From an uncultured Actinomycetota bacterium (GTDB lineage Bacteria; Actinomycetota; Nitriliruptoria; Euzebyales; Egibacteraceae): a DNA stretch of 55,033 bases. Shown here piece by piece: positions 1-55,033 of this stretch; the stretch's first letter is position 1; each line of letters begins with the position of its first letter. Location: positions 1-55,033 of the forward strand of contig CAZVUW010000009.1 of NCBI GenBank assembly GCA_964629825.1, in the 5' to 3' direction. The translations under genes and the position numbers were made by a program. The notes below the pieces were generated by a model. The model worked only from the letters and a program-made list of their open reading frames with translations. It did no database searches and was not told where the DNA came from.

Positions 1-54
1 CTCGAACAGCCGCGCGGATAGCTCCTCGGTTCGGTCGGTTGCGATCGTGGTCAT
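1..54 (-). CDS. 5' end of a CDS that runs off the left edge (N-terminus MTTIATDRTEELSARLFE); product not assignable
   Basis: ATG is the complement of cat at 52-54. An AAGGAG Shine-Dalgarno (complement of 61-66) lies 6 nt upstream. The frame is open to the window edge, with only 18 codons visible. Confidence 0.4.
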   Translation of the reverse strand, partial: MTTIATDRTEELSARLFE

Positions 55-180
55 GCGTGACTCCTTTGGGTTCCGCCTATTCGGGTTGGATGGCGTGAGG
101 TCGAACCTCACGGCGTGAGGGCGGCGCCGCGGGAGCGGCTCGGCTCCCGCTCCGTGCCCGCCCCGGTCCCCGGCCCGCGC

Positions 181-254
181 CATCCGCCTAGCCCCGCGCT
201 ATCCGCCTAGCCCCGCGCCATCCCCCGCGTCCGCGCCATCCCCCGCGTCCGCGC
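181..254. repeat. Two adjacent short tandem duplications (ATCCGCCTAGCCCCGCGC x2, then CATCCCCCGCGTCCGCGC x2)
   Basis: Read directly: the unit at 182-199 recurs at 201-218, and the unit at 219-236 recurs at 237-254. Confidence 0.8.
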
Positions 255-285
255 CCCCCCGTGGTCCGCGTCACCCCCGCGACGG

Positions 286-323
286 TTGGACATTTGGCCC
301 GGCATCTCGGGCCAAATGTCCAA
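286..323. repeat. Hairpin repeat copy A: 16-bp perfect stem, 6-nt loop (TTGGACATTTGGCCCG GCATCT CGGGCCAAATGTCCAA)
   Basis: The arms are exact reverse complements. The same architecture and loop recur at 369-406 and 39705-39742, with a related copy at 4874-4911. It lies downstream of the stop of the minus-strand gene ending at 460. Confidence 0.85.
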
Positions 324-368
324 GCGTCAGACCGCGCACCCGCCCACCCCGCGCCCCCATCCCCACGG

Positions 369-406
369 TTGGACACTTGGCCCGGCATCTCGGGCCAAAT
401 ATCCAA
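369..406. repeat. Hairpin repeat copy B (TTGGACACTTGGCCCG GCATCT CGGGCCAAATATCCAA)
   Basis: Same loop and flanks (ACGG before, GCGTC after) as copy A, 83 nt away. Two stem positions are C-A mismatches on the plus strand but G-U wobbles if transcribed from the minus strand. Confidence 0.8.
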
Positions 407-459
407 GCGTCGGGGCGGCGGGAGGTCCGAGAGTGGTGGAACGGGGTGTCGCGCGAGAC

Positions 460-2049
460 TCAGGTCACCGTGACGCGGACGGTGTGGTGGCCCGTCGCAC
501 CGTCCGGCGCGGGCGGGCGGCGCTCGGCCGTCTGCGTCTCGCCGTCACCGTCGGTGGCGCGCACCTTCAGCGTGTGCTGACCCGGAGTGGCGTCCCAGGT
601 GAGAACCCACTGCCGCCAGGTCGTCTCGGCCAGCTCGTCCGCTAGGCGAGCCGGCAGCCACCGACCGTCGTCGATCGAGACCTCGACGGCCTCGATGCCC
701 CGCTCCCCCGCCCAGGCGACGCCGGCGATGGCGGTTGGACCCGCCGGAAGCTGCGCGCCCGGCCGTGGCACGTCGATGCGCGACTGCGTCTTGATCGGCC
801 CTTCCCGCGCCCAGCCGCGCGGGATCCAGTAGCCCTGCACAGCGTCGAAGGTGGTCACCTCGATCTCGGACAGCCACTTGGTGTCCGACACGTAGCCGTA
901 CAGGCCGGCGATGACCAGCCGCGCGGGGTAGCCGTGGCGCGCGGGCAGCGGCTCGCCGTTCATGCCCACCGCGACCAGCGCGGGCCGCCCGTCGAGCGCC
1001 ACCTCGAGCGGGAAGCCGGCCGTCCATCCGTCCACCGCGCGCCCGACGACCTGATCGGCTCCTAGCCGCACGCCGGCCCTCCGCAGCAGCCGCTCCAACG
1101 GCACGCCCTGCCAGCGGGCGTTGCCGACCAGCCGCCCACCGACCTCGTTCGAGACGCAGGCGAGGGTCACGTCGGCCTCGGTGTCGGCCTCCTCCAGCAG
1201 CTGCGCGTAGGTCAGCTCGAACGGCCGATCCACCATCCCGGTCACGCGCACGACGTGTGAGCTGGCGTCGATCCGCGGCACGAACAGGGCCGTGTCGATC
1301 CGATAGAAGTCCTCGTTCGGCGTGATGAGCGGCGAGATGCCCTCGACCTCCAGGGCTGCCGAGGCCGGGGGCGGCGGCAGGGAGTCGGCGGGCCGAGGAA
1401 GCGACACGGCCGAGGCGCGCACGGCTGGCTCCGAGGCACGCTGCAGGACCCGCCCCATGAAGCCCGCGGTCGCCGCGGCCGCGGTCGCCACCCCGGCCAT
1501 CTGCAGGAAGCGCCGCCGCGCGCCCGTCCCCGCCGCGGGATCGGCCTGGACGTCCTCGGAAGCCGGCACCGCCACGGCCGCCAACGCGAGCAGCCATCGG
1601 AGCAGCAGCACCCCTGCCACGGCACCGACAGCTGGCGCGGCGATAGCGCTCAGCGGCGTCATGAAGCTGTCGTTGAGGCCCACCGCGGCAGCCAGGACGG
1701 CGAACGCCGCGAAGGACGCCGGCGCCACGGCCCAGCGCCGGGCCGCGACAATTCCGACCAGCGCGCCGGCGCCCACGATCACCACAGCCACCGACGTCAG
1801 CAGCACCAGCCGGTTCGCCGACCCGAACACGTCGATCGCGAAGCGCACCACCGGCCCGGGGGTGAGGTCGATGATGCGGTCCCCTACGGCGTCGATGACC
1901 GATCGACCACCCGGCAGCAGACCGGCGACCAGCTCGGCGACCCCGACCGCGACCAGAGCAGCAGCCACGCCAGCCAGAGCGGACCCGCGCGGAGGCGTGT
2001 CGCGCGACTGGTCTGCCGCGCGTGCCGGGGGTGCGTCGACGTGCGTCAC
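460..2049 (-). CDS. Membrane-anchored molybdopterin-dependent oxidoreductase (sulfite-oxidase/SUOX fold family) with C-terminal Ig-like dimerisation-type domain
   Basis: N-terminal ~170 aa is hydrophobic and multi-TM. An internal twin-arginine-like ARRRFLQMAG follows. The Moco-domain motif region reads LACVSNEVGGRLVGNARWQGVPLERLL ... HGYPARLVIAGLYGYVSDTKWL. A C-terminal beta-rich domain follows. The GTG start at 2049 overlaps the stop of the upstream lipoprotein gene (GTGA). Confidence 0.75.
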   Translation of the reverse strand: MTHVDAPPARAADQSRDTPPRGSALAGVAAALVAVGVAELVAGLLPGGRSVIDAVGDRIIDLTPGPVVRFAIDVFGSANRLVLLTSVAVVIVGAGALVGIVAARRWAVAPASFAAFAVLAAAVGLNDSFMTPLSAIAAPAVGAVAGVLLLRWLLALAAVAVPASEDVQADPAAGTGARRRFLQMAGVATAAAATAGFMGRVLQRASEPAVRASAVSLPRPADSLPPPPASAALEVEGISPLITPNEDFYRIDTALFVPRIDASSHVVRVTGMVDRPFELTYAQLLEEADTEADVTLACVSNEVGGRLVGNARWQGVPLERLLRRAGVRLGADQVVGRAVDGWTAGFPLEVALDGRPALVAVGMNGEPLPARHGYPARLVIAGLYGYVSDTKWLSEIEVTTFDAVQGYWIPRGWAREGPIKTQSRIDVPRPGAQLPAGPTAIAGVAWAGERGIEAVEVSIDDGRWLPARLADELAETTWRQWVLTWDATPGQHTLKVRATDGDGETQTAERRPPAPDGATGHHTVRVTVT

Positions 2050-2285
2050 CGCTCCATCGTCTCTTCGGCCATCGGCTCCGTCTCATCGTCCATGCTGCCG
2101 GTGGCGTCGTCCATAGGCTCCGTGCCGTTCTCCATCGGCTCCGTGCCCTCGTCCATCGGCTCGGTGGCCTCGTCCATGGGCTCGGTGGCCTCGTCCATAG
2201 GCTCGGACGCCGGCTCTCCACAGGCCTCCAGGCCCAGGCTCAGCAGAGCGACCACGGCAAGGGTCATCAGCTTGTTGGCGCGCAC
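2046..2285 (-). CDS. Small acidic lipoprotein consisting almost entirely of seven Met-containing heptad repeats (EPMDEAT-type)
   Basis: GTG at 2285 lies 4-5 nt after GAGGAGGAA. The signal peptide VRANKLMTLAVVALLSLGLEAC has a lipobox-like LEAC. The mature part is EPMDEAT EPMDEAT EPMDEGT EPMENGT EPMDDAT GSMDDET EPMAEET MER. The stop is GTGA-coupled to the molybdoenzyme. The alternative start ATG 2267 is also possible. Confidence 0.65.
   Translation of the reverse strand: MRANKLMTLAVVALLSLGLEACGEPASEPMDEATEPMDEATEPMDEGTEPMENGTEPMDDATGSMDDETEPMAEETMER
2058..2204 (-). repeat. Seven tandem 21-nt coding repeats (encode the heptads of the lipoprotein)
   Basis: A directly visible 21-nt periodicity (ctcgtccat[c/g/a]ggctc[g/c]gtg[g/c]c units) lies in frame with the 2046-2285 CDS. 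Confidence 0.85.
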
Positions 2286-2421
2286 GAATTCCTCCTCGGT
2301 CGGGACACGTGGCACCAGTTGCGCTGATCGAGCGCAAGCCAGCGCAAAGGCCATCGAAAGTTTCGCGAAAGCCGAGCGGCTGCCGGCAGCGACGGGTCGA
2401 CGGGGTGCCTACGATTCGGCG

Positions 2422-3165
2422 GTGATCAGCGGAGGGCCCGCGCCCGCGACTTCCCGGCCCGCCCAGAGCAGGCAGGGCCAGTCGTGGTCGTCCCGCGTCC
2501 TCGTCGTCGACGACGAGCCCATGGTCCGCGAGGTGCTCACCCGCTACCTCGAGCGGGACGGTCGCACCGTCACCGCGGTGGCGGACGGAGCAGCGGCCCT
2601 GAACGCGCTCGATGAAGGCTCCTTCGACCTCGTGGTCCTAGACCTGATGCTGCCCGCGGTCGACGGCATGACCGTTCTGACAGAGCTGCGGCGCCGGGCC
2701 TCGACCCCCGTGATCCTCCTGAGCGCCAAGGGCGCCGAGGACGACCGCGTGCTCGGGCTCGAGCTTGGCGCCGATGACTACGTGGTCAAGCCGTTCTCGC
2801 CGCGAGAGGTGACCGTGCGGGTCGCAAGCGTGCTCCGCCGCGCAGGTGCGCCCGCGCGCGCGGAGACCCTCCGCTTCGACGGCCTGGAGATCGACGAGGC
2901 CAGCCGAGAGGTGCGACGCGACGGGACCCCGGTGGAGCTGACCCGCCGCGAGTTCGACCTGCTCGCCTTCCTGGCGCGCTCTCCGCGACAGGTCTTCTCA
3001 CGGGCGCAGCTCCTCCAGCACGTATGGGACTCCTCGGCGGAGTGGCAGGATCCGGCGACCGTGACCGTCCACGTCGGCCACCTCCGCCACAAGATCGAGC
3101 GCGACCCCCGCAGCCCTCGCTGGCTGGTCACGGTGCGCGGCGTCGGCTATCGGTTCGAGCCGTGA
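2422..3165 (+). CDS. OmpR/PhoB-family response regulator
   Basis: Receiver motifs are VLVVDDEP, DLVVLDLMLP and KPF. The winged-helix output region reads LTRREFDLLAFLARSPRQVFSRAQLL ... VRGVGYRFEP. The track ORF from 2041 overlaps the opposite-strand lipoprotein gene, so I trimmed it to the first in-frame GTG (2422) before the receiver. The start is uncertain. Confidence 0.85.
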   Translation: MISGGPAPATSRPAQSRQGQSWSSRVLVVDDEPMVREVLTRYLERDGRTVTAVADGAAALNALDEGSFDLVVLDLMLPAVDGMTVLTELRRRASTPVILLSAKGAEDDRVLGLELGADDYVVKPFSPREVTVRVASVLRRAGAPARAETLRFDGLEIDEASREVRRDGTPVELTRREFDLLAFLARSPRQVFSRAQLLQHVWDSSAEWQDPATVTVHVGHLRHKIERDPRSPRWLVTVRGVGYRFEP

Positions 3166-4412
3166 GAGCCGCGGTCGCGCTCGTCGTCCTGATCGTCGGG
3201 CTGACCCTCGTGCTCAGCGACGCCGCCATGCAGCTCAGCGCCCAGGAGCGCGCGACCCTCTACTGGGTCTTCGCCGTGGCGGCCGCCGTGGCAGGCGCGA
3301 TCGGCTGGTGGCTGACGCGGGTGCACCACCGCCTGCCGACGCTGCGGGTGACGATCCTGGTCGTCGCGGTCTCGGCCATCGCGCTGTCCGGCGCCGTGGT
3401 CGCCGGTGCCGCCGCGGCGATGTTCCTGGCCCCGGGCGACGTCCGGCTGGTGGTCGCCGCCCTGGTGCTGGGCACCGGGCTCGGAGTGCTCGTCGCGATC
3501 GGCGTGACAGGGCCGCTCACCGCGGACCTGGGGCGGCTGGCAGCGGCCGCGCACCGCGTCGCCGAGGGCGACCTCAGCGTCCGCACCCGCATCGACCGGC
3601 GCGACGAGGTCGGTGCCCTGGCCGCCTCGATCGACCGCATGGTGGACCGGCTGGCCCGGCTCCAGGCCGAACGCGAACGCGGCGAGGCCGCCCGCCGGCG
3701 CCTCCTGGCCGCGGTCGGACACGACCTGCGCACCCCGCTGTCCAGCCTGCGCGCCGCGATCGAGGCCCTGCAGGACGGGGTGGCGACCGAGCCGGACCGC
3801 TACCTCGCCGCCATGGCGAGGGACGTCGACCTCCTGCAGAGCATGGTGGAGGACCTGTTCGTCCTCGCTCGGCTCGAGGCCGGAGACGTCCAGCTGGAGC
3901 GTGTCGAGGTCGATGTGCCGGAGGTGGCCGAGGCCGCCCTCGAGGCCATAGCGCCCCTGGCCGCCGCGCGCGGGGTGCACGCCGAGCTGGTGCTCGACGC
4001 GGACGGGATCGCACCGGTTGTGTTCGGCGATGCCCAGGCGCTCAACCGCGTCCTGCGCAACCTCCTGGACAACGCACTCCGCCATGCGCGCAGCACCGTT
4101 CGGGTTGCGCTCTCCTGCGACGAGGATGAGCTCACCGTGGCCGTGCACGACGACGGACCGGGCTTCCCGCCCGAGTTCGCGGCGCGGGCGTTCGAGGTCT
4201 TCTCCCGCGCCGACGCGGCCCGCGAGCGGCGCAGCGGCGGTGCCGGCCTGGGCCTTGCGATCGCGCGGGAGCTCGTCCAAGCCCATGGCGGTCGCATCTG
4301 GATCGGGGCGGGGCCGGGCGGGGCGGTCTCCCTCGCCTTGCCGCGGCGACGGCGGCTGGTCGGCGCTGATGCGGCCGAGCATCAGCGCCAGAGCGCCCAT
4401 CCGGGGGGTTGA
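3162..4412 (+). CDS. Sensor histidine kinase (two TM segments, HAMP, HisKA, HATPase)
   Basis: The GTG at 3162 overlaps the regulator stop (GTGA). Motifs seen: HAMP-like AHRVAEGDLSVRTRIDRRDEVGALAASIDRM, H-box AAVGHDLRTPLSSL, N-box LLDNALRHA, and G-boxes HDDGPGF and GGAGLGLAIA. Confidence 0.85.
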   Translation: MRAAVALVVLIVGLTLVLSDAAMQLSAQERATLYWVFAVAAAVAGAIGWWLTRVHHRLPTLRVTILVVAVSAIALSGAVVAGAAAAMFLAPGDVRLVVAALVLGTGLGVLVAIGVTGPLTADLGRLAAAAHRVAEGDLSVRTRIDRRDEVGALAASIDRMVDRLARLQAERERGEAARRRLLAAVGHDLRTPLSSLRAAIEALQDGVATEPDRYLAAMARDVDLLQSMVEDLFVLARLEAGDVQLERVEVDVPEVAEAALEAIAPLAAARGVHAELVLDADGIAPVVFGDAQALNRVLRNLLDNALRHARSTVRVALSCDEDELTVAVHDDGPGFPPEFAARAFEVFSRADAARERRSGGAGLGLAIARELVQAHGGRIWIGAGPGGAVSLALPRRRRLVGADAAEHQRQSAHPGG

Positions 4413-4514
4413 TGCCGGGCGACCGACGTAACCATGATGGGCCGCCCAGCGCTGCGGGTTCGCCGACGGCAGTCGCCGGTCACCCCTGCGTGTCATCCGA
4501 CCAAGGAGCCTTGC

Positions 4515-4763
4515 ATGATCGGATTCATCGTCGCCGGCCTGATCATCGGAGCCCTAGCACGGCTGTTCAAGCCCGGTCGCCAGAAGATCGGCCTGCTCGG
4601 CACGCTGCTGCTCGGCGTCGCAGGCTCGGTCATCGGTGGGGTGATCGCGAACCTTCTGGGCACCGGCGACATCTGGGAGCTCAACGTCATCGGGTTCATC
4701 GTGGCGGTGATCTCGGCCGTGGTTCTCCTGGGCATCGTCGAGGGGGCTGCGGCCAAGCGCTGA
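4515..4763 (+). CDS. GlsB/YeaQ/YmgE-family small transglycosylase-associated membrane protein
   Basis: MIGFIVAGLIIGALARLFKPG...LGTLLLGVAGSVIGG is the family signature. AAGGAG at 4503-4508 lies 6 nt before ATG 4515. Confidence 0.8.
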   Translation: MIGFIVAGLIIGALARLFKPGRQKIGLLGTLLLGVAGSVIGGVIANLLGTGDIWELNVIGFIVAVISAVVLLGIVEGAAAKR

Positions 4764-4873
4764 CCGCCTCGCCGGGCCACCGTCCACTCGCCCCACTCGC
4801 CTTCGGTCCAACCGTCCATCCATTGAGCCCGCGGCTGACCCCGCGCGGTTGCCGCACGCCCCCCAGGGATGGG

Positions 4874-4911
4874 TGGACGGTTGGGTGGCCGATCAGCCAC
4901 CCAACCGTCCA
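4874..4911. repeat. Hairpin repeat, variant copy D (TGGACGGTTGGGTGGC CGATCA GCCACCCAACCGTCCA)
   Basis: Perfect 16-bp stem with a 6-nt loop. It shares the TGGACGGTTGG/CCAACCGTCCA core with copy C. A further half-site CCAACCGTCCA lies at 4808-4818. It sits between convergent genes. Confidence 0.8.
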
Positions 4912-4955
4912 GCCATCGAGGAGGAGGGGCGCAGGGGGCGCAGCACAGGGTGAAC

Positions 4956-5630
4956 TCAGCGTCGCCGGTTCACCCCCGCCGGCGGCTCCCACGCAGCCCG
5001 CAGCGCCTGCTCGAAGGAGGGCGCGAGCCACGGTGGCAGCACCGCCGGCTCGCGCTTGCGCACGACCAGCCAGGCCGCGTCGACGCGCGGAACCGGCCGG
5101 AACGCCTGACGCGGCACGACCGGTCCGAGCTCGAACGACCACCAGGGCGCCCAGCGCGCCGACAGCAGCGACGAGGGCGGGACCTGCGCGCGCTTGACCG
5201 CCACCTCGCGCTGGACGAGCAGGTCCGCGCGCGAAGGCCCGCGCTGGGGGTCGTCCAGCAGGCGGCGCAGCAGCGCCGTCGTCACCCCGAACGGGACGTT
5301 GGAGACCACGCGGTACGGGCCCTCGGGCAGCGGATGCTGGCGCAGATCGCCGGTCACCACCCGCACGCGGTCGGCCAGCCCCTCCTCCTGGACGCGCTGG
5401 CGCAGACGGCGAGCCCACACCGGGTCCCGCTCAACTGCGATCACCCGCGCAACCACGCGGGCCAGCGGAAGGGTCAGCGCCCCTGTTCCGGGGCCGAGCT
5501 CCAGGACGCGGTCGTCCTGGCTGAGGTCAGCGCTGCCGAGAAACCTCTCGACGACGGAGGGCCAGGCGAGGAAGTTCTGCCCCAGCGAGCGCCGCCGCTG
5601 ATCCCGTGGCGTGCGCCTGCGGGCGGCCAC
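4956..5630 (-). CDS. Erm-type 23S rRNA adenine N6-methyltransferase family protein (short form)
   Basis: Motifs seen: GQNFL, ELGPGTGALT, IAVERD, VVSNVPFGVTT, LLVQREVAVKR, and WAPWWSFELGPVVPRQAFRPVPRVDAAWLVV typical of actinobacterial Erm proteins. GTG start with GGTGAGG upstream. Confidence 0.7.
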   Translation of the reverse strand: MAARRRTPRDQRRRSLGQNFLAWPSVVERFLGSADLSQDDRVLELGPGTGALTLPLARVVARVIAVERDPVWARRLRQRVQEEGLADRVRVVTGDLRQHPLPEGPYRVVSNVPFGVTTALLRRLLDDPQRGPSRADLLVQREVAVKRAQVPPSSLLSARWAPWWSFELGPVVPRQAFRPVPRVDAAWLVVRKREPAVLPPWLAPSFEQALRAAWEPPAGVNRRR

Positions 5631-5712
5631 GGAACCTCACCACCATGCTCGCTGCCATGCCGCCTCCTCCGTTCCTGACGCTCACGTGCGCGGTTCCGCG
5701 CAGCGGACCAGC

Positions 5713-6474
5713 CTACCGCGCTTCGGGCGCTCGCTCCCCCCGGCGGGACTCCGCCAGCGCCTCGAGCCCATCAAGGATCCGCTCCAGGCCGAACTCCAGC
5801 AGGTAGCTGGTGTCCAGATGCGGCGCACCGATGGCCTGACCGACCCGCCCTGACACGGGGTAGTCGCGGTCGGCCAGCACCTGGGTCAGCGTGGGCAGCA
5901 CCGAGTACCACCACTCGTCATCGCTCATCCCAGACGCGTCCGCGTCGCTGCGGATGCTGCGCAGGCGCTTGGCCGCGCCGGCGACGTGGCCCTGCACCAG
6001 CTCGATCGCCGCGTTCATCTCGTGGTCGGTGAGGCCGATCCCGTCGACTATGCGCAGCTCGTGCTCGTAGCGGTCGAGGTGGTTGGGGCCGAGGGCCGGT
6101 CGCCGCAGCGGCACGTCGAGCAGCCAGGGGTGGCGCATGTAGAGGCCCCAGTGCTCCTCGGCCATGGTTCGCAGACCCGCGCGCCAGCCCTCGACCCGTG
6201 CACCGGGCAGCAGCTCGCCGATGGCGCGGTGCTGCATCAGCAGGACGAGCTCCTCCTTACCGGGCACGTAGGTGTACAGGGACATCGTCCCGACGCCGAG
6301 GCGCTCGGCCACCGCCCGCATCGTCAGGCCGTCGAGGCCCCGCTCGTCGGCCAGCGCGACGCCGGCCTCGACCACCGCGTCCGTTGTGAGCCCGGAGCGC
6401 GTCGAGGGCTCCTCGTCCACCTGCCACAGGAGCCGCAGAAGGGCGGGGTCGTCGATGCGCCGGTTGTTGGCCAT
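5713..6474 (-). CDS. TetR/AcrR-family transcriptional regulator
   Basis: The N-terminal HTH reads AVVEAGVALADERGLDGLTMRAVAERLGVGTMSLYTYVPGKEELV. I trimmed the 535-aa track ORF to ATG 6474 (MANNRRIDD...), because the upstream part is antisense to the ABC ATPase gene. Confidence 0.85.
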   Translation of the reverse strand: MANNRRIDDPALLRLLWQVDEEPSTRSGLTTDAVVEAGVALADERGLDGLTMRAVAERLGVGTMSLYTYVPGKEELVLLMQHRAIGELLPGARVEGWRAGLRTMAEEHWGLYMRHPWLLDVPLRRPALGPNHLDRYEHELRIVDGIGLTDHEMNAAIELVQGHVAGAAKRLRSIRSDADASGMSDDEWWYSVLPTLTQVLADRDYPVSGRVGQAIGAPHLDTSYLLEFGLERILDGLEALAESRRGERAPEAR

Positions 6475-6506
6475 GTCGAGTTGAGGGTAGCGCCCGAACC
6501 CCGCAA

Positions 6507-6535
6507 GTCGTACGCTGTACCGTACATTGTACGAC
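6507..6535. promoter_or_regulatory. Probable TetR operator (inverted repeat GTCGTAC N15 GTACGAC with internal GTAC repeats)
   Basis: GTCGTACGCTGTACCGTACATTGTACGAC lies centred in the 75-nt divergent intergenic region between the TetR gene and the ABC exporter operon. Confidence 0.55.
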
Positions 6536-6549
6536 ACAGGGAGGCGCCC

Positions 6550-7569
6550 ATGATAAAGGCGGAGTCGCTCACCAAGGTCTTCCGCTCCCGAGCCGGTGAG
6601 GTCGAGGCCGTCCGGGGTGTGGATCTGGACATCGAGGCGGGCGCCGTCGTCGCGCTCCTCGGTCCCAACGGAGCCGGCAAGTCGACCACCCTGAGGATGC
6701 TGACCACGCTGCTCGAGCCGACCTCCGGACGAGCCAGCGTCGGCGGCCACGACGTCGTCACGGAGGCGGCGCAGGTGCGACGCCTGCTCGGCTACATCGG
6801 CCAGGGCAACGGCGCCGGCCACTATCACCGCGTCCGCGACGAGCTCGTCCTGCAGGGCCGGGCGTACGGCCTCGGCTGGTCGCAGGCCGGCGCGCGCGCC
6901 GACGAGCTGCTCGAGGCCTTCCAGCTCACTCCGCTGGCACGCCGAACTGGCGGCAGCCTCTCCGGCGGGCAGCGCCGACGCCTCGACATCGCCATGGGGC
7001 TTGTCCACGCCCCGCCGGTGCTGTTCCTCGACGAGCCCTCCACTGGCCTCGACCCGCAGAACCGCGCCAACCTGTGGCAGCACGTCTTCGACATCCGCGA
7101 CCGCCTCGGGGTCACGATCCTGCTGACCACGCACTACCTCGAAGAGGCCGACTCGATGGCCGAGCGCGTCCTCATCATCGATCACGGCCGCGTGATCGCG
7201 GACGACCCGCCGGAGCAGCTGAAGGCCAACCTGGCAGGCGATCGGATGGCGGTCCGCCTGGCCGACCCGACTGAGGCGACCCAGGCGCTGGCCGTTGCCG
7301 AGCACCTCGGCTCGGCGCATGACCTGAGGACCGCCGACGGACTGGTGGAGCTGCGCCTCCCCGACGGCGCCGAGGTCCTGCCCGTCTACCTGCGCGAGCT
7401 AGACCGCCGCGGCATCGGCGTGACCTCGGCCGAGGTGACCCGCCCCACCCTCGACGACGTGTTCCTTAACCTCACCGGCCGCAGCCTGCGCGAGGAGGCC
7501 GCGGCCGAGGCGCCGGCCGAAGCCGAGGTAGAGGTCGAGCAGCCCGCCCACCTGGAGGTGACGCGATGA
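6550..7569 (+). CDS. ABC transporter ATP-binding protein (DrrA/ABC-2 exporter type)
   Basis: GGGAGG lies before ATG 6550. Walker A is GPNGAGKST, the signature is LSGGQRRRL and Walker B is VLFLDEPSTGLD. I trimmed the 527-aa track ORF. Confidence 0.85.
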   Translation: MIKAESLTKVFRSRAGEVEAVRGVDLDIEAGAVVALLGPNGAGKSTTLRMLTTLLEPTSGRASVGGHDVVTEAAQVRRLLGYIGQGNGAGHYHRVRDELVLQGRAYGLGWSQAGARADELLEAFQLTPLARRTGGSLSGGQRRRLDIAMGLVHAPPVLFLDEPSTGLDPQNRANLWQHVFDIRDRLGVTILLTTHYLEEADSMAERVLIIDHGRVIADDPPEQLKANLAGDRMAVRLADPTEATQALAVAEHLGSAHDLRTADGLVELRLPDGAEVLPVYLRELDRRGIGVTSAEVTRPTLDDVFLNLTGRSLREEAAAEAPAEAEVEVEQPAHLEVTR

Positions 7570-8354
7570 CCACCACCACCCGCCCCTCCCCCGTCCGGGA
7601 CGCTCTGACGGTCTTCATCCGCCAGGCGCTGCCCAGCGTTCGGGAGCCGTTCGGCCTCATCTTCGGGATGCTCCAGCCGCTGGTGTTCCTGGCGCTGTTC
7701 GGCCCGCTTCTGAGCGGCGTGATCGCGGAGCCGGGCTCCGGCGGCCAGGCCGGCGATCAGTGGCTGTGGTTCGTCCCGGCCGTGCTGGTCATGCTGGCGC
7801 TGTTCGGCACCACCGGGAGCGGCTACATGCTGCTGACGGAGATGCAGACCGGTTCGCACGAGCGCCTGCTCGTGACCCCGATGAGCCGCACCGCTCTGCT
7901 CGTCGGCCGGACCCTCAACGACGTCGCCACCCTGCTCGCCCAGGGCGTGGTGATCGTCCTCGTGATGCTGCCGTTCGGGCTGCGGCCGCACCCCCTCGGC
8001 GTGGTGGCGGCCTTCCTGCTCCTCGGCGTGTTCGGGGTCGGCGTGGGTGCGCTGTCGCACGCGCTGGCGGTCGCCTGCCGCAAGACGCAGGAGACCTTCT
8101 ACATGGTCCAGTCCAGCATCACGTTCCCGCTGCTGTTCCTGTCGGGGCTGATGCTGCCCCTGGACATGGGACCGGGCTGGATGCAGGCGGCCGGTCGGGT
8201 CAACCCGGTCACCTACATCGCCGAGGCCCTGCGCAGCCTGTTCGCCGGCCCTCTCGGCGACGCGGTGGTGCTGCAGGGGACGCTGGCGGCCGCGCTGCTC
8301 GCCGTGCTCGGGCTGTGGCTAGGCACCCGAGCTCTGCGCCGCGCCGACACCTAG
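7566..8354 (+). CDS. ABC-2 type transporter permease (DrrB-like)
   Basis: ATGA overlap with the ATPase gene. It is a six-TM hydrophobic protein of typical ABC-2 size (262 aa). Confidence 0.7.
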   Translation: MTTTTRPSPVRDALTVFIRQALPSVREPFGLIFGMLQPLVFLALFGPLLSGVIAEPGSGGQAGDQWLWFVPAVLVMLALFGTTGSGYMLLTEMQTGSHERLLVTPMSRTALLVGRTLNDVATLLAQGVVIVLVMLPFGLRPHPLGVVAAFLLLGVFGVGVGALSHALAVACRKTQETFYMVQSSITFPLLFLSGLMLPLDMGPGWMQAAGRVNPVTYIAEALRSLFAGPLGDAVVLQGTLAAALLAVLGLWLGTRALRRADT

Positions 8355-8367
8355 CCCAACACAGGCT

Positions 8368-8409
8368 GGATGTTGTTTTCGGCGCACATGTGCGTCGAGA
8401 ACAACATCC
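8368..8409. terminator. 42-nt near-perfect palindrome (21-nt arms, 2 mismatches) just after the exporter operon; a second GC hairpin lies at 8416-8438
   Basis: GGATGTTGTTTTCGGCGCACA / TGTGCGTCGAGAACAACATCC starts 14 nt after the stop at 8354, with no U-tail. GGGGGCCA TGCCGCG TGGCCCCC follows. Confidence 0.5.
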
Positions 8410-8547
8410 ACCCCGGGGGGCCATGCCGCGTGGCCCCCGCGTGCTCCTGCTGACAGTCGTCGTGTTGCCGCCGCTACAGACCGCGCCGCCCTCCGGGCGC
8501 AACATCAGGTCGACAGCAGACGCCGACCAGCCACAGGAGCAATCCGA

Positions 8548-8733
8548 ATGCGCACCCAGTTCAACGTCCGGGCGATCGGCCTCGAGACCGGGTCGCTGCC
8601 GGAGAGCGGGCACGGCCGGGGCTGGACCCTGAACGGCCACGCCGAGACCCTGATCCGCGTCCGCACCGTCGGCAAGCACGGCTGGCCGACCGCAGGTCAC
8701 ATCGAGTCACTGGCCACCACGGCGGGACGCTGA
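8548..8733 (+). CDS. Small hypothetical protein (61 aa, Gly/His/Trp/Thr-rich)
   Basis: AGGAGC lies 8 nt before ATG 8548. Third-codon positions are almost all G/C in this frame, which gives a strong coding signal. I recognise no motif. Confidence 0.55.
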   Translation: MRTQFNVRAIGLETGSLPESGHGRGWTLNGHAETLIRVRTVGKHGWPTAGHIESLATTAGR

Positions 8734-8899
8734 TGACAGCGGACCGCAGATCCTCGAGGGCGGGAGTGGCGAGGCGAGCGCCACGACGGGACGATCAGGG
8801 GGCGGCGTCCCGAGCCCTACGGGGGAGGGGACCGGCCTGGCGCGGCGGGCGCCACGGCCGGTTCACCCCCTCCCACCCCTCGTGGAATAGGGTTGCCGC

Positions 8900-10051
8900 A
8901 TGCATCTCCAGCGGCCCCACCACCTCCCCCAGCATCAGCCCGGTCTGGCTGCGCTGCTCCGTCGCCTGCTGACGACCGCTCTGGTCGTAGCCACGCTGGC
9001 CGCCTGCGCCGGCTCCGGGGACGACGCCGACGACGCTCCTACGGATGGAGCGGAGACAGCCGAGGAGGCGTCCGACGGCGCGACCGACGAGGCCACTCCG
9101 GTGGGCTCCGAGGAGGTCACCATCCCGGCGGGCGACATGGAGCTCAAGGGGACGCTGCGCCTGCCGGAAGCCGAGCCGCCCTACCGGGCCGTCGTGATCG
9201 TCCACGGCTCGGGCCCGCTGAGCCGCGACGGCATCGTCCCGGGTCAGCTCGGGCTGACGCTGCCGCAGCAGGTGCCGGTGTACGCCGACCTCGCCGAGGG
9301 GCTGCGCCAGCGCGGCTACGCGGTCCTCACCTATGACAAGCGGACCTGCGGGCCGTCCAACGGCTGCGCTGAGAACGGCTACCCCGAGCCCTCGGACAGC
9401 GTCACGGTCGACACCTTCGTCGAGGACGCCGGCGCGACCATCGACTTCCTGGCCGCGCGCCCCGATGTGAGCGACGTGGTCGCGGTGGGGCACAGCCAGG
9501 GCGGGCACATCGTCGCCCACCTGCTGGATCGCGACCTCGCCGCAGCCATGCTGGTCTCCACCCCCGCGGCCCCGATCCAGGACGTCCTCGCCCAGCAGGC
9601 GGAGACGCTCGCCTGGCTCGTCGAGGCGACCGGTCAAGAGGGCGCCGCGGCGGAGAGCGCCATCGAGGACGCCCGGAAGCTGGCGCAGGACGTGGAGGCC
9701 GTGGCCGGCGGCGACATGAGCGGCGACGACATCGGGGGCGCCTCGCCGGCGTTCTGGGCGTCGTGGGTGAGAAGGTCAACCGAGGCGCCCGAGCTGGTGT
9801 CGGCGGCCTCGATCCCGATCTACGCCCTCGGCGGCGAGGAGGACTGGAACGTCTCCCCGGATGACATCCGCGCCTGGGAGCAGCACATCAGCGACGGCGC
9901 CGTCCAGGTCCTGCCCGGGATCACCCACGCCCTGACCTACCTCGGGACCAGCGATCCGGGTGCGATCGAGCTGGATGACCTCGGCACCGAGGTGGACCCC
10001 TCGGTGGTCAACGTGCTGGCGACCTGGCTGGACGAGGTCTTCGCCGGCTGA
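8900..10051 (+). CDS. Secreted alpha/beta-hydrolase lipoprotein
   Basis: The signal peptide has the lipobox LAAC (LLTTALVVATLAACAGSG). It has an acidic linker, an HGSGP oxyanion-type motif and the nucleophile elbow GHSQGG. Confidence 0.75.
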   Translation: MHLQRPHHLPQHQPGLAALLRRLLTTALVVATLAACAGSGDDADDAPTDGAETAEEASDGATDEATPVGSEEVTIPAGDMELKGTLRLPEAEPPYRAVVIVHGSGPLSRDGIVPGQLGLTLPQQVPVYADLAEGLRQRGYAVLTYDKRTCGPSNGCAENGYPEPSDSVTVDTFVEDAGATIDFLAARPDVSDVVAVGHSQGGHIVAHLLDRDLAAAMLVSTPAAPIQDVLAQQAETLAWLVEATGQEGAAAESAIEDARKLAQDVEAVAGGDMSGDDIGGASPAFWASWVRRSTEAPELVSAASIPIYALGGEEDWNVSPDDIRAWEQHISDGAVQVLPGITHALTYLGTSDPGAIELDDLGTEVDPSVVNVLATWLDEVFAG

Positions 10052-10060
10052 CGTCCCGGC

Positions 10061-11083
10061 TCAGGCCCAGGCGCCCGCGAGCCGCTCCCCTGCTGGGACG
10101 CTCGTGCCGTCGGCGACGACCGCTCCGGGCTCCAGGTGGGCGCCGGCGCCGATGTGCGCGCCCTCGCCAACGATCGCGCCGTCGATGTGCGCATCCGGCT
10201 CGACCACGACCCCGTCGAACAGCACTGCGCGCTCGATCCGTGTCCCGGCCCCGATCCGGCAGGCCCGTCCGATGACCACGCCGCGCCCGATGTCGGCCTC
10301 GGCCACCTCGGCCTCGTCGTGGACCAGCGCGGCCGCGCCGGCGCGCCGCAGGCCGGGCGGGAGCGGCCAGGTGCAGCGCCCCTCCAGCACGGCCAGGGTT
10401 CCGTCCAGGTAGCGCTGCGGTGTGCCGAGGTCGGCCCAGTAGGCGTCCGCGGCGAAGCCCTGCACCACCTCGCCAGCCTCGACCAGGCCTGGGAACACGG
10501 CCCGCTCGAACGACAGCGGACCGTCGCCCGGGAAGGCGTCGAACGTTCCGGGGGACAGCACGTAGGTGCCGGCGTTGACGGTGTCGGCGTCGAGCGTGCC
10601 CGGCGGGGGCTTCTCGACGAAGCGCCGCACCCGGCCGGCGTCGTCACACACGACGACCCCGAAGCTCGACGTGTCCTCGACCCTGGTCAGGGCGATCGTG
10701 GCGCGTGCCCCGGCCTGCTCGTGCGCGGCCAGCAGAGCCGCGAGGTCGAGGTCGGTAAGCACGTCGCCGTTGCAGACCAGGACCGGTCCGTCGTCGGCGT
10801 CGCGCAGGAGGCGGCGGGCGGCCCCGGCGGTGTCAAGGGGCGTCTCCTCGGTCAGAGCCTCGACGCGGACGCCCAGCTCCGCGGCGACCGGGTGCAGAGC
10901 AGCGAACGGCTCCGGGTCCTGGGCGATCAGGAAGGTCGCGCGGTCGCAGCCGACGGCGGCGAGCCGGCGCAGCAGCCCGGCGGCGTAGGGCTCGCCCACG
11001 AAGGGGATCAGCGGCTTGGGGCGGGTGTCGGTGAGGGGGCGCAGGCGCGTGCCCTTGCCGCCCGCCAGGATCACGGCGTGCAT
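10061..11083 (-). CDS. NDP-hexose pyrophosphorylase (mannose-1-phosphate guanylyltransferase-like) with C-terminal left-handed beta-helix
   Basis: The N-terminus MHAVILAGGKGTRLRPLTDTRPKPLIPF is the nucleotidyltransferase signature. The C-terminal hexapeptide repeats read IGRGVVIGRACRIGAGTRIE... I trimmed the 504-aa track ORF to ATG 11083. Confidence 0.8.
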   Translation of the reverse strand: MHAVILAGGKGTRLRPLTDTRPKPLIPFVGEPYAAGLLRRLAAVGCDRATFLIAQDPEPFAALHPVAAELGVRVEALTEETPLDTAGAARRLLRDADDGPVLVCNGDVLTDLDLAALLAAHEQAGARATIALTRVEDTSSFGVVVCDDAGRVRRFVEKPPPGTLDADTVNAGTYVLSPGTFDAFPGDGPLSFERAVFPGLVEAGEVVQGFAADAYWADLGTPQRYLDGTLAVLEGRCTWPLPPGLRRAGAAALVHDEAEVAEADIGRGVVIGRACRIGAGTRIERAVLFDGVVVEPDAHIDGAIVGEGAHIGAGAHLEPGAVVADGTSVPAGERLAGAWA

Positions 11084-11136
11084 CGTGCGCACCTTAGCCG
11101 AGGGGGCGGACGCCGCTCGGATCCTGGGCTGTCCGG

Positions 11137-11994
11137 CTAGCCGCCCCGCAGCCGGTCGAGCCCGCTCTGGAGGAAGAACTCGATCTCCTCGAGCCTGCGG
11201 AGGTAGGCCTGCCGCGGGCCGTAGTAGGTGGCGGCCGCGATGGCGCCGCCGGCCGGGACGCCCAGCAGCGGCAGCGGCTCGCCGATCACGATCGCCACGA
11301 CGGCGGCAGCGATCCCGCCAACCCCGCCGATGACGGCGCCGCTGAGGGCAGCGGCGATCAGCCCCTCGCGCAGCGCCCGGGCCTCGACCTCGAGGCGGAT
11401 GCGCACACCGGGCTCCTGCCCCTCGGCGGCGGGCACCTCGACGACGCCGACGGAGATCTCGGTTACGTCGCGCAGAACACGCCCGTTGGCGAGCTTCTTG
11501 ACGGTCCGCTGGACCGAGGCGAGGAGGCCCTCGCGTGGGCGCCACACCGACCGGCCACCCGACCGTCGCCAGCACTCGAACAGGTTGTCCTGAAGGTAGC
11601 CGCGCAGCCGGGGCTCGACGAGCTCGAGGGTGCCGGGCAGGGTGCGCTCGACGATCAGCGTCCGCGGTCCGATGAGCGTCTTGCGCTGGCGCCGGTCGAG
11701 CATGCCGGCGCTGTACTCGTCGAGGGCCGCGCGGACCAGCTCCGGGGACAGGCCGACGTCCTCGCCGATCTCCAGCAAGGCCCGCTCGTCCAGCTCGGTG
11801 CCCTCGGCGGCGCCGCGCTCCTGCTCCAGCTCGGCGGCTCGGGCGATGACCCTGGCGACGGCCTCGCGCGGGATGGAGCGCCCGCCGTCAAGGCGGGTCG
11901 AGACGCCGCCGTCGATCGGCTCCGCGGCAGGTGTGGCGCGACGAGGCGGCGCGGGGGCCTCGGGATACCTCGCGGCCTGCTGGCTGTCCATCAT
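11137..11994 (-). CDS. Hypothetical protein with C-terminal Gly/Ala-rich transmembrane region
   Basis: ATG-ATG start at 11994. Codon bias is consistent with coding. The C-terminal hydrophobic stretch is LIAAALSGAVIGGVGGIAAAVVAIVIG. No recognisable catalytic motif. Confidence 0.55.
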   Translation of the reverse strand: MMDSQQAARYPEAPAPPRRATPAAEPIDGGVSTRLDGGRSIPREAVARVIARAAELEQERGAAEGTELDERALLEIGEDVGLSPELVRAALDEYSAGMLDRRQRKTLIGPRTLIVERTLPGTLELVEPRLRGYLQDNLFECWRRSGGRSVWRPREGLLASVQRTVKKLANGRVLRDVTEISVGVVEVPAAEGQEPGVRIRLEVEARALREGLIAAALSGAVIGGVGGIAAAVVAIVIGEPLPLLGVPAGGAIAAATYYGPRQAYLRRLEEIEFFLQSGLDRLRGG

Positions 11995-12046
11995 CCTCAG
12001 GGTAGGGCGAGGCCGCGTCGGCGACCACAGGCTCCGGGCGACCCGC

Positions 12047-13387
12047 CTACCGGCCGCCTCCGGGGCCTTCGTGGTCGCGGTCCCTCGAGCGCCGGCGCCG
12101 GTCGAGCTCGGCGGCGAGCCGCGCCTCCTCGCCGTGCGGGGACGGTCGGTAGAGGCCGCCGGGCGCGAGGCCGTCAGGCAGGTAGCGCTGCTCGACCCAC
12201 CCGCGCGGGTCGTCGTGGGGGTAGCGGTAGCCCTCGCCATGGCCCAGGCGCGCCGCGCCGCGGTAGTGGGCGTCGCGCAGATGCGGCGGGACGGGCGCGT
12301 TGCCCAGCCGCCGCACGGCCTCGTCGGCACGGCTCAGGGCGGTGGTGATGCTGTTGGACTTGGGCGCCAGGGCCAGGTAGATCGCGGCCTCGGCCAGCGC
12401 GTAGCGCGCCTCGGGCAGGCCGACCTGCTGGAGCGCGGTGAAGGCCGCGGTGGCGATGACGAGGGCGTTCGGGTCCGCCAGCCCGATGTCCTCACCGGCC
12501 AGGATCACCATCCGCCGGGCGAGGAAGCGCGGGTCCTCCCCCGCGGCGAGCATCCGCACCAGCCAGTACACGGCCGCGTCCGGATCCGAGCCGCGCATCG
12601 ATTTGATGAACGCGCTCACCTGGTCGTAGTGGTTGTCGCCGGCCTTGTCGTAGCGCAGGTTCGGGCGCGCCAGCGCGGAGCGCACCACCTCGACGGTGAC
12701 GGCGCTCGACACCGCCGCCGCGGCCTCGAGCGCGGTCAGGGCGGCGCGGGCGTCGCCGTCCGCGGCGGCGACCAGGGCGGCCATCGCGTCCTCGTCGACG
12801 GTGACGTCCGGCAACCCGCGCTCGTCGCTGAGCGCCCGCTCGATGACGGTGCGGACCTCGTCGTCGGTGAGCGGCTCGAGCCGGTACGGCAGCGAGCGGG
12901 ACAGCAGCGGCGCGTTGACCTCGAAGCTGGGGTTCTCGGTGGTCGCGCCGATCAACGTGACCGAGCCGTCCTCGACGCCGGGCAGCAGGGCGTCCTGCTG
13001 GGACTTGTTGAAGCGGTGGATCTCGTCCACGAACAGGACCGTCTTGCGGCCGGTCTGATCACGGCGGACGCGGGCCTGGTCGACCACCGCGCGGACGTCC
13101 TTGACCCCCGCGGTGACCGCCGACAGCTCCATGAACGCCGCCTTGGTGGTGGCCGCGATGACGTGAGCGAGCGTGGTCTTGCCGGTCCCGGGTGGCCCCC
13201 AAAGGAGGATGCTGCCGAGGCGGTCGCGCTCGATGGCCGCGCGCAGCGGCGCGCCCTCGTCCAGCAGGTGCCGCTGCCCGACCACCTCGTCGAGGCTACG
13301 CGGTCGCATCCGCGCGGCCAGCGGCGCCCCCGCCGGCACGTGAGCGCGCGGGTCGGGCGGCGTGGGGTCGAAGAGCGAGCCCTCCAT
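12047..13387 (-). CDS. rarA: Replication-associated recombination protein A (AAA+ ATPase, MgsA/RarA)
   Basis: Motifs seen: [15 protein letters not shown], Walker [10 protein letters not shown], Walker [28 protein letters not shown], and the C-terminal MgsA region [24 protein letters not shown]. Confidence 0.9.
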
Positions 13388-13463
13388 CGCCGCCGACGCT
13401 ACCGCACGGACCCGTCGGCGCGACGGCCCAGGAAGCGGCGCGCCGGGCTCAGCAGCAAGCGGC

Positions 13464-14909
13464 CTACAGCCGCCGCGTCAGGACGACCCAGACCGTCCGC
13501 AGCAGGATCTGGAGGTCCAGCACCGCGGACCAGTTCACCAGGTACTGGATGTCGTGGCCGAGCTTGTACTCGGGGTCCGTGTGATAGCGGCCGTGCACCT
13601 GGGCCAGGCCGGTGATGCCCGGCGGGACCTCGTGCCGGCGGCCGTAACCGGGGATCAGGACCTCGAAGCGGTCGGCCAGCTCGGGCCGCTCCGGGCGGGG
13701 TCCGACGATGGACATCTCGCCGGCGAGGACGTTCCACAGCTGCGGCAGCTCGTCCAGGCGCATGGCCCGCACCCAGCGCAGGGCCGGGATGACGCGCGGG
13801 TCGTCGCGCTCGGACAGGACCGCACCGGTCTCGGCCTCGGCGTCGGCGATCATCGTGCGGAACTTGACGATCGTGAAGCGCTTGCCGTCCTGGCCGACGC
13901 GCTCTTGGCGGTACAGCACCGGGCTGCCGGCCACGACGCGCACGTACAGGGCGAGCAGGGCGATGAGCGGCACCGCCACCGGGGCCATCGCCACCAGCAG
14001 GACGAGGTCGAGCACCCGCTTCAGCCGCAGCTGCGAGCGCGGCATCACGTGCGAGTACAGCGCCACCACCGGCATCCCGGCCATCTCGCGGACGTTCTGG
14101 AGGCCGAGCAGGCTGTCGCGGGCGGTCACCACCTGGAGCAGCCCGATGCCGCGCTGCTCCAGGCTGGTCAGCGGCTCCGGATAGATGTCGGGCAGCAGGC
14201 GGCTGGACAGCACCAGGATGTCCGTGGCACCGGTGGCCTCGACGCGCTGGAGGAGGTCCTCGACGTCCGCCGCCTCGCCGGCGATGACCCAGTCCTGGAC
14301 CGAGTCGAGGTGCTTGCGGGCCAGGTTCACCTCGTCGGGAGCGCCGACGAGGAGCAGCCGCGGCAGGCCCTCGCGGCGGACGCGCAGCCAGCGCGCCACC
14401 CGCCGGTTGGCGGCCACCGCGAACGAGCCGACCACGAACAGCACGGCGAGGTTGATGCGCGGCATCAGGTAGCGACCGGTGACCAGGGCAGCGCCACCGC
14501 AGATCAGCACCGCCAGGCCGACCAGGGCCATGATCCGCGGCAGGCGCGGGCGCGAGCCCAGGCCGACCTCGCGCTCGTACAGGCCGCCGAAGTAGAAGAC
14601 CGCGATGCACACCGCCGTGGCCATCGCGAAGCCGACCATGTAGTGGCTCAGCGGGTAGGTGGGCCACCTCAGCCCGAAGCGGGCCAGGTTGATCAGCACC
14701 ATCGACGAGAACAGCGCCAGCGCGTCCGCGGGCTGGAGGAGCCGGATGCCGCGCGCGTTCAGGCGCGAGAGCAGGGGCGGGCGGACCTCCGGCAAGGGCC
14801 GGGAGTCCGGCGTGGTGGTTGCCTGCAGCTCCTCGTGCACTCTCTCGCGCGATCGTCGGCGACGTTGCGGCGTGCGGTCGTTCAATGATGCCTCATGCTC
14901 TTCGCTCAC
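13464..14909 (-). CDS. Polyprenyl-phosphate sugar-1-phosphate transferase (bacterial sugar transferase, WbaP/CpsE-like initiating enzyme)
   Basis: It has N-terminal TM segments and a linker domain. The C-terminal catalytic motifs are KRVLDLV..., RVGQDGKRFTIVKFRTM, DELPQLWNVLAGEMSIVGPRPERP and PGITGLAQV. I trimmed the 1058-aa track ORF to GTG 14909, which overlaps the upstream gene stop (GTGA). Confidence 0.85.
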   Translation of the reverse strand: MSEEHEASLNDRTPQRRRRSRERVHEELQATTTPDSRPLPEVRPPLLSRLNARGIRLLQPADALALFSSMVLINLARFGLRWPTYPLSHYMVGFAMATAVCIAVFYFGGLYEREVGLGSRPRLPRIMALVGLAVLICGGAALVTGRYLMPRINLAVLFVVGSFAVAANRRVARWLRVRREGLPRLLLVGAPDEVNLARKHLDSVQDWVIAGEAADVEDLLQRVEATGATDILVLSSRLLPDIYPEPLTSLEQRGIGLLQVVTARDSLLGLQNVREMAGMPVVALYSHVMPRSQLRLKRVLDLVLLVAMAPVAVPLIALLALYVRVVAGSPVLYRQERVGQDGKRFTIVKFRTMIADAEAETGAVLSERDDPRVIPALRWVRAMRLDELPQLWNVLAGEMSIVGPRPERPELADRFEVLIPGYGRRHEVPPGITGLAQVHGRYHTDPEYKLGHDIQYLVNWSAVLDLQILLRTVWVVLTRRL

Positions 14910-16873
14910 GGCAGGATCCCGCGGAGCAGCTCGGCCCAGCGGGAGGCCTCGACCGCGGCGTCGAACCGGCGCGCCGTCTCCAGCCCCGCCTCCGCCAGGC
15001 GTCCGGCGAGCGCGCGATCCTCCAGCAACGTCAGGGCCGCGGCGGCCACGGCCTGCGGGTCCGTCGGCTCGGCGGTGAGGCAGTTCACGCCGTCCTCGGC
15101 GTACTCCGCGATTCCGCCGTGGGGGGTGAGCACCGCGGGGGTGCCGCAGGCCATCGCCTCGAGCCCCGGGCGGCCGAAGCCCTGCCAGGTCGAGGCGTCC
15201 ACCAGCACCGCGGCCGAGCTCAGCAGCTCCGCCACCTCCTCCTGCTGAAGGCGTCCGCGGTGGTCGTGCTCGAGCCCCTCGATGGGCGGAAAGCGGTGCC
15301 CGAAGAACGTCGGCAGAGCGTCGGGCCGCGCGGCCGTCACCAGTCGCAGCGCCGCGACCGTGCCGTCGAAGTTGCGGTGGGCCACCCCTGGCCGGGCGGC
15401 CGAGACGACCAGCGGGCGCGCCGGCGCCACCACCGCGCGCGGCCGGAAGACGTCGAGATCCAGGCCGAGGGGGATGCGGTGGACCTCTCCTCCGGCGGCG
15501 GCCTCGACCCGCTCGGCCAGCCAGCGGCTCTTGACCACCTTGTGCTCGATGGCGGACAGCGCGGCGGCCGCTGCGGCCTGCTCCTCGCTGCCGTCCTCCA
15601 GCTGGGCGAGCTCGTCGTCCTGGACGAAGGCCAGCGGCGTCGCGCGCCAGCGCTCCGCGAGCTCCAGCGCAAGCGGCCAGGTGTCCCAGCGGGTCCCGAC
15701 CACCACCCCCGCCGGCGGCAGGCCCTCGAGCAGCGCCGCGGTGGACCCGAAGGTCCGCAGAGGAGCGATCGAGAGCTCGTCCAGCGCCCAGCTGTCGGCG
15801 GGCGCATCGGCTGCGACGGCCGCCTGGAAGCCCGACAGGCACAGGCGATCCGCGATCTGCAGGACGGACAGGACCCCGCCGTAGGCGCCGAGCCCCGGCA
15901 GCAGGAACAGCGCCGACGCCACCCCCGGCCGAGGGGGCCTGCTCGGTGCCTCCGTGCGGCCCTGACGCCAGCGGGGCGGCTGCTCGGCGGTCGTTGTCGG
16001 TGCGGGGCGGCGCTGTCCCGAGCGGGTCCGCAGCAGCCGGGCGGCGGCCCTGCTGACCGGCGCCCTTCGCCGCAGCGGCCCGGCTCCGAGCAGGCGGTCC
16101 AGCGGCTCCCCCAGCCGCGCCAGCGCACCGCCCTCGTCGGGCGTGCGCGGCGGCGCCGGGGTGGCGTCGACGCTCCAGCGCAGGCTGCGAGCGACCTCGA
16201 ACGGCAGGTCGACGACGTCGCGCTCCAGCGCCTCGAGCGACTCGGTGGCGCGCTGCCAGGACCGCTGCAGCGGACGCGGAACGTGCACCCAGGTCGAGTC
16301 GTCGAGCACCGTCGGAACACGTCCGGCGGCCAGGCTCAGCTCGGGCCAGCCCGCGCTCTCCCAGCCGCCCGCTGCGGCGGCCAGAGCCTCCAGCGCCTCG
16401 ACCGTCCCGGCCACCACGGGCGAGTCCAGGCGCGTCAGCGGTGGCCGCAGGCGCTCGGCGCGACGCCGCACCAGGGCCGCGAGCTGCTCGGGCTCCCAGC
16501 CGTCGGGCAGCTCCAGGTGCAGCCGGCGGGAGGCGTCGCTGAGCGGCTGGGCCAACCCGGCGTCGGCGGCCTCGAGCAGGCTCTCGAACGCCTCGGCCGC
16601 CGGCGCGGCAGGCACGGCCAGCAGCAGCGCGGCCGAGCACTCCAGCGCCGACAGCCCGCGCGCCAGCGCGGCGCCGACGGGACCGTCCGGCGCGGGCAGC
16701 ACCTGCGCCTCGAGCTCGAGCTCGTACAGAACTCGGGCGGCCACTGCGGCGTCGGCCGGCGGCACCAGCACCGCCAGGTCGACGTCCTCGGCGCGCGGCC
16801 AGCGAGCGAGGCCGAAGCGCAGCAGCCGGAGGGAGCGCCCCGCCAGAACCACCGCTCCGATCCGGCCGACCAC
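14906..16873 (-). CDS. Glycosyltransferase family 4/1-like protein with ~330-aa N-terminal domain of unknown function
   Basis: GTG 16873 lies 6 nt after GGAGGGA. The C-terminal GT-B motifs are FFGHRFP..., LVDASTWQGFGRPGLEAMACGTPAVLTPHGGIAEY. I do not recognise the N-terminal half. Confidence 0.65.
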   Translation of the reverse strand: MVGRIGAVVLAGRSLRLLRFGLARWPRAEDVDLAVLVPPADAAVAARVLYELELEAQVLPAPDGPVGAALARGLSALECSAALLLAVPAAPAAEAFESLLEAADAGLAQPLSDASRRLHLELPDGWEPEQLAALVRRRAERLRPPLTRLDSPVVAGTVEALEALAAAAGGWESAGWPELSLAAGRVPTVLDDSTWVHVPRPLQRSWQRATESLEALERDVVDLPFEVARSLRWSVDATPAPPRTPDEGGALARLGEPLDRLLGAGPLRRRAPVSRAAARLLRTRSGQRRPAPTTTAEQPPRWRQGRTEAPSRPPRPGVASALFLLPGLGAYGGVLSVLQIADRLCLSGFQAAVAADAPADSWALDELSIAPLRTFGSTAALLEGLPPAGVVVGTRWDTWPLALELAERWRATPLAFVQDDELAQLEDGSEEQAAAAAALSAIEHKVVKSRWLAERVEAAAGGEVHRIPLGLDLDVFRPRAVVAPARPLVVSAARPGVAHRNFDGTVAALRLVTAARPDALPTFFGHRFPPIEGLEHDHRGRLQQEEVAELLSSAAVLVDASTWQGFGRPGLEAMACGTPAVLTPHGGIAEYAEDGVNCLTAEPTDPQAVAAAALTLLEDRALAGRLAEAGLETARRFDAAVEASRWAELLRGILP

Positions 16874-16934
16874 GTGTCCCTCCTCGCCCTCCCGCCGCAG
16901 GGGGGCTCCATATGCCTCGGGTAGCCTATTGCGG

Positions 16935-17900
16935 GTGCTGACCCCCACCGCCTCAGTCGCGACCGTGGTGCTCCACCACCGGCATCCGCAGGACACGATC
17001 CGCTGCGTCCGCTCGATCCGGCGCAGCACCTATCGCAACCAGCGCCTCATCGTCGTCCACAACGAGGCCGAACCGGCGGAGGCGACCCAGCTGCGCTCCG
17101 CGCTCGGCCCGGTCACGGTGATCGAGAGCGCCGAGAACCTCGGGTACGCCGGCGGCAACAACCTCGGCATCCGTTACGCGCTGGACCTGGGGGTCGACTT
17201 CGTCTGGCTGCTGAACCCGGACACCATAGTGGAGCCGGGCACGCTGGAGCGGCTGGTCGAGACCGCCGCGGAGCACCCCGAGGCGGGGCTGCTGGGCGGC
17301 CTGGCGCGCTACCACGGCCGCAGGCCACCGACCGTGTGGTGCAACGGCGGCGCCGTCGACTGGAGCCGCGGCGGGGCGACCTGGCACATCGACGACGGCC
17401 GTCCGGTTCGCAGCGCTCGGACGGACGGCCCCTTCCCCGCCGACTACGTGAGCGGCGCCTGCATGCTCGTGCGGCGAGAGGTTTTCGGCGACATCGGCCT
17501 GCTGCCGGAGCACTACTTCCTGTACTTCGAGGAGACCCACTTCGCGGCCAGCGCACGCGCGGCCGGGTGGGAGGTCCTCCAGGAGCCGCGGGCCCAGCTC
17601 GACCACGACAAGCGCTCGACCGGCCGCCTCCCGGCGCCCTACTACGTCTACTACTTCGTGAGGAACCGCTTGAGCTTCGCCCGCGACGTCGGCGGCGTCG
17701 AGCCGGCCGTGATCGAGGACGACCTTCAGGGCTGGATCTCGGCCTGGCGCAAGAAGGTCTCCGAGCGCGAGCCCGCCTGGCTGCCCGTCTACGAGCGGCT
17801 GGTCGCGGCCGCCCTCGCCGACGGGCGCGCGGGGGTGACCGGGCGGCGCGACGACCTCGACGCCCTGGTCGCCGGGGAGGTGCAGGTCAGCGGTGCCTGA
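16935..17900 (+). CDS. Glycosyltransferase family 2 (rhamnosyltransferase-like)
   Basis: Motifs seen: ATVVLHHRHPQDTIRCVRSI, IVVHNEAEP, ENLGYAGGNNLGIRYAL, LLNPDT and YFLYFEETHF. The start is set at GTG 16935 with no SD, so it may be leaderless. Confidence 0.75.
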   Translation: MLTPTASVATVVLHHRHPQDTIRCVRSIRRSTYRNQRLIVVHNEAEPAEATQLRSALGPVTVIESAENLGYAGGNNLGIRYALDLGVDFVWLLNPDTIVEPGTLERLVETAAEHPEAGLLGGLARYHGRRPPTVWCNGGAVDWSRGGATWHIDDGRPVRSARTDGPFPADYVSGACMLVRREVFGDIGLLPEHYFLYFEETHFAASARAAGWEVLQEPRAQLDHDKRSTGRLPAPYYVYYFVRNRLSFARDVGGVEPAVIEDDLQGWISAWRKKVSEREPAWLPVYERLVAAALADGRAGVTGRRDDLDALVAGEVQVSGA

Positions 17901-20313
17901 GCCAGCCCCCCACGAGGAGGCAGGGCTCGCCGAGGTCCCACCCGAGGAGCTTCGGGCCGAGCTGGAAGCCACCATCACCGGCCTGCAGGCGCAGCTCGAC
18001 CGCACGCGCCGCGAGCGCGACGCCCTGAAGCGGGAGCTCGACGAGGCCAACCGCCGCCTCGACGCGGTCTACGCGACCAAGACCTGGCGCCTGGGCAGGG
18101 CGCTGATGTACCCCGGCTACCGGCTCAAGCAGGAGCTGCAGCGCAGCGAGCGGGCGCGCGCGCTGATCCGGCGCCTGCGCGGCCAGGCGAGCCCGACCGG
18201 GTCGCCGCGGAACGCGGACCGGCCCCCGCCGGACATCGCTGTCACACCTCGCACCCGGCAGGAGGCCGCCTACAAGGCCGCGCTCCAGCGGGACCGCTTC
18301 AGCCCCGGCGCCGGCCGGATCGTCATGGCCGTGTCCTCGCGGCACCTCGAGGAGGGTCGTGGCGACCTGTACACCGCCATCGGCCTGGGCCTGCGCCTGG
18401 AAGAGCTGGGCTACGAGGTCATGTACCGCGAGCCGGACGACTGGTACGACCTGCCCGAGCACACCGACCTCGTGATGGCGCTGGTCGCCGAGCGCACCGC
18501 CACCTTCGACCCGGCGCTGCTGCCCCGGCCGGTGCGCACCATCGCCTGGGTCCGCAACCAGACCAGGCGCTGGACCGAGCTGCCGACCTTCGCGCTGTTC
18601 GACGCGGTGGCGTGCTCCTCCACGCCGTCGCTGCGCGCCGTCCGACGCGTCCACCCCGGTCCGCACCTGCTGCTGCCCATCGGCGTGGACGAGGAGCTGT
18701 TCGCCCCCGCCGGCGAGGAGCGCTCCGCGACCCTGGCGACCACGGTGAACTCCTGGAGCCGGGAGCGCGCGCTGCACCGAACCCTGGTCGAGGCGCGGCT
18801 CGACGCCCCCCTGGCGATGTTCGGGCGCGACGACGGGCTGCCCGAGGCGCTGCGCCGCTCCGCCCTCGGCCCCGTCAGCTTCTTCGCCCTGCCGTCGGTG
18901 TACTCGAGCGTCGCGCTGGTGCTGGACGACGTCCAGGACGTCAACCGCACCTACGGCAACCTCAACTCGCGCATCTACGAGTCGCTGGCCTGCGGGGCGC
19001 TGCCGATCACCAACAGCGCCTCCGGCCTGGCCGAGGCAGGCCTTGAGGGCGTCCCGGTCGCCGCGGGCGCGGCGGAGCTGCGCGAGGTGGTCGAGCGCAT
19101 GCTGGCCGACCCCTCGGCCCGCGCCGCCGAGGTCGAGTCGCTGCGCCGCGTGGTGCTGGACCGCCACACCTACCGGCACCGTGCCCGGACGCTGGACGCC
19201 TTCCTGCGCGAGCAGCTGGCGAGCGCCGAGCGGCCCGCCACGGTCGCGTTCGCGCCCGACTACCGGGTGACCAACCCCTTCCAGTCGCTGCTGGCGGCGC
19301 GGCTCCCCGAGCACGGCGTGCGGGCGGTGCCGACGGACAGCCCGATGGCGCTGGTCCGGTCGGGCGCCGTGGACCCCAGCCGGCTTGTGTACCACCGCCA
19401 CTGGACGGCGACGATCCTCGGCCCGGCGACCTCCCGCCGCGACGCCCAGCGCCGCTGCGGGGCCTACCTGGCCGAGCTGGACGAGCTGAAGGCCGCCGGA
19501 GGCCGGATCGTCTGGACGGTCCACAACATCCTGCCGCACGAGTGCGCCTACCCGGACGTCGAGAAGGCGCTGCGCCAGGGGCTGGCCGACCGCGCCGACG
19601 TCCTGCACGTGATGTGCCCGGACACGCCCGAGCTGCTCCGCGACGTCGCCGTGCTGCCGCCGGAGCGGGTGCGCGTCCTGCCGCACGGCAGCTACGTGGA
19701 CGTCTACCCGAACATCGTCGACCCGCGTCAGGCGCGGCTGGAGCTGGGGCTCGACCTCGACGACCTGGTGCTGCTGAGCCTGGGCGGCATCCGCCCCTAC
19801 CGCGGCATCGACGTGCTGCTCGACGCCTTCTCCGAGGCGCTGCGCGACGAGCCGCGCCTGCGGCTGGTCGTCGCCGGCCGGCCCGGCCGGCACCCGTCCG
19901 TGCCCGAGCTGGAGCGCCGCTGCCGCGAGCATCCGCGCATCGTCGGGCACTTCGAGGAGGTGCCGGACGAGGATCTGCAGCTCTACTTCAACGCCGCCGA
20001 CGTCGCGGTGTTCTCCCACCGCGCGGTGCTGAACTCGGGTGGGGTGCTGCTCGCCTGGTCCTTCGGCCGCCCCGTCATCGCCCCGGCCGCGGGCTGCCTG
20101 ACCAGCCAGGTCACCGAGGACGGGGGCATCCTCTACCCCCCGGACCGGCCGGATGGACTGGCCGACGCACTGCGCCGTGCGGGGACGCTGGCCACTCCGG
20201 CGGCGCGGCAGGCAGCCTTCGAGCGCGCGGCCTCCCACACGCACCTGGATATGGCGGACGGCTACGCCGACATCGTCAGCGAGCTGCTCCAGTCGGCTCG
20301 AACCCTCTCCTGA
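17893..20313 (+). CDS. Two-module GT-B glycosyltransferase with N-terminal coiled coil
   Basis: The coiled coil is LRAELEATITGLQAQLDRTRRERDALKRELDEANRRL, followed by TWRLGRAL. The first module is CgeB/GT1-like (NLNSRIYESLACGALPITN). The second is GT4-like (LLSLGGIRPYRGIDVLLDAF, RLVVAGRPG, NSGGVLLAWSFGRPVIAPAAG). Confidence 0.65.
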   Translation: MPEPAPHEEAGLAEVPPEELRAELEATITGLQAQLDRTRRERDALKRELDEANRRLDAVYATKTWRLGRALMYPGYRLKQELQRSERARALIRRLRGQASPTGSPRNADRPPPDIAVTPRTRQEAAYKAALQRDRFSPGAGRIVMAVSSRHLEEGRGDLYTAIGLGLRLEELGYEVMYREPDDWYDLPEHTDLVMALVAERTATFDPALLPRPVRTIAWVRNQTRRWTELPTFALFDAVACSSTPSLRAVRRVHPGPHLLLPIGVDEELFAPAGEERSATLATTVNSWSRERALHRTLVEARLDAPLAMFGRDDGLPEALRRSALGPVSFFALPSVYSSVALVLDDVQDVNRTYGNLNSRIYESLACGALPITNSASGLAEAGLEGVPVAAGAAELREVVERMLADPSARAAEVESLRRVVLDRHTYRHRARTLDAFLREQLASAERPATVAFAPDYRVTNPFQSLLAARLPEHGVRAVPTDSPMALVRSGAVDPSRLVYHRHWTATILGPATSRRDAQRRCGAYLAELDELKAAGGRIVWTVHNILPHECAYPDVEKALRQGLADRADVLHVMCPDTPELLRDVAVLPPERVRVLPHGSYVDVYPNIVDPRQARLELGLDLDDLVLLSLGGIRPYRGIDVLLDAFSEALRDEPRLRLVVAGRPGRHPSVPELERRCREHPRIVGHFEEVPDEDLQLYFNAADVAVFSHRAVLNSGGVLLAWSFGRPVIAPAAGCLTSQVTEDGGILYPPDRPDGLADALRRAGTLATPAARQAAFERAASHTHLDMADGYADIVSELLQSARTLS

Positions 20314-22297
20314 AGCTGATGTAGTCAGCCGAAAGGTCCTGCGACCTGTCCACGGCGTTCGCAGCGGCCCGCAGCTGAGGAAGCATCTCCGGCAAGCGCT
20401 CCAGCGCCTCTGCCAGAGCAGACGCCGACCCAGGCGGCACATAGAGCGCCGCATCGCCGAACAGGTCGCGGAGTCCTGGCAGGTCGCTCGCCACGGCGGG
20501 CAGCCCCCTGGAGGCCGCCAACGCCCCTGCTCCCGAATGGTCGATGGCGCGGTACGGCAAGACGGCGGCGTCGGCCAGGTCCAGGCAATCGAGCAGCTCG
20601 CCATGCTCCAGGTAGCCCTCGATCAGGCGCACCCGCTCGGCCGCCCCGGCCTCGGCGGCCGCACCCACCACGTCCCAGCCGTGGCTCTGTCCCGCCAGCA
20701 CGACGTGAACAGGGCTGGCGGCGGGCAGCCGCCCGAGGGCCTGCAGGAGCACGTCGATGCCCTTGTACCCGCGGAGGTTGCCGATCGCCACGAGCACGAG
20801 GTCGTCCGGGCCCAGCCTGAGGGAGTGGCGGGTGTGCCTGCCGGCGGGCCTAACCCTGTCCCCGGCCGGCGGGGGGAACGGCAGCCGCGTCGTGGGCAGG
20901 CCGTGACCGCGCGCCCACTCCTGCATAGCCGCGGTGTGTACGACGACGTGGTCGCAGGCCCGCGCAGCGGCGACCACCCCAGGCTCTCGGTGGGGGTGCT
21001 CGTGCGGGCTGCGGTTGTGCACGGTGGCGATCACCCTGCAGCCTGACTGATGGAGTGACGCCACGAGCAGCCGCTCCCAGCCCGGTCTGAACCCGAGCTG
21101 GACCCAGGCCGTGTCACCTCGAGCTGGGCGTCGTCGAGCGCGAGCCAACCCGACTGCAGCGGCGATGAGCCGATCAAGGGGTGCGGGCCCCCTGCGCGGA
21201 AACCAGCGCTCCAGCTGCTCTCCTGCCGAGGAGGATGCGCCGTCCCCGCCTGCGACGACGACCGTTCCCGCGCCGCTCAGCAGACCAGCCACGTCGCGCG
21301 CGTACTGGGCGACGCCGCCGCGTCCGAACGGCTCGATCACCCACCACGTCCCCGCGCTGACGGGTGGAGCGGCGGAGCGCGGCAGACGTGTGCGCCACGC
21401 GCCGCTCAGCCAGGCTGAGTGCTGACCGCGACGCCGAGCCGCCGTCTGATCCCCTCCAAGCGCCTGCAGGGCACGGATGGCCCACCGGGCCAGCTGCCCC
21501 AGGCTGAGGAGCACCAGCGCAGCGCGCCCTCGGGACTGCCCCAGATGCTTGAGGAGGAACCGCCGCGTCGAGCGCCCCATGTGCGTGGCCCGACGCGGAT
21601 CATGGAGCCCGAGCGCGGTCGATCGAAGGTGCTCGATCTCGGAGCCGGGCACAAGCACCGTGCGATGCCCCAGGGCTCGGGCGCGCAGCTGCCAGTCGAT
21701 CTCCTCCCAGTAGAGGAAGTACCCCTCGTCAAATGGACCGACCTCCCTCCAGACAGCCCTTGGGACCAGGAGGCACACGCCGCTGAGCAGGGGCGCATCG
21801 ACCTCGCTCTCGTAGCTCTGCCAGCGGCTCCAGAGCCGCTGCGGCCAACCCCCCGGAGCTGCACGCTCCGGGATGAGCACCTCCTCGCCGAGGAGCGAGC
21901 CGAAGGTGGGAAGCGATCTGCGGGTCGGCAGCAGGCGACCATCCCCGTCGCGTACCGCCGGTCCGAGCACGGCACCCGGGTGGCGCTTAGATGCAGCTCG
22001 CAGCGCCCCGAGCGCCCCCGGCCGCAGACGAACATCGGGGTTGACGATCAGCAGCAGGTGACCGGTCGCGGCAGCCAGCCCCGCGTTGACGCCTGCTGCG
22101 AACCCGCGATTCTCGGGCAGGCTGACCACGCGGACTGTGGGGAGGGTCGCGCGGGCCACATCGGCGCTGTCGTCAGGCGAGGCGTTGTCGACGACGACCA
22201 CCTCGTCGACGCCCTGCTGATCGAGCGCCCGCAGAAGGTCCGGCAGATGGTCGGCAGAGCGGAACGCGACCACGACCGCTGTGATGGTCGGGTTCAT
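20276..22297 (-). CDS. Bifunctional GT2 + GT4 glycosyltransferase
   Basis: The N-terminal GT2 motifs are TAVVVAFRSADHL, VVVVDNASPDDS, ENRGFAAGVNAG, IVNPDV and YFLYWEEIDW. The C-terminal GT4 motifs are LVAIGNLRGYKGIDVLLQAL and HSGAGALAASRGLPAVASD. The 3' end overlaps the convergent gene by 38 nt. Confidence 0.7.
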   Translation of the reverse strand: MNPTITAVVVAFRSADHLPDLLRALDQQGVDEVVVVDNASPDDSADVARATLPTVRVVSLPENRGFAAGVNAGLAAATGHLLLIVNPDVRLRPGALGALRAASKRHPGAVLGPAVRDGDGRLLPTRRSLPTFGSLLGEEVLIPERAAPGGWPQRLWSRWQSYESEVDAPLLSGVCLLVPRAVWREVGPFDEGYFLYWEEIDWQLRARALGHRTVLVPGSEIEHLRSTALGLHDPRRATHMGRSTRRFLLKHLGQSRGRAALVLLSLGQLARWAIRALQALGGDQTAARRRGQHSAWLSGAWRTRLPRSAAPPVSAGTWWVIEPFGRGGVAQYARDVAGLLSGAGTVVVAGGDGASSSAGEQLERWFPRRGPAPLDRLIAAAVGLARARRRPARGDTAWVQLGFRPGWERLLVASLHQSGCRVIATVHNRSPHEHPHREPGVVAAARACDHVVVHTAAMQEWARGHGLPTTRLPFPPPAGDRVRPAGRHTRHSLRLGPDDLVLVAIGNLRGYKGIDVLLQALGRLPAASPVHVVLAGQSHGWDVVGAAAEAGAAERVRLIEGYLEHGELLDCLDLADAAVLPYRAIDHSGAGALAASRGLPAVASDLPGLRDLFGDAALYVPPGSASALAEALERLPEMLPQLRAAANAVDRSQDLSADYISFRRGFEPTGAAR

Positions 22298-22491
22298 CGC
22301 GGGCGATCGTAGTCGGTCGATCGCGACGACAGGTGGCCGACGCGCCCGACCCGCCGTCCCCGGCCGAGGGGTCAGGCTGGCCTCGGACGCTCACGTGTAC
22401 GCTTTGCGCGGGCTCGACGCGGACAACGCGGGCGCGCCACACCCGACTTCCCAGGTGAGAATGCTGCGCTTCGATCACGCCGCGCTGTCGC

Positions 22492-22515
22492 CAGCCCTCC
22501 GGATGCGGAGGGCTG
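22492..22515 (+). promoter_or_regulatory. 10-bp stem / GATG loop hairpin whose 3' arm contains the Shine-Dalgarno of the ABC permease gene
   Basis: CAGCCCTCCG GATG CGGAGGGCTG ends 4 nt before GTG 22520. GGAGGG is the only SD-like element. Confidence 0.45.
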
Positions 22516-22519
22516 CGCG

Positions 22520-23374
22520 GTGACCGCGGCGGAGCACGGCGCTCCGCCGGGTCGGCAGGGGGAGCTCTTCCAGCTGGGCGTGAAGCCGTCCTTGAGGAAC
22601 TATCTCCGCCAGATCTGGTCACGCCGGGATTTCACGATCACCGTGCCCCTGGGTGACCTGCGAGCCCAGCACCGCAACACCTTGCTCGGCAGCATCTGGC
22701 ACCTGTTCAACCCGCTGCTGCTGGGCGCCGTGTACTTCCTCATCTTCGGCGTGATCTTCAACCAGGCCGGGGCGATCGAGAACTACGTCACGTTCCTGCT
22801 CATCGGCCTGTTCATCTTCCAGTTCACGTCGAAGGCCATGAGCACCGGTGCGCGAACGGTCATCTCGAACATGGCTCTCATCCAGAGCCTGACGTTCCCC
22901 AGGGCGGTCCTGCCGATCTCGGCGGTCATCGGGGAGACCCTTGCGTTCCTCCCGTCCGTCGCCGTCATGGCGATCGCCGCGGTCGTGACGGGCGAGCCCG
23001 TCAGCATCACATGGCTGCTCGTCCTGCCCGCCCTAGGGCTCCAGGCCCTGTTCAACCTCGGCATAACGTTCTTCACAGCGCGGATGACGTTCCACTTCCG
23101 CGACACGCTTGAGATCCTGCCCTACATCACCCGCTTGTGGATGTACCTGTCCGGCGTCTTCTACACCGTGGACCGCATTCCCGAGGGCCCGCTGCGGACA
23201 GCCTTTGAGCTGAACCCGCTCCATGCCTACATCTCGATGATCCGCAGCCTCTTCATGGACGCCGCGATCCCGGAACGGCATTGGGCCATCGGGGCGGCGT
23301 GGGCGCTCGGTCTCGCGCTGGCCGGGTTCCTGTTCTTCCGAGCACGTGAAAGCGACTATGGGCGCGGCTACTGA
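22520..23374 (+). CDS. wzm: Polysaccharide/O-antigen/teichoic-acid type ABC-2 exporter permease (Wzm/TagG family)
   Basis: LRNYLRQIWSRRDFTITVPLGDLRAQHRNTLLGSIWHLFNPLL is the characteristic N-terminal region. It has six TM segments and sits directly upstream of the Wzt-type ATPase. Confidence 0.8.
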   Translation: MTAAEHGAPPGRQGELFQLGVKPSLRNYLRQIWSRRDFTITVPLGDLRAQHRNTLLGSIWHLFNPLLLGAVYFLIFGVIFNQAGAIENYVTFLLIGLFIFQFTSKAMSTGARTVISNMALIQSLTFPRAVLPISAVIGETLAFLPSVAVMAIAAVVTGEPVSITWLLVLPALGLQALFNLGITFFTARMTFHFRDTLEILPYITRLWMYLSGVFYTVDRIPEGPLRTAFELNPLHAYISMIRSLFMDAAIPERHWAIGAAWALGLALAGFLFFRARESDYGRGY

Positions 23375-25013
23375 TCACTCCGTGAACGGCGAGCAGACGC
23401 AACCGCCCGTGTCCGAGCCGGTGGCCGTGTCGGAGAACGACGACGCCTTCGACGGGCACGCGCCTTCTGTGGTGATCGACGACGTCCACCTCACCTACCG
23501 GGTCTACGAGGACGTCAAGCCGACGCTGCGCAAGCTCGTCGCCCGAGGGTTCAAGCCGCGTCCCTACCGCGCTATCGAGGCGGTCCGCGGCGTCAGCCTC
23601 ACCGCCTATCCCGGCGATGCCGTCGCAATCGTGGGGGCGAACGGGTCGGGCAAGAGCACGCTGCTGAAGGTCGTCGCCGGGCTGATCCCGCCGACCAAGG
23701 GGGCCGTGTACGCGGGCTCTGTGCCCGTCCTTCTCGGCGTGAACGCCGCGCTTCAGCCCGAGCTCTCGGGCCGCCGCAACATCATCCTCGGCGGTACCGC
23801 TCTGGGGCTGTCGCGCAAAGAGGTGGACCAGCGCATCGATGAGATCATCGAGTTCTCCGAGCTGGGCGACTTCATCGACATGCCGCTGCGGGCGTACTCC
23901 TCTGGCATGAGAGCACGACTGCAGTTCTCCATCGCCACCGCCGTGCATCCGGACGTCCTGCTCATCGACGAGTCGCTGGCGGTGGGCGACGCAGCATTCC
24001 GTCGCAAGTGCGAGATCCGCATCCAAGAGATGCTGGGCGCGGCGGGCACCGTGTTCCTGGTCAGCCACAGCCTCGGAATCGTCAGGGAGCTGTGCTCTCG
24101 GACCGTGTGGATGGACCACGGGGCCGTCTTGGCGGACGGCCCGACGGAGGAGGTGCTCCCCCGCTACGAGGAAGCCATGGGTGTCCCAGCGGAGCGGATC
24201 CGCAAGCCGGGCGCCGCCCCTGCAAAGCGGGAGGAGCCGAAGCCTGCGGCCGAGGGGACGGTGGAGCAGCCCCCTCCGCTGCCCCTGCTCGGCGATCCGG
24301 ACGAGCTGCTGTACGTCGCCACGCCACCACGCGGGGGTGCCGTCCCACTGGCGCGTGCGCTGAACCGCGATCCTGACCTGGCGGTGTTCCGTCTGCCGGG
24401 GCTGGCCAACGACCGCTTCGAGGTTCGCGCCGATGACAAGGAGCGCTGGGACGGCCGCAACGTGGACCTCGTCGGCTTCGCCCGTGAGCACGCAGGTCCC
24501 CGTCTTCTCGCTCGATTCCGCGAGGAGCTGCAGCCCGAGCTGCTGCGCCACGTCCGCCAGGTTGGGGTCGCTGAGAACACCCATGACGGCTGGCGCCGCT
24601 ATCTGCGTCAGTTCCCCAAGCTGCGGGCCGTGATCGTGGCGCGAGATCCCCGAGACGTGTACCTGGAGCTGACCCGCGCGGTTGCCGAGGACCCCCGGTT
24701 GTGGGTGGGGCCTCTCACGGTTCAGTCCTTCGCAAACCGCGCCGTACCGCAGTACCAGCACCTTCAGGAGATCGAGGAGTCGGTTCCGACGCTGCGGGTC
24801 TCCTACGACGAGCTCCTCACCGCGCCGGGCGAGGTCGTTCGCGCGGTGCGTGAGCTGGTGGGCATGCCAGGGCCGGCCCCGGACGGGATCCAGATCGCCG
24901 CCGAAGCTCAGCGCTCATGGCGAGAGGAGACGGACGCGCAGCTCCGTGACGAGCTCGAGATGATCGGGCGCCTGTTCGCTGGAGTCATCGAGGACTGGGG
25001 CTTCGACCAGTGA
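23346..25013 (+). CDS. wzt: Polysaccharide ABC exporter ATP-binding protein (Wzt/TagH family) with ~240-aa C-terminal sulfotransferase-fold-like domain
   Basis: Walker A is GANGSGKST, the signature is YSSGMRARL and Walker B is VLLIDESLAVGD. The C-terminal domain (from ~24297) carries YVATPPRGGAVPL, IVARDPRDVYLE and LRVSYDELLTAPGEVVRAVRELVGMP. The start is uncertain (GTG 23346, ATG 23358 or GTG 23382). Confidence 0.85.
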   Translation: MKATMGAATDHSVNGEQTQPPVSEPVAVSENDDAFDGHAPSVVIDDVHLTYRVYEDVKPTLRKLVARGFKPRPYRAIEAVRGVSLTAYPGDAVAIVGANGSGKSTLLKVVAGLIPPTKGAVYAGSVPVLLGVNAALQPELSGRRNIILGGTALGLSRKEVDQRIDEIIEFSELGDFIDMPLRAYSSGMRARLQFSIATAVHPDVLLIDESLAVGDAAFRRKCEIRIQEMLGAAGTVFLVSHSLGIVRELCSRTVWMDHGAVLADGPTEEVLPRYEEAMGVPAERIRKPGAAPAKREEPKPAAEGTVEQPPPLPLLGDPDELLYVATPPRGGAVPLARALNRDPDLAVFRLPGLANDRFEVRADDKERWDGRNVDLVGFAREHAGPRLLARFREELQPELLRHVRQVGVAENTHDGWRRYLRQFPKLRAVIVARDPRDVYLELTRAVAEDPRLWVGPLTVQSFANRAVPQYQHLQEIEESVPTLRVSYDELLTAPGEVVRAVRELVGMPGPAPDGIQIAAEAQRSWREETDAQLRDELEMIGRLFAGVIEDWGFDQ

Positions 25014-28000
25014 GCGACCACAACGACCTGGTCGAGCATCTCCGCCGGCTCGAGACGGCGCTGGTCGCAAACGAGCGGAGGCGGTTGGAGCTCGAAGGAC
25101 AGCTCCGCGCCACCGACTCCGAGCGAGTCGAGGCGCAGGAGCGTGTGCATGCGCTGCAGGGTGAAGTCGAGGAGCTGACCGACCTGTTGCGCAAGCTGCG
25201 GCGCGAGGTCTCGTCGCTCCTTGAGTCCAATCGCTGGCGGCTCGGAAGCCGCATCGGCGACACCATCGAGCGCGTTGCTCGCAAGCCGGGTAGAGAGAAG
25301 GCGACCGAGCGCATCGACCGTCTTTTCGAGCGCTTCGACCGCCTGGGTGAGGCCAAGGTCTCCACGCCGTCGCCTGAGGTGTCTCAGAGCGAGGACGACC
25401 ATCGTTGGGGGTTGTCTGCCGAGGCCGACATGGCCCACCGGCTGAGCCTCTACCAGCGCTACGTAGCGGAGATCGAGGAGCCGCCCGCGAAGGTTGAGGA
25501 CCCGCCGACGGTCCGAGCGGTCGTGCTTGCGAAGTGGGGAGATGTCGACTCTCCGGGGACGCTCCCCGGAGTCATGCGGTCCGTACGTTCGGCAATGGCC
25601 GCCGGTGCTGGAGCGACGGTGATCGTTCCCGCTGCGGCTTCTGCGCTCCGCCGCGGCCTGCCGTCTGGGATGGACCTGGTAATCCAAGAGCCCTCGACTC
25701 TTCTGGGCGAGGTGCTTGCGCGGACGGCGAAGGGGTGGGACGAGGACTTCACCGTCTTCCTGGCGCCGGGCGACACGCTTTCCGGCGACCTGCGCGATGG
25801 TGTCGCGCCAGCGCTGGTCGATGCCTCCCCTGCCGCGATCGTGGTCGATGACGATCGGATGCACGCCGATGGCCGCCGAGACGATCCCCGGCTGAAGCCG
25901 GGATTTCAGCCCGACCTGCTTCTCGAGCACGACTACATCGGCAACGGCGCCCTGGTTTCGACCGATGTCCTGCGGGGTCTGACTGAACCGCTCGAGGAGA
26001 GCCGCGACCTCGTGCGGGGGATTCTCCTGAGCCTCCATGAGCATGGCCGCACGATCGCCAAGGTGGATGCGGTGCTTCTCCACCGGGCCGCCGCGGCCGA
26101 TGACTGCCGGGCGGCACCCGCCGACCAGCTCCGCTTCGTAGAGCAGAGGCTGGATCGTCGCGGCCTGACGCAACGTGCGGACATCAAGGTCAGGCCGACC
26201 GGCGTCCGAGTCCGCTTCCGCGTGCCGGACGAGCCGCTGGTGTCGATCATCATCCCGTTCCGTGACCGGGTCGACCTGCTGCGCGATTGCCTGGACAGCA
26301 TCCGACGGCTGACGACCTACCCGCGCTACGAGCTGGTGCTCGTCGACAACGGCAGCACAGAGCCGGAGACGGCCGAGTACCTCCGCGGTCTGGCCGGTGA
26401 CGAGCGGATCCGGGTTCTGCGCGACGACGGCCCCTTCAACTACTCGCGAATCAACAACGAGGCCGCAGCGCAGGCGCGCGGTCGCTTCCTGGTGTTCCTC
26501 AACAACGACACCCGGGTGCTGTCTCCGGAGTGGCTCGAGGACCTCACCGGCCTGGCTGACCTCGACGGCGTCGGCACGGTCGGGGCGCATCTGCACTTCG
26601 GGGACGGGCGCATTCAGCACGCGGGCGTCGTCATCGGTGTCCAGGGGTTCGCGACGCACCTCTTCGCGGGCGCGCACGCACCCTTCCTCCCGGCGGAGAT
26701 GATCGAGCACACCCGCAACTGCTCGGCGGTGACAGGCGCGTGCATGGCTGTGCGCGCCGACCGCTTCCGCGACGTCGGCGGCTTCGACGAGGAGTTCATC
26801 GTCACCGGGAGCGACGTGGAGCTGGGACTGCGCTTCCTCCGCAACGGCTACCGCAACGTCGTCACGCCCCGGGTGCGGTTATTCCACTACGAGAAGCAGT
26901 CGCGCGCAGGCATCGCTGTCAACCCGATCGACGTCCGCCGCTCCCTGCGCCTCTACCAGCCCTACCTGCGCGAGGGCGACCCGTTCTGGAACCGTGCCCT
27001 CTCCCGGCGCTCGCCGCTCATGCTGCCCCGGACGGGTCCGGAGCCTAGCTACCTCGACTTCCTCGAAGAGGTGAACGACCGGCTGGAGACCACGGCGCGC
27101 ACGGCAGGAGACCGAGCGATTGCCAAGTACCTGGCCCGTTGGGATGCCTCAGCTCGGGACCTGGCCGGGAACGCCGCCGTCCTTGCGGCCGCGCCGGGCC
27201 GGCGACCGATAGCGCTGCGATCGGCGACGTGGTTCGTCCCCACCTTCGACAACGCCTACCGCGGCGGGATTCACACCATCCTGCGGGTCGCCGACTTCTT
27301 CAGCCGCGAGCATGGGACTCTGAACCGCATCGTCTTGTACGACCGCTATGCGATCGACCTCGACCGGATCGAAGGGCTGATCCGGCAGGCGTTCCCCACG
27401 CTGCGGATGGAGCTGCACACCCTGGCCCCCGGGGATGACGAGGCAAGTCTTCCGTCCAGCGACGTGGGCATCTGCACCCTGTGGAACTCGGCGTATCACC
27501 TGCTCCGCTACAACCAGTGCGGGGCGAAGTTCTACTTCGTCCAGGACTACGAGCCCGTGTTCCACAGCGGCAACGCGCTGGCCGGGCTCGTCGAGCAGAC
27601 CTACCGCTTCGGCTTCCCCGGAATCGCCAACACCGAGGGGGTCGCCGAGGCCTACCGCGCCTACGGCAACGAGGCGCTCGCCTTCACACCGGGCGTGGAC
27701 CGCAACCTCTACCACCCTGCCGAGCGCTCCCGGAGCGGCAGCCCCGTCCGCATCGTGTTCTACGGGCGCCCGCGCAACGCGCGCAACGGCTTCGAGCTGG
27801 GCGCGCAGGCACTCCGGCAGATCAAGCAGCGCTACGGCAACGCGGTAGAGATCGTCTCGGCCGGAGGGGTCTTCAACCCGTCCGAGCACGGGCTCGACGG
27901 GGTGCTTGACAACCTCGGCGTGCTTCCGAACAGCGCAGAGGTTGCCGAGCTGTACCGCGGCTGCGACATCGGCCTGGTGTTCATGTACTCGAAGCACCCC

Positions 28001-28267
28001 TCCTACCAGCCGCTTGAGTACATGGCGTCCGGCTGCGCGACGGTCACGAACTTCAACGAGGCGAACCTGTGGCTGCTGGAGGACCGCCGCAACTGCCTCC
28101 TGGCGATGCCTACGGTGAGCGGAGTGGTCGACGCGATCTCCGCGCTGATCGAGGATCCGGCGCTGCGACAGCACATCGTCAAGGGCGGTCTGGGGACCGT
28201 CGCAGAGCTCGATTGGGAGCCGCAGCTGCGTCGCATCTCCCGGTTCGTGAGGGAGGGCGCCGCCTGA
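25010..28267 (+). CDS. 1085-aa multidomain glycosyltransferase: N-terminal coiled coil, degenerate GT-A-like region, GT2 module, C-terminal GT4-like module
   Basis: GTGA overlap with wzt. The coiled coil spans aa 1-110 and ends in NRWRLGSRIG. The GT2 motifs are VSIIIPFRDR, LVLVDNGSTEPE, FLNNDT, TGACMAVRAD and GSDVELGLR. The GT-B motifs are VRIVFYGRPRNARNGFELG and HPSYQPLEYMASGCATVTN. Confidence 0.75.
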   Translation: MSDHNDLVEHLRRLETALVANERRRLELEGQLRATDSERVEAQERVHALQGEVEELTDLLRKLRREVSSLLESNRWRLGSRIGDTIERVARKPGREKATERIDRLFERFDRLGEAKVSTPSPEVSQSEDDHRWGLSAEADMAHRLSLYQRYVAEIEEPPAKVEDPPTVRAVVLAKWGDVDSPGTLPGVMRSVRSAMAAGAGATVIVPAAASALRRGLPSGMDLVIQEPSTLLGEVLARTAKGWDEDFTVFLAPGDTLSGDLRDGVAPALVDASPAAIVVDDDRMHADGRRDDPRLKPGFQPDLLLEHDYIGNGALVSTDVLRGLTEPLEESRDLVRGILLSLHEHGRTIAKVDAVLLHRAAAADDCRAAPADQLRFVEQRLDRRGLTQRADIKVRPTGVRVRFRVPDEPLVSIIIPFRDRVDLLRDCLDSIRRLTTYPRYELVLVDNGSTEPETAEYLRGLAGDERIRVLRDDGPFNYSRINNEAAAQARGRFLVFLNNDTRVLSPEWLEDLTGLADLDGVGTVGAHLHFGDGRIQHAGVVIGVQGFATHLFAGAHAPFLPAEMIEHTRNCSAVTGACMAVRADRFRDVGGFDEEFIVTGSDVELGLRFLRNGYRNVVTPRVRLFHYEKQSRAGIAVNPIDVRRSLRLYQPYLREGDPFWNRALSRRSPLMLPRTGPEPSYLDFLEEVNDRLETTARTAGDRAIAKYLARWDASARDLAGNAAVLAAAPGRRPIALRSATWFVPTFDNAYRGGIHTILRVADFFSREHGTLNRIVLYDRYAIDLDRIEGLIRQAFPTLRMELHTLAPGDDEASLPSSDVGICTLWNSAYHLLRYNQCGAKFYFVQDYEPVFHSGNALAGLVEQTYRFGFPGIANTEGVAEAYRAYGNEALAFTPGVDRNLYHPAERSRSGSPVRIVFYGRPRNARNGFELGAQALRQIKQRYGNAVEIVSAGGVFNPSEHGLDGVLDNLGVLPNSAEVAELYRGCDIGLVFMYSKHPSYQPLEYMASGCATVTNFNEANLWLLEDRRNCLLAMPTVSGVVDAISALIEDPALRQHIVKGGLGTVAELDWEPQLRRISRFVREGAA

Positions 28268-28268
28268 C

Positions 28269-29096
28269 ATGGCCGTTCCGAACGTGGACGTCATCATCCC
28301 GGTCTACAACTCCCTGCACGTCGTGCGACCGTGTGTCGAGAGCGTCCTCCGCGGCAGCAGCGACTACCGGCTGCTGCTGGTCGACGACGGTTCGGACCGT
28401 CACACGGCCGCCCAGCTCGCGGAGTGGGCGACGGCCTCGCCGCAGGTAGAGCTGCTCACGAACCCCCGCAACCTCGGGTTCGTGCGCACCTGCAACCGCG
28501 CCTTCGCCTCAACCGAAGGCGAGATCGTGGTCGTGCTCAACAGCGACACGGCGGTTCCGCCGGGTTGGCTCGACAAGGTCAGGGCCTGCTTCGCCAGCGA
28601 TCCCCGAATCGGTGTCGCCAGCCCGGTGAGCAACTTCGCACCGCACATGCGTGTGGATCCGCTCCCAGGCAGCGACTACCTCCAGATGGCCGCCGTGATT
28701 GAGTCGCTCGGCCCGGCGACATACCCCGACATCACCACGCCCGAGGGCTTCTGCTTCGCCATCAGTCGACGCTGCCTTGACCTTCTCGAGGGCTTCGATG
28801 AGGTGTTCGACGATGGCTACGGGGAGGAGTCGGACTTCTCGATGCGCGCCAACTACCACGGGTTCCGCACAGTCCTGATCGATGATCTGTACGTCTTCCA
28901 CCGCGGTAGGGCGACCTTCGGAGTCGAGCTGCGAGACCGTCTCTACAACCGGAACAAGAAGGTCTTCCATGATCGATGGGGCCAGCGCTACCCGCAGGAC
29001 TTCCAGGCCTTCATGACACGTGACCCCCTGGCGCGAGTGCGGGAGGGCCTGAACGGCCTCCGGAGCCCCGAGCTGGAGCCGGTCTACCGCCGATGA
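28269..29096 (+). CDS. Glycosyltransferase family 2
   Basis: Motifs seen: VDVIIPVYNSLHVVRPCVESV, LLLVDDGSD, NPRNLGFVRTCN, VLNSDT and GEESDFSMRA. Confidence 0.8.
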   Translation: MAVPNVDVIIPVYNSLHVVRPCVESVLRGSSDYRLLLVDDGSDRHTAAQLAEWATASPQVELLTNPRNLGFVRTCNRAFASTEGEIVVVLNSDTAVPPGWLDKVRACFASDPRIGVASPVSNFAPHMRVDPLPGSDYLQMAAVIESLGPATYPDITTPEGFCFAISRRCLDLLEGFDEVFDDGYGEESDFSMRANYHGFRTVLIDDLYVFHRGRATFGVELRDRLYNRNKKVFHDRWGQRYPQDFQAFMTRDPLARVREGLNGLRSPELEPVYRR

Positions 29097-30202
29097 GCAT
29101 CTCCGCGCCACGCCTGCTGCCAGCGTCCGATCCCGCCATCGTCTGGCGGGCGCCTGAACATCTCAGGATCTGCTGCGTCCTGCCCACGATGAACCCGTAC
29201 GGCGGCGTCATCTCGGTGGTCAACATCGCCGAGCAGTGGCTCGAGCTGGGCCATCAGGTGACGATCGTGTGCCTGTCGCGCGGTCTCCCCGATCTGCTCT
29301 CGTCGCGCATCGAGCCGCTGCACATCCGCGACTGGTCGCGCATCCCTGAGCTGGTCGAGGGCGACTTCGACGTTCTCCTGGCAACCTCATGGGAGACCGT
29401 CGCTCCGGTCACGGAGATGGCCAGGCGGCGCCCCGGCAGCGTGCCGTTCTACTTCGTGCAGGACATCGAGAGCCGCCTCATCCCCGCGTCCGAGCCAGAG
29501 CGGCAGCGTGCGGCAGATGCCACCTATGCGGCCATCGAACACCGCGTGGTCAAGACCGCATACCTTCAGCGCGAGCTGGCCGCGCTGGGGTACGCCGCCG
29601 AGCGGATCACGCCAGGGATGAACCTCGACATGTTCTATCCGCGCGATGTTGCGCCCTCGGCACCGCGGATCCTGGCGATGGCCAGACCCGATGCGCCGCA
29701 GGATCACCGCGGCTACTCGGTGCTGGTAGACGTCTGCGCACGCCTCGCGTCGCGACGCCCTGAGGTGGAGCTGGCGCTCTTCGGCGCACGCGAGCTGCCG
29801 CCCCTGCCGTTCCCGCACACGAACCTCGGACTGGTGCCCCCCGCGAAGCTGCCGGAGCTGTACTCCGCAGCGACCGTCTACCTGGACGTCAGCCGCCAGC
29901 ACGGCTTTGGGCGCACCGGCGTGGAGGCGATGGCCTGCGGGACGCCCTGCGTCCTCTCGGACAGCGGTGGGATCTCGGACTACGCCATGGACGGCGAGAA
30001 CGCCCTGGTCGTGCCCGTCGCCGATGTAGATGCGACGGTGGCTGCGGTCGAGCGGCTGCTCGACGATCCGACGCTCGCCGAGCGGCTGCGCGAACGCGGT
30101 CTCGCCACCGTCCGCTCCTTCACCGACCGCGCCGCCGCCGAGGAGCTGCTGACGCTGTTCGAAGAGGCGCTCCACGCGCAGCGCTCCAGCGCCCAGGCCT
30201 GA
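29093..30202 (+). CDS. Glycosyltransferase family 4 (GT-B)
   Basis: ATGA overlap with the upstream GT2. Motifs seen: ICCVLPTMNPYGGVISV and HGFGRTGVEAMACGTPCVLSDSGGISDY. Confidence 0.8.
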   Translation: MSISAPRLLPASDPAIVWRAPEHLRICCVLPTMNPYGGVISVVNIAEQWLELGHQVTIVCLSRGLPDLLSSRIEPLHIRDWSRIPELVEGDFDVLLATSWETVAPVTEMARRRPGSVPFYFVQDIESRLIPASEPERQRAADATYAAIEHRVVKTAYLQRELAALGYAAERITPGMNLDMFYPRDVAPSAPRILAMARPDAPQDHRGYSVLVDVCARLASRRPEVELALFGARELPPLPFPHTNLGLVPPAKLPELYSAATVYLDVSRQHGFGRTGVEAMACGTPCVLSDSGGISDYAMDGENALVVPVADVDATVAAVERLLDDPTLAERLRERGLATVRSFTDRAAAEELLTLFEEALHAQRSSAQA

Positions 30203-30219
30203 CCTCCGGCCGCCAGGCT

Positions 30220-32292
30220 TCAGGCGCCAGACGGCTTCGCGGCGGCCTCGCGCGCTGCCTGGAGCGCCATGATGTTGGTCCACTCCTCCGACGTGCGCAT
30301 CGCCTTGAACAGGTTGGCGTCGGTGTCGCGGAGGTCGTACGTGGCGCGCTGGTGAAAGTGGTACAGCTTCGACTCCGCGGTGTAGATGATCCGCAGGCCG
30401 GCATGGGACCGCACCGCATCGCAGTAGACGCGGTCGGAGCGATAATGCGGCGCGTTGACGTGATCGAGCGGGCCGCAGAGATCGAGCGCCTTACGTGTCA
30501 CAAGCACGCAGAAGAAGGGCGCGTAGGTCAGCTCAACCCAGCCGCGAGCGACGTCAAAGTTCGGATCGATAACGTTGCGGTGGTGCGCGCTGAGATTGCT
30601 GTCGCACTCCCGGGTCGGATCAGATCCGGGCACGTGCGTCCTGATGGTGGATGTGTCGGGTGGCAGCACCTGGCGCGGCGCCACGATCCCTACGTCATCG
30701 CGCTCCACCGTGACGCGTTGCAGCCCCTCCAGCCAGCCAGGCGTGGCGAGGGCGTCGTTGTTCATGATCACGATGTCATGCTCGGGATGGGCCAGCGCGA
30801 TGCCCTGGTTGACCGCATAGGTGAAGCCGTAGTTGACGTCGTTGCGAACCACCGTGACGCCGTCCTGCCCGTCGAGCTCGTCCAGATGCTCCTGGACCTC
30901 CTCACCGGAGGCGTTGTCGACGATCACGAGGTGCGTGCCCGGAGGTGAGAAGCGCCGAATCGAGGCGGTGCAGGCGCGTAGGAACGGCGCCGCCTCATAG
31001 CTGGGTATGACGATGGTCACCCCAGGGGCGCCGTTCACAGGCTCAGGCTGTCCGGCGTTGCAGAAGGCGATGTCAAGCAGGTCTGCCACATCGGAGCTGG
31101 CGGGGACGTCCGACAGCAGCGGCCCCAGCTCCCTGCCCTCGCGCAAGCGACGCCGGATCAGCTCGAGGTGGACGGCGCGACTCTCCCCGCGCGAGACGTT
31201 GGACGCCGATTCCGACTGGTCATACGTCGACAGGATCACCGGGACGGCGATCGGCGGGGAGGCCGCGCTGAGGCGGAGGAAGAACTCCCAGTCGACGTAG
31301 CGACGCATCCCTTCGTCCAGCAGCCCGACCTCGTCGAGGAGAGAGCGACGATGCAGCACCGAGATCATGGAGATGAAGTTGTTGTTCTCCAGAAGTCCGC
31401 GGTGAAAAGGTGCGAAGCGGATGATGTTCTGACGCTCGCTCTCACCCTCGGCGAGTGGTCTCAGCACCAGCTGCGCGGAGTATCCGAACGAAGCCCCCGC
31501 CCGCTTGAGCTCGCCGAGCAGGATGCGAACGAAGTGCTCGTCCCAGACGTCGTCGCTGTCCAGGTAGCCGACCCAGGCGCCGCGCGCGGCGCGAAGGCCG
31601 GTGTTGCGTGCGTGGGCGTTGCCGCCGTTCTCCCGGCGACGGATATAGGTGACACGCGGGTCATCGATGGCCTTCACCACGGCCTCGGTCCCGTCGAGGC
31701 TCGCGTCGTCGACGACGATGACCTCGATGTTCTCGTACGACTGCGCCAGAGCGGAACGCACAGCCTGCTCGATCACGCCTGCGCGCTCGAAGGTCGGGAT
31801 GATGATCGAGACGAGCTCGTCCTGGGGGAGATCCCTGTGCTCCTGCGCGAGCCGATCCTTGAGGTAGGCCATGTAGGCGAGGATGCGACGATCCTCCTCG
31901 CTGAAGGGTGAGCGGATCAGGTTGGGATCCGTCGTCGCCAGGGCGAGGTACTCCTCGAAGGTCCGGAAGCGGGGCTCCTTGGCCGCCTTGGGCTTAGCGC
32001 GCTTCTTTGGGGTAGGCGCTGGCGGCGAGGGGGTTCCGCTTCCCGAGCCGAGCAGCGGCAGCTGGGCCAGCGGATCATCGGCCGACACGTCCTGCACCCA
32101 GTGCCACTCGAACCCATAGCGGCGGAACAGCCCCGCGTCGGGGACCTCCACACGCCAGCCGCCCACGCACTGGTAGACCCGGCGTCCGCCGTCGATGCGG
32201 ATCAGCACCACCCCGGGAGGCGGCTCCGACGGCTTGGGCTGCTCGGGGGCGGGGGCGGCACCCGACCACCGGGGTCCACGCAGGGAGGGCAT
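30220..32292 (-). CDS. Tandem double GT2 glycosyltransferase with ~110-aa unique N-terminal region
   Basis: ATG 32292 follows AAGGAG. Module 1 carries VSIIIPTFERAGVIEQAV, VIVVDDASLDGT, NGGNAHARNTGL and LDSDD. Module 2 carries VTIVIPSYEAAPFLRAC, LVIVDNASGEE, NYGFTYAVNQG and MNNDA. I trimmed the 812-aa track ORF. Confidence 0.8.
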   Translation of the reverse strand: MPSLRGPRWSGAAPAPEQPKPSEPPPGVVLIRIDGGRRVYQCVGGWRVEVPDAGLFRRYGFEWHWVQDVSADDPLAQLPLLGSGSGTPSPPAPTPKKRAKPKAAKEPRFRTFEEYLALATTDPNLIRSPFSEEDRRILAYMAYLKDRLAQEHRDLPQDELVSIIIPTFERAGVIEQAVRSALAQSYENIEVIVVDDASLDGTEAVVKAIDDPRVTYIRRRENGGNAHARNTGLRAARGAWVGYLDSDDVWDEHFVRILLGELKRAGASFGYSAQLVLRPLAEGESERQNIIRFAPFHRGLLENNNFISMISVLHRRSLLDEVGLLDEGMRRYVDWEFFLRLSAASPPIAVPVILSTYDQSESASNVSRGESRAVHLELIRRRLREGRELGPLLSDVPASSDVADLLDIAFCNAGQPEPVNGAPGVTIVIPSYEAAPFLRACTASIRRFSPPGTHLVIVDNASGEEVQEHLDELDGQDGVTVVRNDVNYGFTYAVNQGIALAHPEHDIVIMNNDALATPGWLEGLQRVTVERDDVGIVAPRQVLPPDTSTIRTHVPGSDPTRECDSNLSAHHRNVIDPNFDVARGWVELTYAPFFCVLVTRKALDLCGPLDHVNAPHYRSDRVYCDAVRSHAGLRIIYTAESKLYHFHQRATYDLRDTDANLFKAMRTSEEWTNIMALQAAREAAAKPSGA

Positions 32293-32386
32293 GTCCAGCT
32301 GAGCTCCTTGGGCCGCGGGACGGCAGGTGGGGGTTCTCGGGCAGCCGGTCGTCAGCGCCGCGCGGTCGCGTCCCGTCGTGGAGGAT

Positions 32387-34546
32387 ATGGTCCTGCACCA
32401 AGATGACCACCGCAAAGTACCCACCGTGTCCGTGAGGCCCGGCGCCGCTGGCCGGGCGGCGCTCGTGGAAGACGAGCGCTCTGCACAGGTCCACATCGTG
32501 ATCCGCTGCGCCGGCCCTGCCTTCTGGACCGAGCGCTGCATCGACTCCGTGATGCGGCACACGGACCTTCCATTCACTGTGACGCTGGTTGCGGACACCG
32601 ACGACTCGTACGTCATCGAGGTGATCGAGAGCTTCGCTGGGATGACCGGCGTGCGCACGGCCTCCGACCCGCAGCGGCTGCGTCAGCTCCTGGAAGGAAG
32701 CGAACCGGGCGCCGCGGTCCATCTGCATGACGACACCGTGGTCGGTCCCGCGTGGGCGTCGACGCTGGTGACCGCCCTTCGACGCCACCCGACAGCGGCG
32801 GCCACGGGTCCGGTGACCAATCACGCCGACGGCCCTCAGGGCTTCGTCGAGCTCGGCAGCTACACGTCAGGCGACTTGGACGCGTATGCGCGTCATTACA
32901 ATTGGTCGGACCCAAGCCGGTGGTTCCACGTCGCGTCCTTGGCTCGGTTCGCGGTCTGCCTCCGGCTGCCGATCGCAGAGCACCTCAGTGGCCTGCTCGA
33001 CAAGCCCTTCTCCCCTGACCCGATCGCCGCCGGTGAAGGCGAGCTCGTCTGTGCAGCGGATGCGTTCGTCTTCCACGCCGGAAGCGAAACCCTGCGCACC
33101 GGTGATGCATGGCGAAGCGCACTGGTCGTGGATGGGATCGCGCACCCGATCCTCACTCCCGCCGCCGAACACCTCGCAGGTCAGCTAGGCGAGGTGGTGG
33201 CCGGCCCGAAAGACCTCCCGACGGGCAGGCCCGTCGCACTTGTACGCGGGCTGTCGACCGGCGTCCATCTGGCGATCGGGGGGGAGCGGCGGCCTCTGGC
33301 CGGCGATCCGACAGCGTTGAGGCGCCTGCGCGGAGTCGTCGTGCTGCCGAACGACGACCTCGCGACACTCCGCCGCGGAGACCTTCTGCACGTCCCGACA
33401 CCGGCGGACGAGGCAGCCGCCGACCAGCAGCGGCTCCCGGTTCGCAACAACCTCGGCGACCGGTGCCTCGGCAGCGACTCGGTGCTCGCGCGAATCACCC
33501 AAGCGCTGAGCGCTCGAGCACCCCTATCACTCGTCCGAGTCGGCCCCGCAGAGGAGCTGCTGCTGAGCCCCGAGGGGGCCCCCAGAGAGGTCACCCCCGA
33601 GCTGCGCTACGCCGGCGTCGCCCATCCAGGTGCCTTGCGCCTCCGGTTGTGCGCCGCGCTTAGAGATGCCGACATCGTCGGGCTTCGCCTTCACCTGAGC
33701 AAGCAGCACGTCGCAATCCTCGAGCGCGTGCTCGAGCACCACAGCCTTCACCCTCGTGCGGTCTGCTCGCACGACGTGCTCTGGCCTCTGGTCCGCCCTG
33801 CAGACGGGCGGTCGGTCCTGACTTCGCCGCTCGTTGAGGCCCTGGCCGGCAGGCGCATCGCCGTTGTAGGCCGGAGAGCTGAGGAGGTGCTGCTGCGTCG
33901 CCAGCGCTTGGGGCTGGATGTGACGACCGCAGTCGACCTCGAGGACGAGACCACCCTGGACGCCGCCAAGGACTTGCTGCTGGAGCGCGCTGCCGCATTC
34001 GATGTCGTCCTTGTCGGCGCCGGCGTTCCAGCCGTGCTGCTATGCCCATGGGCCGCGCGGACCCTCCGGACCGTGGCCATCGACATCGGCCTCATCGCCG
34101 ACCATCTCGCCGACCCGAGCGTCGGTCCCAGCACCGGCGAGCAGCTGCTTCGCCGCTGGCAGCTCGCCCGCTATGCGGCGGACATCGAGGTGCCGTCAAC
34201 GAGGGCGAGGAAGCACCCTAGGAACGGCACGTTCGTCCGAGACCGCAAGGATGGAGCGCTGCACTACGTCGAGTCCGGAGTGCGCCGGCTGGTCACCTCC
34301 CCTGCCCTACCAGCCCTGCTCGGCGCAGTCGTCGAGGAGGTCACGCCCCAGGAGCTCCATGCCCTTCCTTCCGGTCCACCGGTAAGCATCGTCCTGGATG
34401 CAACCCGTGGCGCCGCCATCTTGCTGGACGGGCGGCTCCAGCCGATCGACCTCGGTCTGCCGGTGTCCGCACTGGACCCTGACGTGCTCAGCAGTCTGCC
34501 CGCGGCAGAGGCGGCCCTGCCCTGGCGGCCCGCGGAGGAGGCCTAG
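32387..34546 (+). CDS. Multidomain putative glycosyltransferase: N-terminal GT-A-like region, central GT-D (DUF1792)-like region, C-terminal unknown
   Basis: The N-terminal region carries VHIVIRCAGPAFWTERCIDSV ... TLVADTDD ... HLHDDT. The central part carries PLSLVRVGPAEELLL and VVLVGAGVPAVLLCPWAA, which resemble the GT-D fold signature. The start is uncertain (32327 to 32387). Confidence 0.5.
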   Translation: MVLHQDDHRKVPTVSVRPGAAGRAALVEDERSAQVHIVIRCAGPAFWTERCIDSVMRHTDLPFTVTLVADTDDSYVIEVIESFAGMTGVRTASDPQRLRQLLEGSEPGAAVHLHDDTVVGPAWASTLVTALRRHPTAAATGPVTNHADGPQGFVELGSYTSGDLDAYARHYNWSDPSRWFHVASLARFAVCLRLPIAEHLSGLLDKPFSPDPIAAGEGELVCAADAFVFHAGSETLRTGDAWRSALVVDGIAHPILTPAAEHLAGQLGEVVAGPKDLPTGRPVALVRGLSTGVHLAIGGERRPLAGDPTALRRLRGVVVLPNDDLATLRRGDLLHVPTPADEAAADQQRLPVRNNLGDRCLGSDSVLARITQALSARAPLSLVRVGPAEELLLSPEGAPREVTPELRYAGVAHPGALRLRLCAALRDADIVGLRLHLSKQHVAILERVLEHHSLHPRAVCSHDVLWPLVRPADGRSVLTSPLVEALAGRRIAVVGRRAEEVLLRRQRLGLDVTTAVDLEDETTLDAAKDLLLERAAAFDVVLVGAGVPAVLLCPWAARTLRTVAIDIGLIADHLADPSVGPSTGEQLLRRWQLARYAADIEVPSTRARKHPRNGTFVRDRKDGALHYVESGVRRLVTSPALPALLGAVVEEVTPQELHALPSGPPVSIVLDATRGAAILLDGRLQPIDLGLPVSALDPDVLSSLPAAEAALPWRPAEEA

Positions 34547-35827
34547 TTGCGCCTCTACCTGGTCGCCGGCATGCACCGCAGCGGTACCTCCCTGCTGACC
34601 ATGCTTTTGTCCATCCTGGGCGCGGAGGTCGGACCGGAGGACCGCTTGATCGGAGCGTCCGCCTCCAACCCGACAGGCCACTGGGAGCTGCGCCCGGTCG
34701 TCGAGCTCAACGACCGGATCCTGGCCGCGCTGGGGGGCAGCTGGGACGCGCCACCGCCTCTTCTGGAGGGCTGGCAGCATGACGAACGGCTGCGGGGCCT
34801 GAGGACGCAGGCTCGGCAGATCATCTCAGGGCACCTGTCCGAAGGCTTGAACGTCATCAAGGACCCTCGGCTGAGCATCCTGGCGCCCTTCTGGCAGGAG
34901 CTCGTGCCCGTGCACGGGACCATAGTCATGCTGCGCTCACCAGCAGAGGTCGCGGCCTCGCTGGCTCGGCGCAACGGCCTGGACTCCGAGGCGTCAGCCG
35001 AGCTGTGGCTCCGCTACACCCTGGACGCCATCGCTCTGTGCTCGCACCCGCATGTCCTTTCCTATGAGGATCTCCTCAACGACCGGCGCGAGGAGGCGAT
35101 CTCGCATGTGGTCGAGCTCCTCGACCTGCCCAAGCCCGACGAGGAACAGCTCGCAGCGGTCACCGAGGCCGTCCGAAGAGATCTTCGTCACCATGCCGGC
35201 TCACCTCCGTTGGAGGGCACCGCGGGAAGCGCTTCCGAAGCCCTGTACGAACAGCTGCGACAGCTGGGGGTGGCTGGTGTCGGCGACCTTGGCCCCGCCC
35301 TTCGGCAGCGCTCGCACCTGTTGAGCCAGGCCGCGGCTCTGCGCTCGGCGCTCGACAAGCGCGCGGCCGAGGTGCGGCGCGAGCGCGCCCGCTCAATCGA
35401 CGCCAGCCGTTCCGCGCTGAGCTTCCGTGCTCTCCACCTTGAATCGCAGCGGGACGCCGCACGGCTGCGCCGTGAGGTGCAGCTGCTTCGACAGCAAGCC
35501 ATCCGCGCCAAGCGGAAGCAGGAGACGCTTGAGACGCACATCGGGCATCTCGAGGAGCGCCTGGATGGCCGCGACGTGCAGCTGCAGCGCTTACGTGAGG
35601 AGCTGGAGTCCACCAGGCTCAGGGCCGCACGACACGAGCGTCGCTCCAGCGAGCTAGCCCTGCGGGTTCAAGAGCAGGAGCGGGAGCTGAGCGAGCTCCG
35701 CGCGACGGCCGAGCGCGTGCACGAGCTGGAGGAGGGCTACCGACGCCTGCGCACGCGCAGGTCCGTTCGGCTGCTCCTCGCGCTGAGCGGCGCCTTGAAG
35801 CCGCTGCGCAAGCTCCTGCGCCGCTGA
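34547..35827 (+). CDS. Sulfotransferase fused to a ~150-aa coiled coil and a C-terminal basic amphipathic helix
   Basis: The TTG start lies directly after the upstream stop. The PAPS 5'-phosphosulfate loop is LVAGMHRSGTSLL and the 3'-phosphate motif is VMLRSPAEVAASL. LSYEDLLNDR is also present. Heptad-rich Arg/Glu/Leu sequence spans aa ~255-402, followed by SVRLLLALSGALKPLRKLLRR. Confidence 0.75.
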   Translation: MRLYLVAGMHRSGTSLLTMLLSILGAEVGPEDRLIGASASNPTGHWELRPVVELNDRILAALGGSWDAPPPLLEGWQHDERLRGLRTQARQIISGHLSEGLNVIKDPRLSILAPFWQELVPVHGTIVMLRSPAEVAASLARRNGLDSEASAELWLRYTLDAIALCSHPHVLSYEDLLNDRREEAISHVVELLDLPKPDEEQLAAVTEAVRRDLRHHAGSPPLEGTAGSASEALYEQLRQLGVAGVGDLGPALRQRSHLLSQAAALRSALDKRAAEVRRERARSIDASRSALSFRALHLESQRDAARLRREVQLLRQQAIRAKRKQETLETHIGHLEERLDGRDVQLQRLREELESTRLRAARHERRSSELALRVQEQERELSELRATAERVHELEEGYRRLRTRRSVRLLLALSGALKPLRKLLRR

Positions 35828-35836
35828 CGCTCCGCC

Positions 35837-37945
35837 CTAGCCGCCGTCTACCGAGCGCAGCGGAAGTCTCAGAAGCGGCCGCCGCCCGTCGCGGATGACC
35901 ATGAGCTCCAGACCGCTGGGGCCCTCCCCGACCAGCTCCGGGAGGATGACCGCGTGCACGTCCGCGCGCCCCTCGGCGGATGCGTAGGTCTCGGCGACCG
36001 CCACAACGCGCCCGTTGACGGCCACGGCGACGTGCGACACGGCATCCCCGGCGACGCTGGCCGGCACACGGGCGCGCAACAGCCCCGGGAATGGGTCGCT
36101 GTCGGCGGTCACCGCGTCGTACGCCTCACCGTCTGCGACCGACGCGGTCGCTTCCGCCGGAGCCTCTTCCACGGTGAGCTCGGACACCTCCGCTCCGACC
36201 AGCTCGCTGTGATCCACGATCCGGTCGATCAGCGGCCCGTCGGTGCCGAACAGCTGAGCTCGGTGGCGGGCCTCCTCTAACACCCGGTCCCAGATCTGGT
36301 CAGCGGGCAGCGGCTCGTCGTCCTGTCGGTGGAGCTGGCGCGCAACTCGGGGGGTCTCATCCCGAAGGCTTCGCCCGTCAAGCGCGGGCGCGCCCTCGAC
36401 CTGGAGAACGTCCAGGATGGTCGGCACGACGTCGATCGTCTGCACAGGGTAGGTCTCGACACGGCCCGCGCTCTGCCCCGGGTACTTCACGATCAGCGGG
36501 ATGGCTGCCAACTTGGGCGCCGTCTCGGGCATGGCGTGGCGCACGGGCAGACCCTCGGAGAACGCGAGTCCGTGATCGGCCGTGATGACGAAGAGGGCGT
36601 CGTCATAGAGGCCAACCTCCTTAAGCCGTTCTATGGCGCGACCGACCATGGTGTCCACGTAGCCCACCTGCAGCAGGTGTCGCTGGTAGGCCTGTCGCAC
36701 CAGCCAGCCATTGTCGCCCCAGTACTTGTGGGGAGCTTCGACGCGCCCCGGAGCAGGCCGGTCGTGGGCGTATATGCGCCCATCGGGCAGTCGTCGCCAC
36801 GGGGAGTGGGGCAGGAGCACGTGAAGCACGTGAAGCTGCTCATGCGGTCCATCACCCAACCGATCGATGAACGCCTCCAGCCTCGTCCCCGGATCATCTG
36901 AGGCCTCAGACTCGGCTGGGGCTGGGCTGGTCTCGCCGAAGCCCGCCCATGCGTCGCCCAGCGGCGGCAGACGCTCATCCAGGGCCCCCGGGGTCAGGCG
37001 GTGCGCCAGCACGAGCAGCGAGTCCTTGGCCAGCCTGCCCACGTCCAGCCCGGCGCTGCTTCCACCCTCCGAATCGCATGCGCTGGACGTGCAGAGCTGC
37101 GTAACTGCCTCCTCGGCCGAGATCGCCAGACTGCCTTCGAGAAGGGCGAAGATGTTCTGCGGATGGTCCTCGGCCGTGGGCAGGGCACCCTCGCGAGGCA
37201 TCATGCCGCTGAGGATCGCTGGCACCGACTCGGTCGTGTGCTGGTGCACGGAGGCGGCATCCCGGTACCAGGTGGCCTCCTCGGCGACCATACGTGCGAG
37301 GTTCGGGGCAATTCGCTCGTCTATCACGCCGTCTGGCGTCACGATCGAGCTCACGGGGAACTCGTCGAAGATGAACAGGAAGACGGGGCGAGGGTCGCCG
37401 ACCGCTATCTCGGTGGCTTGGGCTTCCGCAGAGCCCCGAAGCTGGGAGACGGGAGACACCAGCAGGAAGAGCCCGAGTGCCACGAGCGGAACGGCCCAGC
37501 CCCACGGCAGCAGCGTGCGCAGTCCGGCTGATCTGCTCGCCGCGAGGACTAACCCAGGACCGGCGACCAGGCCTCCCGCCAAGGCCACCAGGGTCGGGGC
37601 CCCCACGCCGTCCAGGAGCTGGATCACCACCAGGGCCACAAGCACCCCTGCAACGACCCCGGTCACGATGGCGGCGCTCGTGCGATGGAGCAGCCACAGC
37701 GCCACCAGCCCGAGCGCCACAGCGATCGGTAGCACCACAGCCAGCACCAACCCATAGGCCACGACGTGTGCCCAGCGCGCGCCTTGGGCGATGAAGAACT
37801 CCGGATATCGGCCCAGAAGATCGAGCAGCGGCTGGCTGATCGCGAGCGTGAACAGCGCCGCCGCGGCTCCTCCGACCTGCCAGCTGGTCAGTGGAGGCTG
37901 CACGGTTTCGTCGGCAGCAGCAGGGGGAGCATCGCGATCAACCAT
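35837..37945 (-). CDS. Membrane-anchored alkaline-phosphatase-superfamily (sulfatase/LtaS/EptA-like) transferase
   Basis: The N-terminus has ~5 TM segments. The metal-site motif is PVFLFIFDEFP, the probable Thr nucleophile context is HQHTTESVPAILSG, and VITADHGLAF is also present. There is no C/S-x-P-x-R sulfatase motif. Confidence 0.65.
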   Translation of the reverse strand: MVDRDAPPAAADETVQPPLTSWQVGGAAAALFTLAISQPLLDLLGRYPEFFIAQGARWAHVVAYGLVLAVVLPIAVALGLVALWLLHRTSAAIVTGVVAGVLVALVVIQLLDGVGAPTLVALAGGLVAGPGLVLAASRSAGLRTLLPWGWAVPLVALGLFLLVSPVSQLRGSAEAQATEIAVGDPRPVFLFIFDEFPVSSIVTPDGVIDERIAPNLARMVAEEATWYRDAASVHQHTTESVPAILSGMMPREGALPTAEDHPQNIFALLEGSLAISAEEAVTQLCTSSACDSEGGSSAGLDVGRLAKDSLLVLAHRLTPGALDERLPPLGDAWAGFGETSPAPAESEASDDPGTRLEAFIDRLGDGPHEQLHVLHVLLPHSPWRRLPDGRIYAHDRPAPGRVEAPHKYWGDNGWLVRQAYQRHLLQVGYVDTMVGRAIERLKEVGLYDDALFVITADHGLAFSEGLPVRHAMPETAPKLAAIPLIVKYPGQSAGRVETYPVQTIDVVPTILDVLQVEGAPALDGRSLRDETPRVARQLHRQDDEPLPADQIWDRVLEEARHRAQLFGTDGPLIDRIVDHSELVGAEVSELTVEEAPAEATASVADGEAYDAVTADSDPFPGLLRARVPASVAGDAVSHVAVAVNGRVVAVAETYASAEGRADVHAVILPELVGEGPSGLELMVIRDGRRPLLRLPLRSVDGG

Positions 37946-38067
37946 CCCGTGTCAGACTCCTCCACGACGGCATACCGGCGAGCGAGCCGCGTGAATCCCG
38001 GTGGCGCCTGAGAATGCACTGCTATGCTCCGCGCGCCGTTCACGCAGCGTTAACCAAGGAGTCGCAG

Positions 38068-38223
38068 ATGCTACTCGGTTACCTTGATCCCGGATCAGGC
38101 AGCATCATCGTTCAAGCTGCCTTGGGCGGAGCGGCAGGCCTAGCGGTGCTGTGGAAGCGCGTCCGCTACCGCGGTCGACCTACACCCGACCAGGAGTCAA
38201 AGCAGGAGACCCCCGAGGAGTAG
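38068..38223 (+). CDS. Small membrane protein (51 aa; MLLGYLDPGSGSIIVQAALGG...)
   Basis: AAGGAG (38056-38061) lies 6 nt before ATG 38068. It has one hydrophobic helix and then a charged tail, and sits just upstream of the kinase-like/methyltransferase gene. Confidence 0.5.
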   Translation: MLLGYLDPGSGSIIVQAALGGAAGLAVLWKRVRYRGRPTPDQESKQETPEE

Positions 38224-38247
38224 AGGCCTCCTGATCACCCCAGCCGA

Positions 38248-39645
38248 ATGACATCGGGCGTGGCAACCGGCTCCTTTCGCGATCCTGCGAGTCGGGTTCT
38301 CCTGGACGGCACGAGGGTTCTTCGTGTGCTCTCCCGCGAGGGCTACGAGGACTGGCTGGCGCTGAAGGATTCGCGGCTGCTTGCCGCCGCGCAGTCTGCG
38401 GGGACCCTCGTCGCAACCACCGACGCCTCCATCCCTGACGCTGCTCCGCGGGGGGATTGGGTCCACGCGCTCGAGCATGAGGCGATCCCCTTCATCTCGT
38501 ACCCCTACGAGTGGCCCTTCAGCATGCTGAAGGACGCAGCCCTGCTGCAGCTGGATCTCCTGCAGTCCGCCTTGGAGGAGGATCTGATCCTCAAGGACGC
38601 CAGCCCCTACAACGTCCAGTGGCGGGGTGCACGGCCGGTCTTCATCGACATCGGCTCGTTCGAGCGTCTGCGAGCGGGTGAGCCCTGGGCCGGTTACCGC
38701 CAGTTCTGCTCCCTGTTCCTCTTCCCGCTGATGCTGCGCGCGTACAAGGGGGTCCCGTACAGGACCTGGCTCCGCGGTGATCTGGAGGGGATATCGCCGC
38801 AGGAGATGCGCAGCCTCATGAGCCGGCGGGATCTGCTGCGCCCTGGAGTGGCGCTGCACGTGGCTCTGCAGGCCAAGGCCGATGCGCGCTACTCCGCGGG
38901 TGACGAGAACGTCCGCGAGCAGGTCCGCGCGGCGGGCTTCAGCAAGGACCTGATCCTGGCCAACGCGCGGAGGTTGCGGAAGCTCGTCGACTCCCTGAGC
39001 TGGCGCGCCGCGAGCTCGGAGTGGTCCGAGTACGCCACCGGCTGCGCCCACGTCGAGGGCGACCGCAACGTGAAGGAGAGGTTCGTCCGCCAAGTCCTGG
39101 CCACTCGCCGATGGCCGCTGGTCTGGGATCTCGGCGCCAACGACGGCTACTACTCCAGGCTTGCCGCCTCGCACGCAGACGCGGTGCTGGCGATCGATGG
39201 GGATGAGCTGGTGCTCGACCGCCTCTATCGCAGCTTGTCCGGCGAGGCCAAGGATCGGATCACGCCATTGGTGATCGACCTGGCCAACCCCTCGCCCGCG
39301 CAGGGCTGGGCCGGCCGGGAGCGTATGACCCTCGAGCAGCGAGGCCGCCCAGCCCTGACGCTCATGTTGGCGGTCATCCATCACCTTTCGATTGGACGCA
39401 ACATCCCGGTGGCCGACGTCGTGCGCTGGCTCGCCGAGCTCGGCGGTGAGGTGGTGCTGGAGTTTCCGCAGCCGGACGATCCGATGGTGCTCCGCCTGCG
39501 TCGCAACAAGCGCGACGAGGAGATCCATCCCGACTACAGCGAGCGTGCCCTGCGCGGTCTCCTCGCTGAGCACTTCGACATCCAGGCCGAGGAACGAACC
39601 TCTTCCGGCCACCGCCTGCTGCTGCACCTCACGCCGCGCTCCTGA
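38248..39645 (+). CDS. Fusion of an N-terminal protein-kinase-like fold domain and a C-terminal class I SAM-dependent methyltransferase
   Basis: The N-terminal part carries YPYEWPFSMLKDAALLQLDLL, LKDASPYNV (D-x4-N catalytic-loop-like) and VFIDIGSFE (DFG-like). The C-terminal part carries LVWDLGANDGYYS (SAM motif I, FkbM-like) and AIDGD. Confidence 0.65.
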   Translation: MTSGVATGSFRDPASRVLLDGTRVLRVLSREGYEDWLALKDSRLLAAAQSAGTLVATTDASIPDAAPRGDWVHALEHEAIPFISYPYEWPFSMLKDAALLQLDLLQSALEEDLILKDASPYNVQWRGARPVFIDIGSFERLRAGEPWAGYRQFCSLFLFPLMLRAYKGVPYRTWLRGDLEGISPQEMRSLMSRRDLLRPGVALHVALQAKADARYSAGDENVREQVRAAGFSKDLILANARRLRKLVDSLSWRAASSEWSEYATGCAHVEGDRNVKERFVRQVLATRRWPLVWDLGANDGYYSRLAASHADAVLAIDGDELVLDRLYRSLSGEAKDRITPLVIDLANPSPAQGWAGRERMTLEQRGRPALTLMLAVIHHLSIGRNIPVADVVRWLAELGGEVVLEFPQPDDPMVLRLRRNKRDEEIHPDYSERALRGLLAEHFDIQAEERTSSGHRLLLHLTPRS

Positions 39646-39704
39646 ACCCCGGGCGGCACCGCGCGGAAGGCCGATCGGCAGCCCCCGGCTGAGCTCCGCG
39701 ATGG

Positions 39705-39742
39705 TTGGACGGTTGGCCCGGCATCTCGGGCCAACCGTCCAA
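39705..39742. repeat. Hairpin repeat copy C (TTGGACGGTTGGCCCG GCATCT CGGGCCAACCGTCCAA)
   Basis: Perfect 16-bp stem with the same GCATCT loop as copies A and B. The two stem positions that differ from copy A are changed on both arms. It lies 60 nt after the stop at 39645 and is followed by a duplicated CCGTCCAA and GCGTC. Confidence 0.85.
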
Positions 39743-39915
39743 CCGTCCAAGCGTCGAACCGTCCTCAAAACGACCAGGCGGTCTTGAAGGGGCACCCCGA
39801 CCGTGTAGGTTGCGCGTGCTCGCCTACGCGGAGGCGGGCTGCAGTAGCGGGCTGTAAGGACGGCGGGGGACGACAGACGGGCCTCGCCCTTGCACGGAGG
39901 CTCAAGTTGCCCAGG

Positions 39916-42900
39916 ATGGTCGCGCGCAGCACCCGTTCCCTGTCCCTGCTCCTCAGCCTACTCATGGTGAGCGTGCTGGTCGACCCGAGCCTGGCGGCGA
40001 CGGGGGAACGGGGGCGGACCTACACCACCGACGCGGACTTCGACGAAGGCTCGTCCGTCAACGTCGTCACCAGCGTCCCCGATCAGCTCCAGCTCGACGA
40101 CGAGGTGCGGGCGTTCGACTTCCTGTGGGTCGCGGTCTCGACCAAGGGCACGATCGTCAAGATCGACACCCGCACAGGCGAGGTGCTCGGCGAGTACCGC
40201 ACCGCCCCGCAGGGGCAGCCGACGGACCCGTCGCGCACGACCGTGGACAAGAACGGCAGCGTCTGGGCGACCAACCGGGCGGGCAACAGCGTCGTGCACG
40301 TGGGGCTGGTCGAGAACGGCCAGTGCGTCGACCGCAACGGCAACGGCGTCATCGACACCTCCACGGGTCTGGGCGACGTGCGCGCCTGGGACAACGCCGG
40401 CGGGGCGAACACGAACGGGGGCGTCTCGACCGCGCTGGACGAGTGCCTCCTCCACTACGTCCGGGTCTCCTCGTCAGGCACCCGGCACGTGTCTGTCACC
40501 GCCGACAACGACGTCTGGGTCAGCGGCACGGGCGGACGCCACTTTGATCTGATCGACGGCGCCAGCGGGGAGATCGTCCGCCGCGAGCAGTCGGTCGGCT
40601 ATGGCGGCTACGGCGGGCTCATCGACCCGAGCGGGGTCATCTGGTCGTCTCGGCCGCTGCTGCGCTGGGACACGGCCAACCCGCTGACCGGTCCCAACGG
40701 CGGGAACTGGCGCGGCTACTCGCATGACAGCTATGGCCTGTGCATCGACCCCGAGGGCAACGTCTGGAACACCGAGTACGGCAGCCGCATCCACAAGTTC
40801 GCGCCCGACGGCACGCTGATCGGCACCTACAACCACGGCGGCTCGCTGGCTCAGGGCTGCGTGGCCGACCGCGACGGCCACATCTGGGTCGCCCACTCCC
40901 TCAGCGGCAACACGGTCGGCCACCTGCGCAACGACGGCACCCACCTGGGCAACGTGACCGTCGGCAGCGGGCCGACCGGCGTCGCCGTCGACGGTGCCGG
41001 CAAGATCTGGGCCACGAACTACAGCAGCCGCACCGTCTCCCGGATCGACCCGGACGCCGGCCCGATCGGCACGGACGGCCAGACCCGGGTCGGCGCCGTC
41101 GACTTCACCAGCGTCGACCTGGGCGGCAACCTCTACAACTACAGCGACATGACCGGCAGCACGCTGGCCGGCGCGCCCGACACCGGCACCTGGTCGGTCG
41201 TCTACGACAGCGGTGTGGACGCGGCGCAGTGGGGCCGTGTCGCCTGGACCGCCCAGGTCCCGGGCGACGGATCGCTGACGGTGACCGCGGCCAGCAGCGA
41301 GAACGGCAGCACCTTCTCCGCGCCGGTCGACGCCACCAGCGGCGGCCTCATCGACGTGCCCGACGGGCGCTACCTGCGCGTCACCGTGTCCTTCAAGCGC
41401 TCCAGCGACGGCGACAGCCCGGTCCTCAACGACCTGACCGTCCGCACCGGCACGGCCCCGCTCGAGTGCGAGACCCAGCCGGGCGGCATCGCACCCTCCG
41501 ACGTCGCCTTCGTGCTCGACGAGTCCGGCTCGATGTCCTCGAACGACCCGCAGCGCATCCGCGTCAGCGCCAGCACGGCCTTCGTCGACCGCTTCGTGGA
41601 GGGCGACCGCGCCGCCGTCATCGGCTTCGAGTCCAGCGCACGGGTCATCCTCGGCCTGTCCTCGGACGTCGACGCGATCAAGGCGGCCCTCAACCAGACC
41701 CGCGCATCCGGCGGCACCGACATCTCCAGCGGCGTCCGCGCGGGCCTGGACGAGCTCGCCAAGGATGCCCAGCCGGGCCGCCCCCAGTTCCTGCTGCTCC
41801 TGTCCGACGGCGCCGGCAGCTACAGCCACACCCTGACCGACCGCGCCGCCGCCGAGGGCGTGACCATCTACACCGTCGGCCTGGGCCCGTCCGTGCCCGA
41901 GGCGCTGCTCACGGAGATCGCCGAGCGCACCGGCGGCCGCTACTTCCCGGCGGCCCGGGCCGACGAGCTGCCGGACCTGTTCCAGGAGATCCGGGACGAG
42001 ACGGAGATCATCCTGTGCGGCGGCCCGACCGCCGAGGCCGGCGGGCCCTACGCGGTGCCGGAGGGCGGCGCCGTGATCCTCTTCGGCTCGGCCGACCCGG
42101 GCGACGACACGCGCCCGCTGACCTTCGCCTGGGATCTCGACAGCGACGGCGACTTCGAGACCGACGGCCCGCTCGCCCGCTTCGACGCGACCGACCTCGA
42201 CGGACCCGCCGAGGTCGAGGTCGCGCTCCAGGTCTGCGACGCCGACGAGCTCTGCGACGTCGACACCGCCACGGTCGAGGTTCGCAACGTGCGGCCCGAG
42301 GTCGATGCCGGACCCGATCTCGTCGTCACGGTGGGCGACACCGCGCTGCTCGACGGGCGCTTCAGCGACCCTGCCGGGGACGACGACGCCCCCTACGAGA
42401 CGATCTGGACCCTCGACGGCGAGGAGACCGCCGGCACCGCCGACCACGGCGACCCCGTCCGCCGCAGCGTCTCCTTCGACAGCCCGCAGAGCCATCTGGC
42501 CGAGGTGACGGTCACCGACGCCGACGGGGCGACCGGCCGCGACACCGCGCGGGTGAGCGCCGTGGCCATCGATCCGGACTGCTCCGGTGCCGGACCGACC
42601 ATCGCGCAGCTGTGGCCACCGAACCACAAGCTCCACAACGTTGCGATCACCGGCGTCGAGGCGCCGGACGGTGCGGACGTCGCCATCGTCATCACCGGCA
42701 TCCGCCAGGACGAGCCCGTCAACAGCACCGGCGACGGGAACACCGCGCCGGACGCCTTCGGCGTGGGCACCTCGACCGCCAGCCTGCGCGCCGAGCGCGC
42801 CGGTCCGCAGGACAGCCGCTTCTATCACATCTTCTACGAGGCCCGGACGTCCGAGGGCGGCATGTGCGCCGGCTCGGTCAGCGTGATGGTGCCGCACGAC

Positions 42901-45900
42901 CGCTCCCCCAACGCGGTCCACGTCGACGGCGGTCCCATCTACGACTCCACCGCTGGCAGCGACCCCGAACCCGGCACGCCGGTCGCGCTGGACGGCCACC
43001 ACCGGGTCACCAACGGCGCGACCCTGACCGTCGACGCGCCCGGCGTGCTCGCCCCGCACCTCACCCCGGACTCGGAGGACGTCGTCGCCGAGCTGGTCGA
43101 GGGGCCCGATGCGGGCGAGCTCGACCTGCGCCCGGACGGCTCGTTCACCTACACCGCCCCCGACGCGCCGGGCGATGTGCGCTTCACCTACCGCGCCCGC
43201 TCGGGCGACCGGGTCTCGGCGACGGGCACGGTGACCATCCGGGTGACCGCCGCCACCGCGGCCCTGCACGCACCCGACCGCGAGCTGTGGACCAGCGAGG
43301 ACACGCCCGTCAGCGCGACCCTCACGGCCCGCGGCAGCGGCGCGGAGGACGCGGTGTTCGCCATCGTCGACGGCCCGGCCTCGGGGACGGTGGAGCTCGA
43401 CGGAGACGTCCTCACCTACAAGCCCGCGCGCGACTTCACCGGCGGGGACGAGCTCACCTACTCGGCGACGTCCGGGGGCGTCCAGTCCGTCGGAACCGTC
43501 CGTATGACGGTGCTGGCCTCCAACGACACCCCGGTCGCCGAGACCGTCGCGGCCGCCGTCCCCGAGGACGGCACGGCGCTGATCGACGTCCTCTCGGCGG
43601 CCTCCGACGCCGATGGCGACGCCCTCGAGGTCGTGGAGGTCACCGCCCCGGCCCACGGCACCGCTGAGGTCGTCGACGGGCAGATCCGCTACGAGCCCGA
43701 GGCCGACTACAACGGCCCCGACACCTTCCGCTACCGCGTGCAGGATCCCGACGGCGCCTTCGCCGCGGCCGCCGTGCTGGTCGATGTGACCGAGGAGAAC
43801 GACCCGCCGCTGGCCGCCGACCTCGACTACTCGACCTCCTGGGACGAAGCCCTGTCGATCCCGGTTGCCGAGGTCGTCGCAGCCGGCCGCCCGGGTCCGG
43901 CCGACGAGGAGGGCCAGGCGCTCACCCTGACCACCGTCACGGCGACCGCCGACACCAACGGGAGGGTGACCCTCGACGGCGACGTCATCACCTACACACC
44001 GGACAGCGACTTCAGCGGCCGCGCGAGCTTCCGCTACGAGCTCTGCGACGACGGCACGAGCGCCGGCGAGCCCGACCCGCGCTGCGCGCACGGCACGATC
44101 ACCGTCGACGTCGTCCGGACCAACCGTCCACCGGTCGCCCATGACGCCGCGGTGACAACGGCGGAGGACACCCCCGTCGAGATCACCCTGCGCGCCACCG
44201 ACGCCAACGACGACCCGCTGACCTATCGGATCGTCACGGGTCCTGCCCACGGGAACCTCACCGGCACGCCGCCGACGCTCACCTACACCCCCGCGACCGG
44301 GTTCAGCGGCACGGACACCTTCACGTTCGCCGCCCACGACGGGCAGGCCGAGAGCTCCCCGGCGACGGTCACCATCACCGTGACCGAGGTGAACTCGCCA
44401 CCGGTGCCCGCCCCCGACCACTTCGCGATCGACGCCGGTGAGATCCTCACCGTCCCTGCCGCCGACCTCACCGCCAACGACGTGCCAGGCCCGCCACATG
44501 AGGCGCACCAGAGCCTCACCGTCACGCGGCTGATCGCGACCTCGGACACGTTCGGCGCTTTGTCTCTGGCCGACGGTGTCGTGACCTACACGCCCGAGCC
44601 CGGCTACAGCGGCACGGCGAGCTTCCGCTACGAGGTCTGCGACGACGGCACCACCGCCGGTCAGCCCGACCCGCTGTGCGCCGAGGGCACCGTCACGGTG
44701 GACGTCGCCGTCATCAACACCCCGCCGACGGCGGCCCCCGTCGTGGCAAGCACCGACGAGGACACGCCGGTCGTGATCACCCTGACCGGCCGCGATGACG
44801 ACGGCGACGCGCTGACCTTCGCGATCGTCGAGGGGCCGCAGAACGGCGCCCTCGGAGCGCTTTCGGCGGTGATCTGCGAGCAGGACGGGAGCGCCTCCGT
44901 CTGCTCGGCCACCGTCACCTACACCCCCGACCCGGACGTTGCGACGATCGACGTCTTCCGCTTCGCGGTTCGGGACGGCCGCGCCACCGTGGAGGCGACC
45001 GCCTCGGTCTACATCGAGCCGGTCAACGACGCCCCGACCGCCGACGCCACCCCGAACCCGCTGGTCCTGGCCGAGGACACCCAGGCCGGCGTGACCCTCA
45101 CGGGGGCGGACATCGAGACGCCACCGGCGGCCCTGGTGGTCGAGATCACGGCGCTCCCCGACCGCGGAGAGCTGCGCCACGACGGGCGCGCCCTCGAGGT
45201 CGGCGACCGCATCACCGGCGTGCCCGTTGACGTCTCCTACGTACCCGACCCGGACGCGAACGGCTCCGACGGGTTCACCTTCCGCGTGCACGACGACGGA
45301 CAGGCCCTCAGCCCGCCGCTGCACGCCGAGCAGGCCGTGACCGTCAGCATCACCCCGGTGAACGACCCGCCGGTCCCCGGCACGTTCAGGGCCTCAGCCA
45401 CCCAGGGGCAGCCGCTGGAGATCCCGGCCGCCGACGTCGCCGCCACCGCCTCCCCCGGCCCCGCCGACGAGGCCGGGCAGGCCCTGGTGATCACGAACGT
45501 GCGCGCCGTTGACGACACGCACGGCACCGTGGTGCTCGCGGGCGGCGTCATCACCTACACGCCCGACGGCGACCACTCGGGCCCGGCGTCGTTCGCGTAC
45601 ACGATCTGCGACGACGGCACAACCGGCGGCCAGCCCGATCCCCGGTGCGCCGAGGGCGTCGTTTCCCTGACCGTCGCCGAAGAGGGCCCCGACCTCGCAC
45701 CGCCGATCGTCGAGGTCGAGGACGTGACCGTGACCGCGGGCACCACCGCGATCGTGACGGTGACCGCCACCGACAACCGCGGCGTCGCGTCCCTGGAGCT
45801 GACCGTGGACGGCACGTCCGTGCCGCTCGACGACGCCGGCCGCGCCCAGGTCCCAACCTCTTCGCCCGGTGTTCAGCAGCTCGTCGCGACCGCGACGGAC

Positions 45901-48900
45901 GCCGCCGGCAACGTCGGGACGGCGATGGGCAAGGTCGTGGCCCTCGGCTCGGATGACGGCGTCGCGCCGGCGGCTGCGATCACCGCGCCGATCGACGGCA
46001 AGGAGCTGAGCGAGCCGACAACGGTCGTCGGCACGGCGACCGACGCCCGCCTCAGCCACTGGCAGCTGACGGCGACGCCGGTGTCGCCGGCCGACTCCGC
46101 TCCGATCGTGCTCGCGGAGGGCACCGAGCCCATCGCTGACGGCGCCCTCGGCACCTTCGATCCGACGACCCTCACCGGCGGGCAGTACCGGCTCCGCCTT
46201 GACGTCTGGGACCTCGGTGGACGGGGAGCCCGCGCCGAGGTCGTGGTCATCGCCGACAACGAGACGCCCTACGGGCAGTTCTCGATGACATTCACGGACG
46301 CGGTCCTGCCCCTCGGCAACTTCCCCGTCACGGTGCAGCGCACCTACTCGTCGGGCAGCCGGGCGATCTCGGGCGACTTCGGCTACGGCTGGCGGCTGGG
46401 CCTCCAGTCGCTGAAGCTGGAGGTCGACCGCGAGCCGGGCGACGGCTGGCGGGCGGAGAACCGCGGCACGATCATCCCGAACTGGGTGCTGATCCCGACG
46501 AAGCCGCACACCGTCACGATCGTCGACGACAACCGCGACTCGATCATCTTCGAGTTCACGCCGACGTTCATCAGCCCGATCCTCCCGAACTACGCGACCG
46601 CCGCGTTCACGGAGCGGACCAACAAGGGCGCGACGCTGACGCCGCTGGACGCCACCGACCTGTTCTTCAGCGGCGACCAGCTCTACGGCTTCGACACCAT
46701 CGAGACCTACCACCCGCAGGCCTATCAGCTGACGCTCCGCGACGGCCGCCGGTACACCTTCCACCTGGAGCGCGGCCTGACGGAGTACCGCGACGCGAAC
46801 GGTGAGCGGCTGAGCATCACCGCGTCGGGGATCACGTCATCGCGCGGGCCCGGCGTCACCTTCGCCCGCGACAGCGAGGGCCGCATCACCAGCGTGACCA
46901 CGCCGGGCGGGCTCGTGACCCGCTACGGCTACGACGCCGCCGGCAACCTCGCCGAGGTCATCGACCCCGAGGGCAACCGGACCACCTTCGCCTACGACCG
47001 CCGGCACTTGCTGATCGGCGTGGTTGACGCGCTCGGTCGGGTGCCGATGCGCACCGAGTTCGATGAGAACGGCCGCATCGTCGCCATCGTCGACTCGAGC
47101 GGGCGCCGCACCGAGCTCTCCTCCGATCCCGACGCTCGAGAGGAGACGATCTCCGACCGGCTCGGGAACGTGACCGTCCGCAGCTACGACGAGGACGGCA
47201 ACGTCCTCAAGGAGATCCACCCGGACGGGGCGGTCGAGACCTTCACCTACGACGCCGACGGCAACCAGACCTCGCGCACCGACGGGCTGGGCCGCACCAC
47301 CACCTACACCTACGACCAGCGCGGCAACCGCACCAGCCAGACCGATGAGCTGGGCAACACGACCACCTACACCTACGACGAGGACGACAACCTCATCGCG
47401 ATGGTCGACCCGCTCGACGAGGTGACCACGTTCACCTACGACGGCAACGGCAACCGGACGTCGGTCACCTACCCCGACGGCACCACCGAGAGCTGGACGT
47501 ACGACAGCCGCGGCAACCTCCTCACCGAGACCGACGCAACCGGCGCCGTCACCCGCCACACCTACGACTCGCAGGGCCGGCGCATCTCGACCGTCCTGCC
47601 CGGAGGGGCCGAGCGCGTCACGACCTACGACGCCGACGGGCGCCGCGCGTCCCAGACCGGCCCGAGCGGCACCGAGACCTTCGGCTATGACGGCCTCGGC
47701 AACATCACGACCCACCACGATCCGCTCGGCGGCCAGACCCTGAACACCTACGACCCGCTGGGCCGGCGCACCGAGCAGGTCGACCCGCTCGGCGGCATCC
47801 GGACCAAGACCTACGACGAGCACGGCAACGTCGTGGCCGAGACCGACGCGACCGGCGCCGTCACCCGTCACACCTACGACGCCGAGGGCCGCAAGCTCTC
47901 GACCACGGACCCTGACGGCACCGTCCACTCCTTCACCTACGACCGCCGCGGCCGCGAGATCGCCCGCAGAGTCGACGGCGTGATCGTCGAGGAGCGGACC
48001 TACGACGCGGCCGGCCAGATCACCTCCATCACCGACGCCGCCGGTGCTGTCACCCGCTATGAGTACGACCGCGCCGGGCGGCTCGTGCGGACGATCTTCC
48101 CCGACGGGTCGGCAGAGGAGCTGACCCTGGACGGCGCCGGCAACGTGCTGGAGCGCACGACGCCGGACGGCACGACCACGTTCACCTACGACGAGCGGGG
48201 CCGGATGCGCTCGCGGACGGTGCCCGGCCGCGGCACGACCACCTACGACTACGACGCCGACGGCCGTCTCAAGGAGGAGATCGGACCCGACGGCCGCAAG
48301 ACCACCTACACGTACGGCGCCGACCACCGGCTCGCCTCGGTCACCGACGGGCTCGGGGGCGTCACCACGTTCAGCTACGACGGCGACGGCCGGCTGACGT
48401 CCGTGACCGACCCGCTCGGTCGCACAACGACCTACCAGCACGACGCCCGGGGCCACCTCACGGAGCGCTCCGTCGAGGGTCAGGTGCTCGAGCGCTACAC
48501 CGCGGACGCGATGGGGCGGATCCTGACCCGCACCGACGCGGACGGCCGTGTGACCAGCTACGAGCACGACGGTGAGGGCCACCTCGTCGCCATCGACCAC
48601 GCCGACGGGCGCACGACCCGCATCGACTACACCGACGGGGGGCGACGGGACACGGTCACGGATGCCCGCGGCGTCACCTCCTACGGCTACGACACGGCCG
48701 GACGGCTCGTCCAGGTCACCGCGCCCGAAGGCACGGTGTCCTACGCCTACCGACCGGACGGCAACCTGGCCAGCCGGACCGACCCGGGCGGCACGACCGC
48801 TTACGAGTACGACGACCTCGGCCGGCTGACGGCCGTCGTCGACCCGTCCGGCGGTCGCTACACGATCGGCTACGACAGCGCCGGCCGACCCAGCACGCTC

Positions 48901-50505
48901 ACGTACCCGAACGGCGTGATCTCGACCACGACCTTCGACGACGCGGGAGCCGCCGCGAGCCGGACCATCACGGGCTCCGGTGGCCAGGTGCTCGCCTCCT
49001 TCGGCGTCACCCGCGACGCCGGCGGCCGCCTCACCGGGGTCGAGGAGACCGGTCCCGGCCTGGGCGCACCGCGCTCCCGCGCTTACGCCTACGACGCCGC
49101 GGGCCGCCTCACCGGCGCGACGGTCACCCGTGACGGCACGGTCGTCACCGACGAGAGCTACACGCTCGACGCCTTCGGCAACCGCACGGCGGTCACCTCA
49201 GGCGGTACCACCCAGACCGCGACGTTCGACGCCCTCGACCGCATCACGACGCTCGGGGACACGACCTACACCCACGACGCCTCAGGACGCCGCATCCGGG
49301 CCGAGGGCCCCGATGGCGCCACGTCCTACGCCTATGACAGCGATCACCGGCTGATCCGGGTCGGCAAGCCCGACGGCACTGTGGTCGAGCACGCCTACGA
49401 CGTCGACGGCAACCGCGTTGCCACCACGGTCGCAGGCCAGCGCACCGAGTACGTGCTGGACATCGCGGCCGAGCTGCCACAGGTCGCCGCCGAGACCGAC
49501 GGTCGGGGCACCGTCACCGCGACCTACGTCTACATCGCGGGCCGCCTCGTCGCCATGCGGCGCGGCGGGGTGACCACCTACGTCCACGATGACCACGGCG
49601 GCAACATCCGCCTGCTCACGGACGCCACCGGCGCGGTCACCGACACCTTCGACTACGGGCCCTTCGGGACGCTCGAGAGCCGCACCGGCACGACCCCGCT
49701 GCCGTACGGCTACCGCGGGCAGCGCTACGACGAGTCAACCGGGCTGTACTACCTGCACGCCCGCTACTACGACCCGGTCTCGGCCCGCTTCCTGAGCCCG
49801 GACCCGCACCCGGGTGTGCTGCGGCGGCCGGCGTCGTTCAACCGCTACCTGTACGCCAACGGCGATCCCGTGAACATGTGGGATCCCAACGGCCAGATGG
49901 GCCTCGCCGTGGCGGTGGGCGGCTTCCCCGTCCAGGCCACGCTCGCCGGCATATCCGTGCCGTCGCTGGTCGGGGTCCTCGCCACCGTCTACGTCCTGCT
50001 GCTCATCTCCGGGGTGGTCGGGCCGGCTCTGGTCAGCACCTCCGGCTTGACGATCGGCCAGACGATCGCCAACAGCCAGGCTGCGCAGCGCAGGCTGGAG
50101 CTCGAGTGGGAGAAGCTCGCCGCGGCCATCGCCGCCGCGTCGGCGGCCGCGGCCTGCGGTGTGCCGCTGTTCCACTACACGAGCTACATGGGCGCGCGGG
50201 GCATCTTGGCCGATCAGGCGATCTTCGCCACCCCGACGTTCCGCTCCCCGTGGGGCACGCACCCGTCCGGGGCGTACGCGACCACGATCTGGCCGATCGG
50301 CCCGACGACCCGCTCCCAGCTCCAGGATCTCTACAAGATGGGGGACCGCAACTGGGACGTCTCCTGGTACGTCATGCTGTGCCACAACCAGAACCCGACG
50401 TTCATCCCGTCCGGCTATGGCCAGGAGTGGTACGCGCCGGCGCCGCCGGGTTGGCCCGTGCCGGTGCGCGTGTGGACGATCGGACCGAACCTGATGCTCC
50501 CGTGA
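39916..50505 (+). CDS. Giant secreted RHS-repeat polymorphic toxin (signal peptide, NHL/Vgb-like propeller, vWA, PKD-like, nine cadherin/Ig-like repeats, RHS cage, variable C-terminal toxin)
   Basis: The Sec signal is MVARSTRSLSLLLSLLMVSVLVDPSLAA. Propeller blades show D.(D/N)G.(V/I)W motifs. The vWA MIDAS is DESGS at 41518-41532. Dozens of YD repeats (TYTYD..GN, YDA.GR) span 46279-49896. The RHS core is PYGYRGQRYDESTGLYYLHARYYDPVSARFLSPDP ... NMWDPNGQ. The start could be further upstream (track 39784), but ATG 39916 gives a clean signal peptide. Confidence 0.9.
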   Translation: MVARSTRSLSLLLSLLMVSVLVDPSLAATGERGRTYTTDADFDEGSSVNVVTSVPDQLQLDDEVRAFDFLWVAVSTKGTIVKIDTRTGEVLGEYRTAPQGQPTDPSRTTVDKNGSVWATNRAGNSVVHVGLVENGQCVDRNGNGVIDTSTGLGDVRAWDNAGGANTNGGVSTALDECLLHYVRVSSSGTRHVSVTADNDVWVSGTGGRHFDLIDGASGEIVRREQSVGYGGYGGLIDPSGVIWSSRPLLRWDTANPLTGPNGGNWRGYSHDSYGLCIDPEGNVWNTEYGSRIHKFAPDGTLIGTYNHGGSLAQGCVADRDGHIWVAHSLSGNTVGHLRNDGTHLGNVTVGSGPTGVAVDGAGKIWATNYSSRTVSRIDPDAGPIGTDGQTRVGAVDFTSVDLGGNLYNYSDMTGSTLAGAPDTGTWSVVYDSGVDAAQWGRVAWTAQVPGDGSLTVTAASSENGSTFSAPVDATSGGLIDVPDGRYLRVTVSFKRSSDGDSPVLNDLTVRTGTAPLECETQPGGIAPSDVAFVLDESGSMSSNDPQRIRVSASTAFVDRFVEGDRAAVIGFESSARVILGLSSDVDAIKAALNQTRASGGTDISSGVRAGLDELAKDAQPGRPQFLLLLSDGAGSYSHTLTDRAAAEGVTIYTVGLGPSVPEALLTEIAERTGGRYFPAARADELPDLFQEIRDETEIILCGGPTAEAGGPYAVPEGGAVILFGSADPGDDTRPLTFAWDLDSDGDFETDGPLARFDATDLDGPAEVEVALQVCDADELCDVDTATVEVRNVRPEVDAGPDLVVTVGDTALLDGRFSDPAGDDDAPYETIWTLDGEETAGTADHGDPVRRSVSFDSPQSHLAEVTVTDADGATGRDTARVSAVAIDPDCSGAGPTIAQLWPPNHKLHNVAITGVEAPDGADVAIVITGIRQDEPVNSTGDGNTAPDAFGVGTSTASLRAERAGPQDSRFYHIFYEARTSEGGMCAGSVSVMVPHDRSPNAVHVDGGPIYDSTAGSDPEPGTPVALDGHHRVTNGATLTVDAPGVLAPHLTPDSEDVVAELVEGPDAGELDLRPDGSFTYTAPDAPGDVRFTYRARSGDRVSATGTVTIRVTAATAALHAPDRELWTSEDTPVSATLTARGSGAEDAVFAIVDGPASGTVELDGDVLTYKPARDFTGGDELTYSATSGGVQSVGTVRMTVLASNDTPVAETVAAAVPEDGTALIDVLSAASDADGDALEVVEVTAPAHGTAEVVDGQIRYEPEADYNGPDTFRYRVQDPDGAFAAAAVLVDVTEENDPPLAADLDYSTSWDEALSIPVAEVVAAGRPGPADEEGQALTLTTVTATADTNGRVTLDGDVITYTPDSDFSGRASFRYELCDDGTSAGEPDPRCAHGTITVDVVRTNRPPVAHDAAVTTAEDTPVEITLRATDANDDPLTYRIVTGPAHGNLTGTPPTLTYTPATGFSGTDTFTFAAHDGQAESSPATVTITVTEVNSPPVPAPDHFAIDAGEILTVPAADLTANDVPGPPHEAHQSLTVTRLIATSDTFGALSLADGVVTYTPEPGYSGTASFRYEVCDDGTTAGQPDPLCAEGTVTVDVAVINTPPTAAPVVASTDEDTPVVITLTGRDDDGDALTFAIVEGPQNGALGALSAVICEQDGSASVCSATVTYTPDPDVATIDVFRFAVRDGRATVEATASVYIEPVNDAPTADATPNPLVLAEDTQAGVTLTGADIETPPAALVVEITALPDRGELRHDGRALEVGDRITGVPVDVSYVPDPDANGSDGFTFRVHDDGQALSPPLHAEQAVTVSITPVNDPPVPGTFRASATQGQPLEIPAADVAATASPGPADEAGQALVITNVRAVDDTHGTVVLAGGVITYTPDGDHSGPASFAYTICDDGTTGGQPDPRCAEGVVSLTVAEEGPDLAPPIVEVEDVTVTAGTTAIVTVTATDNRGVASLELTVDGTSVPLDDAGRAQVPTSSPGVQQLVATATDAAGNVGTAMGKVVALGSDDGVAPAAAITAPIDGKELSEPTTVVGTATDARLSHWQLTATPVSPADSAPIVLAEGTEPIADGALGTFDPTTLTGGQYRLRLDVWDLGGRGARAEVVVIADNETPYGQFSMTFTDAVLPLGNFPVTVQRTYSSGSRAISGDFGYGWRLGLQSLKLEVDREPGDGWRAENRGTIIPNWVLIPTKPHTVTIVDDNRDSIIFEFTPTFISPILPNYATAAFTERTNKGATLTPLDATDLFFSGDQLYGFDTIETYHPQAYQLTLRDGRRYTFHLERGLTEYRDANGERLSITASGITSSRGPGVTFARDSEGRITSVTTPGGLVTRYGYDAAGNLAEVIDPEGNRTTFAYDRRHLLIGVVDALGRVPMRTEFDENGRIVAIVDSSGRRTELSSDPDAREETISDRLGNVTVRSYDEDGNVLKEIHPDGAVETFTYDADGNQTSRTDGLGRTTTYTYDQRGNRTSQTDELGNTTTYTYDEDDNLIAMVDPLDEVTTFTYDGNGNRTSVTYPDGTTESWTYDSRGNLLTETDATGAVTRHTYDSQGRRISTVLPGGAERVTTYDADGRRASQTGPSGTETFGYDGLGNITTHHDPLGGQTLNTYDPLGRRTEQVDPLGGIRTKTYDEHGNVVAETDATGAVTRHTYDAEGRKLSTTDPDGTVHSFTYDRRGREIARRVDGVIVEERTYDAAGQITSITDAAGAVTRYEYDRAGRLVRTIFPDGSAEELTLDGAGNVLERTTPDGTTTFTYDERGRMRSRTVPGRGTTTYDYDADGRLKEEIGPDGRKTTYTYGADHRLASVTDGLGGVTTFSYDGDGRLTSVTDPLGRTTTYQHDARGHLTERSVEGQVLERYTADAMGRILTRTDADGRVTSYEHDGEGHLVAIDHADGRTTRIDYTDGGRRDTVTDARGVTSYGYDTAGRLVQVTAPEGTVSYAYRPDGNLASRTDPGGTTAYEYDDLGRLTAVVDPSGGRYTIGYDSAGRPSTLTYPNGVISTTTFDDAGAAASRTITGSGGQVLASFGVTRDAGGRLTGVEETGPGLGAPRSRAYAYDAAGRLTGATVTRDGTVVTDESYTLDAFGNRTAVTSGGTTQTATFDALDRITTLGDTTYTHDASGRRIRAEGPDGATSYAYDSDHRLIRVGKPDGTVVEHAYDVDGNRVATTVAGQRTEYVLDIAAELPQVAAETDGRGTVTATYVYIAGRLVAMRRGGVTTYVHDDHGGNIRLLTDATGAVTDTFDYGPFGTLESRTGTTPLPYGYRGQRYDESTGLYYLHARYYDPVSARFLSPDPHPGVLRRPASFNRYLYANGDPVNMWDPNGQMGLAVAVGGFPVQATLAGISVPSLVGVLATVYVLLLISGVVGPALVSTSGLTIGQTIANSQAAQRRLELEWEKLAAAIAAASAAAACGVPLFHYTSYMGARGILADQAIFATPTFRSPWGTHPSGAYATTIWPIGPTTRSQLQDLYKMGDRNWDVSWYVMLCHNQNPTFIPSGYGQEWYAPAPPGWPVPVRVWTIGPNLMLP

Positions 50506-51575
50506 GGCTCGAGCGCTCGGGCTCGCTCCCCCGCATCGGGGGGGTCACCGGTGCGCTGTCCGTCGGCGAGCACGTCGTCGTGACGTGCTCGCGCGGGACC
50601 GAGCGCTGGGCCGTCGGCCTGCGCCGCGACGGCGCCGGCTGGGCGCAGGCCTGGTCGCACGACCTGGTCGGCGACGCCTCCTACCCGTGGAGGGGCCACG
50701 GCATCTGGCTGGACCGCGGCGGGGCCGTCGGCCTGCCCGGCGGCCGGGTGGCCCTGGTCGGTGGCCGTGAGCGCCTGGTCGTGACCGCGGACGGCCGGGT
50801 CGAGACCCGTGCCGAGGGCGTGGCCGCGAGCGCTCCGCCCGCGCTGGTCGACGGCCTGCTGCTCATCCCGGAGCGCGCCGAGCTCGCCGCCTACGACCCG
50901 GACGACCTGACCGAGCGCTGGCGGCGCCCCACCCCGTGGGCCGCGCTGGTCTGCACGTCAGCGGTCGGCGACGTGGTGGGGATCAGCCACCACGACCGCG
51001 ACCCGGCCGAGAGCCACCTGTGGTGGTACGGGGCCGGCGCCACCGCCGCGCTGGGCTTCGAGGCGCTGTGGCATGCGCCGCTGCCCGTGCCGCTGCCCCT
51101 CGACGGGGCCGCGGTCGCCGCGGGACGCTCGGCCGCCGTAGTGGCCGAGGGCAGCTCGGCGGCGACGGTGGTGACGGCCGTCGGACCGGAGGGCCAGGAG
51201 CTCTGGCGGATTCCACGCGGCGCGCCGGCCTTCCCCCAGGCGCCGCGTCCGGCGCTGACGGGGCAGCTCCTTCCCGGCGACGGAGTGGTCTGGTGCGCCG
51301 TCGCCGAGCCGGCAGTGCTGGCCATCGACCCGGTGGACGGCGCCGTGCGCGCCGACGTGCCCCTGCCGGCCGACGCCACGGCGATGGCGCTGACCGGCGA
51401 CGCGCTGTGGGTGGGCACCGCCGACGGCGAGGTGCTCCAGATCGAGGACGCCGAGGTCGTCGCCCGCGCCGTCTTCGACCCCGGCGGTGCCGAGCGGCTG
51501 TCCCTGCTGCTACCGCTCGGCCCGGGGCTGCTCGGGATCGGCTCGCTCGGCTCCCTTGTCGAGATCAGCGCCTGA
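50502..51575 (+). CDS. Cytoplasmic beta-propeller-like (PQQ/BamB-type repeat) protein; candidate cognate immunity protein
   Basis: GTG 50502 overlaps the toxin stop (GTGA). There is no signal peptide. Repeated strand-turn motifs are LVVTADGRVE, LAAYDPDDLTERWRR, GQELWRIP, VLAIDPVDGAVRADV and ALWVGTADGEVLQI. I trimmed the 565-aa track ORF. Confidence 0.65.
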   Translation: MRLERSGSLPRIGGVTGALSVGEHVVVTCSRGTERWAVGLRRDGAGWAQAWSHDLVGDASYPWRGHGIWLDRGGAVGLPGGRVALVGGRERLVVTADGRVETRAEGVAASAPPALVDGLLLIPERAELAAYDPDDLTERWRRPTPWAALVCTSAVGDVVGISHHDRDPAESHLWWYGAGATAALGFEALWHAPLPVPLPLDGAAVAAGRSAAVVAEGSSAATVVTAVGPEGQELWRIPRGAPAFPQAPRPALTGQLLPGDGVVWCAVAEPAVLAIDPVDGAVRADVPLPADATAMALTGDALWVGTADGEVLQIEDAEVVARAVFDPGGAERLSLLLPLGPGLLGIGSLGSLVEISA

Positions 51576-51602
51576 CCCCGCCCTGGGCAGCCATCCCGAG
51601 GG

Positions 51603-53660
51603 TCAGCTGGCGGGCACGGCGGCGGCCAGGCGGTCCTCGACCGGGTTGGTCACCGCGCCGCCTCCTCCGACGATCCGCGGGCGGGCGCCGCGCGGGAGCA
51701 CGTCGCGCAGGAACGAGACCGTGCCGGTCACGGCGGCGGGCTCACGCCCGGGCGCCAGGATGAGGATGCCGTTGGTGGCCGCGGCGGCGGGCCCGGCGGC
51801 CAGCGCGTCCGGCCAGTCCTGACCGGTGGCGATCCAGGTGCTGGCGGGCTCGGCGCCGTCGGCGATCGCTCGCCGCGCGACCTCGACAGAGGTCGAGTAG
51901 CGCGTGTTCCCGGAGACCCGCTCGACGTTGCCGCTGCCGCCGACGGCGGAGGCGATCTGGCGCTGGACCGCGCTGGAGACTGCCCCGGTTCCGCCGACGA
52001 TCGTCGCGCTGCGAGCGCGCAGCTCGGTCAGCGCTGCCCCGGTGCCCGGCGGGACGACATCGCGGGTGACCAGCAGGATCGGGCGCTGCTGGCGGGCCGC
52101 CAGCGCGGACACCGAGACGGCGTCCGGCCAGCCCCGCGCCGGGTTCGACGACGCGCCCTCGACCACGTAGACGTCGCGTCCGCCGACCTCTGCCGCGATC
52201 CGCCGCGCGGTCTCGAAGCGGTCCGAGCCGGACAGCCGACGCACCTGCTGGACCGACGGCCGCGCCCGGAGCTCCTGGATGACACGGTTGCTGACGGCCG
52301 CCTCGCCACCGAGGACCACGACCTCCCGGACGCCGAGGCGGTCGATCTCGGCGGCCACCGCCGAGTCGAGGCGGTCGCGCAGGGTCAGCAGCAGCGGCGC
52401 GCCCAGCTTCTGCGCCAGGGGCGCCCCGGCGAGGGCATCGGGATAGGCGTCGGCGCGGGCGATGAGCGCCACCCGGCTGCTGCCGCGGGCATGGACCTCG
52501 CTGCTGAGAGCGACCGACGTGCCCATACGGGTCGAGCCCGAGACGCGTTCGACCCTGGCGCGGTGGCCGTAGGCAAGGGCGTGCCCGGCCGTTGGGGCGA
52601 AGCCGCTGCACCCGCTGATCGCGCTGTAGCGGGGATCCGACCCGAACCGGTTCCCGCCCCCGTCCACGATCCCGCTCGGCGCCGGACGAGTGCTGAGCGG
52701 CAGCGTGTTGAAGATGAACCTGGCCGCCCACCACGCGACGTTGTCACGCGCGACGACCGTGGAGCCCCTGACCCCGTGCCCGCGCAGGTTGCCGTACTCG
52801 GACGGCTTGGAGGTGACCTTGCCGAAGATGTTGCGCTCGATCACGACGTCGTGGACGTCGTGCTCGACCAGGAGGTTCTGACCGGCGTCGAACATGGTGT
52901 TGTAGCGGACGGTCACGTTGCCGGCCGAGGGCGACGTCGAGGTCGCGCCGCTGCCCAGCTTCAGGTTGGTGCCGTTGGGCGCGCGGAACAGCAGGTTGCG
53001 CTCGATCAGCCCCGGCCCGGAGCCGACGCCGCTCTGCACGTAGATGTTGTGGTTGCGCTCGGTCGTGCTGCTGGTCGCACGGGTGTCGTAGACGCAGTTG
53101 CCGGTGACCGCCCAGTCCCGCGGCACACCGGACTCGGTGGACACGCCGACGTACACGCCGGCGTCGGCATGGGCGCCCGACACGCGGTTGTTCGCGAAGA
53201 CCCAGCCCCGACCGCCCATCAGCTTGACCAGGGGCTCCTTGGAGCTGCCGTTGGGCGGCCAGCGGATGTCGAAGCCCTCGAAGGTCCACCAGCTGGCGCT
53301 GCGGATGTGCCACTGCCCGATCACGACCGGCCGCTCCCCCGGCCAGCCGGCGACGCGGATCCGAGCCGACGGCGAGGTGCGCCGGCTGTCGTAGATGACG
53401 CTCGTCAGGTTCTCGGTGTAGGTGCCGGCTCGCACCAGCAGCGTCTGGCCGGGCTGCACCTGTCGCAGGCCGTGGCCGAGCGTGCGCCAGGGGCGCTGCT
53501 CGGTGCCGGGGTTGCCGTCGTCGCCGTTCGGTGCGACGACTCGGGTCGCCTGCCCCGGCTGGGCGTGGGCGGCCGGCACGCCGACGTCGGTCAGGGCGAT
53601 GAGAACGGCCGCGATGAGCAGCAGAAGGCGGAAGCCGCGGGACTGCACGGAGCTGTACAT
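51603..53660 (-). CDS. Secreted right-handed beta-helix protein with three C-terminal CWB2 cell-wall-binding repeats
   Basis: The signal peptide is FRLLLLIAAVLIALTDVGVPAAHA. The beta-helix N-cap is VAPNGDDGNPGTEQRPWRTLGHGL ... LLVRAGTY. The three CWB2 units are RVSGSTRMGTSVALS...YPDALAGAPLA, RLSGSDRFETARRIA...WPDAVSVSALA and RVSGNTRYSTSVEVA...WPDALAAGPAA. I trimmed the track ORF to ATG 53660. Confidence 0.8.
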   Translation of the reverse strand: MYSSVQSRGFRLLLLIAAVLIALTDVGVPAAHAQPGQATRVVAPNGDDGNPGTEQRPWRTLGHGLRQVQPGQTLLVRAGTYTENLTSVIYDSRRTSPSARIRVAGWPGERPVVIGQWHIRSASWWTFEGFDIRWPPNGSSKEPLVKLMGGRGWVFANNRVSGAHADAGVYVGVSTESGVPRDWAVTGNCVYDTRATSSTTERNHNIYVQSGVGSGPGLIERNLLFRAPNGTNLKLGSGATSTSPSAGNVTVRYNTMFDAGQNLLVEHDVHDVVIERNIFGKVTSKPSEYGNLRGHGVRGSTVVARDNVAWWAARFIFNTLPLSTRPAPSGIVDGGGNRFGSDPRYSAISGCSGFAPTAGHALAYGHRARVERVSGSTRMGTSVALSSEVHARGSSRVALIARADAYPDALAGAPLAQKLGAPLLLTLRDRLDSAVAAEIDRLGVREVVVLGGEAAVSNRVIQELRARPSVQQVRRLSGSDRFETARRIAAEVGGRDVYVVEGASSNPARGWPDAVSVSALAARQQRPILLVTRDVVPPGTGAALTELRARSATIVGGTGAVSSAVQRQIASAVGGSGNVERVSGNTRYSTSVEVARRAIADGAEPASTWIATGQDWPDALAAGPAAAATNGILILAPGREPAAVTGTVSFLRDVLPRGARPRIVGGGGAVTNPVEDRLAAAVPAS

Positions 53661-53727
53661 GGAGACCTCGTCACAAACCGGACGCCTTGGGTCTGCGGCC
53701 TCCCCATGGCCATGGGGCCGCAAACCG

Positions 53728-54066
53728 TCAGGGCGCGCCAGACTGCCGACGGCTGCTCCTGAGGGCAAGGCGCAGCGCCGCGGCGGCGATCGCCGACGTG
53801 ACGATCGCCGCCAGCCACAGCGAGGGCCCGCGCTCCCCCACGCCCCAGCCGGTCATCCACCACAGCAGCAGGGCGACCGCTGCGGCGGCGGCTGCGACCA
53901 GGAGCAGACCCAGCCTGCGAAGGCGCTCGTCGGCGCCGATCGCCACCGCCGCACCCACGGCTCCGAGCCACACCGGCGCCGCGAAGTAGGTGCCCATGGC
54001 GCCACGGACCAGGAAGCCGATCGCGAGCCCGGCCAGGAGCACCCCCAGGGCTACGACGCTTTTCAT
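53728..54066 (-). CDS. Small hydrophobic membrane protein (about 4 TM segments)
   Basis: ATGA overlap with the upstream GT2 gene. The sequence is hydrophobic and Ala/Leu/Gly-rich. The function is unknown. Confidence 0.5.
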   Translation of the reverse strand: MKSVVALGVLLAGLAIGFLVRGAMGTYFAAPVWLGAVGAAVAIGADERLRRLGLLLVAAAAAAVALLLWWMTGWGVGERGPSLWLAAIVTSAIAAAALRLALRSSRRQSGAP

Positions 54067-54986
54067 CGTCCCCCGGTCAGGTAGCCCCAGCCCCAGGCCA
54101 GGTGCATCGTGAGCAGGGCGAGCAGCGTGCGAGCGCGCTGGCCGGCGGGGGCGCGCGCCGCGCCGAGCGCGACGGCGGCGGTGTAGGAGGCCGGCACGGC
54201 CAGCGACAGGCCGCGCGTCGGCCGGGCGGCCGCCAGCGCCGCCAAATTGGCGACGAGCATCAGCGGTGCCGCTAGCTGCCGCGCCCGGATGGAGCTCGGA
54301 TGGCGGCGGTGCACCTCGCGCTTCCAGCGGCCGTAGTCGCGGTACTGGCGGGCGAGGGTGGCCAGGGAGCCGCGCGGCCGGTAGGCGACGCGCAGCTCGG
54401 GTGAGAACCAGACCATGCCCCCGCTGGCTCGCAGGCGGATGTTGAGCTCGTAGTCCTGGTTGCGGAGCAGCGACTCGTCGAAGCCTCCGACGCGCTCCAG
54501 GGCCGCGCGGCGGAACACCCCGAGATAGACCGTGTCCACCGGCCCGGGGCTCCCCGCGCCCCGGTAGGCGGCGCCGCCGCTGCCGAGCGGTGAGGCCATG
54601 GCCGCGGCGACCGCGCGCTCGAACGGGGTCGTCCCCACCGGGTCCTGGATGCCGCCGACGTTGTCTGCGCCGGTGCAGCCGAGCAGCTCGACGGCACGCC
54701 GCAGGTAGCCGTGCGGGAGGACGGCGTGGGCGTCAACGCGCGCCACGACGTCACCGGTCGAGGCCTCGATCGCCCGGTTCAGAGCCGCCGGCGTGGTTCC
54801 GCTCAGGTTGTCGACCCGGCGCACCCGCGGATCGGCGGCCGCCACCTCGTCGACCAGCGCGACCGTCCCGTCCTCAGAGGGACCGACCGCCACGACCACC
54901 TCGAGCTCGCCGGGGTACTTCTGCGCCTGCACGGCGGCGAGAGCCTCGGCGATTGTCGCGGCGCTGTTGCGCGCCGGCATTACCAC
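54063..54986 (-). CDS. Glycosyltransferase family 2 with C-terminal membrane segments (ExoA-like)
   Basis: Motifs seen: VVMPARNSAATIAEAL, VVVAVGPSEDGT, VDAHAVLPHGY, GGAAYRG and NQDYELNIRL. The frame stays open upstream to the window edge (..PRVSVVMPARN), so the true start may be GTG 54986 or outside the window. Confidence 0.75.
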   Translation of the reverse strand: MVMPARNSAATIAEALAAVQAQKYPGELEVVVAVGPSEDGTVALVDEVAAADPRVRRVDNLSGTTPAALNRAIEASTGDVVARVDAHAVLPHGYLRRAVELLGCTGADNVGGIQDPVGTTPFERAVAAAMASPLGSGGAAYRGAGSPGPVDTVYLGVFRRAALERVGGFDESLLRNQDYELNIRLRASGGMVWFSPELRVAYRPRGSLATLARQYRDYGRWKREVHRRHPSSIRARQLAAPLMLVANLAALAAARPTRGLSLAVPASYTAAVALGAARAPAGQRARTLLALLTMHLAWGWGYLTGGR

Positions 54987-55033
54987 CGAGACGCGCGGCC
55001 AGACGCCGCCCGGCCACGGACCCGGCGGCGTCG

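Follow-up and report, generated by a model that had tools for sequence, protein, structure and literature searches.

Gene organization at the RHS locus

The window (the whole stretch of DNA that was analysed, 55,033 nucleotides in length) carries on its forward strand an RHS polymorphic toxin gene (39907-50505; 3532 aa from the called start, with the longest ORF spanning 39784-50505 and encoding 3573 aa), a candidate immunity gene that overlaps its stop codon (50502-51575) and, on the reverse strand, a convergent gene (51603-53768) whose product carries CWB2 and beta-helix domains. The RHS protein has an N-terminal signal peptide and, as listed by Pfam, Vgb_lyase-like, VWA, Big_9 and cadherin-like domains and RHS repeats, while the RHS-associated core (TIGR03696) is matched at 49750-49896. 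Between the core (DPxG) and the C-terminal (CT) toxin domain is a hydrophobic, transmembrane (TM)-like pre-toxin module (49903-50049, forward strand; KD19 peak of 2.26), which is followed by a helical linker rich in Ala and Glu. The pre-toxin module is kept in eight of the related loci considered below (L007, L009, L010, L013 and L015-L018) and is missing in L014.

The CT domain (50155-50502, forward strand) is about 115 aa in length as delimited by alignments that include one of 12 sequences, and is marked by the motifs CGxPLFHYT, THPxGAY, LYKxG, GYxxE and GPNLMLP. A putative H-Y-E/D triad is encoded by the codons at 50173-50175 (H), 50275-50277 (Y) and 50425-50427 (E). The His of the (L/V)(F/Y)HY(T/S) motif and the Tyr of PxG(A/F)Y are invariant in all 12 CT sequences, and the acidic residue is Glu in ten and a shifted Asp in the other two. 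The CT domain of the window does not match the Tox-ART-HYD1 model (PF15633, gathering score of 25 bits), while two of eight CT members match it weakly and below threshold (best E of 0.002-0.005, 17.9 bits). NCBIfam provides no match to the domain, and a search of PDB sequences with the CT profile returns only noise and no relative. The domain is read as a probable, though weakly supported, divergent H-Y-[D/E] ADP-ribosyltransferase (ART) and is presumed to be toxic.

The candidate gene is an ORF of 357 aa that starts with GTG (50502-50504) and ends with TGA at 51575. The RHS gene stops with TGA at 50503-50505, so that a GTGA tetranucleotide (50502-50505) is common to both genes and is equivalent to the ATGA found at related loci. 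Automated annotation starts the gene at the same GTG in six independently assembled versions of this genome, and the N-termini of the homologues line up at this codon in the family alignment. The GC content of the ORF at codon positions 1, 2 and 3 (0.81, 0.58 and 0.94) is similar to that of the flanking genes and uniform along its length. The GC3 of 0.94, the existence of homologues and the confidence of the modelled fold rule out a chance ORF in high-GC DNA. A scan between the toxin and candidate genes detects no site resembling a promoter or terminator. The convergent gene lies directly after the candidate, so that orphan cassettes are absent downstream within the window. The N-terminus of the candidate has no hydrophobic region (maximum KD19 of 1.17 within the first 60 aa), residues 2-54 are modelled with confidence as propeller strands, and neither a signal peptide nor a lipobox is apparent. 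Given the lack of an export signal, the protein is proposed to stay in the cytoplasm. The preliminary description of the locus, in which a large protein with no signal peptide starts at a GTG shared with the toxin stop codon and is the only gene before the convergent one, is borne out on each of these points.

A BamB-like propeller family

The same description had proposed a PQQ/BamB-type propeller on the basis of repeated motifs (AAYDPDDLTERW, ELWRIP and LWVGTADGEV); all of these are found in the candidate, where they fit the tryptophan-docking-type repeat known from PQQ-like propellers, and the assignment itself holds. An AlphaFold2 (AF2) model built from a 22-sequence alignment is confident (pLDDT of 86.2, pTM of 0.86) and has 34 strands; a model from the single sequence is useless (pLDDT of 35). 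BamB is the best match of the model by Foldseek (E of 7.6e-16, TM of 0.62, about 15% identity) and of the family by profile search (E of 1e-16), and the top structural matches are the eight-bladed BamB, Fbw7/Cdc4 and Ika8. Thus, the candidate is probably a BamB/PQQ-type beta-propeller of eight blades, with the blade number taken from the strand count and the structural matches. The fold is a protein-binding scaffold.

The candidate itself has no Pfam or NCBIfam match, and PQQ_2 (PF13360) is not matched even at E <= 1. Of the 22 family members, the window protein is the sole exception, as the other 21 match PQQ_2 at E <= 1e-3, and six homologues scored singly are all above the gathering threshold (28-58 bits compared to 27.6). 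The propeller assignment, therefore, rests on the homologues, the family profile and the structure model. No Pfam family besides propeller models matches the partner proteins. The candidate also has no ADP-ribosylglycohydrolase, macro or NADAR catalytic domain and, thus, is not an enzymatic immunity protein of the Imm-ARG/Tri1 type.

The family is small (about 20 clusters, 330-394 aa) and unannotated, although one source labels a member 'BamB'. It is uncovered by an exhaustive HMMER search, in which 46 matches among 1.8 billion representatives include about 20 true members, and not by word-indexed search, which recovers only the window protein when queried with that protein and mostly generic BamB/PQQ proteins, with just two true members, when queried with the family profile. 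An orthologue of BamB is rejected, as the signal and lipobox are missing, identity is about 15%, the gene sits among toxin cassettes and the family is rare.

Linkage to the toxin domain and the immunity reading

As a rule, polymorphic-toxin immunity proteins are small, and position rather than fold is what identifies them. Whether propeller homologues follow the same CT domain, a check proposed in the preliminary description, is answered in favour by 15 independent loci that encode a propeller of the family or a homologue of the CT domain and range in GC from 38 to 73%. In 13 of these, across a wide taxonomic range, the CT domain (about 115 aa) is followed directly by a family member. The linked loci are the window, L007, L008, the P0005 contig, L009 (a Lyngbya MAG), L010, L012-L017 and L018/L019, with the orphan L011 excluded; the P0005 contig is counted by position, as the CT stop codon there shares a 4-nt overlap with a putative member at least 159 aa long. 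Of the 11 junctions read, nine overlap in this manner (GTGA in the window and ATGA in eight others) in spite of the spread in GC. A scan of genomes with the toxin alignment yields one locus, and a scan of metagenomes with a 10-sequence sub-alignment yields two.

The linkage of the propeller tracks the CT domain and not its carrier. The same CT domain is found on full RHS proteins (the window, L010 and L017), on short orphan modules composed of the RHS core and CT (L007, L015 and L016) and on a 324-aa non-RHS protein with a signal peptide (L014). L016 has three orphan RHS-CT cassettes in tandem, of which the CT-propeller pair forms one, and the equivalent slot of the other two is occupied by a HEAT-repeat protein and a 110-aa protein. 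In L018, the pair adjoins a PT-HINT toxin and a SUKH-4 immunity gene. Propeller copies with no adjoining toxin are noted in L011 and L020, both on short contigs; orphan copies are common among immunity genes. Divergence is faster in the partner, whose mean pairwise identity is 31% compared to 51% for the toxin. A mirror-tree comparison of toxin and propeller distances is not significant (r = 0.30, Mantel p ~0.07) and, thus, co-evolution beyond co-inheritance is not demonstrated.

The linkage to the CT domain, the frequent 4-nt overlap and the independence from the carrier are together what is typical of a cognate immunity protein. The orphan copies, the faster divergence of the partner, the absence of a signal peptide and the protein-binding fold also speak in favour of this reading. 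The propeller is, with a probability of roughly 0.8, the cognate immunity protein of the upstream RHS CT toxin domain, and the earlier view of it as an atypical immunity candidate is supported by the 13 of 15 loci. In the mechanism proposed, one transcript would yield both genes, and ribosomes that end translation of the toxin may re-initiate on the propeller by way of the GTGA overlap. The propeller would remain in the cytoplasm, where the toxin is presumed to act after its arrival from sister cells or through leakage. The propeller is predicted to bind the toxin domain one-to-one and neutralise it. Judging from other immunity proteins, the likeliest means is that one face of the eight-bladed ring, or a loop on it, would cover or plug the active site. 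Counting against immunity are the weak correlation of toxin and propeller distances, the size of the candidate (2-4 times that of typical immunity proteins), the presumed rather than observed toxicity of the CT domain, and the two family members located away from toxin genes, both on short contigs.

An accessory role is unlikely. The propeller would then be a chaperone, stabiliser or activator on which the toxin domain depends for its folding, loading or activity, and could confer immunity as well. Strict linkage and coupling are equally expected of an obligate helper, the TM-like hydrophobic segment that precedes the CT domain in most carriers might need shielding, and roles of this type are proposed for PefE towards PefD and for Tli towards the Enterobacter Tle lipase (bioRxiv 10.1101/2023.03.28.534661). 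The linkage, however, survives in L014, where both the hydrophobic module and the RHS region are absent; the toxin-less orphans suit immunity and not a dedicated chaperone; and the propeller of the L016 array fills the slot of immunity-type genes. That the propeller is instead a cellular protein unrelated to the toxin (e.g., a BamB-like assembly factor or PQQ-type enzyme) and a mere neighbour is very unlikely. While the PQQ_2/BamB profile matches, the 'BamB' label and the two unlinked members are in keeping with such a protein, the propeller has no lipoprotein or secretion signal, the host is of high GC with a CWB2 (cell-wall-binding) domain in the neighbouring gene, the true members are few among the representatives searched and have low identity to BamB, and nearly all of these members, in different phyla, are joined through an ATGA to the gene of the same CT toxin.

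NADAR genes occur directly after the CT-propeller pair in L007 and L012. NADAR enzymes are known to reverse the ADP-ribosylation of bases (PMC11543638, PMC11125620), and their presence beside the toxin in some loci suggests a nucleic-acid target. It is conceivable, but most improbable, that a NADAR hydrolase provides the real protection by enzymatic reversal and that the propeller is secondary (a regulator or adaptor), as NADAR is not found by tblastn in the 55-kb window or in any other fetched locus, while each of the 13 toxin-carrying loci has the propeller. With the propeller retained as the cognate immunity protein, a broader and tentative proposal is that a new clade of base-modifying H-Y-[D/E] ARTs and its dedicated full-size, cytoplasmic, BamB-like eight-bladed propellers form a new toxin-immunity module, which in some lineages would be two-tiered (a stoichiometric blocker and a NADAR eraser). 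An ART that modifies nucleic-acid bases would explain the recurrence of the NADAR eraser beside the pair.

The family described here is conserved across phyla and places a complete BamB/PQQ-type propeller as the dedicated partner of one toxin domain. The members are now either unnamed or labelled 'BamB'; thus, annotation pipelines should admit a wider range of scaffolds as immunity genes. The analysis also brings to notice an unannotated and probably ART-like toxin domain, and the pair offers a tractable structural case in which a large rigid ring would inhibit an enzyme of about 115 aa. If the pair behaves as predicted, the advance is useful but incremental and introduces no new principle.

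Comparison with known toxin-immunity systems

The locus resembles the generic RHS/polymorphic CT-immunity cassettes (PMC3482391) in having a variable CT domain after the RHS core with an immunity gene immediately downstream, as well as orphan CT-immunity cassettes, orphan immunity genes and one CT domain on different scaffolds. It differs in that the partner is a full eight-bladed propeller of 357 aa, and beta-propeller domains are stated as not found among immunity proteins in the survey of Zhang et al. 2012 (PMC3482391). Among the curated Tox- and Imm- models, none reaches threshold for the toxin or for the propeller family. The immunity protein associated with Tox-ART-HYD1 is Imm-My6CBD (PMC3482391, Table); by contrast, Imm-My6CBD is not the partner here, as the propeller occupies this position in all of the linked loci.

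[quoted passage not shown] In these systems the partner occludes the ART active site, and Tri1 adds an enzymatic eraser (PMC11606950), which is echoed by the occasional NADAR neighbour of the propeller. Tre1 and TreX are, however, ARTs of the R-S-E clade with small helical or ARH immunity proteins, whereas the toxin of the window is at best H-Y-[D/E]-like and is paired with a propeller. BamB/PQQ_2 (PF13360) proteins are the closest in structure and profile, with the Foldseek and profile values given above, but differ from the candidate in their lipoprotein signal, in sequence and in genomic context.

The preliminary description had suggested that a propeller used as a stoichiometric blocker would be a new class of immunity, which is overstated. 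Tsi1 of the Pseudomonas aeruginosa T6SS and X-Tfi XAC2610 of the Xanthomonas T4SS are stoichiometric inhibitors that insert a loop into the effector active site (PMC3391265, PMC10933484). Both are all-beta and propeller-like, a likeness to the candidate that is drawn at the level of fold. By contrast to the complete cytoplasmic BamB/PQQ-type ring proposed here, which is paired with a toxin resembling an intracellular enzyme, Tsi1 and X-Tfi are small, partial or fragmented, and periplasmic, and are directed against peptidoglycan hydrolases. PefE of Proteus mirabilis is a genetically validated immunity protein against the T6SS effector PefD and is a predicted bladed beta-propeller with its specificity residues on one face (PMC5714391). 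The PefE fold is a Phyre prediction only, likened to the present family by description, and PefE differs in that its effector is of a PAAR, disulfide-rich type and requires PefE for activity. Partial or predicted propellers are, thus, already known among immunity proteins, and the candidate does not found a new category. The novelty lies in the dedication of a family of full-size, cytoplasmic, BamB-like propellers to one family of CT toxins.

Gene model and predicted fold of the propeller protein

The 357-codon gene at 50502-51575 (+) directly follows the RHS toxin gene (longest ORF 39784-50505; called start 39907, giving 3532 aa; + strand). As the preliminary description had noted, its GTG start (50502-50504) and the toxin TGA stop (50503-50505) share a GTGA tetranucleotide, and it is the only gene before a convergent neighbor; both points are borne out, the neighbor being a CWB2 cell-wall-binding and beta-helix protein gene at 51603-53768 (-), whose orientation leaves the candidate as the sole gene after the toxin. 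Between toxin and candidate, nothing resembling a promoter or a terminator was found. An identical gene model is called in six independent assemblies, which are clearly of one organism. In the window, where G+C is 71.6%, the candidate frame shows the codon-position pattern of this genome's real genes (0.81/0.58/0.94, compared to 0.67/0.54/0.95 for the RHS gene), evenly along its whole length. The frame is open for a further 208 codons upstream (ORF 49878-51575), overlapping the toxin domain in another frame; this extension is regarded as a high-GC artefact, since all homolog N-termini align at the GTG of the GTGA in a 22-sequence alignment of the family that includes the window protein. A naive longest-ORF call at 49878-51575 would yield a spurious 565-aa protein.

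Neither Pfam nor NCBIfam has a model that matches the window protein, and when 5.8 billion proteins were searched with it by a word-indexed method, nothing but itself was returned. An exhaustive HMMER scan across 1.84 billion cluster representatives gave 46 matches at E <= 1e-3, about 20 of which are near-full-length proteins (330-394 aa); the remainder are generic PQQ/BamB propellers whose match is confined to residues ~250-320. Invariant in the 22 aligned sequences are W51, R91, E124, W235 and G280, and the motif (V/I)PEGQxLxAYD is conserved. At E <= 1e-3, 21 of these 22 members match PQQ_2 (PF13360), the sole exception being the window protein, and all six homologs scored singly exceed the gathering score. 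The Ala/Gly/Arg-rich, high-GC composition of the window protein probably masks the repeat signal, which would account for its lack of annotation.

Searched against the PDB, the family profile retrieves BamB chains (E about 1e-16) as well as PQQ-dependent dehydrogenases (1e-11 to 1e-6). AlphaFold2, when supplied with the family alignment, returns an all-beta model of 34 strands (pLDDT 86.2, pTM 0.86) in which low confidence is limited to one loop (183-202); this confidence rests on the alignment, as the single-sequence model is uninformative. The top Foldseek match of the model in the PDB is BamB (3q7m; E 7.6e-16, TM 0.62), followed by the 8-bladed WD40 domains of Fbw7/Cdc4 and the designed 8-blade Ika8. 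The profile, model and structural matches point to a BamB/PQQ-type propeller, as proposed from sequence motifs in the preliminary description; it is probably eight-bladed, a count taken from the strand number and the structural matches. The earlier call of a protein without signal peptide likewise stands: no signal peptide or lipobox was found, residues 2-54 are modeled as structured strands (pLDDT above 90), and the maximum 19-residue hydropathy of the first 60 aa is 1.17. The candidate is therefore taken to be cytoplasmic, unlike BamB.

The upstream toxin domain and its NADAR neighbors

The C-terminal end of the RHS protein consists of the RHS-associated core (TIGR03696), a hydrophobic stretch, an Ala/Glu-rich helical linker and the ~115-aa C-terminal toxin domain (CT; 50155-50502, +). 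The TM-like hydrophobic module (49903-50049; KD19 peak 2.26) lies between the core cleavage region and the CT and may be a membrane-translocation element. Module and linker are also kept in eight related loci (L007, L009, L010, L013 and L015-L018), while the module is absent from L014, in which the CT belongs to a secreted protein that has no RHS. For a Sec-signal-bearing toxin of actinobacterial type, the RHS protein (39907-50505) is unusual in its size and composite make-up; according to the precomputed Pfam list, a Vgb_lyase-like propeller, VWA, Big_9 and cadherin-like repeats precede the RHS cage.

The CT matched none of the curated families, and no sequence relative was found in the PDB. 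Homologs of 34-66% identity occur in every related locus. Across 12 sequences the motifs (L/V)(F/Y)HY(T/S), PxG(A/F)Y and GxNxM are conserved, together with an acidic residue that is E in 10 and a shifted D in two. Two of the eight members scored match Tox-ART-HYD1 weakly, and all eight remain below the defining HMM threshold (best 17.9 bits against 25). In two unrelated loci a NADAR gene (PF08719, E about 1e-42) directly follows the toxin-propeller pair, convergent in L007 (1812-2258, -) and co-directional in L012 (2045-2494, +), and the two products share 65% identity. Enzymes of this type undo the ADP-ribosylation of bases (PMC11543638, PMC11125620). On the combined evidence of the motifs, the weak Tox-ART-HYD1 matches and the NADAR neighbors, the CT is best, if tentatively, read as a divergent H-Y-[D/E] ADP-ribosyltransferase. 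The NADAR neighbors also hint that it would act on nucleic-acid bases, with some lineages adding an enzymatic eraser.

Linkage of toxin domain and propeller across loci

The comparative check of whether propeller homologs follow the same CT turned out in favor of the proposed pairing, with 13 linked loci and two orphan members. The linked count includes, by position, the P0005 contig, in which a putative family member (159 aa or more) has a 4-nt overlap with the CT stop. That contig, L007, L008 and L009 were reached from toxin homologs; L010, L012 to L017 and L018/L019 were reached from propeller homologs, L012 and L013 by metagenome scan. The junction is an ATGA/GTGA overlap at 9 of the 11 junctions read, and the loci range from 38 to 73% G+C.

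The carriers of the CT are diverse. In L007, an orphan 216-aa RHS-core+CT protein overlaps by 4 nt a 358-aa family member (24% identity to the candidate, E 2e-20). The downstream gene of L008 starts MRLRRLGTLERAGVAEPGACL, the family N-terminus, and L009, from a Lyngbya MAG, has an RHS-CT with a 4-nt overlap. The RHS proteins of L010 and L017 comprise at least 960 and at least 1616 aa, respectively, while L015 has an RHS-core stub with CT. In L014 (986-1960), the CT ends a 324-aa protein with a signal peptide, an unrelated N-terminal domain and no RHS, and a family propeller is still next; the CT is thus a mobile polymorphic module. In L016 (9156-16434), three orphan RHS-core+CT cassettes, each with a different CT, form a tandem array: the first pairs the window CT family with a 356-aa propeller, and in the other two, downstream of unrelated CTs, come a 167-aa HEAT_2-repeat protein and a 110-aa protein. 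This array sits amid transposase and restriction-modification genes. A divergent CT subtype is common to L012, L018 and L019, the last two having a PT-HINT toxin and a SUKH-4 immunity gene next to it. At 1307-3004 of L018, upstream of the pair, are a PT-HINT toxin fragment, the SUKH-4 gene and a 145-aa WD40-like fragment; the WD40-like fragment has a 4-nt overlap with the SUKH-4 stop and may be a further protein of propeller type that occupies an immunity slot.

Two family members lack an upstream toxin gene and are likely orphan immunity genes: that of L011 (341-1333), the closest relative of the candidate (36% identity, tblastn), follows a membrane-protein gene, and that of L020 (382-1479) has tRNA-His and tRNA-Lys immediately upstream and an asparagine synthase gene downstream. 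Co-inheritance of toxin and propeller is clear. Mean identity is 51% for the toxins and 31% for the propellers, and their distance matrices correlate weakly (r = 0.30, Mantel p about 0.07), which leaves co-evolution of an interface undemonstrated.

Predicted role and relation to known immunity proteins

Four features that make up the standard genomic signature of cognate immunity genes in polymorphic toxin systems (PMC3482391) are seen here: in the linked loci the propeller gene immediately follows one particular toxin domain, the junction is coupled, the linkage is independent of the protein that carries the toxin domain, and the propeller occupies the immunity slot in arrays of orphan cassettes and also occurs as orphan copies. 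From this gene context, the candidate is predicted to be the cognate immunity protein of the upstream CT, with a probability of about 0.78. A cytoplasmic propeller acting as a stoichiometric blocker of a small enzyme is plausible.

The main rival, a helper or activator of the toxin, alone or combined with immunity, has precedent in the roles proposed for PefE and an Enterobacter Tli and is considered unlikely; a pure chaperone is at odds with L014, where the linkage persists although the hydrophobic module is absent, and with the toxin-less orphan copies. A housekeeping function unrelated to the toxin fits poorly with the rarity of the family and the fixed ATGA junction and is highly improbable. 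Slighter still is the chance that NADAR enzymes, present in two loci, are the primary means of protection, as they are missing from most loci and none was found in the window.

With cognate immunity as the favored role, the candidate can be set against known immunity proteins. Beta-propeller domains were not found among immunity proteins by Zhang et al. (2012) (PMC3482391). Three cases are later than that survey: Tsi1, with a 'fragmented' or partial propeller (PMC3391265), the propeller-like X-Tfi XAC2610 (PMC10933484), and PefE, a predicted bladed propeller with genetically proven immunity (PMC5714391). All three act with T6SS or T4SS effectors; Tsi1 and X-Tfi at least are small periplasmic inhibitors of cell-wall hydrolases, while the candidate is full-size and cytoplasmic. 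There was no immunity protein among its best 50 Foldseek structural matches, and no BamB/PQQ-type immunity family was found in searches of open-access papers. The 'new immunity class' of the preliminary description is a fair term where this toxin family is concerned, though not for propellers generally. The toxin-propeller pair would be a new family of toxin and immunity protein and would usefully correct annotation, with no surprise in principle: the cassette logic is that of ordinary RHS toxin-immunity systems, here with an unannotated toxin domain and an unusual, undescribed immunity scaffold.
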